Made by a program: the position numbers and the translations under genes. DNA of 64,000 nt, taken from Haliotis cracherodii (lineage: Eukaryota). Positions 1 to 64,000 of this stretch are shown here, piece by piece. Positions within the stretch are counted from its first letter, which is position 1. Each line of letters begins with the position of its first letter. The stretch lies in the NCBI RefSeq assembly GCF_022045235.1, contig NW_027266275.1, positions 72,354,001-72,418,000 on the forward strand, written 5' to 3'. The notes under the pieces were generated by a model, which saw only the letters and a program-made list of their open reading frames with translations, did no database searches and was not told the origin of the DNA.

Positions 1-1166
1 CTGAAGATGTGGGATTAGGTGTTCTTTCTGGCTGGCTGGCTGGCTGTCTGGCTGGGTTGGTTGGTTGATACGTCATCATATCCCAATTGTGGAGATCGAT
101 GCTCATAAATATGGTTGATTATCAACCACTGTTATAAAGCTAGAATATTGCTGAGAGCGGCGTTAAACAACAAACAAACAATACTGTCATTTTCTGTAAT
201 GAAAGCCAGAACCTACTGAAACATTTGACATACCCACTTGTACCTCTCATCAAAATGTTCACATTTAATTCTCATGATAGAATGGAAAATAAGTTTTCAG
301 TTCCCAAATCAATACAGCCTCAACAAATCTACCAACATCATAGCTCCACATGCAGTATGTTAAGCTATTTGACAATACTTGTGAAGTCTATTCAGCAATG
401 GTAAGTTTGTATATTCTAGTATACCACAACACAACAGTATTTTTGGGTAACAATTTTATTATCGATAGGTATATCACAGTAGATAGATCAAAAGTATACT
501 TGTTTGAATCTGTGGTGCCTGATAATAGCAATAGCTGAATACTCTCTCAATATAAACTCTTCTCTACTTCGTTACGGAGTGTCTCACATCTAGAAACATG
601 ATAAGGATTCGAAACCGAAGGAAGAAGAAATATCCCATAAACCTTCCCCTGTATCTTGCTACGATCAGATGCTCCACACAGTAACACTGAACAGAATTTT
701 ACTCTCTAAGTCCTCTGTCTACAGGTGTATAGGAGGGGTATCCTGGATGCTAACCCTTCAACCAAACATCTTCTAGATTCCTCCTTCATTCCGTCTCAGT
801 CACACGTTCAGGGGATACATCTCCATACAAACTCAGTAGCTGATGCTGCACTAAGCAATCATAACTCTCAATGGTGTCAGTAGACTGGCGAAGTTGTGGT
901 TAACACACTAGACAAATCTACTACACTGATTGGGAACCTGAAGTTCATACCAATTGAATAAAGGTGAGATCAAAAAGTAACAAGTGAAAGATGTGCAGTA
1001 AGGTCAAGAGAGTCAAATATCACTGTCTGGCATTTCACCACGTTCCATACCAATGCTGACCTTGGTAGCAGACGCCAAGGAAAGGGCGTGTGGAGGAGCA
1101 CCCTCTGGTGCTGGGGGATAATGCCGACATTGGTTGCCGAGGAAACAAGATGGATAAGCAGCCCCT

Positions 1167-4100
1167 TCAGTCGATGAACGTCTGGGTCTGTGATTTGCCA
1201 CACTTCCACATGGCATTAAGTAGTTTGATGAGGCCGGTGTCTTTCGGCTTCTCCAGGCCTCGCATCACGCGCTGCTTCATCACCGACACAAACTCCTTGT
1301 TACTCAGCTGGCCGTCATCTGGGGGAGAGAGGGGGTGAGAGTCAGTATGGTTGTGTGGTAATTTTAGCAATATTCTAATAAAATCACAGCGGGGGCGTGA
1401 GAAACAGGCTTCACACATTGTACCCATGTGAGGAATCTAACCGGGGCCTGAGGTATTGCATTGCAATATGAAACCCGGCTACCATACTAGTACCAGACTT
1501 ATTGATAAAGGTACCTGAAGTAGTAATAATATATCAGTACATCACTGCCCTAAATCCAGTATTTTGGCTTCCATCAAACTATCATTTTTGCAGATTTTCA
1601 ACTGTTTATGGATAGTTGACAGTGAAGTGAACTTCTGTTCAAAATCTTTAAATCCAATCTTATAAAATACAAAAAACATGATTTATGGCAGTGACGTACT
1701 GATATATTATTACTACTTCAGGCACCTTTATCAATAAGTTTATATTTTTAAAACAATTCTCATGTAAGTATATACATGTCCACTCGTTTTAAAAGCTTAC
1801 AATGAATCAAGCAGGGCGATTTAAGGAAAAAGATTTAATTTGCACCAATTGCATGTTGACATGAAAACCTAGTTGCACCAAACAAAACCAGGTTGCACCT
1901 TGGTCCCATAAAGTTATTTTGTAAAACGTAATAGGTAACAAGTTTGATGCCGTCAAGCCTAAGAAAGCCTAAGAAACTGAAAGCATCACAAACTAGATCT
2001 AATACAGGAATAATTGATGTAATATGGTGAACAATCTTGAGAGGTAATGTGTTTTCAAAATTCGATTTTGTGTGGAAGTTACGTAAGGGTTAGTCACACA
2101 CAAGATTCAATTCTTTGGACATGCATTTGGTGCATATAGACACAGATATTAGGTTGTTTTTTTCAAGAATAGGTTGCACTTGTGCATGTTTTGTTTAGCT
2201 ACATCGAGCCCTGATAAGCTTTCTTGTACAGGTTGTCATTGCTATACACTGACCATATTCAACAACCTAGGTCAGGAATATAATGGATTTGTATGTCTTA
2301 CTGTTTTCATCAAAGAGTGTGAAGACAACATCGATGACGTGATCGCTCAGCTCTACATGTGCCACTGTGCGGGCCACATGGCGAAATGTCTCTGAAAACA
2401 ACAACATACATCTCATTCAATACACAGATGTTTGTTTCTTCATGCGGCACTCAGCAATATTCCAGTTTATTACGGCAGTCGGTTAATTTTGGATCATACA
2501 ATCCAGTGATTGTTATTATAAGCAACAATTAACAAAGTTAAGGCACCATGACATGCAATCAATCAAGTCACAAAACCTTATCTCCAAATCTATTAAATCG
2601 CATCTTATGACCAGCAAAGTTGACCGGTTCTTAACCTGAATCCCTACAGGCCACAGATGGAAATTGTGAAAATATTGATAGAAAAAACAAGTTAGATGTG
2701 TTTCAGCCCAAACATCTACAAACATCATACAGAACACTGGATCAGTGACTCTAACCCTTGCTTTATGCTGTATGTGTGTGCACAGGCTTTTTCAATTACG
2801 AGGTTTCAAACAGATTTGACACATGTAAATTTATTACAAACCAATCACATCAGCAAAAGTTTGGTTTAAAGTACTCGACTTGATACAAGATACTAAAAGT
2901 TTATGGCAAACTGGAAGCTACATAGTATTACCCATGTCAATAGAGACGCCGGCAAGGTGGTAGAAGCTGAGGGCGGTGTCCACGTCGTTGATGCTCTTCA
3001 GAAACAGCCAGAACGCTGTGTACTCACGAAACCCGATACCCTGAAACAGCAAGAACATTGGTCAAGGTGTACTTGAGTATATCCATGTGGCAGACCATAC
3101 CACCATGCTCCTTGTGTATATCAACATAACAGCTTCTATCACCACGGTGTCCTTGTGTATATCAACATAACAGCCTCTATCACCACGGTGTCCTTGTGTA
3201 TATCAACATAACAGCCTCTACCACCAGGCTCCTTGTGTATATCAACATAACAGCTTCTATCACCATGGTATCCTTGTGTATATCAACATAACAGCCTCTA
3301 CCACCAGGGTGTCCTTGTGTATATCAACATAATAGCCTTTATCACCACGGTGTCCTTGTGTATATCAACATAACAGCCTCTACCACCATGGTGTCCTCGT
3401 GTATATCAACATAACAGCTTCTATCACCACGGCGTCCTTGTGTATATCAACATAACAGCCTCTATCACCATGGTGTCCTTGTGTATATCAACATAACAGC
3501 CTCTACCACCAGGCTCCTTGTGTATATCAACATAACAGCTTCTATCACCATGGTGTCCTTGTGTATATCAACGTAACAGCCTCTACCACCAGGGTGTCCT
3601 TGTGTATATCAACATAACAGCCTCTATCACCTTGCTCCTTGTGTATATCAACATAACAGCTTCTATCACCACAGTGTCCTTGTGTATATCAACATAACAG
3701 CCTCTATCACCTTGCTCCTTGTGTATATCAACATAACAGCTTCTATCACCAGGGTGTCCTTGTGTATATCAACGTAACAGCCTCTATCACCTTGCTCCTT
3801 GTGTATATCAACATAACAGCTTCTATCACCATGGTGTCCTTGTGTATATCAACATAATAGCCTCTATCACCTTGCTCCTTGTGTATATCAACATAACAGC
3901 TTCTATCACCAGGGTGTCCTTGTGTATATCAACATAACAGCCTCTACCACCAGGCTCCTTGTGTATATCAACATAACAGCCTCTATCACCACGCTCCTTG
4001 TGTATATCAACATAACAGCCTCTACCACCTTGATCCTTGTGTATATCAACACAACAGCCTCTATCGCCACGGTGTCCTTGTGTATTTCAACATAACAGCC

Positions 4101-7100
4101 TCTATCACCATGCTCCTTGTGTATATCAACATAACAGCCTCTATCACCACGCTCCTTGTGTATATCAACATAACAGCCTCTATCACCATGGTGTCCTTGT
4201 GTATTTCAACATAACAGCCTCTATCACCATGCTCCTTGTGTATATCAACATAACAGCCTCTATCACCACAGTGTCCTTGTGTATATCAACATAACAGCCT
4301 CTATCACCAGGGTGTCCTTGTGTATATCAACATAACAGCCTCTATCACCACGATGTCCTTGTGTATATCAACATAACAGCCTCTATCACCACGGTGTCCT
4401 TGTGTATATCAACATAACAGCCTCTATCACCACGGTGTCCTTGTGTATATCAACATAACAGCCTCTATCACCAGGGTGTCCTTGTGTATATCAACATAAC
4501 AGCCTCTACCACCACGCTCCTTGTGTATATCAACATAACAGCCTCTACCACCACGCTCCTGGTGTATATCAACATAACAGCCTCTACCACCACGCTCCTG
4601 GTGTATATCAATATATACAGCCTCTACCACCACGCTCCTGGTGTATATCAACATAACAGCCTCTACCACCAAGCTCCTTGTGTATATCAACATAACAGCC
4701 TCTACCACCACGCTCCTGGTGTATATCAACATAACAGCCTCTACCACCACGCTCCTGGTGTATATCAATATATACAGCCTTTATCACCAGGCTCCTTGTG
4801 TATATCAACATAACAGCCTCTACCACCACGCTCCTTGTGTACTGGTATATCACTATATACAGCATATATCACCAGGCTTCCCTTAACTCACCCTTGGATT
4901 TTCCTTGAACTTCTTCTTCACTCTCTTCAACATGCGTAATTTTTTCTTCTCTGGCATTCCAGCATACGTGATCAGGACATTGCCAAAGTCTTTCTCTGAT
5001 ATCGTGTCATCATCCTGCTTGTAGCGATTGAACTGAAAAAGTCATTTAAGTAACCTCATGATAAGGAAATGAGAAGTACATGGAGTGAGGGAGTGTGTGA
5101 GTGAGTATGGTTTTATGCCGCTTTTAGTAATATTCCAGCAACATCATGGAGGGCGACACAGGAGAAGTACATGGAACTAAATTGCCTAGCCTTCAAATGT
5201 ATCATTGCCATTTAATGCATTCTCCTGAAATTATCCGCCATTATTTAAATCTTAAATCCAAAACAAGTGCAGGGGAGACAACCTACCTCTATCTTGAGGA
5301 TCTCCGTCTGGAGTTGTCTCTGGAAGTCGAGGAAGCCCTGTACAGTCAGCTTCTTCTTGCTGTCCACACCAAAGAAGTAGGTGAGGAGTGAGGAACTCAT
5401 GCCCTTGTTGACACTGCCGGTGTTGGCATGGTCGCGGTGGCGCATCCCGATCGATGTCTGACTCTGTACCACGTCGTGTACCTGCACACACAGAGTATTG
5501 ACGATGCAATGCAGTGTATTTCTCTCTACTCAAAACATGTGGTCATCTCCTGTCCCCTTAAAACCTTCAGAGGTGAGCTGAAACTAGGGATCCTCCCCAT
5601 TTTGTTATGTTTCTTCAGCCGGTGACCACTGTAGCAGTTAGCAATGGCAGTGCCAACACAGCTATAACCAAACCAGTCCTCACCCTTCTTACTGTATAGT
5701 CAACTTGTGTGCCACCTTTTGGTATTTGGTGCAGTTCTATCTGCTAATGCATTATGGGAGGGTTGCAACTTGCGTTGCTAAGTAGCCTAGCCACAAATTC
5801 ACTTTTGCTTCTTAATTCATGTTAAGGAGTATAAACTAAAGTTTGCGATGGAGGTGGCGGTAACATGGCTGTCTGATCATCTTACCTTCTGAAACTCTGT
5901 GTACTCAACCTCCCCATCACCATTTAGGTCAAACATTCGGAACCCAATCTCAAAGTTGCGAGGAGGTGCTATAAAAAAATGTACTAAATTAAAGTATTGT
6001 ACAACTTTTCCCAAGCAAGGACAGACTAACAAGGCATGGATACTCAGATGCATTTGTCATCCCTACAGTGTAGAATATCAGGATGGATGACATACAGCCT
6101 AGATGGACATACAGACAAGATGGATGACATACAGACGAGATGGACATACAGACAAGATGGATGACATACAGACGAGATGGTGGATGTACAGACATGTTGG
6201 TGGACATAGACAAGATGGATGACATACAGACTAGATGGACATACAGACAAGATGGATGACATACAGCCTAGATGGACATACAGACAAGATGGATGACATA
6301 CAGACGAGATGGTGGATGTACAGACATGTTGGTGGACATAGACAAGATGGATGACATACAGACTAGATGGACATACAGACAAGATGGATGACATACAGAC
6401 AAGATTGATGACGTACAGACAAGATGGATGACATATAGAAAAGATGGATGACATATCGACAAGATGGTGGACGTACAGACAAGATGGATGACATACAGAC
6501 CAGATGGACATACAGACAAGATGGATGACATACAGACCAGATGGACATACAGACAAGATGGATGACATACAGACGAGATGGTGGATGTACAGACAAGATG
6601 GATGACATATAGACAAGATGGACGTACAGACAAGATGGATGACATACAGACAAGATGGTGGATGTACAGACAAGATGGATGACATATAGACAAGATGGTG
6701 GATGTACAGACAAGATGGATGACATATAGACAAGATGGACGTACAGACAAGATGGATGACATACAGACAAGATGGTGGATGTACAGACAAGATGGATGAC
6801 ATATAGACAAGATGGTGGATGTACAGACAAGATGGATGACATACAGACGAGATGGTGGATGTACAGACATGTTGGTGGACATAGACAAGATGGATTACGT
6901 ACAGACGAGATGGTGGACATACAGACAAGACGGATGACATACAGACAAGATGGACATACAGACAAGATGGATGACATACAGACCAAATGGACGTACAGAC
7001 AAGATGGATGACATACAGACAAAATGGTTGATGTACAGACAAGATGGATGACAAAGAGACAAGATGGTGGACATACAGACAAGATAGATGACATACAGAC

Positions 7101-10100
7101 AAAATGGTGGATGTACAGACAAGATGGATGACATAGAGACAAGATGGTGGACGTACAGACAAGATGGTTGACTTACTTGACAGCACAGTGAGGAGGAAGA
7201 TGTAGTCGGAGAAGGAGATGAGGCCCGTCTGGCCCAGCTTGTAGAAGATGCTGTCACGACTCACTTCGCACATGTCGTCTAGCTTCTCCCGCTGAAACAT
7301 GTGACCCTCCCATCAGGTTTTCATGTAACATGCGCGTGCTGCCTACACTACGTGGGAGTTGACTATACCAGGACATGCGTGCGAGCAGTATCGGTCTGGA
7401 CACTACCAGTGAAGGGACACAAAAGGAACAATGGCTTCTATATATTCAATGTCTTGTTCAACAAATGCTTCTAAATGTTATTGATGATTTCTTTAAGCAG
7501 TGATAATGATCTGAAAACTGTTCTATGCTAAACATGCTAATATGGTTAAATGTTGTCTTTGAAGCACTTAAAGTATGATGGTGTTAAGCTGTTTTCTGAC
7601 ATTATTACAACATAAAAGATTACAATTGTTTTAAAAAAATATCTAACCTACATCCTAGTGACAAATAATTCATCATTGAGCATGAACAATACTGTTATAC
7701 AATTAAAGGTGTCAGTTAAATGTAAAATGGACAGCAGGGATCAAGAATCAGGCTTGTCTTGTGTCTATCAAACCACACCATCTACTGCGACAAAATACAA
7801 GCCTCCACTACACATCAGTAGACAAGGCTGACTCGAGTCCCTGCTTCAGCATTTTAGGATCAGTTTTTCTCATTAAGCTCAGCATATATACTCAACAAAA
7901 ATGTGTGGGATTATGAATACTTTGGGGGGATATTTAGTTTAGTGAAGACTGAGCATACAATTTCATAAAAATATCCCCCCCCCCCCAAATATTCATGATC
8001 CATACCTTTTTTTTGTTCAGTATGTATGACAATTAATTTGAATATAGGATCTCAGATTAACAGTTGTTGTGTGGATTAAAGGTAGAAAACTGTTTCTGTG
8101 TCATCAATAACGCAAATTCACACAGTGTAAACATCAAAATGGAAAGTTATTAGTTTTAGAACAAGCAAAAAATAAAATTTTAAAAAACCAATTTCACATC
8201 TAAACTGAATAATTACAGTAAAAATAAATAGATCAGAAAAAGAATAACCCACACTAAATAAGCACAAGAAATAGTTGTAACTGTTCCAACGACAGAAATG
8301 AAAACACGTAGATTGTAAGGAGACTAGACAGGGATGAGTCGGCCATTTTGAATACCCTCTAAATGGTGTGGTTCCCACTTATGAACAGTTGCACCAAACA
8401 CTTCTACCAAATTCCGTAAATCTTCACAGAGAACTAGGACCAAACTACACACTTTATTACTTAAGTAAGAAAGGTACAGGAAGCTAAGCTCTATCTGTGA
8501 AATAGCTGGATTAAACACATAATTCCATGCATAATTTTTATAGCCATGGGAACCACCTGTTTTTCCAGCAAAAGGATGTATTGAGAATTTACAGTATCAA
8601 GATGGCTGCTGCTCATCCCCAGCTTCCGCAACACAACAGGACAGGAACATGTTTAGAAGCCCTGCTCCGGCTCGGGAGGAATATTGTACCAGATAATGAA
8701 TTCATTTGTGAAGCTCACTGACAGCTGTGACTGTCACCAATCATGAAGATGGGTACTCTGTGCTGTAAACCTGGCCAACGAACTTTGCAAATATTATGAT
8801 ACACGATTTCTACATCAAGTGGACAGAATCTCTTAATTAAACCCAAGACTTGAAATTACAGCTCATAGTCTTTGCTAGTCCACAAGCAGGATATCAATCC
8901 GACCAGGTATGTTTCAATACCAGGCCTACACTTTGCTGCTATAAAATTCATAATGTTAGAATCAAAACACCAGGTTTTTTATGGAATGTGATTTCTGGTA
9001 CATATATAAAATTACCATCTGTTTCAAACTTTCCGTGAGATCGACATATAAACTATGTCAGAAAGACTGAATTTGCCTTACTCTTGAATATATCAAAATC
9101 TACAGTAAGCTGGTTCAACTCTTTAATTATGTGGCACAATCCAGTGTTACCATCACATCTATTGGCTAATGGTGCACTGGAAGGATTCAGATGGACGTGC
9201 CTAGCGTATATAACTGATATCGCACCAGGCAGGGAATATGCAGTGGTGAGGGGTGAAAGATATGGTCATATATTTGCAGCAAGTTGTGCAGCTGTATGAT
9301 TGTGATCAAATCAGTCAACAGTGTCGTTAGGGTCGATAAATAACAGGTATATAGATGCTACCTACTGGATCAAATATGGCATACAAACTAGCACAACTAC
9401 CTCCAAAGCTGGATGCATTCTTACAAATATATCCAAGCATCTACTGTATGTATCATATATAAGAAGTCAAAAGGTGCATTTCAAATACATGTATCACACT
9501 GGGGAACAAAGAGTTTCTGTACAACACAGCAGAAGTGGTTAAAGATGGTGAATGTGCCAAATGTAAAGATGGCAGATGACAGAGCCCTGCGGCAATCACG
9601 CCTCAGAGACAGGTTGCTGTAAACCATGCCATAGATAGTCTCACAAATACGCAGTCTGACAGATAGGCAGTCTCACAGATATGCAGTCTGACAGATAAGC
9701 AGTCTCACAGATATGCAGTCTGACAGATAGACAGTCTCACAGATATGCAGTCTGACAGATAGGCAGTCTCATAGATAGGCAGTCTGACAGATAGACAGTC
9801 TAAGTGATAGGCAGTCTGACAGATAGACAGTCTAAGTGATAGGCAGTCTCATAGATAGACTGACAGAAAGGCAGTGTCACAGATATGCAGTCTGACAGAA
9901 AGGCAGTCTCATAGATAGGCAGTCTGACAGATAGACAGTCTAAGTGATAGGCAGTCTCATAGATAGACTGACAGAAAGGCAGTGTCACAGATATGCAGTC
10001 TGACAGAAAGGCAGTCTCATAGATAGGCAGACTGATGTTAGGCAGGCAAACAGACAGCAGAAGACAATGAATGATCAGCAATGTTAAAGATGGAAGACGA

Positions 10101-13100
10101 TAATAAATAGTAAAAATGGTAAATAGACCTGCATTCCTGGGCCAGATTTCCACAGACAAAGACATCATATTTACACATCAGAATGGTGATAAAATGTATG
10201 ACAGCATGAAAACAGACAGAGTGAAGAATGAGCAAGTAATACTGTCTCATGATGGAACATCAGTTGATAAACAGTGATCCATTACGATGGTGATGTCAGC
10301 ACAGCTGTTGAGGTAGGTAGGTGCACACCCCAGGAAACACCATATGGCCATGCCACCTGTAACTATGGCAACCTGATGTAGTGCATATCATGGAAACATG
10401 CATCTAAATTGTACTTCAGGCCCTATTGTCAAGATGAACAAATGTGAATGGTTTTATGCCTCCATATTCTGGCATTCTCCCTGCAGGGGAGGCCATCACA
10501 AAGTTCACCACTATCTATATGGGGAATTGAACCCATGGTATCGGTGGAGCAAGGCAAGTTTACACCACCTTCATGGGACCAGATGTCAATATTCTCAGAC
10601 AGGGGTTATACCACTTTCAACAAGAAGAGGTAGACAAGACCAAGATGGGTTTGACCATATGAGTGACAAACAGTCCTACAGGACAAAACATAGCAGTGGT
10701 TTGAGTGAGTGTGTGGGACTCATTCTCGGGTCAGAAACACAGGGTGGTGCCTCAGACCCTGGATAAATGCTGCATGTGCACATATCGAATATCAACGTGA
10801 AGTTGACACTTTAAGCTACTGAAATGACCTGGGTGTGATATAGACAACATGATATCACAACACAAGAAATTAGTCAGCTCACCGCAGACTTTGTCAAACT
10901 GGGAAGTTATCCCTCAAGGGATACCACATTCAGCTGCCATTGTGTCCATCCAATCTCCATGAGTCACCACTGCACGTGACAGCGGCACTTCTAGACTTGG
11001 CAGTTGGACAAAGGGAGAGGTTAGGTGAAATGGGATTTAACGTCGCATTCAAGATTATTGTACTTCTATAGACAGGTGCATGTACAAGTGTTTGTATGGC
11101 TGCTTGTGCAAGTCCATATAGTGCTACACAACTGAGATACCATGCCGCATTTTAACATGATTCCTCACTCAGACACCGAATACTTCAAATGCCTTTGGCA
11201 TGACGCAGCCAGGGGACTGAACAACCAACCTTCCCCTTTCCATACAGGTGTTCTATCCACTAAAGCATGGAGGCGGTCCCAGTTGGACAAAGGGATCTAG
11301 GGGCCTACTCAAGCCCCAAATGACACACACACACACACACACACACATCTGAAGTTGTGAAAGAGATACAAGTAGCATAAAGTCAGAAACATTAAAAGGG
11401 ACAATACATTGGGGAGAAGTAACATGAGCAAGAGAAAAAAACACTAATTGAAAATAGAGTCAAAAACACGGACATAAATATCAAATATCTCAACTAAGAT
11501 GAGAAAATGGAAAGATAAACAAGAAACACGACTGTCCAAGTTGAAAAGTGAAAACATGCATAAACACATTTCAATAAACTTTTGTACAGTTATTGAAGGT
11601 AATGCCATTCAAAGGAGGAATCAGAAATAGAGCCAACTGCAACAACTAGCCATTCCCTACCCACAGTCCTCGAGGTCAGATGGCTTCATTTGATGCTGAA
11701 CGTGAGGATGTGAGTAGGATTACCCTGCATATTACTTTTGGTACAAATGTACCTGTGAGTCACTACATATTCACTCAGAAGCTAGCGTTTAGAAGCTTAC
11801 CATACACAAGCAAACTGCCTTCTTCTAACATGCATGACTGGTTCTAGATATAGCTGATCCACAGCCAGCTAGGTGTTTTGGACATGTGGTCAGTGACACA
11901 GATCAACTGTTACAACGATCAAATCATTTGTCAGTGCTGGCCCTCCTGGCATTTGATAGTTTTACTGCCATACATAATTTAATTAATTAATCCCCTTCCT
12001 TCAGATAACAGCTGCTTGATCTGCTAGTTAAGATTTTATGATGTATACTATGTAAGCAGTTAATAATAACCCCTAACTGCAGAGGGACAATATCTTTCAG
12101 TAATGCTATTTAGAATGTCGAGGTTGAGGTTGAATACGGGCACCATGTTGTCGCCCTGTACTAAGTGTTGATTCCAGTCCCTACAGCTGTAGTTACTGCT
12201 GCCCCCCTGTACTAAGTGTTGATTCCAGGCCCTACAGCTGTAGTTACTGCTGCCCCCCTGTACTAAGTGTTGATTCCAGTCCCTACAGCTGTTGTTACTG
12301 CTGCCCCCCTGTACTAAGTGTTGATTCCAGTCCCTACAGCTGTAGTTACTGCTGCCCCCCTGTACTAAGTGTTGATTCCAGTCCCTACAGCTGTAGTTAC
12401 TGCTGCCCCCCTGTACTAAGTGTTGATTCCAGTCCCTACAGCTGTAGTTACTGCTGCCCCCCTGTACTAAGTGTTGATTCCAGTCCATACAGCTGTAGTT
12501 ACTGCTGCCCCCCTGTACTTAGTGTTGATTCCAGGCCCTACAGCTGTAGTGACTGCTGCCCCCTGTACTAAGTGTTGATTCCAGTCCCTACAGCTGTTGT
12601 TACTGCTGCCCCCCTGTACTAAGTGTTGATTCCAGTCCCTACAGCTGTAGTTACTGCTGCCCCCCTGTACTAAGTGTTGATTCCAGTCCATACAGCTGTA
12701 GTTACTGCTGCCCCCCTGTACTTAGTGTTGATTCCAGGCCCTACAGCTGTAGTGACTGCTGCCCCCTGTACTAAGTGTTGATTCCAGTCCCTACAGCTGT
12801 TGTTACTGCTGCCCCCCTGTACTAAGTGTTGATTCCAGGCCCTACAGCTGTAGTTACTGCTGCCCCCCTGTACTAAGTGTTGATTCCAGTCCCTACAGCT
12901 GTTGTTACTGCTGCCCCCCTGTACTAAGTGTTGATTCCAGTCCCTACAGCTGTAGTTACTGCTGCCCCCCTGTACTAAGTGTTGATTCCAGTCCCTACAG
13001 CTGTAGTTACTGCTGCCCCCCTGTACTAAGTGTTGATTCCAGTCCCTACAGCTGTAGTTACTGCTGCCCCCCTGTACTAAGTGTTGATTCCAGTCCATAC

Positions 13101-16100
13101 AGCTGTAGTTACTGCTGCCCCCCTGTACTTAGTGTTGATTCCAGGCCCTACAGCTGTAGTGACTGCTGCCCCCTGTACTAAGTGTTGATTCCAGTCCCTA
13201 CAGCTGTAGTTACTGCTGCCCCCTGTACTAAGTGCTGATTCCAGTCCCTACAGCTGTAGTTACTGCTGCCCCCCTGTACTAAGTGTTGATTCCAGTCCCT
13301 ACAGCTGTAGTGACTGCTGCCCCCCTGTACTAAGTGTTGATTCCAGTCCCTACAGCTGTAGTTACTGCTGCCCCCTGTACTAAGTGCTGATTCCAGTCCC
13401 TACAGCTGTAGTAACTGCTGCCCCCTGTACTAAGTGTTGATTCCAGTCCCTACAGCTGTAGTAACTGCTGCCCCCTGTACTAAGTGTTGATTCCAGTCCC
13501 TACAGCTGTAGTAACTGCTGCCCCCTGTACTAAGTGTTGATTCCAGTCCCTACAGCTGTAGTTACTGCTGCCCCCCTGTACTAAGTGTTGATTCCAGTCC
13601 CTACAGCTGTAGTTACTGCTGCCCCCTGTACTAAGTGTTGATTCCAGTCCCTACAGCTGTAGTGACTGCTGCCCCCCTGTACTAAGTGTTGATTCCAGTC
13701 CCTACAGCTGTAGTTACTGCTGCCCCCTGTACTAAGTGTTGATTCCAGTCCCTACAGCTGTAGTAACTGCTGCCCCCTGTACTAAGTGTTGATTCCAGTC
13801 CCTACAGCTGTAGTAACTGCTGCCCCCCTGTACTAAGTGTTGATTCCAGTCCCTACAGCTGTAGTTACTGCTGCCCCCTGTACTAAGTGTTGATTCCAGT
13901 CCCTACAGCTGTAGTGACTGCTGCCCCCCTGTACTAAGTGCTGATTCCAGTCCCTACAGCTGTAGTTACTGCTGCCCCCCTGTACTAAGTGCTGATTCCC
14001 GGCCCTACAGCTGTAGTAACTGCTGCCCCCTGTACTAAGTGTTGATTCCAGTCCCTACAGCTGTAGTAACTGCTGCCCCCCTGTACTAAGTGTTGATTCC
14101 AGTCCCTACAGCTGTAGTAACTGCTGCCCCCCTGTACTAAGTGCTGATTCCAGTCCCTACAGCTGTAGTAACTGCTGCCCCCTGTACTAAGTGCTGATTC
14201 CAGTCCCTACAGCTGTAGTAACTGCTGCGCCCTGTACTAAGTGTTGATTCCAGTCCCTACAGCTGTAGTAACTGCTGCCCCCCTGTACTAAGTGTTGATT
14301 CCAGTCCTGTACTAAGTGTTGATTCCAGTCCCTACAGCTGTAGTTACTGCTGCCTCCCTGTACTAAGTGTTGATTCCAGGCCCTACAGCTGTAGTGACTG
14401 CTGCCCCCCTGTACTAAGTGTTGATTCCAGTCCCTACAGCTGTAGTTACTGCAGGAGTCATGAAGCTCAGACTCTGCACCTACCGTCAGTAAAAAGCCGT
14501 GTCAGACTGAACTGCCTGCCCCCTTGCCCGTGGCTGGTAAGTTTTCTGTCGGCTGCATAAAATTTTCCTTCACCTGCCCGACTGTTTGGCAGATAACTTT
14601 AAGACACAGTCTTTGTTTGCATCATTTCAACTGATTAAAGACACAACTTGTCTCAATTTTTGTCACAATATTTCAGTATTTATGTTTACAATGCGGGCAG
14701 GTAACTTTGAAGATGGGCAGGCAACATTTATGGACTGTCTTGTTGGGTTTCAAAATGATTTCAAACACCGGTGAAAAGTATTGCAGTCATGCTCACACCA
14801 CAGAATATGTACGTCTGTCTCATGACTGCCTTATCTATAGTATGTCATCAGTTTTTTTCCTTGTTTTTGTACCTAGCAATATTCCAGCTCTCTGACAGGA
14901 CCAGACAAACCAGTGAATATATTTATGAGCAACATCCGATGCCTGAAGCCCTGATCCGTGGAGTCGCTTCATACGACAAGCAGAGGTTGCTGGGGAACAA
15001 TTCTGACCTCCTATCACCAGGTCACTACAAAGATAAGACTGTGTAGCGGTGAAGCAACTGCGCTGTCTCTACTTGAGTAGCCCTGTCACCTCATCACTAT
15101 AGAAGCATGTACTACAATGGGCCTAAGTTACCTACGCAAGTCCCACAAGTTCACTGGAAGAATATCATGGTCATTTTGTATTTGAGCTACCTCTTATGTA
15201 AATACTTCTCAATCAAAAATTACACTGGAACCTGTTGTGAACAATCTAAATGTTGAACCCTAGAATTTAATAGGGGAATTATTTTCCTATTTAAGAAATG
15301 CCCTTGAAATAGTACTGATAGATGGCAGTAGATTATTCTTTCAATTACAATTACTTCACTTCAATAACAAGATTGACTCACTCAATAATACCATCTGAAT
15401 AAAATTTGAAAACTAGTACTCAACTCAACTTAAAACTAAAACACAGGAATGGGGCATAACAGACCGTATCAACCTAAAATGGAGAAATATGGAGAAATTG
15501 TTCTAAAGAAATGCACTGCCATGCAGAAAGAAGGAGACACTCTAGAACTGTTAGTAGGGCAGCAGCAGAGGAGAGGAAGAGGCGCACTCACCATCTCAAA
15601 CAGGTTATCCTTCTACGTTCAATACAAAAACAGCCATACGTTAGATGCGCATCTTATACCACACAAATACATGTCACCAGTTAGGGGGTAGAGCTGCTTT
15701 CAACAGTATTTCAGTTACAAGCTGTCAGTTTCATGTGGGAGCCCAGGTGATGCAGATCCTAGATATTTACCACGTTGGCACATCTCACAAGCATGGTCCT
15801 CACAGACCCAATCTCATTAAAATCAGATCTTAGTTCTAGCTATCGCTAAACAAAGATCTGAAGACATCCCATTACGGGTCACGTCAGAACGACCTTTCAT
15901 CCGACCAATCAGAGCGTCGCTTACCAGATCATGAAAGTGACAGTCGAAATGTGTTTTCTAATCATGCTACCACAATATATTTAACACAGGGTATTCCGAA
16001 CAACAGTTACAGGTTTTATGATTATATCCATACAATCTAGGCCATCTATAAGCCATTCCAGCATGTTCCTCTTATCAGTTTTAAACTTTTTAATCAAGAA

Positions 16101-19100
16101 GACATTAAAATATGTTTTGAAGTGTAGTCGCCAGTTTGAAACCAGTGTCGTAAAGCTCGAGAAAGCTGTCATCTGATTGGCCAATGTCGATTTCTTGTCA
16201 GTCATTTCATTGGTCGGTCAAAATTCGCGAAAGGTCATTCTGACGTGACCCGTAATGGGATGTCCTCAGATCTTTGTTTAGATGTAGCGAAAACAAAGAT
16301 CTGATTTTAATGAGATTGTCACAGACCAAGGATCTAGCCCGGTAGCTAAGGGAACTAACTCTGTACAATCAGTGACGCTATAGGTCACTGACATCACCTT
16401 TGTCAACACAAATTGTACATAGGGATACCTACTCCATTGCCATAGGCATGTTATGTTTTTGTAGTAAACGTCTTTTTTATCGCAACTCTTGTAAAGGCTC
16501 ATAGCGTGTTTGTTTAGCAATTCAAACTTGACTGCCACTTCTAAACAGATTCCCTAAGCTACTAAAACTGTTCATTTCAGGACACGGAAACAATGGGTGT
16601 GACACAGCAGGTGAATTGAGAATGAAAACATAGCATACATTTCCTTCTCTACTGGTGGTCTGGCTCTGGAACAAAAACATTACATTTATCGTGCTCGTCA
16701 CCATCGTCGCCATGTTTACAGTGTACACGTAGGCCTTGTGTGCTGCTTGCCTCACCACTGATGTGGCTCATCTAGCTACTGGAGGCTCCGATATGAAAGT
16801 GTGATGGACATGACATTCTAATTTATTTACTCTCTACCACATTTCAATGCATCTTTGATCATCCAGTGTGTTATATCTCCATTCCAGTTGCTATAATTAC
16901 TTTCATTTGGAGCCAGATTCTAACGACAAGATGCTAAACATAGCTTACAATCAAATTACAGATTTATGTAAGAGAAATCTGACCTCAGTTAGTGATAAGA
17001 GAATTGTGAATGTCTAAAGTCCTGAGGCGAATGGGTCCAGGGTAGTTATACTAGAATGGAGATATAATATACTTGATGATCAAGGACATTGTAATGTTTT
17101 ATCTTCCCCATTCATCGGGTGAATGACCAGAAGACGCTATGCTGAACAGAACCATTATTATATATCGATAATATTTGACAGAGCAAGAAGGTTGTAATTC
17201 CTCTGGATAGACAACCCTGAAGCCTCCCTGTAGCTGAGATGATGCACATTCCCCTCTAACATTACGCTATTAGTTCTACATTGACACCTCTAAGGTTAGA
17301 TTCACGACTAATCAACGTTTCACACCGTATGTAGGAGGCCGTTTTTCATTACTTGGTTTACAGAAAAAAATCAATCCATCAGGTCGGTGGTTGCAATAAA
17401 ATTAAACATTAAAATATCTTCAGAGGCTGCTCAGGGTGTTTCTTTGAAAGGACCAAATTAGACTTGGGATAGTTCCTTTTTATTACCAGTGGTGGAATCT
17501 GAACAGCAGGCAAAAAAAGAATAATTTTAAAGAAATCGAATCATATTTAAAATTTGTTGGATTTGTGTGGATCCATAAACCAAGCATCAAGGTAACTTGC
17601 CTCCTCACTTCTAATACTTTAAGTAGAGACTGGTATTAATTACAATATGCAACTACGGTCTTCTTCCACGAAGCATATCAGTGTATAGCACACACACAGC
17701 ATACAGTAACTGACATACATTCTCATCCAGTGCAAGCTTCACAACCGATAAAAGAGGCAGTTATTCATCAATTGGGATACTTCTTGTCTTTAGTTTGTGA
17801 ACAAGTCAAAAAAGAAATAGTTTTACCTGTTACTTTGTTCCAGTCATATTATGAAACTAGACATTTTGTGAAATGGCTGAAATCATCTCGTTCCAACATT
17901 TCATAAAACCTCAACTAAACCTTGTCACTGCGAGACATGACATGACATGAAAAATCCTATTCAGACTTCTGTTTGTTCACCTCAGGCCCGCTCCATGAAG
18001 TATTCTTAGTTGTTTGTTTGTTTGTTTGTTGTTGTTGTTGTAACTCAACACTCAGCAATATACCAAAATACCAGAAATACCAAAAACATTCCCACCCATG
18101 GGCAGTAAACTTCCAACAATGATTTGTTTGTGTTTGTGTTTTTTTTTTTAGCTCTAAGACAGTGGCCTGTAAATAACCAACTCTGGACAAGACAATCCAG
18201 TGATTGAGATGAGCAATGACCCAAATTATTGGGGTACGCTGCCATACAATCAACTAGTTCCATCTAAAGCAGCAGAGAGTGAAGCCACTTAACCTCACGT
18301 ACTGTTTTCTTAGTTAAAAGCCACTGCAGTCACACAAAATACATCTTACATTTGTTAAAATGCAAGGCTTTGAAACTTTTGCAATTTCACAAAACCGTCC
18401 AAGTGGTATGTTTGTGGAATGGAGACCACACGGTGTCATTCAAGTCAGGACATCACCAGACTTAATGATCTCAAGAAATACCTTGCCCGTGAAATAATTC
18501 AGTTAAAGAAATGACAAGTTTCATAACATGACTGTACAACAGACATACCCAATTTCCTGATAAAGGAAACATTTCATGTGAAAAACTTCACTCTATTGCC
18601 CATGTGACAGAAATATCAGTTATATGAGTATTACATGAATGAGTGAGAAATAATTGTGATTATGTTTGAATTGAGGTTTGATACGAGATATACTACAGTT
18701 GGTTATCAAGCATGTTTACTATTCTACAGGAGCCAAACTCGTCTAGTATGTCTAGATTCTAAGTTGTGCAAACTCTTTCACGCAATTATCAAAATTGACT
18801 TTTATTTCATGTTCTTCTAAACCTATGATTTCAGTTACCTCAATTAAAAAGTTACTGAATGTCAATTGTTAACATCCAATTCAATTAAATAAAATAATGG
18901 CTTAAATTTTCATATAATTACTGAACCAAAGTAATTGATTATCTTGTGATAGACGTAGTACAGCCACAGCCTCCACCTACCTTCGGGTCGAACTTTCTAA
19001 ACTGGTCAAGTCCGAGGCCTGTAAACACCAGACACACAATCACAATGATGCAAGNNNNNNNNNNNNNNNNNNNNNNNNNNNNNNNNNNNNNNNNNNNNNN

Positions 19101-21435
19101 NNNNNNNNNNNNNNNNNNNNNNNNNNNNNNNNNNNNNNNNNNNNNNNNNNNNNNNNNNNNNNNNNNNNNNNNNNNNNNNNNNNNNNNNNNNNNNNNNNNN
19201 NNNNNNNNNNNNNNNNNCTGCCCACCAAAATCCCTGAAAGAGGCAAGCATGAGGCACAGGGTACCTATTCTGCCCCGGAATCCCCCACAGGTACATGCAT
19301 GTTACAGTCATTGTATAACTTCAGTCCATACAAAATACAAATGAAAATTTCAGTTGTTTACCAACTGACATATTGTAGACATCGACCAACAGATTCATGA
19401 AACTGTATATTTAATATTGTTGTGCATGGAGTTGAATGTTACAGGGATGCAGCCGGCTACCTACCTTCTGGCTGTTTGATCCCAGGGGTGATGGAACGCA
19501 CAAAATCCTCAGGGGTCATGAACACCTCCCACACCCCAGAGTTTATCTGCACCTTCAGGGTGGCGAAGTACCTGAAAATCTTGTCAGGGGTTGAGTAAGC
19601 TCTGATTCTGTCTTCATACCCGATGATCTGATCAACAAGAGATTACATCTAATGTCAGGTAATTTGGCCCACAAGTACATTGTGTTCTCTTGACTGAAAT
19701 ACAATAATACAGATGATGATGTGAACAAGAAACTGACTAGACTTTGCTGTCTAACTCAGTTTAGATACGTATGACAATGCATGAGTCATGATATGACACC
19801 TGGCATGAGACCTGTGAAGATCTTGGTAGAGATTATGTCTTCAGCAACCCATGCTTGCCGTAAAAAGCGACTGCTCGCCGTAAAAAGCAACTGCTTGTCG
19901 TAAGAGACAACTAACGGGATCGGGTGGTCAGGCTCTGACTTGGTTAATGCATGTCATTGATTCCAATTGGGTGGGTCTATGTCCATGATGTCAATCACTG
20001 GATTGTCTGGTCCAGACTCAATTATTTACAGACCGCCATCATATAGCTGGAATATTGCTGAGTGTGGTGTTAAACAACAAACAAACAAAGAAACAACAAT
20101 GAATACTTCATGTATTGGGCCTGAGGTGAACAAACAGAAATCTGAAAAGGATTTTCTGTCATGCCAAGTTTGGCAGTTACAAGGTCTATCTGATGATTTC
20201 AACCATTTCCAAAAAAATGCTTAGTTTCATAATATGACTGAAACAATGTAACAGGTATAACTATTTCTTTTTTAACTTGTTCACAACAGGATCAGGTGGT
20301 CAGGCTCGCTGACTTGGTTGATGCACATCATCGTATCCCAATTCCATAGATTGAGGCTCATGATGTCAATCACTGGATTGTCTGGTGAATGCAGTGTTAA
20401 ACAACAAACAAACAAACACATAGCATGACTCTAAATGTGAGTCAGTTATAAGTGTAATTCCCCATGTTCATTGTGGCCCAGCTGAAATGAAGTTATGCCC
20501 AACCAGACTGTGATTAGCTTGCATGATTGATTAATCTAGGCACATTAGTCAACTCCAATCTGACATTTTGTAAAGTTGTTTTGAACCAATGAGATACTTG
20601 TCCCACCTTCCGGTCTCTAAAGCCGATCTTCTTCTTCTTGGTCTTCTTGCCTTCGTCATCATGCTCGACAGTCTCACTGGACTGCCCCTCTACAGCAGCA
20701 GCATCCACCTTCAACCACTTCGCCAACATCGTCATTCTGAAACAATGCCACAGCAACTGTTACAAATGTATCACATAACATTTCCAAAAATTTAAATTGA
20801 TGGATGGAAATATTTACTTTTTCAATACTAATTTTCACTACCAATTAGTGTTCGGTGTAACTGCCATTAAAGTAAACACTTAAGGAATGAATCAATATTT
20901 GTTACTTAGTGAGCGACTGTGATCGATACTTAGTATTGGGAAAAAAAATATCGCGATCCACCGATGCATTGGTGTATTGTCCAACCACTATTAGTAAGTG
21001 ACCATAACATCAGGAGGCACCTATGAGATCAATTCAAAAATCCATGTGAACTTACCCATCAAATCCCAAAAACAAAAGCAAGGCTCCGCCTAAGAGAGCA
21101 AAATAAAACTTCGTGTAGCCACTGGATGGACGTGTCTTGTGACCGAAATTGGAATACGGAGTCTGTTTGGCAGCCAGGCAGGCGAGTGTGTGGAGAGAGT
21201 TGACAGGCAGTGATCCAGTTGATGGAGATCTATATAAAGGCAGACACACAACATGAACTGGCGGCAGTGATGACAAAGATGATGGATGCTTGTGTGTGTG
21301 AGAGGCACCACCGAAGACTCTGGGAGCCATGCACACAGTCCTCACAGCTGACCCTCTCTGTTGTAGTAACTTTGCAAATTCCATGGCAAGCATCGTGCCC
21401 TCTCTTTTGATCTTAAATGAGCCCAATTTCCACAT
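1167..21435 (-). CDS. MICU1: Mitochondrial calcium uptake protein 1 (EF-hand gatekeeper of the MCU complex), about 531 aa, 11 coding exons
   Basis: Phase-consistent GT-AG exons in transcript order: 21056-21435, 20607-20736, 19465-19627, 18981-19018, 7177-7291, 5886-5968, 5287-5481, 4892-5032, 2932-3040, 2302-2391, 1167-1318 (sum 1596 nt). Peptides match MICU1: [68 protein letters not shown]-hand [22 protein letters not shown]-hand [23 protein letters not shown], and a C-terminal Cys. Confidence 0.96.
1498..1738. mobile_element. MITE-like element with about 60-bp TIRs
   Basis: CTTATTGATAAAGGTACCTGAAGTAGTAATAATATATCAGTAC... at 1498 is inverted at 1680-1738. Confidence 0.7.
3100..4850. repeat. 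Minisatellite, 39-41-bp unit, about 43 copies, filling a MICU1 intron
   Basis: Unit TTGTGTATATCAACATAACAGCCTCTA(T/C)CACCA(C)GGTGTCC. Confidence 0.95.
6080..7176. repeat. Minisatellite, 16-20-bp units, abutting a MICU1 donor site
   Basis: GACAAGATGGATGACATACA and variants. It accounts for the spurious long ORFs at 6044-7300. Confidence 0.95.
7887..8023. mobile_element. Short palindromic MITE (Tc1/mariner-like)
   Basis: TACTCAACAAAAA...GGGGGGATATTT is inverted relative to AAATATCCCCCC...TTTTTGTTCAGTA. Confidence 0.55.
9630..10050. repeat. Minisatellite, about 16-bp (AGATAGGCAGTCTGAC/CAC) units
   Basis: Visible tandem array. Confidence 0.9.
12154..14452. repeat. Highly homogeneous 50-51-bp tandem repeat, about 45 copies
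   Basis: Unit CCCTGTACTAAGTGTTGATTCCAGTCCCTACAGCTGTAGTTACTGCTGCCC, with an internal palindrome CTACAGCTGTAG. Confidence 0.97.
15809..16318. mobile_element. MITE with about 85-bp TIRs and a 9-bp TSD (Mutator-like)
   Basis: Ends CAATCTCATTAAAATCAGATC... and ...GATCTGATTTTAATGAGATTG. TSD TCACAGACC at 15800-15808 and 16319-16327. Confidence 0.85.
16838..17097. mobile_element. Degenerate MITE-like inverted repeat
   Basis: TTGATCATCCAGTGTGTTATATCTCCATTCCAG is inverted relative to CTAGAATGGAGATATAATATACTTGATGATCAAGG. Confidence 0.5.
19055..19217. other. Assembly gap (163 N) in a MICU1 intron
   Basis: Run of N. Confidence 1.
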
Positions 21436-23193
21436 GATTGACCTGAAAAAGACATATTTGCCACATTATCTGACCTTACATTATCCATCATACATAAGAA
21501 AGGAATAACAAGTTACATCCAACATGAAATATTACCGCTTTTTGTAAGAAGCCACTGGATGGATCGAGTGGTTGAGCTCAGTGACTTTGTTCATTGAGTG
21601 TCATCATACCCAGGTGGCGTGGATCAATTAGGACTGAAGACAAGAATCTGTGGTACCCTACATAGTCAAGGCTGTTGTAATCAGCATCATATGTGAAGCA
21701 GAGAGTGCAATTGAAATAAATATTAGTTGCTACAAGATCAACTTTTGAGTTGGTACACTAAATGTGTTTTCAGTGACTTTAATCATCTTAATTAAACTTT
21801 CTAGTAATATCTATTAACCCAAGCCCAGCATCACCAAAGGACCATAATACATGCAGTTTGCCTGAATCCCTCACCCAGCTGGTCTCTCTGTTTATGTAAC
21901 ATGAACATACTGAACAGCTGATAACAAATGTCAGAATGGATGCGGGGATATGGTCAGCACCATGCTAATGACGTATGATGACACAATCACTCAAATCTCA
22001 CAACTTAACCACCTAATCACCATAACATTCAGTCCCAATGACAATCTAGGCTGGTATAGACAAGGGTCTTGTCACTGTAACAGATTGACATTAATATACC
22101 TATAATAATATATGATCCATAATTATCTGTCAGGATACTAGCATCTTAGACTATTGGCATTGTACATCTATACGCATGCACGGCATGAGTCCCAGGAAGC
22201 CGTCAGCCTGTACAGACGTCTCTTAATATATCAGTAAACAGTGATTAACCAAACCCAGCATTCGTTATGCAGTTCTCAGCTGATACGACAACCTGAGAAT
22301 ATAACAGTCACCATTGCTTCCTGGTGAGGCAAATAAGACAATTCAGTGTAGAGCATTTAACCTTCTGGGTATTGGGCAGTAACTGTGGTGACTGTATCTC
22401 TGTGTATTAAGGATTTTGATTTTGACTTGCAGCTACACAAGTTTTCCTAATAGATCCCCGATCAAAAATTTGCTTTGCACTTTATATTTATGTCCTAAGA
22501 CACCTGCAGTTCAGTTTTCTGAATCGAAAATCTATCAGGAAAACACTATGGAACAGCCTGTAACTTAGTCTGTCTTACAGACCCTGATACACTTATATCA
22601 ACTACAGCCCATGCAAGTCTATAATGTTTGGCAAGTCTAGATTACTGCAGTATCAGAAATGAAGAGAATCACTGGGCTCCCTTTTTATTAGATTTGTATT
22701 AAGATAACTGAACAACTGTTTTTTTCTGTGCGATATGTTCATTTCAGAGACGTCTACCTGTAACTCTGTGTGGCGACAAGTCTATCAAAATCGCCTAATT
22801 GGTAGCAGCACAGAGACTCGGTTACTGCAGCTATGACAGATGATCTTACCTAGAAATAACCACGGGGTATTTCGCAATTGGACATTTTTCATCTAGACAT
22901 AGGGAGAAATAGCTATTTATCATGTGTTTAAACGCTGATTATATATAGAGATGATGTCCTTAGGACCTGACTTGACATTTAGATATTATCAAAACATTCT
23001 CGTACAACCCGTCAAAGGGGATTGACATTTTGCCCTGACATACGAATCACGATCCTGTGCAAACGTTTACTTCGTTGGGCAAGACTATTTCTTACCAAGG
23101 GCATAACATACAGCAATAACACTGACACCTACTAGTAAAATATACCAGTTTAATACACAAGGGCCAATGGGGTCAGATGCAAGGGTGACTAAC

Positions 23194-23380
23194 CTTCGTG
23201 CACTATTAATTAAACACTGGACAGGAGTTCAAGTTCTTTTCGTCAGCATAGCCACTAAGTGGCATCCATGTTCCTCCAGTCGACTAATGTTTGGTGTGTT
23301 ATTCCTTCTGTACCGAATGATAAAGCTACTCTGTGATTGGCTGCCGCGTGAAAATGTCTTCCAAAAGCCAATCATTTACA
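23194..23380 (-). promoter_or_regulatory. Putative MICU1 non-coding first exon and promoter
   Basis: Coding exon 1 has an acceptor at 21443-21444, so an upstream UTR exon is needed. A donor AAG|GTTAGT sits at 23192-23193, and CCAAT boxes lie at about 23336 and 23368 in a CpG-richer patch. Confidence 0.5.
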
Positions 23381-24113
23381 CGTATATTGAAACCGGTTGC
23401 AAATAGCGGGTGCATTTCTTGTTTGCGTTCGGGCGACTATTCGGAATGGAAATGTTCGTGAACAGTTCACAACGTATCATCAGCAAGAAAGGTAGATCTA
23501 CGACAAATTTACATTCAGTCTGGCTATTCAAGTCTGTATCATTGTTTCATGGTGCGTCTTTTCTCAATGTCATAGGAAAAATAAAAAATATCCACATGGC
23601 CGTGAATTTCCAAATCTGTCAATGAAAATTGGAAAAAGACACGATAAATCTATCGATACACACTTCAAGTATTAATCAAATTATAGAGAATGAAACAGTT
23701 TACTTTACCTGAAACGGTTAAATACGTTCAGCCAAGCACAACAATATTGAACTGTCCTTCATCAGGTGAATACTGAGTAAGCTCAGAGTTAATATATACA
23801 TGATGATATGCTTACACAAAAAAGGGTTAACGTACAAAGATAACAATATAATATTTACACAAAGGCAGCATTAGTTTACAAAGATAACAATATAATGACG
23901 AAGCCAATGAGCAAGGATTAATGTACAAAGACAACGACATAAAAATGAGTGAGATTAACAGGACAGAAGCATCGAAGGTGTAGTGATACAGACCACATAC
24001 CGATACATTGTATCTGTGTCATATACGAAAGCCAATGGGGGTCAAAATTGAAATATGGAAAAGACACGAAACATTTTCCTTATTACGGAAATAATTTTAT
24101 AAAGCAGAGAATA

Positions 24114-24216
24114 AATGGATGTCAACTTCTTTTTTTATGGAGAACACAACGTTTTCACTTGTAAGCATATACTCCGAAACGTTGTGTTCCTCATAATAAA
24201 GAAGTTGACATCCATA
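24114..24216. repeat. About 40-bp inverted repeat, Penelope-terminus-like
   Basis: ATGGATGTCAACTTCTT..ATGGAGAACACAACGTTT is inverted relative to AAACGTTGTGTTCCTCAT..AAGAAGTTGACATCCAT. The core includes TCCGAAACGTTG and AATAAA. Confidence 0.6.
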
Positions 24217-24599
24217 TAATCTCTTCCTTATGTGAATCACTTCTAAATGACTTTCAAAGACCGGAAATAATTTCGTTTTAAGAGAAAAAAAGATTCGCTA
24301 TAACGGGAAAAGATTCGTTATCATGGAAATTATATAGTTATACCGAATATCACAAATTGGTGTTCATTCGCAAATAACTATTTTGTTTTAGCAAAATTTC
24401 CAGGGCTTTATTTTGGACTTTATTACATATTTCAGGGATCCTAATAGTAAAAATGTCTCGGTGGAGTACATTGGACAAAACAACCACACCAGAACAGTTT
24501 CCTAAATCTAATCACACACAAAACAATCTCTCAAATACTCTCAATAGTTCGTATGTTTCCGTTACATTTCCGAAAGTTAACGAATGAACAGTAATGAAA

Positions 24600-24680
24600 T
24601 ACCGGAAGTTATGCTTTGATAGCCAATCACATTTACTGTGTCGTATGATTTGGCGCCTTTTGGACGTAATTGGCGGGAGT
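24600..24680 (+). promoter_or_regulatory. PCNA promoter: ETS (ACCGGAAGT), CCAAT box and two E2F sites
   Basis: ACCGGAAGT 24601-24609, CCAAT 24623-24627, TTTGGCGC 24649-24656 and TTGGCGGGA 24670-24678, about 180-250 bp upstream of the ATG. E2F control of PCNA is established in animals. Confidence 0.7.
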
Positions 24681-24788
24681 CTTCATTCGTGTTAGGGAGA
24701 CAGGTCGAGTGAGATAGTGAAACCGAAATCTGCACCCATCTCAGCTAAAGTTATCTCTTCGTGTCTGGTTTTCACCAAATATTCGTGA

Positions 24789-27916
<3,128 letters not shown>

Positions 27917-29097
27917 GGAAATGAGAACAACCGACAATAGAACATTGTTAGACATTTGTGGGAGTCCCGGGGATATGTACAGTTTTTCATCTCCGGACTT
28001 TGTGCTGCTATATGGACAGAATTTTACTACAAATCGATTTGAGCATTTGCACATTTATGTACTGAAGCTATCTGTGAATAAATATTATAACAAACTGACT
28101 TGTCTTGAATGGTGGTCTTAGTACGTATCTATTTCTCCATGTTGACATTTGGTGATTCTGTGTTAGAAATTTAGACTAGATCCCAGCAATCTTTGCTGGC
28201 TGCAACAGGCAACCAAATGGATGGGGTGGTTCGACTGTGTGTCATCAGATGTATAGATCGCTGCCATATACAGTAGTAGTATGTAGTTGTAATATTGCTG
28301 TGTGCAGCATTTGTCAATCTTCTCCAGGCAAGTGTGTCCAGTAGCCTATATCAAAGCCTAGATTCTACCCTTGCAACATCAAGGCCACTTTTCTTGGCCC
28401 GACCCTGGCGCCACCTTGTGTAGATCACGAGTTGCGCCCCGTGGTTAAATATGCAGGATCCAATCAGAATGCCGTTATATCATATATGGCTTCACAAAGA
28501 TGGTGATGACCTAATCGATCATAATGAAAACATTCGCGGTTTCATCCTTGACACAAAAACAGGCAAGTGAACTTGATAAAAAGGCTAGTGGACGCTCTTT
28601 CCTAGGAAGATGGCATTTATCAAACATATCTACACATTCCTTCAAAGGAATAATTCACACATACACCAAGTCTAGATTTAGGTTATTGACCTAATGTCCT
28701 GTTAGGTTTCCAAAATGCCTTGAAGCTAGGTTGTAGGGGCACTGTGTCTTTGACATGTGACTTCTGGTTTCCATATTAACCTTTTTAACTGATGTAAGTG
28801 GTTGAAACAAATCAGGTAACGGAATTGACATAAGTAATAGCAGTTGCTGTACATGAAACAGCTTGGGCCACATTATCAATAGGTGAAAAATAGAGCTATT
28901 CTCCACGCTGAGTTTTCTAATCCACAAGTAGTGGTGTAAATTAAGGACTTGGTTTCTTCACCCTTTGCTGGGTTTGCCCTCTTAAAACGGGGTCACTATT
29001 ACTCCCTAGCTGTTCATGAATTTAAATTTCAATTAAAAACATGCAATCTTGTTTCTCTAATACACAGGTTTTCTGAGTCAGGGCAAACCCTATGTTT

Positions 29098-29629
29098 ATT
29101 ATCCCCTTGTCATATAATGCGGGAGTATAAAGTGATCAGTCTGTCTGTCCGTCCGTAATTATTTCCTTTTCCGGGGCAGAATTCGAAAACCATTCAGTGT
29201 TTTTGATCGAAAGTTGGCAAATCTATCAGGCACATACTGAAGTGGTGCCTGTGGATATTTTTGGATTTTTCTAGTTTTTATTTTTCAAAAATTTTATGGA
29301 TTGAAGTTGGACATTGACTCAATTGGGGATGGGGTTTGTTTCTGGGGCAGAATTCGAAAAACATTCAGTGTATTTGATTGAAACTTGGCAAAGCTATCAG
29401 GCACATACTGAACTGGTGCCTTTTGCTATTTAGAAATTTTAGAAATATTTATTTTTCACGTTTCCATGGCAACAAGATGGACATGGTTCCAAACTCATCT
29501 TTTTTTTACAAGTTCCATGACAAGTTCCACCTCGGTTAAAAAAGGTTAGGGTTTGTTTAGATTCAATTATGTCATAAATTCTGAAAACAGGGGCGGGGGA
29601 TATTGCAACGTTAGTGGCAAACTCTTGTT
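29098..29629 (+). mobile_element. Helentron-associated non-autonomous element (HINE/DINE-1-like)
   Basis: 5' TTATCCCC, a GTCT/GTCC microsatellite, two internal repeats about 170 bp apart (29171, 29341), sub-terminal GGCGGGGGATA and a 3' end TTAGTGGCAAACTCTTGTT. Confidence 0.7.
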
Positions 29630-30065
29630 AAACAGTGACATAGACATTAACAGTGGGTCCTTGTTTAGAAAATGATTTCTGTGGAATATGCCATCAGCTT
29701 GTTTGTGCAGGATTAATAGAAGTGGCAAATTCAGATGTCTTTTACATATAATAAATGGCCAGTCCTTAAATAATGATCAAAGTTGATGGTGTCTTTTTTG
29801 TCAATTTGAGAAAATAGAACTGTCCCCATATACCGGTAGTTGTGATAAATTTTAGCAACTCCCACTTCCTCTTTTTGTTGTTGCCATCTTTCATGACTCC
29901 CATCCCTTCATTATGTGGCCCCATGAGAATACATCCCTAAACATACTTGAGTTTAAATTGACCTTGGTTTGACCCATTATTCAGACTAAAGCTCCTTAGC
30001 AATTAGATTTTTTAATGAAATTTACAAAGTCTTATATTTACAGTTCAGTATTTAACAGTTTAAGT

Positions 30066-30346
30066 ACCGAGTGAGTGAGTGAGTGAGTGAGTTGGGTTTA
30101 ACGCCGCTTTTAACAGTATTCCATTTATATCGCAGTGAGTCAACTTGATATGGGAGGAAAGCCCGAAGTGATGCAGGTCTCAGACGTTGACCGCTTCGGT
30201 GAAACCTACGAGCACGGGTATGGTGCTGACAAACCTAGAAAACATAATTGGGGCGAACCGGGATTCATCAATCATAGGTTTCTGGCGTGCCCAAGGGACG
30301 CAACTCTGCACAGCGAATCGCGGCGCCTTAGACGACTGGGCCACCT
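30066..30346 (-). mobile_element. SINE family C with a tRNA-like head and (CTCA)n tail
   Basis: The minus strand begins GGTGGCCCAGTCGTCTAAGGCG (A box) and ends AAAAGCGGCGTTAAACCCAACTCACTCAC. Related copies at 45232-45415(-), about 27480-27680(+) and about 34815-34900(-). Confidence 0.7.
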
Positions 30347-31549
30347 GTGCCCCCTTAAGTACCAAGAAGAAAAGCTGCACAGTAACCATGGTGCCTGGTA
30401 TTCTTTATATCGTGTCCACTGTCACTGGCTACGCCTTACAGATATTAATGTCTTGTAGACTCGACAATGGTCACTTCCAACTACTGGCTATACCAGGCAA
30501 AAATTATGATGCAATGCCTGCAGTACAAACTAACCTGAAAATTGATCCTGCATAGTGGAAACCTTTAAGAAAACCATTTCACATGCAAAACATGAACTTC
30601 TACTATACAACTTTGAACCTACTCCTTCAAGCTGGCTAGTGCAAATATCTATTTATTCCTGACTTGAGCCAACCATCCGTGATATTCATGTTATAATAGA
30701 AGCTTGGTTCATCAAGATGTTGATCAACTATGATTTGGTTTGTTGGTTTGTTGTTTAACGCCGCACTCAGCAATATTCCAGCAAAATGATGGCGGTCTAT
30801 AAATAATCAAGTCTGGATCAGACAATCTAGTGATTGATATCATGAGCATCGATCCACGCAATTTGGGTAAGATGACATGCATCAACCAAGTCAGAAAGCC
30901 TGACCACCCAATGCTGTTCGTTGCCTTTTACGGCAAGAATTGGTTGGAACACCTACCCCAAATCTTCACGGGTTGATCAACTCTGAAATATGTGCATGAT
31001 GGTGACATACTGCTATGCTGTACGTTCTGAATAGTTTGGGATGTCCAGTTGTCCAAGGAGGTTACTGCCTGGTCAAAGGGATGGGGTTTTGACATCAATC
31101 TTGCATCAGAGCCATCTTGGCCCACTGTAAGGAGGAGCGTCTGTATGCCGTTGTGTTAAATCAGCTCCTTTTTGTTGCTCTGGTGACAACATGAACATGG
31201 TTCAAAGCTCTCGCACTCGCTTGTGTTAAGCAGGACATAATCAGTAATACAAAATCTAATTTCCATGGAGGTTTAAATCTACAGATGACCTTGCTTAAAA
31301 GTACTTTTAAACTTTCAGGCTATGAGACTCCTATCCTGATGCTAGGGATTTGCAAAATGAACACATCAGTGACAGTGAGTCCTTGCTGTTATTGTCTGTT
31401 TCTTAATATTGAAAAGATGTCGGCAAATTGATAACATGCTTAAACTATGATAAAGGACACAACATCAACATCGTGAACAGGGTTGCTGGTAGCGTCTGAT
31501 AACCACCTGTTGTGGACGAGGAATATTCCTGAGTGGAGAAGTATTTGAT

Positions 31550-34500
31550 TGTTGAGGAACCTGGGCTGGAGAGGCAAACATTTATGTGTCTTCAAGTTTG
31601 TCACTGATATAGCGCCCACTCGTATACTACTGAAAACAAATTAAAGAACACCCACAATTTGAAGGCCGCGTGTTTCAATATCCACCAGCCATACAAACTA
31701 AACTAGTCATACGAAAATAATTGGGTATTCTGTAATTTCTTTCGATTAGTATATACTGACTGGTCCTAGGTACCTGCTACCACTTCCTTTTCTTTCCACT
31801 GTAAGTTACCAGCAACTGGGTCCTGTCTAATGATGCACTGGTTGCTTGTGTCACTATCAGTGAGTTATTTTGCTGAAAATTTCTTGTTTAATGTCAAGTG
31901 CTAGGTCTGTTCATGAATAACATTATTGATGTTTTAGGTTATTTTGAAGTCAAAACTCAAATCTGAGTTTCAAGACAATTGACAATATAATGAATGTTAC
32001 AGGGACAGTGCTGCCATATCAATTGTGGCATTCAAGAAACGTCAGAATTCATGACAGCTAGGGACTTATCATTTGTATCAATCCATATTCTTTAGTTGCT
32101 CAGGTTCAGTGGTGCTTCACAGAGATCAACTTTTATCAGAACCCACATCAGACATGAAGAGGACAGGAAATGCATCAGGTGATGGTCGAGAAAATCTCAG
32201 TGTCTGCAAAATCACTGATGCAGCATGCAACATTCTATCAAACATTCACTTGTGACATGATCATGCTGCCTGCAGTATGATACCCAGTATTCAGAAGGCG
32301 ATAATTCTACAACGGTCCATCACCATAATATGTTTGACCATCATTAACATGAATGTTCTTCAATACAAGACACAGTCTTCCACTGCAGAATGCACAGCAA
32401 CATAACCAGTACTTGAAATGCTCAGCTGGTGAAGCAATGACAGATAAAGTGCATAACATTTATGAATATTGTCACATTATTTGTCTGAAATGTTGCCAAG
32501 CTCTTTACTATTTTGTCAAAGGAATTATTGCCTCTACAGTAGGCAGGTCATCATATATCTTAAAATCAATAATTTATTACTGTTGATGCTGTATCAATAC
32601 CATGTCATGAATATTGATACTAAATTAGAATTTACTTCCACAGTAATGTTCACAATATAACATTACCATGGTTAAGATGGACAATTAGAATATATATATA
32701 TTTTTAGACATTTTCATGGATCAGCCTAGTTAATATTTTGCATTAATTTGATTAAATGCAGGTCTGCATAGGTAATATTTATCTAAACAAATACATAATA
32801 ATAAAAATCATAATATATTGTGATTCTTTTTAGTACCCAAATTTCTCATCAATAACGCTCCTACTCAAGGGCATCTTTTCAGTTGAAATTTAGCAGGGAG
32901 AAGTGTTTCTCCATTGTGATCACATAATACCAGCATATATTTATTGTGAGTACCACACAACATGCACATGCTTTGTGCATGCTTTGACTGAATGTTTGTT
33001 ATATAAGCATGTTGATTAAGTTTTAAAGGAATCTAGGATCAACCATAGTGGTGGCTAGACGTTAGAACACATGGTTAGACTGACGATAATCATCATAGCT
33101 GGCATGACATCTTTGGTTATAGTTTAACCCTTCAGTCATATTAGGACTGACCATATTCATGTAGTGTGCTGCCTTCAATTGTTTATATATTGTGGGATAT
33201 TAAAAGGTGAAAAGAAATCTTCAGAATTAATTTTCATTCCACTGCGAAACAGCAAGCATGGGTTGCTGAAGACCTATTCTACCCCAGATCTTCACGGGTT
33301 GAGGGATCTTCATGGGATGAGGAACCTGGGCAAACATTTATGTGTGACTTCAAGTTTGTCACTGATATAGCGTCAACTCATGTACACTGCTCAAAACAAG
33401 AATCCACATTCTGTAGTTGCTCAGGTTCAGTGTACTTAGCAGAGATCAACGTTTATCTGTACCCAAATGTCAGATTTAGCTAAGATGAGGACTGAGTGAT
33501 GATCGAGAAAATCTCAGTGTCTGCAAAATCACTACAGCATGCAACATTCTATCAACATTCACCTGTGACATGATCACGGTGCCTCCAGCATAATGTCCAG
33601 TATTCGGAAAGCCATAACTTCACCACAGTCCATCACCATGAATGGAATATTGCTGAGTGTGGCTTTAAACAACAGACAAACAAATATAAGATTGCCATGG
33701 TAAAGATGGAAAATTAGAATTTTAATTAAAATTTAGAATTAACATTTTGATGGATCAGCTTTGTTAATATTTTGCATTAATTTGATTAATTTTAGGTCTA
33801 CATTCGTAATTTTTATCTCAACAAATACAGAATAATTAATTTTATATTCTTAATCAATATATTGTGATTTTATTTAGTACCTAAATTTCCTATCAATAAC
33901 ACCCGTACTCAAGGAGTAGTATAGGTAATGGGGGATATACCCTGAAGCGGGTACACCCACGATGGCTCCAGTACCAAAAACCAGGAGAAAAGCACTAGAT
34001 CTAGAAGCAGGAGCATATACTTGCTATCGGTATGCTAGAACAAAGTATCGTGGCAATCCAGGCACATATTTGTATATTGTTTCCAAAGATGGTGTAGAGA
34101 CACCGGTATATGGATTCTTCCTGGAGAAAGCTATGGACCGCTCATCTGCCGGCTTGGTAGAACGAAAAGAAAACCAGACAGAAAAGTAGATCGTCTAGCC
34201 TATATTACACAAGCCTAGTAGGTAGAAAAACAGCTCTAGAGGAAATGATACGAAGTTTGCCGAGGCTTCGATGTCTGTTGTATAAGAAAACGAAGTCTAG
34301 TATCTTGCCGGACTCGATTGCAGGACGGAAGACGCATAGATATATCTCTAGAAACTGCTTTGGGATTTGGTGCCTCTCGTAGAAAGTATACCCTAAATAC
34401 TCCAAGATTTGTTTCTCTCTATCGGATAGGAATAAATAGCCTATTTGGGGGCATTTGTCTTAGTTTAATGTCATGTCGATCGTGGAATAGCATAATCATT

Positions 34501-34745
34501 TTAATGGGAGAGAGAGAGAGAAAAAATCCCCCTACTGTAGTAGTAGTAGTAGTATTGGGGTATAAATCTGGCCCCATCGTGGGTGTACCCGCTTCAGGGA
34601 GTATCCCCCATTACCTATACTACTCAAGGGCATTCATCTTTTCACAATCAGTTGATATTTAGCAGGGAGAAGTGTTTCTCCATCGTGATCACATGATACC
34701 AGCTTATGTATTTTGTGGACAAGTACCATACAAGACAACATGCCC
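31550..34745 (+). repeat. Diverged local duplication (copy A about 31550-32965, copy B about 33319-34745)
   Basis: Collinear shared blocks, e.g. GAGGAACCTGGG..CAAACATTTATGTG, GTTGCTCAGGTTCAGTG, CGAGAAAATCTCAGTGTCTGCAAAATCACT, TAATATTTTGCATTAATTTGATTAA, TTTAGCAGGGAGAAGTGTTTCTCCAT. Each copy has its own insertions. Confidence 0.85.
33915..34624. mobile_element. 710-bp non-autonomous DNA element with AGTAGT...ACTACT termini (Polinton/Maverick-like miniature)
   Basis: 57-bp TIRs at 33915-33971 and 34568-34624 (4 mismatches). TSD CAAGG at 33910-33914 and 34625-34629. The empty site TACTCAAGGGCAT is in the paralogous copy at about 32862-32874. The element is clear from the sequence; the Polinton assignment is inferred from the termini. 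Confidence 0.75.
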
Positions 34746-35001
34746 AGTGACAAACGACTCAACTCAGGGGCTGCAAGTACTAATCCCTGCAATCAGGATC
34801 AAAGGAGCCATAGCGAGTGAACATGGGTATGGTGCTGACAAACAAAGAAATATGACCAGAGCTAATCAGGGATTCAAACCCGCGATACTTTTCTGGCACA
34901 GCGTATTGCTGAACCCAAAAAGAAGCATGAACTAGATCCAGACAAGAGTTCGATTTATTCATTTTACAAAACCTTTCCACAGACACGGGTCTACATCAGG
35001 T

Positions 35002-35562
35002 TCAGGCCTGGTCAACATCACTGTCGTCATCACTGTCATTATTTGTAATATTTTCCTCATCAACTTTGTCTATATCATCTTTGTGGATTTTCTTCAGCTT
35101 GAAATTCTGAACATATTTTGTTTCACCGCCCCACAGTTTAAACTCACTGAAGGTTGATTTGTTCATTAAATCGGGAACATCAAGTCCAACACTCTCCAAC
35201 TCATTCTTGTCACTGTCCTGGGTCAGCTTTATTGCCGCTAGCCTGGAGGCGTGCTGATTGCCTTGTCGGTTTCCAATCCGAGACACAATATCAATCTGCT
35301 CAATCTCGTCATCAAACCTGTGTAAGTAGCGCTTACTGAGTTCACAAAGCTCTTCCCTCGTATACACAGATTTGTCGGAGTCAATGTTTTCCCTGAACCA
35401 GTCACATTTTTCCGCTAGAACATCCAGCTTACTTCTTGCCGATTTATCTTTAGAAATTCGCACATCCCGAAACGCTTTCCTTGACAACGCAGCTGCCTTC
35501 CTGCTGTTAGGGTGAATGGGTTTTTTGTTTTGACCAACCTTGGCTTTAGGTGCCTTTGGCAT
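35002..35562 (-). CDS. TMA16: Translation machinery-associated protein 16, 186 aa, single coding exon
   Basis: MPKAPKAK...KPIHPNSRKAA, WF, YLHRFDDEIEQI, RQGNQHASR, GLDVPDL and an acidic tail are typical of Tma16. AATAAA (minus strand) at 34954-34959. Confidence 0.9.
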   Translation of the reverse strand: MPKAPKAKVGQNKKPIHPNSRKAAALSRKAFRDVRISKDKSARSKLDVLAEKCDWFRENIDSDKSVYTREELCELSKRYLHRFDDEIEQIDIVSRIGNRQGNQHASRLAAIKLTQDSDKNELESVGLDVPDLMNKSTFSEFKLWGGETKYVQNFKLKKIHKDDIDKVDEENITNNDSDDDSDVDQA

Positions 35563-35800
35563 TTTCCGGCTGGAAGATGAAAACGGGCGTGCACTAGTTC
35601 CAGTTATTATTCCCAGTATGTACAATTCTGTCGGTTATTTAAGCTACAGTAACAGTTGTTTCTAGACAGCCCTTGCACCATAACACGAACACGTGTTTTC
35701 GACGGAAACGGAAGTACGGTGTTAGGTAAGTACTTTTATCCAATCAGAGCCTTCGAAAGCATTCATCTCGTGTTTGACATCTTCGTGCATGTGGGGTGAA
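35563..35800. promoter_or_regulatory. Bidirectional promoter region for TMA16/MRPL12
   Basis: Only 238 bp separate the divergent ATGs. The gap contains CACGTG, tandem CGGAA/CGGAAGT (ETS-like, about 35703-35715) and CCAATCA (about 35740). Confidence 0.7.
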
Positions 35801-38800
35801 ATGCTTGCTTCAAGATCTTTAGTCATGGCATCGAGGCTGTCAAACTACTGCAGAAGGTAAGTGGCAGACAAGGAGACAGTGTTTCGGTATGAATACGAAT
35901 AAACCAAGTTATTTCTTAATATGCTGAAATTGGTAGGATCCCAACTATGATAAACTTTCTTTGACCTTACTGTTCCTCGTTCTATTTTCGATCAGGTAGG
36001 TTACTTAATAATGCTGTGATGTATTCTCCAAAATAAGTCACTTGTGATTTCCAAATTGAAACACATTGAACTATGAAATCAGTAAATGACCACAAAATAT
36101 CAATGAATAATCAACAAATTATCTACAAACAGGTTTCAGGTTTACCCCAAAAATGCAATACAATCACTCAAATGAGTGGCTGCAGCTATATGTAACAGGC
36201 CCTAGACTTGATGGGCACTCACGAATGTTCAGAATTGTCAGTATCCAGTGTTTTCATATAGGTATCCAAAGGGCATCTGGCAAGCAGACAAGTCACAAAT
36301 CAGGTCGAAAAAGATCTGAAATCGCCCTTGTGTCACTCTTGTATAGGTACAGCCAACATTAAAGGAAGCTGTCCCATCCTGAAACTTCGCGATTCATGAA
36401 GCTTGTCTTGTTTGTAAACAACCAGGGGCAGTAACTCTAAATTCCACTCACTCACGCCACTGATAATCACTACAAATGAACTTACAACTTTCTCTACTGT
36501 CATCTATGCCTTTGTGGTCTAGTGGATAGAGCGTCTGCCCCGAGTGTCAAATCAAATGATGTTAATTGTTGTTACCATGCCCAGCAGTTGGCATTACAGG
36601 GATAAAAGAATGGTTGGCTCAGTCAGCGTACTGTGTCTGAGTGCGGTATTCATGTTAAACTGCAGCATGGTATCTCAGTGTGCTAGCACTATAAATCGGC
36701 ACTAGTCCTGAATAGTAGAAGCAGACACAGTGCGTGAATGCATGCACTGATGTTGCTATATAAGTGCAATAATCTTGACTGTAATGTTAAGAAACTTTTA
36801 CCCTTACCTTAACTTTACTTCTACATAATTCATGTACAAGCTGTACAAATACATAATTTGATATGGTAATTTCAGTGAGTAGTCATTTTTTCCCATTCCT
36901 GTTATGATTGTTACTGTAGGCCTAAAAAACTATTAGCCAAGAATTTTGTAAAGACCCAAGGGCTTGTGAAAATGTAAAATTCTAAACTGGTCACACTGAG
37001 ATAGGAAAGAGATTAAAGTGAGATCTGTGATGCTCAGTGAGACAACAGGCAGCTATGCATAACTGAACACAGTATTTTGAGTTAACCTCTCTTCACACAT
37101 TGTAACCCAAGTTATGAAACGTATTTCCAATACTCTACATGTACTGTGGTTGGTAGTTATACATTGACATGTACCCAGCACACATGAGATATATATGTAG
37201 CAGTGTTGTAAGTGTTTCATTCTGTTTGTTTCTTCAAATGGTTTCGCTTTGCAGCAAGCGTATGCTTGAATCCCAGATTCTGACAGGTAATGATTCTCAT
37301 GATAATGTACTTGATTCACGGGCTTCACCAAAATGGTGAATACCCTCCCATGTCTGCAAGCCTTGCACTCTCTTCCCACATGATGCTGAAAATACTGCTA
37401 AAAGTGATGTTAAACGCAAATCGCTCACTCACAATCAGGAAAGATAATGTGTCATATATATAGTGAGTGAGTATGGTTTTACGCCGCTTTTAGCAATATT
37501 CCAGCAATATCACGGCGGGGGACACCAGAAATGGGCTTCACACATTGTACCCATGTCGGGAATCGAACCCGGGTCTTCGGCGTGACGAGCGAACGCTTTA
37601 ACCACTAGGCTACCCGACCGGTCATATATATAGGCTCCAGAGGCTTGTAAGGAAAACGAAGATGTATTCCTGGTGACTCTTCAAGCTGTTTTGTTTCTGT
37701 AACATGGCAGAAATACATATAGTTCATACCACAAACAATTCACAGAGACTCTTCACTTCAGGCTGGTGTGTCGCCAGCAAGCTGCCCTCCAGGCCCTGCC
37801 AAGGACTGCCTCAGTACGGGCGTGCAGTGCAGGAGTTATCCCCCCTCCACAGGCCGAAGGCGCAGACAAACAGTACCCTCCAAAAATACAGAAGATTGTG
37901 GAGGAGATAAGTGGCCTCACATTGTTCGAAGTGGCAGACTTAAATGAGCTTCTCAAGGTAAGTGCTGACATGATAATTTTGTACTGTTTACTTGTCTGAT
38001 TTACACTGAGCAATGAAGATGTTGTTGACACAACAGACAAGATGGAGGTTTGTTGCCAATTTTCGAACACTAATCTGAAGCCGGACTCTGAACCTTTTTC
38101 TAACTTTTCATGATTGGAACCATAGCATCTCTCCAGCCCCGTGCCCTTACATGTGTTCCACTTCCGTTATTATCTTTGTGTGCAGACTTTTACTGTCGAT
38201 GAATATTATTGTTTTCAGAGAAAAGAAAAAGTTAAAAAAATCCTTACATACCCAGACCCGTTAAGATCCGGGTTAGAATTGGCGTTCAGCCACCTGTGGT
38301 TGTCTTAGGAGGTGACTATGCTTGTCGTAAGAGTTCACTAACAGGATCGGATGGTCAGACTTGCCGACTTGATTGATGCATGTCATTGTTTCCCAAGATC
38401 AATGCTCATGATGTCAATCACTGGACTTTCTTGTCCAGACTCGAGTATTTACAGACTCTCATCATATGGCTGGAATATTGCTGAGTGTGGCATTAAGTAA
38501 CGAACAAATAAACCTTAGCCTACTCTATTTTTAGATGGGTTGAAATCAAAAACACATTGTTCTTTTTGTGCCGCAATGAAACATGCATTGCAGAGTCTCT
38601 GGCGACTGCCTCTGTGGTGTAGTTGATAGTACTTCTGCCCGGAAGGTGGAAGGTTTGTGTTTCAATCCCCTGGCTGTGCAATTCTTAAAGACATTTACGC
38701 ATGGTACTTGTTGTTACCCTGCTTGGCATGTCATTATAGGCATTAAACAAGGACAGGTTAGCCCTGTTAAACTGTGACATGGTATCTCAGTTAGCTAGCA

Positions 38801-40753
38801 CTGTAAACCAGCATAATTCTAGCCTGGTAGATGCAGTCACATATGTATGTTTCTATATAAGTGCGATAATATTGAACTTAAACATTCAACTCCATGTTAC
38901 CTCACGTGTAGTATTCCTTTCAGTGTTACTCTATTATTGAACTAGTTTTTGTTTTCTAGAAAACCCTGAACATCTCCGACACGCCCATGATGGCATTGGG
39001 AGCCGCGGCAGCACCAGCAGCTCGGGTAAGACTGGGCGTAATCAGGTTGATCAGTGATCAAGTTATGTTTATCTCATCAAAGTGTCGGCGAGTTCTTGGA
39101 TGCACTATTGAGCAGTGATGTCCAGTAGCTGCTTCTTGGACTAGTTGACCGCCTCCGTGGTCTAGTGGTAGAGAAGGTTGGGGCTCGATCCCTGACCACG
39201 TCATACCAAAAGATGTTAAAAGATGGTTCTTGTTGTGACCATGTCTGGCGCTTGGCGTTAAGGGGCTAAAACAAGGACTGGTCGGCTCAGAGTCAGTATA
39301 CTGTGTTTGAGTGGGGTATTCATGTTAAACTGCGGCATGGTATCTCAGTGTGCTCGCACTATAAATCAGCATCAGTCCGTACTAGTACAAGCAGTACCAA
39401 ACAGACCCGTGAAGAGGTCTTCAGCAACCCATGCTTGCCATAAAAGGTGACTATGCCTGTCGGAAGAGACAACAAACGGGACTGGGTTGGCAGACTCCCT
39501 GACTTGGTCGATGATGCATGTCATTGTCTTCTAATTGCATGGATTGATGCTCATGATGTCAATCACTGGAATTTCTGGTCCAGCCTGCATTATTTACAAA
39601 CCTCCATCGTATAGCTGGAATATTGCGGGGTGTGGCGTTAAACAACAAACAAACCAACAAAATACTACCAAACAGAATTGGTCATGGTTTGGAGAAATTG
39701 AAAATAATTCTTGAAAAAACTTATTGCTTCAATTGAGGGGTGCAGGTGGCAAGTTTCACAATATGCTGTGTTCTGGCTGTTCCTTTGTCTTTGATAGTGG
39801 ACTTCAGTAGTGTTTAAAGGAGATAAAGTCTGGAATGATTTCTTTTGTTGGTTGCATATTTTCTGTTCCCATCTTTATTTGTTGGTTGTGGTACTTTTAA
39901 TGAAGGCTTAGCTCTAGATCCCAAGCCAGTGATGATCTGAGTGAGACAGGTTGTCTATTATCCTCCAGTCAAATCTGACCTAGATGAGCCCCTGCTGACC
40001 ACAGAGTCTACATTGTTTCAGTGTGTTTGTTTTTCCAGGAGGAGGAAGAGGAAGAAGTGGCACCTAAAAGGGAGAAGATGGCTTTTGCTGTGAAACTTGT
40101 CAAGATTGATATGAGCAAAAAAATTCAAGTCATCAAAGAAATTAAAAATCTTATATCAGGGATGAACTTGGTACAGGTGAGAGGAAATTGAAAAAGGCAA
40201 CTATGTTTTTGGAAAAGAAATCATTTGTTAGCTCACCTGGGTATGCTGTGTGAGTACTAAACAATGGTAACTCATTAGCACACCTGGATATGCTGTGAGT
40301 ACTAAACAATGGTAAATCATTCACTCACCTGGGTATGCTGTGCGAGTACTAAACAATGGTAACGCATTAGCACACCTGCTGGATATGCTGTACGAGTACT
40401 AAACATGGTAACTTGTTAGCTCACCGGAATATGCTGTACAAGTACTAAACAATGGTAACTCGTTAGCTCACCTGGGTATGCTGTATGAGTATTAAACAGT
40501 GGTAACTTTGGTTTACCTGGTCCATTGTTATTTATGCTGTATTTATAGGCTGCTGTATTAAGCTGGAATTCAACTGACTACATTCACTTTTATGTTACTA
40601 TATGTGACCTTTATTTCAAGGACTTTTTTTTTGCAGGCCAAGAAGTTTGTTGATTCCCTACCCCAGGTTGTTAAGGCTGATATTCCTAAGGATGAGGCGG
40701 AGAAACTAAAGGAGACGCTCATTGCAGTTGGAGGAGAGGTAGAGATCGACTGA
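35801..40753 (+). CDS. MRPL12: Mitochondrial ribosomal protein L12 (bL12m), 190 aa, 5 exons
   Basis: Exons 35801-35856, 37762-37957, 38960-39025, 40039-40176, 40637-40753 (573 nt). Arg-rich presequence, [33 protein letters not shown], Ala/Glu hinge, [40 protein letters not shown]. Confidence 0.95.
37464..37620 (-). mobile_element. Young tRNA-derived SINE (family A), full length
   Basis: On the minus strand: A box TAGCCTAGTGG, B box GGTTCGATTCC and a (CTCA)n tail. 13-bp TSD GTCATATATATAG at 37451-37463 and 37621-37633. Degenerate copies at about 1340-1480, 5095-5165, 60305-60460 and 63340-63445. Confidence 0.9.
39147..39394 (+). mobile_element. tRNA-headed SINE family D (resembles mollusc Meta-domain SINEs)
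   Basis: A box GTGGTCTAGTGG, B-box-like GGCTCGATCCC, then GTCATACCAAAAGATGTTAAAAGATGGT...GGCATGGTATCTCAGTGTGCT(A/C)GCACTATAAA. Copies at about 36510-36790, 38605-38880 and 11030-11270(-). The family name is from recollection and was not checked. Confidence 0.65.
40225..40520. repeat. About 40-bp tandem repeat in MRPL12 intron 4
   Basis: TAGCTCACCTGGGTATGCTGTG(T)GAGTACTAAACAATGGTAAC and variants, about 7 copies. Confidence 0.9.
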
Positions 40754-42553
40754 TTGGTCAGTCTGGGGATGATTTCATTGGCCAATCGACTGACATGTGA
40801 CTGCATTTACATACATCTGATGTACATGGCGTTACTGTGAACGAGGAAGATGAATCGAACACTGCGACATCTGTCAACACTGGTCGGATGCCTTGTATTA
40901 TGTATTTGAACACAGACGATCAGACGTGTACCTCTGGAGTAAACTGACAATGTATTCACAAGACTTTGACAAGTGGCTCATGGCACAGACTTGTTTTTTT
41001 GTTACTTTTGCATTGAATGTGCTGGTAGTCAAAGTCAAGTGACCATGGTCAAGGTCATATCTGAAATGCAGAGTGTGTAGTTCCGTTTCCATGGTTACAG
41101 TAGTAATTGGCCAGGTGGCTTTTTAATTCCTATTGATTTGGTCAATATATGACTGAAGATCATAAAAATCTTAAGTTGATAAATTTTGCTACTGTTGGCA
41201 ACCATCTAACACTTCTAAAGGCATGTTAGCATTTCATTATTCAAGTATTCATGGATATGTTTAGTTTTTATCATTGTCCACTCAGTGTTTGATCACATTG
41301 TACAGCATGGACAGTAGGAACGTGGACACAATTCCCCCAGTGGTGCATTGACCTTGGAGCAGAAGGCACCTTCATTGGTTGCAAGGCATTTAGAGAAACA
41401 TGGTTTGGCATTGTATATACAGATATTTCATCTTGTTATTTGTGTGAATGTGTGATAGATTAGAGTTGCAGTGAGTAATTCCTAGTGCCATGAAGAGTCT
41501 GGCTGATACCAGGGATAGTACTACCGCTGTACAAGATAGTATGCTAGGGCTGTCATCGACGTAGTCACTCTACTAGAGTATCTCCAGGTTCACAAATTGG
41601 TACACATAGAATTATTACACCAAGAGAATTGTTTAACTTTGGTCAACTGTCATTACAGAACACTACTCGGAAATATATTCCACAATTGATATTTACTTGT
41701 TATACCGGGTGGGGTCTGAATGTGCTGGAAGATGTCATCAGAGTAGTATTCAGTATTGCTTTGGCCCCAATTCTTTCCTGTTTTCACAAGTCCTTATCTA
41801 ATACATAGTTGCAATCCACCAGGAAATGTCACTAGTTCTTTCTGAATGTTACTTCTCGAGGACTGGATGTCTTTTCTAACCCAATTTTCAATTCGAATCG
41901 GAAAGTTGTTAAATAGTTCTCCAAATTCTACTATAGTAAGAAATGTCTTGTATACGTTCAACAAAGTTGTACTTTAAATGTTGAACCAAGTGTTCACAAG
42001 CTTAACATATTGTGTATGGTATTGTCAGTGGATGAATCGATCAAGTGTTATCAGTACATGTGTAGATATTGCCAGTCAGGGACAGCCCTAGTCTTGGTGT
42101 CTGTAGGTTGAGGAAGCGATGATGTATGAATGATGCACCTTGACCTTGAAATAAACATGTACCCCTTGAATCTGTCTTGTAATGAATCAGTCATCTGTGA
42201 TCCTTGGCGACTCTGTAATTTGTGCATGCTGCCATGATGGGATCTGCTGATCATGGGTTTAAAATCCCATTTTTGGACCTGATTATGCACCTTGATCCTG
42301 TCCCCAAAGTGTTAAACATCTACAATCTGAATCCCTTCCACTTCAACATGAAACGCTCACCACTTAAGTCATGAAGTGGTGTATTCGAGTGACCTTTTTC
42401 CATGCATTTTACTGGAAGGACCATTCCTAAATGTTTCGTGATAGGCCAACATATGCGCTTACAATCTAATGACCTTAACATTCAATAACTTTCTCCCTTT
42501 ATACAATGTGTGTTGGAGGAGAGGAATAAAAAAACAACTGCTTAGCAGTATCC

Positions 42554-42926
42554 CAATCTCATTAAAATCAGACCTTAGTTCTCTCTACCGGAATATGATT
42601 TCTAATCATGCAACCTCGAAATCTTTATTTCGAATGATAGTTACGGGTTTAACGACTGAATACATACAATCTGGCCCATCTATTAGCCATTCCAGAATGT
42701 TCTTTTGTTCAGGTTTCAAATTTGTAATCGAGAATTTGTCAAAGTATGTTTCGTAGTCGCCAATTTGAAATTAGTGCCGTAAAGCACAAGAAAGCTGCCT
42801 TCTGATTGAACTTTCCATTGGTCGGTCAAAGTTCGCGCAAGGTCGGTCTGACGTGACCCATAATGGGATGTCCTCAAATCTTTGTTTAGCGGTAGCGAGG
42901 GCTAAGGTCTGATTCTAATGAGATTG
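42554..42926. mobile_element. Second, internally deleted copy of the same MITE
   Basis: Same termini CAATCTCATTAAAATCAGA / TCTGATTCTAATGAGATTG and shared interior. Degenerate TSD AGCAGTATCC / AGCGGTATTC. Confidence 0.8.
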
Positions 42927-43532
42927 AGCGGTATTCTCAGACCTATTCCTTTTTGTGGCATTAAGTCTTTTCTAAAGAACACAGCCAAGGTCCATGTATC
43001 AGATAAAGAGATCACCAGTTTTCAATTAAGACCCAGCTGTCTGTAAATGTTGGCAGAGTGGCTCGTCACGGTATGGCTGAAATACTGCCGATGTGACGTT
43101 ATATATTAACTCACTCACTCCAGCAGTGTGTTGTGTAAAGTACTTCCTAGGATGACTGTAGACCCCAATGCCAATGCCAATGCCAAGCCTGAAACACTTA
43201 TTGTATTCAAGCAGTGATGATAGACTGAAGACAGGTGGCAAGTATTAGTCCTCGAGGAAACTGGAGCACAGGGCCTGCTTGTTCCTAGATAGTATTTGAA
43301 ACACTTAACACAAAATATGAATAATTTTTATTTTATTCATAACAATAATTGTAATACTCAACACATTCAAGTAGTGTAAGCACATGTATCCCACAGTATC
43401 ATCATACTTAAAATGGGATACTTAGCATCCATGTCCGCCAGAGTGCCACAGCTGATAATTCCATCTGTGGCAGATACAAGTTGCTGTAGTGACTCCGAGA
43501 CATCACTACAGTGCACATTTCCCAACAACTTT

Positions 43533-43665
43533 ATACACAACACCAGCCAGGCTCCACTGTAAGGCACCAAGCGGGGCTCTGAGGTTCTACACAACACCAG
43601 CCAGGCTCCACTGTAAGGCACCAAGCGGGGCTCTGAGGTTCTACACAACACCAGCCAGGCTCCCA
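43533..43665. repeat. About 55-bp direct repeat (2+ copies) downstream of the SHMT stop
   Basis: ACACAACACCAGCCAGGCTCCACTGTAAGGCACCAAGCGGGGCTCTGAGGTTCT is repeated. Confidence 0.9.
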
Positions 43666-44880
43666 GTAGTTTTCAAGATCTTTATCAAATTAATTTCGTA
43701 TGGATCACTCCCACCCCCACCCCAAACACCCTGTGAGCAATATCTGGCATATACGTTTGTTGCTATCTTTTCTGTTAACCATATTGACTGAATTTCTGTA
43801 AAGTACACTTTTCTTGATATTCATGTGCTCACAATCTATCATTCTTTGCTGTCAAAACACTTTTCAAATATGTATGAACCCAGAGTTAAACTTAATGGAT
43901 TTCTAGAATGTTGTAAATGTTTAGTTCAATACTTTGCTTTAGTATAGTATGAAACTAATATTTACACACCTGGATGGGGCAGGGAGTATGTTTCTCTCCT
44001 CCCACCAATATTTATGTAATCTGCTGTTAATGATGATGATGATGTGAAAAACCCATTAAAAATGAACTGAATATGAAAAAAATACACGTCATAAAAAAAG
44101 TTTCATCTTATAGGAGAGTCCTATAACCACCATAAACCAGTGAATCTATGAATACAAAAGGATGAATCAACAACAACATTCTCTCTCGACTGGCAGAAAA
44201 CCATTCACACAGCACTGCACTAAACAATCAGAGCATGTTTCAATAGGAGATACAGCCTTAGCCAATACTGCCAATTTCTAATTGTAGAAATGTTTCAAAT
44301 TCTTTGACAGTCTTAGTAACTCCAAATACCAAACTTTAGACCACACCTAAATTTGCTTTTTTTATTCCTCCGATAAGATAATAGCCAATTGCACCCAAAA
44401 TATATTTCTAAGCAAGGACCTACTGAAGTTGACATTAAACACGGGAGTGAAAACACTTTTTTTGTTTTTCCTGAAATTGATAGGATGCAGACGCACAACA
44501 GCATTCCCACTTGAATCATCAGGTTGGCATTGCCTAAAGCAACAGCTGTGTTGCAGGTTCTCCCACATATAACCATTTTTATTTTTTCTATACCTGTCAA
44601 CCTTAATAGTGAAGAAGAAAACTATGAAAAAAATTGAAGTGCCTGCCAAGACAGGTATATATTCCTGTAAAAAAATCAGTGAAGCAATTAAAACAAAAAG
44701 TGTGTCGTTATGGTAGTACATGAAAGCATCAGTTGACGGCAGATGACGATGTCCATACACTGATTTAAAGTGCAAGAAGAGAGAGACCAATGAAGAGCAT
44801 GGCATGCTGATTGAGATATCCATGGTCAGGGCAGGTCGTCATCAATGATTTGTATCCCGTTTTGGGCCATGTATTCCCAT

Positions 44881-47800
44881 CTACCAGTCCTCAAAGCCGG
44901 GCAGAGAGAACTTGACTGCAAACTCCTCCACACTGCCCTTCAGGGCCTTGACTTTGCTGGTCACTTCTGGGTCGGTAGCCAGCTTTGTCTTGAACTCGCG
45001 TAACGTTGGTCCGCTCGAGCTCACGACTTCCTGAGTGAGGAGGATGGCTGAAAGAAGAGGTCTGGTGTAAGTAGGGTAACAATAGGGGGAATCAGTGTCG
45101 GGACACGGCATAGTCTCAATAGGGGGAATCAGTGTCGGGACACGGCATAGTCTCAATAGGGGGAACCAGTGTCGGACACAGCATAGTCTCAATAGGGAGA
45201 ATCAGTGTCGGACACACAGCATATTCTCAAAAGTGAGTGAGTGAGTGAGTTGGGATTAACGCCGCTTTTAACAGTATTACAGTTATATTGCGGCGTGTCA
45301 GCTTAACGTGGGAGGAAAGCCCGAAGTGATGCAGGTCTCAGACGTTTACCACTTCGGTGAAACCCATGAGCACGGGTATGGTGCTGACAAACCTAGAAAC
45401 ATAATCGGGGCGAACATATTCTCAATAAAGGGGATCGGTGTCGGACACAGCATATTCTCAATAAGGGGAACCAGTGTCAGACACAGCATATTCTCAATAA
45501 GGGGAATCAGTGTTGGACACACAGCATATTCTCAACAAGGGGAATCAATGTCAGACACAGCATATTCTCAATAAGGGGAATCAGTGTCGGGTACACAGCA
45601 TATTCTCAATAAGGGGAATCAGTGTCGGGTCATTAAGTGGCACACATTGGAAACATCTCTTCTTAACGTATATACTTCTCTTTCGTTTGCGTATCTTTTG
45701 GCAGTATATATTTGACGTAAAAAGCGCCCAGGGCGCTATAAAAATTAGAAATGGGGGCTCTTATTAGAGTTGAAAGATAAATTTTGTGGTTTATGCTGAC
45801 AGTCTGAAATGTTTATGTACAAGTTGTAGTCCGGAAACCGTCATATGCGCCGGACATGTCCGATTGGGAATCTCAAATGTCCGTTTTAAAATATTGCTTA
45901 CCGGACATTTTAAAAAGTATTGTCCGGACATTCTTAAATTTTGACCGGACATGATCAACAGTTAGGACTGAGCAGTTTCTGTCTGCAGTTGCAACACAAT
46001 GAAGATTAACTACACTGACAAGCTTTGTTTGTTTTGATTGCTGTAAATACATCGTACCTACATGATAGTCCAGTCGGTCAATCACTGTAATAGGCAATAA
46101 ACTGAGTTGACACTGATTAATCGAGGATTAATTACTGAGAACATCTTGTTAATTTGAGTGAAAGGTGTTTACAACTGTACATTAATACCTTGCATCATCG
46201 ATGTACCTCATTATCCTCACAATGCTACGATACGAAACCTCAGACAAGAAGCGAAAGCGTGACGACAGCCAGTCGACCGATGCAGATCAGTCGAGCGGAT
46301 CTGCCAAACCCTCAAAGTCTGGACGATCATTTTGTAAGTCGTGGCTAACGACTTTCACTTGGTTGACATAAAATGAGGATTTGCAGATTTTATTGTTTTC
46401 AGTAGCTAGTCGTATATTGAATCTTGATTGACCGCCATTTTGCTTTCTCGGACGATCGATATCCAATTGTTTTATGGTCAATAATTAAGTACAGATGAAA
46501 AAGTATTCAAATAACTATTGCTATCAACGATATTTTAGTATTTGTGATTAAATTATCTGTCTTGTTCTTAAAAAAATCTTTAGTTTAAAAAAAACTTTTC
46601 CCGGGAGGTCACTTGATAACCAAATATGGGATAATAGTCTCGATCCAAATGTTACAACGCGTACACTTCAGCAGACTCATGAATATAACTCATGAATATT
46701 AATTAGACCGTTCACTACGTTAACAGATCGTTATTATAACAGAAACAAACGTATGTTTTCCATGTAAATCTAAAATGATATTATTTGTTATTAATTGTCC
46801 GGTGAATTAAACAATTTAAATTTAAACAATTCATAATTCATCATATTATGAATACGTAAACTTGTAATGTGTGTGAAAAGTCATACTAAAATACGCTATT
46901 TGAAGGGGGCGTGGCCTAAATGCAAATGTCCGATTGGGATTTTAAATTTTCCGGACCATTGTGTACAACAGATATATTTTTCAAGAATTTAATTGCCCAT
47001 AATTAAGGGTGCATATCACACACGAGTGCGTATTATACGCAAATAAATAAGTCTTGTGTACATTGATCAATTGGAAGAGGTACTAATTGGGATTGTTCAC
47101 TAGCCAATAAATGAGCAAATTCTGCCGTGGGCGCTATTAGAGTGGGGCACTTATTACATTGAATACGGTATATATATATATATATGGACCATTGAGGATA
47201 CTGTGCTCCCACCTTGATGAATGAATTCAACAACTCGGTCAAAGTCTCCCTCTTTCATTCCACGTGAGGTGAGTGCTGGGGTGCCGATGCGCAGTCCGCT
47301 CGGCTTCAGGGCACTCTTGTCACCAGGGCAGGTGTTTTTGTTCACGGCAATACCGATGTCCTCCAGCACCTTCTCTGCACGCGCTCCATCTAACTTGTTA
47401 GGTCGGAGATCAACCAACACTAAATGTGTGTCGGTCCCACCTGAAAGCATGGCATCTTAGTGTTAGCTCAGATCAGGTTATAGAGCATCTCAGAAATGAT
47501 TCAATTTCATGTCACAAGATTTCTATTTGAATTATAAAAGATTTGAAAAAATGAGAAACTAACAAGGTAGTGCCAGATATTAGCCATATATCACCTCATT
47601 AGTGTTTGTTGTTTTTTATTTAACAACGCACTCATCAATACTGAAGCTATATGAAGGCGGGTAGGAAATAGGACTGGACTAGATTATCCAGTGATTGATA
47701 TGAGCAACAGTCCATGCCATCAGGTTGTGATGTCACACAAGCCTTGCCACAAGTGCCCTAAGTAATCTCTAATCATAAGCATAGATTGCAAGGGACCAAT

Positions 47801-50800
47801 TTTAACATGGAATCCCCAAGGGCAACAAAGAATTTCTGTGCAGATTTTCTTCAGTTCTTCCATGCTGTTATTTGTGACACACACACTTCAGTGAAACTTC
47901 AGTGGGCACACGCACCTGATACGATGGCGACACAAACACACTTCAGTGAAACTTCAGTGGGCACACGCATCTGATACGATGGCGACACAAACACACTTCA
48001 GTGAAACTTCAGTGGGCACACGCACCTGATACGATGGCGACACACACACACGACAGTGAAACTACAATGGGCACACGTACCCGACACGATGGTGTATCCC
48101 TTGTTCTGGAGTCCGGTGCACAATGCCTTGGCGTTGACCATCACCTGCTTCTGGTATGCCTTAAACTCCGGCGTCGCGGCCTGCTTCAAGGCTACAGCTA
48201 CAGCTGTTAGGGAGGAGGACATGTATGATAACAATGTGCACAAGTAGAGGCTGTCAGAATATTCTTAAATAGCATAATACCATAACCCCGCGAGAGTTAA
48301 TTTTCTAATTTCTTTTGTCCCTACAATATTCAGAATGTAACAAGCCTACAGACAATTCATCCCACTGTAAGCAGCCTACAAATAATCCACCCAACTGTAC
48401 CCAGCCTACAAATAATCCACCCATCTATAACCACAATCTACAAATAATCCACTCCACTGTACCCAGCCTACAAATAATCCACCCCACTGTAACCAGCCTA
48501 CAAATAATCCACCCCACTGTACCCAGCCTACAAATAATCCACCTCACTGTACCCAGCCTACAAATAATCCACCCATCTATAACCACAATCTACTAATAAT
48601 CCACTCCACTGTACCCAGCCTACAAATAATCCACCCCACTGTGCCCAGCCTACAAATAATCCACCCCACTGTAACCAGCCTACAAATAATCCACCCCACT
48701 GTACCAAGCCTACAAATAATCCACCCAACTATAACCACAATCTACAAATAATCACCCCACTGTACCCAGCCTACAAATAATCCACTCCACTGTAACCAGC
48801 CTACAAATAATCCACCCTACTGTAACCAGCCTACAAATAATCCACCCCACTATACCAAGCCTACAAATAATCCACCCCACTGTAACCAGCCTAAAAATAA
48901 TCCTTTCGACTAACCAGACTAGTGTTTACGTGCTGCCTGATATCTGTAAGCCAGGCAGACTTGTGTTTACGTGCTGTCTGATATCTGTAAGCCAGGCAGG
49001 CTAGTGTTTATGAGCTGTCTGATATATGTAAGCCAGGCAGACTAGTGTTTACGAGCTGTCTGATTCTGTAAGCCAGGCATGCTAGTGTTTACGAGCTGTC
49101 TGATAGCTTTAAGCCAGGCAGGCTAGTGTTTACGAGCTGCCTGATATCTGTAAGCCAGGCAGACTTGTGTTTACGTGCTGTCTGATTCTGCAAACCAGGC
49201 AGACTAGTGTTTACGTGCTGTCTGATTCTGCAAGCCAGGCAGACTAGTGTTTACGTGCTGTCTGATTCTGTAAGGCAGGCAGACTAGTGTTTACGTGCTG
49301 TCTGATTCTGTAAGGCAGGCAGACAAGAGTGTACCTGCTATCTGGTGGTTGTGAGGTCCCCCCTGCAAGCCAGGGAACACAGCCTCGTTGATCTTCTTCT
49401 CCAGCTCATACATCACATTCTCCCCGCTTTTCAGCACCTTCCGCACACCTGCAAAACAACCAACCTCAGTCAGGGATACGTCTGACAATAAACACTTGAG
49501 CATCTTACACGCATCATCACTTTTCCAGCGGATCACAACTGCAAGACTGTATTTTAACGAGAACAAGGGCGCATAATCAGAATTTGTCATCAGCAACCCA
49601 TGCTTATCATAAACGACTAACGTTATCATTTTCCCAAACCTGCTAACTGCTATATTGAAGCCAAGATGAAAGTATCAAATATTATTCTTATCTTTACTGA
49701 CTCTACCTTTTCTATAGAAGATCATCCCTGAGCGAGGACCACGCAGGGTCTTGTGTGTCGTGGTGGTGACGATGTCACAGTAGTCGAAGGGACTGGGAAC
49801 CTCGCCGGCAGCCACCAATCCGCTCACATGGGCCATGTCCGCCAGTAGCAGTGCACCCACCTCGTCAGCGATCTCGCGGAAACGCTTGTAGTCCAAGTTC
49901 CTCGAGTAGCAACTCACACCTACAATAACAGGCCTTAGTATTTTATCCACTAGATCAAATGAATATTGCACTTATTTCTGTAACTCCAAATCAAACATGC
50001 TAAAAGAGATCTCAACAGACTAGGCTTCACAGCTATCAAGAAATTGCAAGCTTCATTAGTCATAGAATGAACACCGAAATGCTCTAGTCTTGCTAAATTA
50101 TGCAACTTATTTTTAATAACATTTAGTAATTATAAGTCAAATAAGGAGTCTTCATAGTAGGGCTGGGACGGGTAGCTCGGGTACTCGGGTCGGGTGCCTA
50201 CGGAGTAGGACCCAGGTACCCACAGGACTACCTGGACCCGTGGTTAGTCACTTTATAGCTGCATGGCATAATGTCCTCACCAGCAACAATCATTTTCGGC
50301 AGGAACATGAGAGCATTTTCCCGCAGTTTGTCATAGTCGATCAGACCCGTAGCAGGGTCAACTTTGTAGGGGAAGGACTCAAAAAACAGTGAAGTGGCCG
50401 ACACTCGTTTGTTCTGGGTCATGAAGCCATGGCTAAGATGGCCGCCGTCCGGCAGGTAGAGGCCCATTATCCTCCCATGGGGCTCGACAAGGGCTGTGTA
50501 CACTGCAAAGTTGGCGGGGGATCCCGAGAGCGGCTGGACGTTCACTCCCCACCGGTCAGCGTCGAGACTGAATGCCTCCCTTGCCCTCTTCTGGCACAGC
50601 AGCTCCACCTTATCGATGATCTCGTTGCCACCGTAGTATCTGTGTAAGAAAAGAGTGTGATATGGAACGCAAACTCTTATTCCCAATAGCAGATGAATTG
50701 TTTTAACAGACAACTTTTCCAGAACATTTTTTGAGTGCATCGAAATGTGATATAACTGAGAACAAATTCATCATTATGTTTTCTCAGACACCTCATTACT

Positions 50801-51489
50801 CTAGAGTTATATTTACAGGACCAGTGATCACCCGTGTTAGAATAGGTCTTCAGCAACCCATGCTTGCCATAACAGGCGACTATGCCTGTCGTAAGCAGCT
50901 CAGGCTTGCTGATTTGGTTGATGCATGTCATCGTATCCCAAATTAGTGGATCAATGCTAATGATAACAATCATTGGATTTTCTGGTCTAGATTTGATTAT
51001 TTACAGACTGCCATCATATAGCTGGAATACTTTCAGACATTTTGCATACAATGAACAACTAAAGTTTGAACAGTTAAAATATATTTTGACTAGTTTCAAA
51101 GCTTTAAAGTTAAGTTACACTGCAGTCAGCAACACTGCAGCTACACCATCTAGACTGACAACAATCTGCAAATCTCAGAGCTTCCATATCTCCAAGTTAA
51201 CCAGCTCTGACCAGTAGGTGGTACCAGGACCTGGAATCTACCTTTGTCCGCGCTGACCCTCGGAATAACTTGTTGGTGAGACAGGTGTCTACATGGACAA
51301 TTACCTTTGTCCGGGCTGACCCTCGGAGTACTTGTTGGTGAGACAGGAACCCAAGGCTTGCAGTACAGAGCGACTGGCAAAGTTCTCCGATGCTATCATC
51401 TCAAGTCCCTTGCGTTGACGGTCTTTCTCCTGGCAGATGAGTTCATACATCTCAGGATCATCCGTCTTAATATCCTCTTGCAGATTCAT
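44881..51489 (-). CDS. SHMT1: Serine hydroxymethyltransferase, cytosolic type (no presequence), about 462 aa, 7 coding exons
   Basis: Exons 51305-51489, 50281-50639, 49707-49919, 49335-49448, 48081-48203, 47213-47440, 44881-45047 (1389 nt). Peptides [36 protein letters not shown]-lysine motif [37 protein letters not shown]. An in-frame TGA 9 codons upstream of the ATG supports the lack of a presequence. Confidence 0.95.
45080..45630. repeat. About 36-bp minisatellite interrupted by a family C SINE
   Basis: AATA(A)GGGGAATCAGTGTCGGACACAGCATA(G/T)TCTC units on both sides of 45232-45415. Confidence 0.9.
45715..47170. mobile_element. CpG-rich DNA-transposon remnant(s) in the last SHMT intron
   Basis: AAGCGCCCAGGGCGCT at the left end and GGGCGCTATTAGAG..AATACGGTA followed by (TA)n at the right end. 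Internal repeats ATGTCCGATTGGGA at about 45856 and 46927. No coding capacity recognised. Confidence 0.35.
47876..48095. repeat. 55-bp tandem repeat containing the SHMT exon end and donor
   Basis: CTTCAGTGAA recurs at 47886, 47941 and 47996. The unit overlaps the junction at 48080/48081. Confidence 0.9.
48340..48905. repeat. 30-bp minisatellite
   Basis: CCTACAAATAATCCACCCCACTGTA(A/C)CCAG units. Confidence 0.95.
48913..49345. repeat. About 40-bp minisatellite abutting a SHMT donor
   Basis: GCAGACTAGTGTTTACGTGCTGTCTGATTCTGTAAGCCAG units. Confidence 0.92.
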
Positions 51490-53868
51490 AATGGCGGCTG
51501 GCTGGTCACTAAGTCACTGGACAGACGATGCAACACTTGTACACAAGTTATCATTGGGGTGAAAGCATGCATGTCATCACAATCATAGAGAGAATAGTGC
51601 AAAATCAGATTTGGTAATGTTTAAATGTTTTTTTAATGAAGCAAACATTGACAATTATTTTCTTTCCCTGTGCAAACATACCAGTTGTAAAAATTGGAAT
51701 ATCCCTACATGAAGAATCAAAAACTAGATTTATCAGAATTTACTCAAAAATGCAGTTGTCTCTATATACAGGGATGTATACAGAGGCTGATATTCAACCC
51801 CAAATCTACAGCAAAAGGCAGTAAAAATTCCCAATTTAAAAATAAATTTTCCTCAGAATGTACAAAAATAAAAAGATTAAGAATCCAACTTTTTCCTAAG
51901 TTGTCTGCCAACGGAATCCTAGATAAATCACTGATATATCTTTTGCCAAACTTCGATTATAAGAGTGTCAGTCATCTCAGTGAAATTTGTGACTTAATGC
52001 TTAACAAACATTGCAGTCACAAAATAATCTGAAACAATTTGAAATCATAAAAGACAAAATATTTTTCTAGCAGATTAATCAGGGCCTTGCACACTGTAAC
52101 AATAGCATTGTGAAAATGATGTCACTCCAACGCCCACAGAGGACAGACTTAACATATTTCAAATATTCAATTAGCAAGTTTGGAGCAGTGGTTTTGAATT
52201 CATCTAGTGTTGTTATAAACACAAGCAAACAATAACATCTCATGATTTATAACTTGAACACAGGTGCTGGTAACACAAAGCAGCTACAAGGTGTATGGCA
52301 ACTGCCAATGTCAATGTTATCATTTTCTAAGCCACTGGTTGTGACCACATATCTTGTAGTTGCTTTCTGCGGTACAAGCCGAACTGATCTTGAACACTGT
52401 ATCTACATACATGTGCCCTACATAATTCATCATGTTCACGACAATGCAATCTCAGCAGGTCGAGGTGACTAACCTATTTACAGACGGAACATGTAGTAAA
52501 CATGCATATGAAACATGTCCTTAGCTTACCTGAAATAATACACACTGCCTATTTATTTCTCAGACTTAAATCTAAACTGACATGTACATAATTATGTTTT
52601 GACGGGTACACCCCAAACATGTTTAGAATTTGAACCCCAAGTTCCAGGCCATATACGGCCTAAACTTCTGGACTTTTTGTTCACCTTTAAAAGTTAAAAT
52701 AATTACGTTAAGCTGCATTAACATTCAATATCTTTTATTCCAGGCGAGGACTGGACGTTAAGTAATAAACAATTGGTCATAATAATTAATTTGACCAAGT
52801 ATTACATTCACCTGATTTGGCCATTGGATGTACCCATTGGTACGGATATATAAAACTAAATAACTATGTATAGGCCCTACACAATTGAAACACTTAAATA
52901 TAATTTTGAGGATAAATATTCGTCTATCAAGAAAATCTGTGACCATGAACAAATATTTACAAAAATAATTCCATGTTTATATGATTCCCTCGCTCTCAGT
53001 ATAAGCAGAGACAATATAAGAGGGTCCTGATGAGGGGGTCCCATAAGCAGTAAGCAGTAAAATTTAGGGTACTTTTTCATTAAGAAGTAATTTTTCTTCT
53101 TTTTTCCATAAAATCGTTGCAAAAATTCCTAAATAGGCCATGGCGGGACATGGGACTTTTAATTCTGCTTTCATTTCATCCTGACAATTCATATATCTAA
53201 TACCAGGTAAAATCTCAAATCGCTTAACATTCTAGACTGGTCCCCTGCGTCAGTTGCACAGTCTGCTTTCTGTGGTGTAGCATTTGGATCTGTTTTTGAC
53301 CATTTTAATCATTTTCCGATAAGCAGTAAATTATTTATTTACGTTCAGCAGTTATTTTTTGGTATTTTATGTTAAGCATTTACGATAAAAAAATAAAAAA
53401 ATTACGTTTACGATAGTGTTTGAAGGATTTTTTACGTAAAGCATTAAAACCCATCAGGACCCTCATATAATATCTATTGTATGGTCTGTTGTATAAGTGT
53501 CTGCTTGAAGCTGAATTACTGCTTGAAGCTAGTTGTTAAAAATATACCAGGCTTCTTATTCTGATAAACAGCGATAAAACATGTCACATTTCGTTCTTAG
53601 CAAACTGAAATTTGAAAAGTCATTATATCCTTGATTTCTATCACATCTACAACAAAGTATACAAAGAGAGCACATGGCCGTGCAGCGACCATAACGTCAT
53701 AACAAACCACCTCAAATGGCGCCAAATCTAGTCAAGAAATCGTGCGATAAAAACAAGTTTCAGAATTAAACTTATATGACAACAACATGCTTGGGTACTG
53801 TTATGTAACATGAACACTCACAAACACGATGACAGCTTGTCAAACAGAGGAAACAGGTCACCCTTTAC

Positions 53869-54070
53869 CGTGACTCTACACAAGACTCGAGTACGGTTCT
53901 CAGTGAGTGGAGGTCGACGAATGGTCGCGGCTGTTTATATACATACCAGTAACCAATGAACGTTACTGTTGTATTTTCTTTCGGAACCATCTCCAATAAA
54001 ATAAGACGACACAAACGGGCATCTTGCATAAGTTGCAAGGGTAGTAACTCTTCAATTTTGGCGGGAAATG
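53869..54070 (-). promoter_or_regulatory. Putative SHMT non-coding exon 1 and promoter (TATA, CCAAT, E2F)
   Basis: Donor ACG|GTAAAG at 53867-53868, TATATAAA (minus) at 53934-53941, CCAAT at about 53953 and 53993, E2F-like TTTGGCGGGAAA at 54057-54068. A further TTTGGCGC (minus) lies at about 53719-53726. Confidence 0.6.
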
Positions 54071-54810
54071 CGATGTTTTGTTTGATATAAAAATGGGCTA
54101 AACAAAAAAAGCAAAGTTAAAAACAGACTGTCGACTTTATTTAAGAATGAAATAAATGTTTTAAGTGTTTATGGAGGTATAAACGTAAAAGAAAACGGTG
54201 TGCATATTGTTTAAAACATACTGCAGTCAATTCTTATCTAACAAATACGTCAACAATAATAACTTCACAGATTGCTTATTTGATCATTGACAGAGTAAAA
54301 CCACGAAAACTGTAGACAAGAATACGAAATCCGCGCCATCGTTCAGTGCAATAATGCTATCAAATGGCCAACCACAAGCAATTTATTATATTTTTTTATT
54401 TATTTACGAATACATGATTTCAGACCATATTATTAAAAGAGTTCATCAATGAAACATGTAAACACATTTGAGAAATTCTGGTAAGCCAGGATAAGTTGAG
54501 TTGTGACAAGAAAACTAACCCCGTATGTATGAGGTGCGCCCACTGGCGCGGACCATTGTGACGAAGGGGGCAGCGGGTGGTCAGCGACAAGTAGTACGAT
54601 GGATATGTGCGTGTCCTGTCTCGGCTAACAGCGACTTCTAGGGGCAATGCTAGCTTTTGACACTGCTTGAGTTTTATTTGTACACTCTTTCTCCATGTAA
54701 TTTATGACATTATAGGACAATTCCTGAGCCTTAGAATGTATGATTTGGCCATGCTTACCTAGCTTTGACATGAATATTTGTTTGTAATTAACTTCTGTCA
54801 AACGACTTTG

Positions 54811-56001
54811 AAACGTAGCGGGGCCTATCTATCCCTAAACGTAGCGGGGCTCTATCTATCCCTGAACGTAGCGGGGCTCGCTCTATCCCTGAACGTAGGG
54901 GGCTCTATCTATTCCTGAACGTAGCGGGGCCTATCTATTCCTAAACGTAGCGGGGCTCTATCTATCCCTGAACGTAGCGGGCTCTATCTATCCCTAAATG
55001 TAGCGGGACTCTATCTATCCCTAAATGTAGCCGGGCTCTATCTATCCCTGAACGTAGTGGGGTTCTATCTATCCCTAAATGTAGCGGGGCTCTATCTATC
55101 CCTGAATGTAGCGGGGCTTATCTATCCATGAACGTAGCGGGGCTCGCTCTATCCATGAACGTAGCGGGGCTCTATCTATCCCTGAATGTAGCGGGGCTCT
55201 ATCTATCCCTGAATGTAGCGGGCCTCTATCTATCCCTTAATGTAGCTGGGCTTATCTATCCATGAACGTAACGGGGCTCGCTCTATCCATGAACGTAGTG
55301 GGGCTCTATCTATTCCTAAACGTAGCGGGTCTTTATCTATCCCTGAACGTAGTGGGGTTCTATCTATCCCTAAATGTAGCGGGGCTCTATCTATCCCTGA
55401 ATGTAGCGGGGCTTATCTATCCATGAACGTAGCGGGGCTTGCTCTATCCATGAACGTAGCGGGGCTCTATCTATCCCTGAATGTAGCGGGCCTCTATCTA
55501 TCCCTGAATGTAGCGGGCCTCTATCTATCCCTGAATGTAGCGGGGCTTATCTATCCATGAACGTAACGGGGCTCGCTCTATCCATGAACGTAGTGGGGCT
55601 CTATCTATTTCTAAACGTAGCGGGGCTCTATCTATCCCTGAACGTAGTGGGGTTCTATCTATCCCTAAATGTAGCGGGGCTCTATCTATCCCTGAATGTA
55701 GCGGGGCTATATCTATCCCTGAACGTAGCGGGGCTCTATCTATCCATGAATGTAGCGGGGCTCTATCTATCCCTGAATGTAGCGGGGCTCTATCTATCCC
55801 TGAACGTAGCGGGGCTCGATCTATCCATGAACGTAGCGGGGCTCTGTCTATCCATGAATGTAGCGGGGCCTAGCTATCCGTGAACGTAGCGGGGCTCTAT
55901 CTATCCTTAAACATAGGGGGCTCTATCTATCCCTGAATGTAGCGGGGTTCTATCTATCCCTGAACGTAGCGGGGTTCCATCTATCCCTGAACGTAGCGGG
56001 C
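54811..56001. repeat. 27-bp minisatellite, about 44 copies
   Basis: Unit AACGTAGCGGGGCTCTATCTATCCCTG. Confidence 0.96.
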
Positions 56002-56469
56002 TTGTATACATCTTTGGAGTATAATAGAAAAATGATTATACCTCAAGTAGAGTCAAGGGAATACTAAGGTTCCTTCCTGGCAGGCAACATGCGTTATACA
56101 TCGCATCCGTCGATCCGTTGACCGACTGATCCCGCCTAACATAAGCTGTACAAGCATTAATTGGCTACATAATAACCTTGTACACAGACTTTCCTAAAAG
56201 ACATTTGATGTTTTGTTATAATAACACATTTTTTTTATAACCGTGACAACACCATCTATTAAATTTCACAGTTATCACCAGAAAAAGCAATGATTAAATG
56301 TGAAAAAAATGATACGGTTGTTTTAGTCCGTTGTCCTTGAGTAGACGAACTCTCTTCCCGGAATCATGCCAAACGGTGACCAGCTGGTACTATCTGGACA
56401 GCAATCAAGGCCATATTAGACCAACATGGTGTCAGTTACTGGTGTATGTAAACTTCATGCATGATCCAG

Positions 56470-57030
56470 TTCTAGTGGGGTACTGAGCAGTGTTGTAGTA
56501 GACAGTGTCCCTGGAACATACGAGTAATCTGGCTTTGATGGGTTTTTTTTATGGATCTTGATGGTGGCACGGACATGGGGAGGTTGTGGGTGTGAGGCGG
56601 AAAGTTTGTAGTACTGCTGGGTAGTGAACTTAAAGGTGTCTCAGGGTGGACTTGTGTTGGCGTCTAGTCTGCCAGTTGGGTCTTTCTTAAGCTTCAGGTA
56701 GGTGGTAGCGTGAGACAGCATCTTGTTGACCAGGGAGTGGAACCTAGACTTAACTAGGATGTCAGTGGCTCTACCCTTGTCAGCTGGGTCAATGGTGATG
56801 TCTGGGTCTTCCTTGAGGTCTTTGATGGGTTTTCTGGGCTCGAGTGAGGTTTGGTGTTTGTGATGGGGCCTTTTGAAGAATGTGGCTGATCTGATGGCGC
56901 AAGTAGTCAATCTTTCCATCTGGGGTGAGTTGCTGGAGGCCTTTCTCGATGTTGCTGATGAAGTCATGATAATGTTGGCGGGGCAAGGTTGGAGCACATG
57001 CGAGCCGTGGCTTAGGACAAAAGGACTTAG
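56470..57030 (-). pseudogene. Penelope-like element reverse-transcriptase relic (frameshifted)
   Basis: DPDITIDPADKGRAT, TYLKLKKDPT and, after a frameshift, PPHVRATIKIHKK..ARLLVCSRDTVYYNTAQY resemble the PLE N-terminal RT motifs (ADKG, PKIHK, RPIVS, YNLAK). Confidence 0.7.
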
Positions 57031-57445
57031 GACGTCGATTAACAGAGATCAAAGGTATTACATCTCGTCTGCCTATGTAGATCTAATCAAGCAATAGAGT
57101 ATTTTAATTAGGATCCCATCAACTCGTCTCAACAGTTAAGTCCTTTTAATCCGTATCTTTACTGTACACCTGGCTTCTTTACCGGTCTTCAGCAGCCCAT
57201 GCTTGTCGTAAGAGGCGACGGGATCGGGTGGTCAGGCTCGCTGACTTGTCATCATATCCGATTTGCGGTGATCGATTCGATGTTATCAATCACTGGATTG
57301 CCTGGTTCAGAATCGATTATTTACAGACCGCCCTCATATAGCTGGAATGTTGCTGAGTGCAGCGTTAAACAAACAAACAAGCAAAAATCATTACCTGTTA
57401 TTCTTACTGTACATTTAGCTTATCCAATTATCTGTATGCTACTTT

Positions 57446-57715
57446 GACCCGTGTAGATCCGGGGTAGAATATGTCTTCAGCACCCCATGCTTGCCATAGA
57501 AGGCGACTATGCTTGTCGTCAAAGGCGATTAATGGGATCGTGTGGTCAGGCTTGCTGACTTGGTTGATGCATGTCATCGTATCGCAATTGCGTGGATCGA
57601 TGTTCATGATGTCAATCACTGGATTGTCTGGTCCGGACTCGATTATTTAAAGACTGCCGTCAAATAGCTGGAACATTGCTGAGTGTGGTGTTAAACAACA
57701 AACAAACAAAACAAA
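57446..57715 (+). mobile_element. SINE-like family B (no tRNA head), full-length copy
   Basis: Starts GACCCGTG and ends GCTGGAACATTGCTGAGTGTGGTGTTAAAC(AAAC)n. TSD CTGTATGCTACTT at 57432-57444 and 57716-57728. Other copies at about 1-180, 2440-2600(-), 18010-18255(-), 19809-20098, 20287-20418, 30735-30973(-), 38255-38510, 39404-39660, 50830-51030, 57183-57385 and 58136-58365. Confidence 0.85.
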
Positions 57716-58363
57716 CTGTATGCTACTTGTTACCTATTACCTGTTGTTGTCAATGTTAATCTGCTGATTATCACAATATACCATGCATACATACCTCTCA
57801 TCACTTGGTTAACAGCTTGATAAGGGTGCAAGAATCTACACCAAAACTCGTCCCTATATGCAATAAACCAGAAGCTAACAGTTAAGTCCTTAGCCAGTAT
57901 CCTCAAATCATGTTTTATCATATGAGCTGCGACTTCCATGGTGCCATCAACACTAGTGTCCTCCTTATTGTCTGTTTTGTAGATGCCTATAACCTGTCTA
58001 AACTAGCTAACAATGAATCCAGATTGTGAAGCACCCATGCAGAAACATACAGGAATATCCTCTATGTTGTCTCTGGTCTTTGTTGTTGAGAGGAAACACT
58101 TGACAACATAAAACCTATCTCTATCATACTGATATGACCAATGAAGATCCGGGTTGGAATTGATCCTCAGCAACCCATGCTTGTTGTAAGAGGTACCTTA
58201 CGGGATTAGGTGGTCAGGTCCGCTGACTCAGTTGATGCATTTCATCATATCCTAATTGCACAGACCGATACTCATGATGTTAATCACTGAACTGTCTGGC
58301 TCAGACACGAATATATAGAGGCCGCCATCATGTATCCAGAATAGTGCTGAGTACGGCCTTAAA

Positions 58364-58540
58364 ACAACAAGAGTTTGCCACTAACTAATTTCTCAATAGC
58401 AAAAGGCACCAGTTCAGCATGTACCTGACAGACCTGCAAAGTTTGATGAAAACATATTGAACGGTTTATGAGTTGTGCTCCGGAAACGAAACGACCCGTT
58501 TCTATATTCCCCCGCCAACTTTGTTGGGCGGGGGATAACA
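58364..58540 (-). mobile_element. Short HINE copy of the same family
   Basis: Reverse complement of the 3' end (AACAAGAGTTTGCCACTAA), the shared core AAAAGGCACCAGTTCAG, and the CCCCCGCC..GGCGGGGGATAA inverted repeat. Confidence 0.7.
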
Positions 58541-59135
58541 AACAAACATAGAGATATGAACAACACAGCCAACTTTTCAGGGTATTTAATATCACAGATA
58601 TATTTACAAATATTGCTGAATCAGCACTTTCTGTGACTGTGACCATGAATTCTGTGACAATACGCTCCTATATTTCAACAACAGGGACCATGAAGTAATG
58701 GTTAACAACAGTTTCATCCATACTGTTAGATTTGCATGTTATTGCTTCTGCAAGTCATGATCAACAATGATTCAGATATATAAAACAATCATACTTTTAT
58801 AACATATGGAAAAACCTTGTCTACATGTTCCACATCTTCTCTGAGTCAGCTATGGGGAAACTATGGTCACTCAAATAGAACTTGGTTCTAAATAGAATCT
58901 TTGAGTCAAAACTCTTCTTTTCAAACAATACAACTAAAGCATTATGCTTTAACTCAGTACTCGGTGACTACTGCTGTCTCAGTACCAGTTAAACATCTGT
59001 CCTTCCCATTTGTTTCCTAACAATCACAATTAAAACTCTCAATCCACATTCCCAGAAAAGTGAAAGTTCTTACTGTTTCTTAAATCCCTTCAGGAGGAAT
59101 AAGAAGAATAAGTGAGCTGTTGGCTAATGTACAAA

Positions 59136-59507
59136 GACCTGTGATTGGTCAAAACAGCTGGTTCAAATTTCTCTGAATCTACTGTGATGTGACCTGTGAT
59201 TGGTCAAAACAGTTGGTTCTACTTTCTCTGAATCTACTGTGATGAGACCTGTGATTGGTCAAAACAGTTGGTTCTACTTTCTCTGAATCTACTGTAATGA
59301 GACCTGTGACTGGTCAAAACAGTTGGTTCTACTTTCTCTGAATCTACTGTAAAGAGACCTGTGATTGGTCAAAACAGCTGGTTCAACTTTCTCTGAATCT
59401 ACTGTACAGAGACCTGTGATTGGTCAAAACAGCTGGTTCAACTTTTTCTGAATCTACTGTACAGAGACCTGTGATTGGTCAAAACAGCTGGTTCAACTTT
59501 TTCTGAA
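59136..59507. repeat. About 55-bp tandem repeat containing ATTGG/CCAAT and CAGCTG
   Basis: GACCTGTGATTGGTCAAAACAG(C/T)TGGTTC..TTTCTCTGAATCTACTGT units, about 7 copies. Confidence 0.93.
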
Positions 59508-60759
59508 GCAATCCAAGCTTAGTGGCAGTAGCTGTCCATGGGTAGGTGTGGAACATGTGGGCTGGTTTTCCATAATGAACCCTACACAAATATGATGATA
59601 CACATTGTGAGACAAATAAATCATTTGAGATTCCCGAAGAAAGCTTCAATCAAGGATGATTCTGAGCTACACCCAAAGGTGTTGAACACATGACACACTG
59701 GTTTCACTGTAACCAAATACTATTGACCTTACGGCAATAATGACACAGGGTCACTTTAGTACAAATATGATCAACATGTAAGTTTGCAAGTCTCTCTGAG
59801 AATCAAAAGGCACACAACAGAGATTCATTTGGACGGAGTTTATATCAGTATAACATGATGCATCACTTTCCAGACAATTTCTGCTAACATCTCGGAAGTG
59901 AACCAGTTTTACAAGAGAGTCATCATCACAGAGCATAAGAAACTATTTTGTGCAAGGTGAAAAACTGACTGCTGTGATCACATGTATGTTGGTTGTAACA
60001 AATGTTTGAAAATAGGGTCCGGTATCTTACTTGATAAACAGTACAGTGTTCAAGTTCTCAGTTTAAACTTAGAGGTTAAGTTGAGTCCCAGCATTAGAAA
60101 CTAACAGTTTTCGTCCACTAGTCCTTATAATGATAACATATAGCAAAACCCTTAAAAATGGCAATTTTCTACTAGTCCTTATGATACCTTTACCATTGGA
60201 CAATTTGGCAAGGACCATAGGACTAGTGCCAATTTCTAACCCTGGGTTAACCAATGTCCCACCATATAGATGTTAACACTGTGGCTATGACATGTCCCTT
60301 CACAACGAGTGAGTATAGTTTTATGCCGCTTTTAGCAATATTCCAGCAATATCACGTAAGGGAACACCAGAAATGAGCTTCACGCATTGTATGCATGTGG
60401 GGAATCGAACCTGGGCCTTCAGCATGATGAGAGACTGGTTTAACCACTAGGCCACCCCTTCACAATGAACTTGTTTAAAACTACCAGATAACCATGTCAT
60501 TGTACGGCTACATAAGGAGAATGTGGGAAAGGCTTTTCAGACACAATGGTTTCTGACTTCCAAGATATCTGGGTCCATGTGAACAAAGGTTATAAAGTTA
60601 AGTATTAGGAAAGTATTGATATGTCAAATATTTGCTGCAAAATATCCGTTTCTTTTCTGAAAATGACTACAAGCTTGAGATTCAGCTGTCACTGCACAAA
60701 GGTAGTCAGGCCATGTGGAATGTGGAGAGACATGCTTCATGTCTTGTAGGGTACAGAGA

Positions 60760-63700
60760 TTAGAAGTCATTGTCACTATCATCAAGTCCTGGCTGTGGTT
60801 GTTGGGCCCGCCTCCTCGGCGGCCCTGGCCCCATCTCCACCTCCTCACCACTGTCATCCTCTTCATCATCATCATCGTCGTCATCGTCCAGGTCGATCTC
60901 AGAGTCTCCCGACCCTTCTGACCCACTTTCCTGAAGTCAAGACATTGCATACATCAGTACTAGTGACTAGCATTAGGAATTCTACAGCAGTTTCATCACT
61001 CTTATTTTGTCTTGATAGAACATTCTTTTATATCATTATCAGCTTTGAATGGACATTCTGGATAACTTTCAGTCAATGTCCAAGAATAGGAGCCAAGTCT
61101 GTGTACAGGCTTGAGAAACTGCACACGATGACAAGATCTCAGTTCCAATAAAATGGGTCAATATCAGAGTATAAATTAGGAGATAAGCATACTGTGTTTT
61201 CAATGTAGAGCTATTCATAAATATTATAAGTGCTGGTCTCTAGCCAAGAAAATTGATTAGTTTAGCCCACACTGAGAGCAGGCCTGTAATTGCGTAGGTT
61301 GGCAGATCAACTGATAGACTAACACTTAATCTCTGAAAATACATTTTTGGACACAAAGAAACAACATTTAAATTGAAAAGGAGCCCCACTGAATTGGAAT
61401 ATTCAGAACCTGTGGAAAATCTAGACCTCATTAAGAGCTACATCATTACAGTAAAAACTGGGCTGAAGAGGAAAATAATATGATTCAGTGACTATGACAT
61501 CGGCCTAAAACACATTAGGGTTTTGAAGCTGAAATTGTGTGTTTACTGGTATGTCCAAAGAGACTAACGAACTGACCTCACTGATGTCTGGGTTCATGCC
61601 TCCCCGCACCATCTGGTTCCCTAATGTTCTGGCTCCTGTAGCAGCTGAAACACAACACAGTTCACATCAGTTGATATGTACATAGACAATGTAACAAAGC
61701 AGCTCTAGCAAACCCAATATGATTACAAATGCTTATGGTCTAGGGGAGATAACTCACCTTCAGGTCGTGTGCGATGGTGGACTGGCCTCTGTTTCTTCTC
61801 AACCTGATCATCCTCGGATTCATTGTCATCATCATCGTCTGGGCCTGGAAGAAATGCATATGAATGTCACCAAGACCGAACTTCACATCCTACATTGACT
61901 TTGCTTCCCACAGGATCAGGTTCACGTGCGATATTCCACCCCGCAGACTTTCTGTTCCACTCATCTTGGATATTACACACTTGAAAATTCCATAAATTCT
62001 AATTTTTTCCTACAACCAAACAGCTATAACTTTCTAGATTTCATGTAGTTGTAATAGCATTGACGAATAATATCAGTTATTTCATTTTAGATTGATTAAT
62101 TAGTGCACCAACACTATCAAAATGATAGCGGCTGTTGACTGACCGAACATGTCGTCGTCCTGTTCATCTTCAGGAGTTATCTGCTGCTGTTTCCTCTCTT
62201 CGGTGCGGATCTTCTCCGCCATCACCTTCAACACCGCCTCCGTCTCCTGCAATACCATACCAAGATACAGGGGAGTCACAAGGATCACTACTCCAGCACC
62301 ACACCCGTAACATTGCAGAAGGCGAACATAGCAAGTAATGTCTTGATTTGACTTGGTACCTCAAGTTTGTCGGCCCCTTATGTGTGCATATACTATATTT
62401 GACCTAGTACCTCAATCTTGTCAGCCCCCGTATGTGTGCATATACTATATTTGACCTAGTACCTCAATCTTGTCAGCCCTCGTATGTGTGCATATACTAT
62501 ATTTGACCTAGTACCTCAATCTTGTCAGCCCCCGTATGTGTGTATATACTATATTTGACCTAGTACCTCAATCTTGTCAGCCCCCGTATGTGTGCATATA
62601 CTATATTTGACCTAGTACCTCAATCTTGTCAGCCCCCGTATGTGTGCATATACTATATTTGACCTAGTACCTCAATCTTGTCAGCCCCTGTATGTGTGTA
62701 TATACTATATTTGACCTAGTACCTAAATCTTGTCAGCCCCCGTATGTGTGCATATACTATATTTGACAAGTACCTCAATCTTGTCAGCCCCCGTATGTGT
62801 GCATATACTATATTTGACCTAGTACCTCAATCTTGTCAGCCCCCGTATGTGTGCATATACTATATTTGACCTAGTACCTCAATCTTGTCAGCCCCCGTAT
62901 GTGTGCATATACTATATTTGACCTAGTACCTCAATCTTGTCAGCCCCCGTATGTGTGCATATACTATATTTGACCTAGTACCTCAATCTTGTCAGCCCCC
63001 GTATGTGTGCATATACTATATTTGACAAAGTACCTCGATTTTATCGGCCTCGACACGGTGGTACTCCTCCTGCTGCTGCTCTAGGTAGGTGAGGTTGCGG
63101 AACTTAATGAGGTAGGCATCATACAACTTCTGCAGATCTTCCTCCAGCTTCTCGTACTCATCCATGTAGGCTGGCCTGCAAGGGCCATCACAGCGTCAAC
63201 ACAGGGGCGCAGTAAAGCAGGGAGCAACACATTTGTACTAAACATCTAGCTCTTTTAACAGACTTCATGCAGTCTTCCTCCAGACCCTATACCTCCATTG
63301 TAATGTTTTCAGCACACATCTATATACACTTCATTATCCAGTGGAGGACACCAGACACAGGCATCACACATGATTGTACCCACAAGGTTACATGTTCTTT
63401 TGGCATGAAGACCGGACGCTTTAACAACTGAACGTCCCACCACCCTCAATATTAATAATAATAGGCCATTTATATTGTAAATATTTCTACACTACTCAGG
63501 GACATGCTCAAACGCTATTATGACCCCAGTCACTGGATCAGTCTCCACTAAGAATCAATCTCAGCTCCTTGGGGTGTATACAACCCAAGCTGTCTGTTAG
63601 GTGCGAGATGGTTAACAACCACCTCATCCTACTGGGTACCCATTCACTGGTGTGTGAACAGAGGCACAATTCGAACAAAGTCACTTGCCCAAGGAGACGC

Positions 63701-63938
63701 CACATGTTTTACATGTGCTTCAGTGTGGGGCAGGACAGAAGCTCTATTTTGATATTTCTAACAACATTGCTTTCAAACAGCTATTTCTTTCTTTGCTGAG
63801 TTACCTGACACTCTGTAGAGTCTGCAGCCTCTTCTGGTTCCGGTCCAGCTCCGTCTTCTTCTTCTCAATCTTTGCCTCCAGGTTGGCCTCGTCGGACGCC
63901 ACATTGTCCAGCATGTTCAGAGTCTTCTTTATTTCATT
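60760..63938 (-). CDS. CLUAP1: Clusterin-associated protein 1 / IFT38, 3' portion (5' exons lie beyond the window)
   Basis: Exons 63805-63938, 63034-63175, 62144-62246, 61758-61844, 61577-61644, 60760-60930. Peptides [52 protein letters not shown] and [11 protein letters not shown], with an acidic tail ending DDSDNDF-stop. Confidence 0.93.
62345..63050. repeat. 52-bp tandem repeat (about 13 copies) containing the CLUAP1 exon end and donor
   Basis: Unit TACTATATTTGACCTAGTACCTCAATCTTGTCAGCCCCCGTATGTGTGCATA, continuous with the junction at 63033/63034. Confidence 0.95.
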
Positions 63939-64000
63939 CTGAGGGTAAAAGGCCAACATCAGTTCTACTGCAACTGTATCAACATGCTCTCATCAGTCCA

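Follow-up and report, generated by a model that had tools for sequence, protein, structure and literature searches.

A 710-bp insert in the window (the whole 64,000-nt stretch of Haliotis cracherodii DNA analysed here) is probably a single-copy, rearranged remnant of a low-copy element family, W, likely inserted by the integrase of a co-resident Polinton of ~14.5 kb, with internal junctions formed by template switching and an ancestry in the lineage of a cassette that encodes a putative nickase. The insert is very probably a Polinton-dependent, non-autonomous element, its ends and target-site duplication pointing to mobilization in trans. The features on which this reading draws are as follows.

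33910..33914, + strand: left target-site duplication CAAGG (from the sequence and the duplication length of long partner elements)
33915..33965, + strand: left terminal inverted repeat, 51 bp, its first 20 nt being the terminus of a ~14.5-kb Polinton family
33963..34231, + strand: tail of the family-W long ORF, ~90 codons with one frameshift, 87% to W copy L031
34234..34434, − strand: family-W ORF-A fragment, inverted relative to the preceding piece, 96.5% to L031
34440..34624, − strand: family-W right arm, comprising the ORF-A start region, a subterminal arm of ~150 nt and the right repeat
34574-34624, − strand: right inverted repeat, part of the family-W right arm
34625..34629, + strand: right target-site duplication CAAGG
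32866..32870, + strand: single CAAGG, empty paralogous target
32654..32960, + strand: old duplicate block without the insert, matching 33683-33914 plus 34630-34733

The insert (33915-34624) has AGTAGT...ACTACT ends with CAAGG on either side; its 5' sequence is AGTAGTATAGG and its 3' end is the complement of this. The paralogous block, 1044 bp upstream of the insert flanks and 78% (left flank) and 86% (right flank) identical to them, is continuous through one CAAGG, confirming a real insertion of 710 bp as claimed in the preliminary description made from the sequence alone. The 57-bp inverted repeats given there were too long: a repeat finder returns 58-nt arms, but comparison with the parent family W shortens the true repeat to 51 bp with two mismatches, as bases 52-57 are already part of a coding piece from the interior, whose junction has TGG as its microhomology. 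The left repeat is truncated by comparison with the 104-111-bp repeat of family W (104-229 bp over all W copies). Intact ends can form a terminal hairpin, of which the left repeat has lost the 3' arm. The duplication had been proposed as either CAAGG or TCAAGG; the 5-bp form stands and the 6-bp form is rejected, because exact 5-bp duplications were found at 17 of the 19 long same-terminus pairs fetched. A resemblance of the target to the element end (CTACT before CAAGG) was attributed to chance, as it recurs in only two other flanks (L175, L078). Contigs from two other DNA runs with the same organism label (X1, X5) span the right junction and contigs from one (X5) span the left, so the insert is no assembly artefact. 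No insert-skipping joint, which would mark an empty allele, is present among the joints listed in four DNA runs, and no RNA data are listed as containing the insert.

Termini, junctions and family members were sought in the 1.18-Gb genome. The first 20 bases of the insert have 560 exact matches (283 + 277; reversed control, 0), and the first 100 of these listed contain at least 27 inward-facing terminus pairs, with a spacing of 10-22 kb in 24 cases. All six long pairs examined enclose ORFs for integrase, PolB and A32 ATPase as well as capsid-like and penton-like ORFs (one has only 52 aa of PolB, and 'penton-like' is an interpretive label without a family match), so the long Polintons with the same terminus that the preliminary description had anticipated do exist. 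The rve (E 5e-9) and Pox_A32 (E 1.8e-10) matches lie above the Pfam cut-off, and the Capsid_N matches (E 0.0025 and 0.00064) are weak and fall below it; the capsid-like ORF has no PDB match, and no protease family that might represent a maturation protease was detected among 13 partner ORFs scanned. The PolB ORF has no direct PF03175 match and aligns with a PF03175-positive ORF at E 7e-177. It was identified by reading the elements between their termini and not by the genome search with PF03175, which, among the best 82 of its 1069 candidates, brought up other Polinton families, none within the listed terminus pairs. By its integrase, PolB and packaging ATPase, the partner family is a Polinton.

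The AGTAGT...ACTACT ends of the insert match the (AGT)2 motif of Polinton inverted repeats (PMC8097293, as far as its available text goes), bearing out their earlier assignment as a Polinton-type terminus. The same source gives 6 bp as the target duplication of vertebrate Mavericks; with 5 bp at 17 of 19 long elements, the partner family departs from that rule. Among 20 further elements, 14 have a 5-bp duplication, 2 have 6 bp (both of them cassette elements, described below) and 4 lack an exact one. A second Polinton family in the genome differs in its terminus and has a 6-bp duplication, so the insert matches one particular Polinton family, which accounts for no more than ~0.4% of the genome. 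The 20-nt terminus and the 5-bp duplication common to both, together with the abundance of the partner, uphold the view that the insert is a non-autonomous element with an autonomous Polinton partner. Beyond base 20, the ends of the insert and of W are only about 67% similar to the partner over 150-165 nt, and the part of helper may therefore have fallen to a sister family that is older or was not seen. Likeness to a Polinton is confined to the terminal ~165 nt of the insert.

The remainder of the insert derives from family W, and its interior as a Polinton deletion product is therefore rejected. Family W is of low copy number (its arm motif has 15 exact genome matches) and about 2.4-3.4 kb long when uninterrupted, with a 5-bp duplication in five of the six copies having both ends. 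Bases 49-710 of the insert align to it as three rearranged pieces: relative to L031, bases 1-51 are the repeat, 49-317 are the end of the long ORF in the sense orientation, and 320-520 and 526-710, on the opposite strand, are the ORF-A start and the arm. The three internal junctions carry microhomologies of 1-4 nt, with one strand switch. Each of the two junctions tested has a single match in the genome with up to two mismatches allowed, and the only contiguous end-to-end match to the insert, among the best 40 of 65 candidates, is the window copy itself.

The insert thus contains two coding remnants that had escaped the preliminary description. The first (window 33963-34231) matches the C-terminus of a family of ~850-aa proteins (hhalign probability 98.7, E 1.5e-16), as does a longer family-W piece (E 7e-39). 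The second, the ORF-A fragment, has 95% amino-acid identity to the L041 ORF. The protein of W ORF-A carries at its N-terminus a segment resembling a helix-turn-helix, and it also has a Cys/His cluster (interpretive labels in both cases); the helix-turn-helix-like segment is 32% like the second ORF of the cassette. The W ORFs match nothing in Pfam or PHROGs and contain no transposase domain; ORF-A has no relatives among longer proteins (a weak test), and the sole outside relative found is one 150-aa match. Family W combines the C-terminal domains and the downstream HTH-like gene in the layout of the cassette, without the Rep-like domain. Judged from sequence, W is a sister of the 3.7-kb Rep_trans-like cassette that has kept the C-terminal domains and apparently lost the putative nickase domain.

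The unique tested junctions, their 1-4-nt microhomologies and the missing hairpin arm of the left repeat would also suit a history in which a full-length W inserted and host repair, through microhomology-mediated template switching, afterwards cut it down and inverted part of it within the chromosome, so that the 710-bp form never moved. We consider this account unlikely, although it deserves serious attention. Fold-back forms with intact duplications recur among W and cassette elements (L031/L032, L038, L070, L155/L156, L171 and L226), with the same end present twice, a pattern that extrachromosomal replication explains more easily, and the orientation of the pieces in the insert fits a deletion plus copy-back from one end. 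That the 710-bp form arose before insertion is, in our estimation, quite likely.

The Rep-like gene is carried by a 3.7-kb cassette whose fixed end reads TCAA-GAAGGCG...GGCACCCC twice; where both cassette ends survive (L084/L159), they form 58-bp inverted repeats beginning TCAAGAAGGCG. The cassette-only pattern marks 17 ends in the genome, a figure that comes down to about 13 elements once paired ends of single elements and a tandem copy are allowed for. Sixteen of the 17 adjoin Polinton arms; they face inward, and their positions in the arms vary widely. At 15 of the 17, Polinton arm DNA could be aligned right up to the junction; of the remaining ends, one lies 53 nt from a terminus, and at the other 1.2 kb of different DNA intervenes. 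Measured from the terminus, the junctions are scattered between 53 and 707 nt, some in the repeat, others in the integrase gene or in the final gene of the opposite arm, and the order is constant, running from the terminus inward to the cassette. The cassette-Polinton chimeras are flanked by 5- or 6-bp duplications and must therefore have integrated as units. In a second cassette subfamily, ~50% identical to the first, the fixed end is related, and the DNA to which it is joined is the integrase gene, the repeat or a W arm; three cassettes in all (L041, L046, L047) sit on family-W arms. T(C/T)A occurs at 10 of 15 junctions against a background of 4%, a figure that may include alignment bias and that microhomology fits equally well. 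Of 20 further loci, L219, L221, L225, L227, L232 and L233, in which the beginning of the cassette was lacking or lay beyond the sequence read, were left unscored for a Polinton link. The cassette-end motif is absent from the ends of W copies and from the insert, its few loose matches lying elsewhere, so arm capture by W is argued from kinship.

Among metagenome contigs from another source, nine related ones carry a homologous fixed end, which occurs at five distinct junctions; a PolB gene is the site of two of these. Polinton genes accompany 6 of 37 metagenome loci, five probably from one organism, and most of the loci are short or lack the end.

The ~850-aa proteins form a sizeable family (118 matches in one search; 356 clusters at E < 1e-30) from marine invertebrates. 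Its named members are hypothetical proteins of the sea slug Elysia, the sea anemones Nematostella and Actinostola and the coral Porites, plus one entry filed under a bacterial MAG, and the family has no Pfam model. An unbroken natural copy (L082, 824 aa) gave a predicted structure with a pLDDT of 90.7, comprising a Rep-like N-domain, a coiled coil and two beta-barrel domains. In a Foldseek search with the N-domain (first 360 residues), the only matches at E ≤ 0.001 were four RepSTK1 chains (E 1.3e-4, probability 0.97), followed by TBP, although at a TM-score of 0.23-0.30 the RepSTK1 match is remote. VIA-align placed TBP and RepSTK1 at the head of its list at Z 6.2-6.6, which is weak; RepSTK1 (Z 6.2, rmsd 6.5, 182 residues aligned) tied with TBP, no match reached Z ≥ 8 (the usual chance ceiling is 7-8), and the C-terminal domains were barely covered. 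ESM Atlas leads stayed below 0.9 (Rep_trans 0.81; phi29-like SSB 0.77). The C-terminal domains have weak fold matches to single-strand-binding (OB/SSB) proteins and on this weak fold evidence may be OB/SSB-like.

Eight residues are nearly invariant in the aligned rows (D65, 79/79; D199, 83/84; D203, 84/84; K264, 84/84; Y266, 84/84; K268, 83/84; R313, 82/83; E315, 81/83), and they follow the order of D46, D142, D146, R189, Y191, K193, R212 and E214 in RepD (PMC4797284, in its available part). This equivalence is by sequence order, without superposition, and the counterpart of RepD R140 is S or C. PF02486 matched neither the 824-aa protein nor 30 relatives, and searches of Pfam, PHROGs, PDB sequences, phages, plasmids and viral contigs returned nothing for the Rep-like protein. 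Together, the predicted fold and residue order suggest a protein that resembles Rep_trans in its working rather than one belonging to PF02486, with nicking as its predicted activity.

RepD and RepSTK1 themselves resemble TBP (PMC4797284, same part). The cassette protein might instead be a mere TBP-fold DNA binder, the arms having been gained by polymerase template switching at TCAA microhomologies; the elements would still be Polinton satellites. TBP does tie with or outrank RepSTK1 in VIA-align, the 4-mers at the junctions are partly common to the target, and template switching is evidently common in these elements. We nevertheless find this reading rather improbable: in the different subfamilies the donor breaks at exactly the same base and the target varies, the acidic triad and the Tyr-Asn-Lys residues are nearly invariant, and Foldseek ranks RepSTK1 first.

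Nickase-driven arm capture remains our marginally favoured origin for the cassette lineage. Rep_trans enzymes cut a single strand, remain attached to the 5' phosphate and then join strands again (PMC4797284, PMC13107129), and the accepted view of Polintons is one of protein-primed replication starting at the ends and of integration by an rve integrase (PMC8097293, PMC6431247), insofar as the accessible portions of these papers describe them. We lean slightly towards a scheme in which marine invertebrates harbour undescribed Polinton satellites, 3-4-kb cassettes whose Rep_trans-like nickase splices the fixed end onto replicating Polinton arms, replaces the interior and so gains an origin, an integrase and perhaps a capsid, the insert being a dead copy-back product of a nickase-less branch. 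The Rep-like tyrosine nickase would cut the cassette end, remain on its 5' phosphate and join that 5' end to the strand read inward from the Polinton terminus, at T(C/T)A-like sites. Once both ends had been joined, or one joined and then copied back, the Polinton interior would be replaced by the cassette, which would thereby acquire the Polinton replication origin and integration signal. During protein-primed strand-displacement replication by the helper PolB, template switching could produce deletions plus copy-back from one end, and the helper integrase would then insert the copied product. Further slips of the polymerase would give ever shorter fold-backs, the insert among them; W would have lost the nickase domain and the window copy almost everything.

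MITEs and other non-autonomous derivatives of TIR transposons are short, TIR-bounded and reliant on the enzyme of a partner, and non-autonomous Polinton derivatives are a known idea with entries in Repbase; an unnamed Repbase entry for the present elements may exist. The insert resembles MITEs in being short, in its inverted repeats and target duplication and in its dependence on a partner enzyme, and the preliminary description had accordingly proposed a MITE-like element and expected many genomic copies of ~700 bp. Its size, ends, duplication and autonomous partner, and the existence of other short one-off forms (470 bp, L069; 590 bp, L042), agree with a non-coding miniature Polinton amplified as a ~700-bp family. 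The assembly contradicts this. The two junctions tested are single-copy genome-wide, the expected copies did not appear among the candidates searched, the interior is inverted coding DNA of W and not of the Polinton, and the other short forms are built differently from the insert; a MITE-like origin is accordingly very improbable. Least probable of all is that W was mobilized by an unrelated cut-and-paste transposase coincidentally using AGTAGT ends and 5-bp duplications. In favour of this, the W ends diverge from the Polinton beyond base 20, and the listing covered only 100 of the 560 termini, with few elements inspected. Against it, the agreement of all 20 terminal bases and the similarity over ~150 nt of subterminal DNA connect W to the Polinton, each long element inspected proved to be a Polinton, the elements examined have no transposase of another superfamily between the same ends, and the scanned W ORFs contain no transposase domain.

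By itself, the 710-bp insert is a minor fossil, and its value is as a pointer to a lineage that is possibly a new class. If our reading holds, the chain of parasites in animals gains a level (host, Polinton, satellite), and a Rep_trans-like enzyme occurs in animals; such enzymes had appeared restricted to bacteria before being extended to archaea, and the 2026 report, in the portion available, describes initiators of this fold only in bacteria and archaea (PMC13107129). Within the literature searched, it would also be the first case of a mobile element of animals with a non-HUH rolling-circle nickase, and a novel form of parasitism between mobile elements. As the fixed cassette end gives a defined substrate, the nickase claim is directly testable in vitro. 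The frequent fold-backs with intact duplications provide indirect evidence for extrachromosomal strand-displacement replication of Polinton-ended DNA in the germ line, so far largely an assumption. The full-text literature, outside subscription journals, Repbase Reports and supplements, yielded no paper on such cassettes and none describing Rep_trans-type elements that occur in animals or are linked to Polintons; its closest concepts are TIR-invading helicases of Polinton-like viruses (PMC11296320) and HUH transposons (PMC10288648). The available parts of PMC8502044, PMC11414722 and 10.1101/2025.02.07.637071 hold nothing bearing directly on the cassettes.

Compared with known systems, as far as the accessible text of the sources cited describes them, the insert shares the (AGT)2...(ACT)2 ends and short target duplication of Polintons/Mavericks (adintoviruses; PMC8097293, PMC6431247, PMC8502044), but it is 710 bp long in contrast to their 15-25 kb, carries no Polinton genes, has a foreign interior and is flanked by 5 bp rather than the 6 bp of vertebrate Mavericks (PMC8097293). 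The ~850-aa family is like Rep_trans (PF02486; RepD, RepSTK1; PMC4797284) and the archaeal Rep-Arvir (PMC13107129) in its predicted TBP-like fold and the order of its catalytic residues, and unlike Rep_trans in its coiled coil and two beta-barrel domains, its lack of a sequence-level match and its presence in animal genomes; the insert and family W, unlike the related cassette, are without the Rep_trans-like domain. Parasitism of a larger mobile element or its origin has parallels in the mobile helicases proposed as TIR invaders of Polinton-like viruses, where a small replicon gene parasitizes the end of a larger element (PMC11296320 and a preprint), in IMEs that have Rep_trans relaxases and insert themselves into the oriT of ICEs (PMC7563843) and in transpovirons (PMC8877843). 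These differ in the enzyme or domain of life involved, and none, in the available parts of those sources, takes both arms of an animal Polinton. The fixed donor end and the oriented joining at a short target motif recall IS91, Helitrons and Replitrons (PMC10288648); those elements use HUH enzymes and insert into host DNA, whereas the cassette combines a predicted non-HUH fold with inverted ends, and its targets are confined to the arms of another mobile element, whose interior it replaces.

Other features of the stretch that holds the insert with Polinton-type ends are as follows (window positions).
32080-32960 and 33329-34733: the two copies, approximately 80% identical, of a local DNA segment some 1.3 kb long that was duplicated long ago
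33643-33684: a short repeat of very high copy number
35002-35634, minus strand: an unbroken ORF that encodes a TMA16 protein (Pfam PF11176, E = 6e-37); some 380 bp separate its end from the insert
3109-63036: at least 12 minisatellite arrays, with units of 16-55 bp, the longest array spanning 2.1 kb
19055-19217: a run of N
It is the old local duplication that supplies the empty target site of the insert.

The first ~66 nt of the end of the abundant, ~14.5-kb Polinton family are predicted to form a hairpin in which the terminal 13 nt are paired (positions 501-566 in both L071 and L063, two loci read for comparison). A looser form of this hairpin is retained in the ends of family W, the low-copy gene-carrying elements (in the insert at window 34545-34624, its right end), and it is gone from the left end of the insert. 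Other short forms were found once each: a 470-bp pure Polinton deletion form (L069 501-970) and a 590-bp piece of family W (L042 2843-3432), both with exact 5-bp duplications; the second end of the family-W piece matches over only ~20 nt.

Family-W copies have themselves received insertions. A 15.6-kb Polinton sits at the extreme end of a family-W arm (L078 1066-1069; G000:C12:43965066, on the same contig as the window), the final three bases of which form part of the Polinton's duplication, ACTCA. Two family-W copies are interrupted by retrotransposons (L031 ~7700 to L032 ~3900, and L034 3900-9200); judged by reading the sequence, one insertion resembles a BEL/Pao pol gene and the other carries a reverse-transcriptase-like ORF.

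A complete cassette of the kind that is found joined to Polinton arms also occurs on a metagenome contig (L105 348-4558), with inverted ends of 138 bp and the same cassette-end motif; no clear Polinton gene was seen adjoining it on that contig.

Finally, the genome contains a second Polinton family (L073 3248 to L074 5822), with the terminus AGTAGTTAAG, inverted repeats of 1560 bp, a 6-bp duplication and, in many copies, long and open PolB frames. Among the matches listed for the terminus that the insert shares with the ~14.5-kb family, Polinton termini cluster strongly at 38-46 Mb of G000:C1 and 27-35 Mb of C3.
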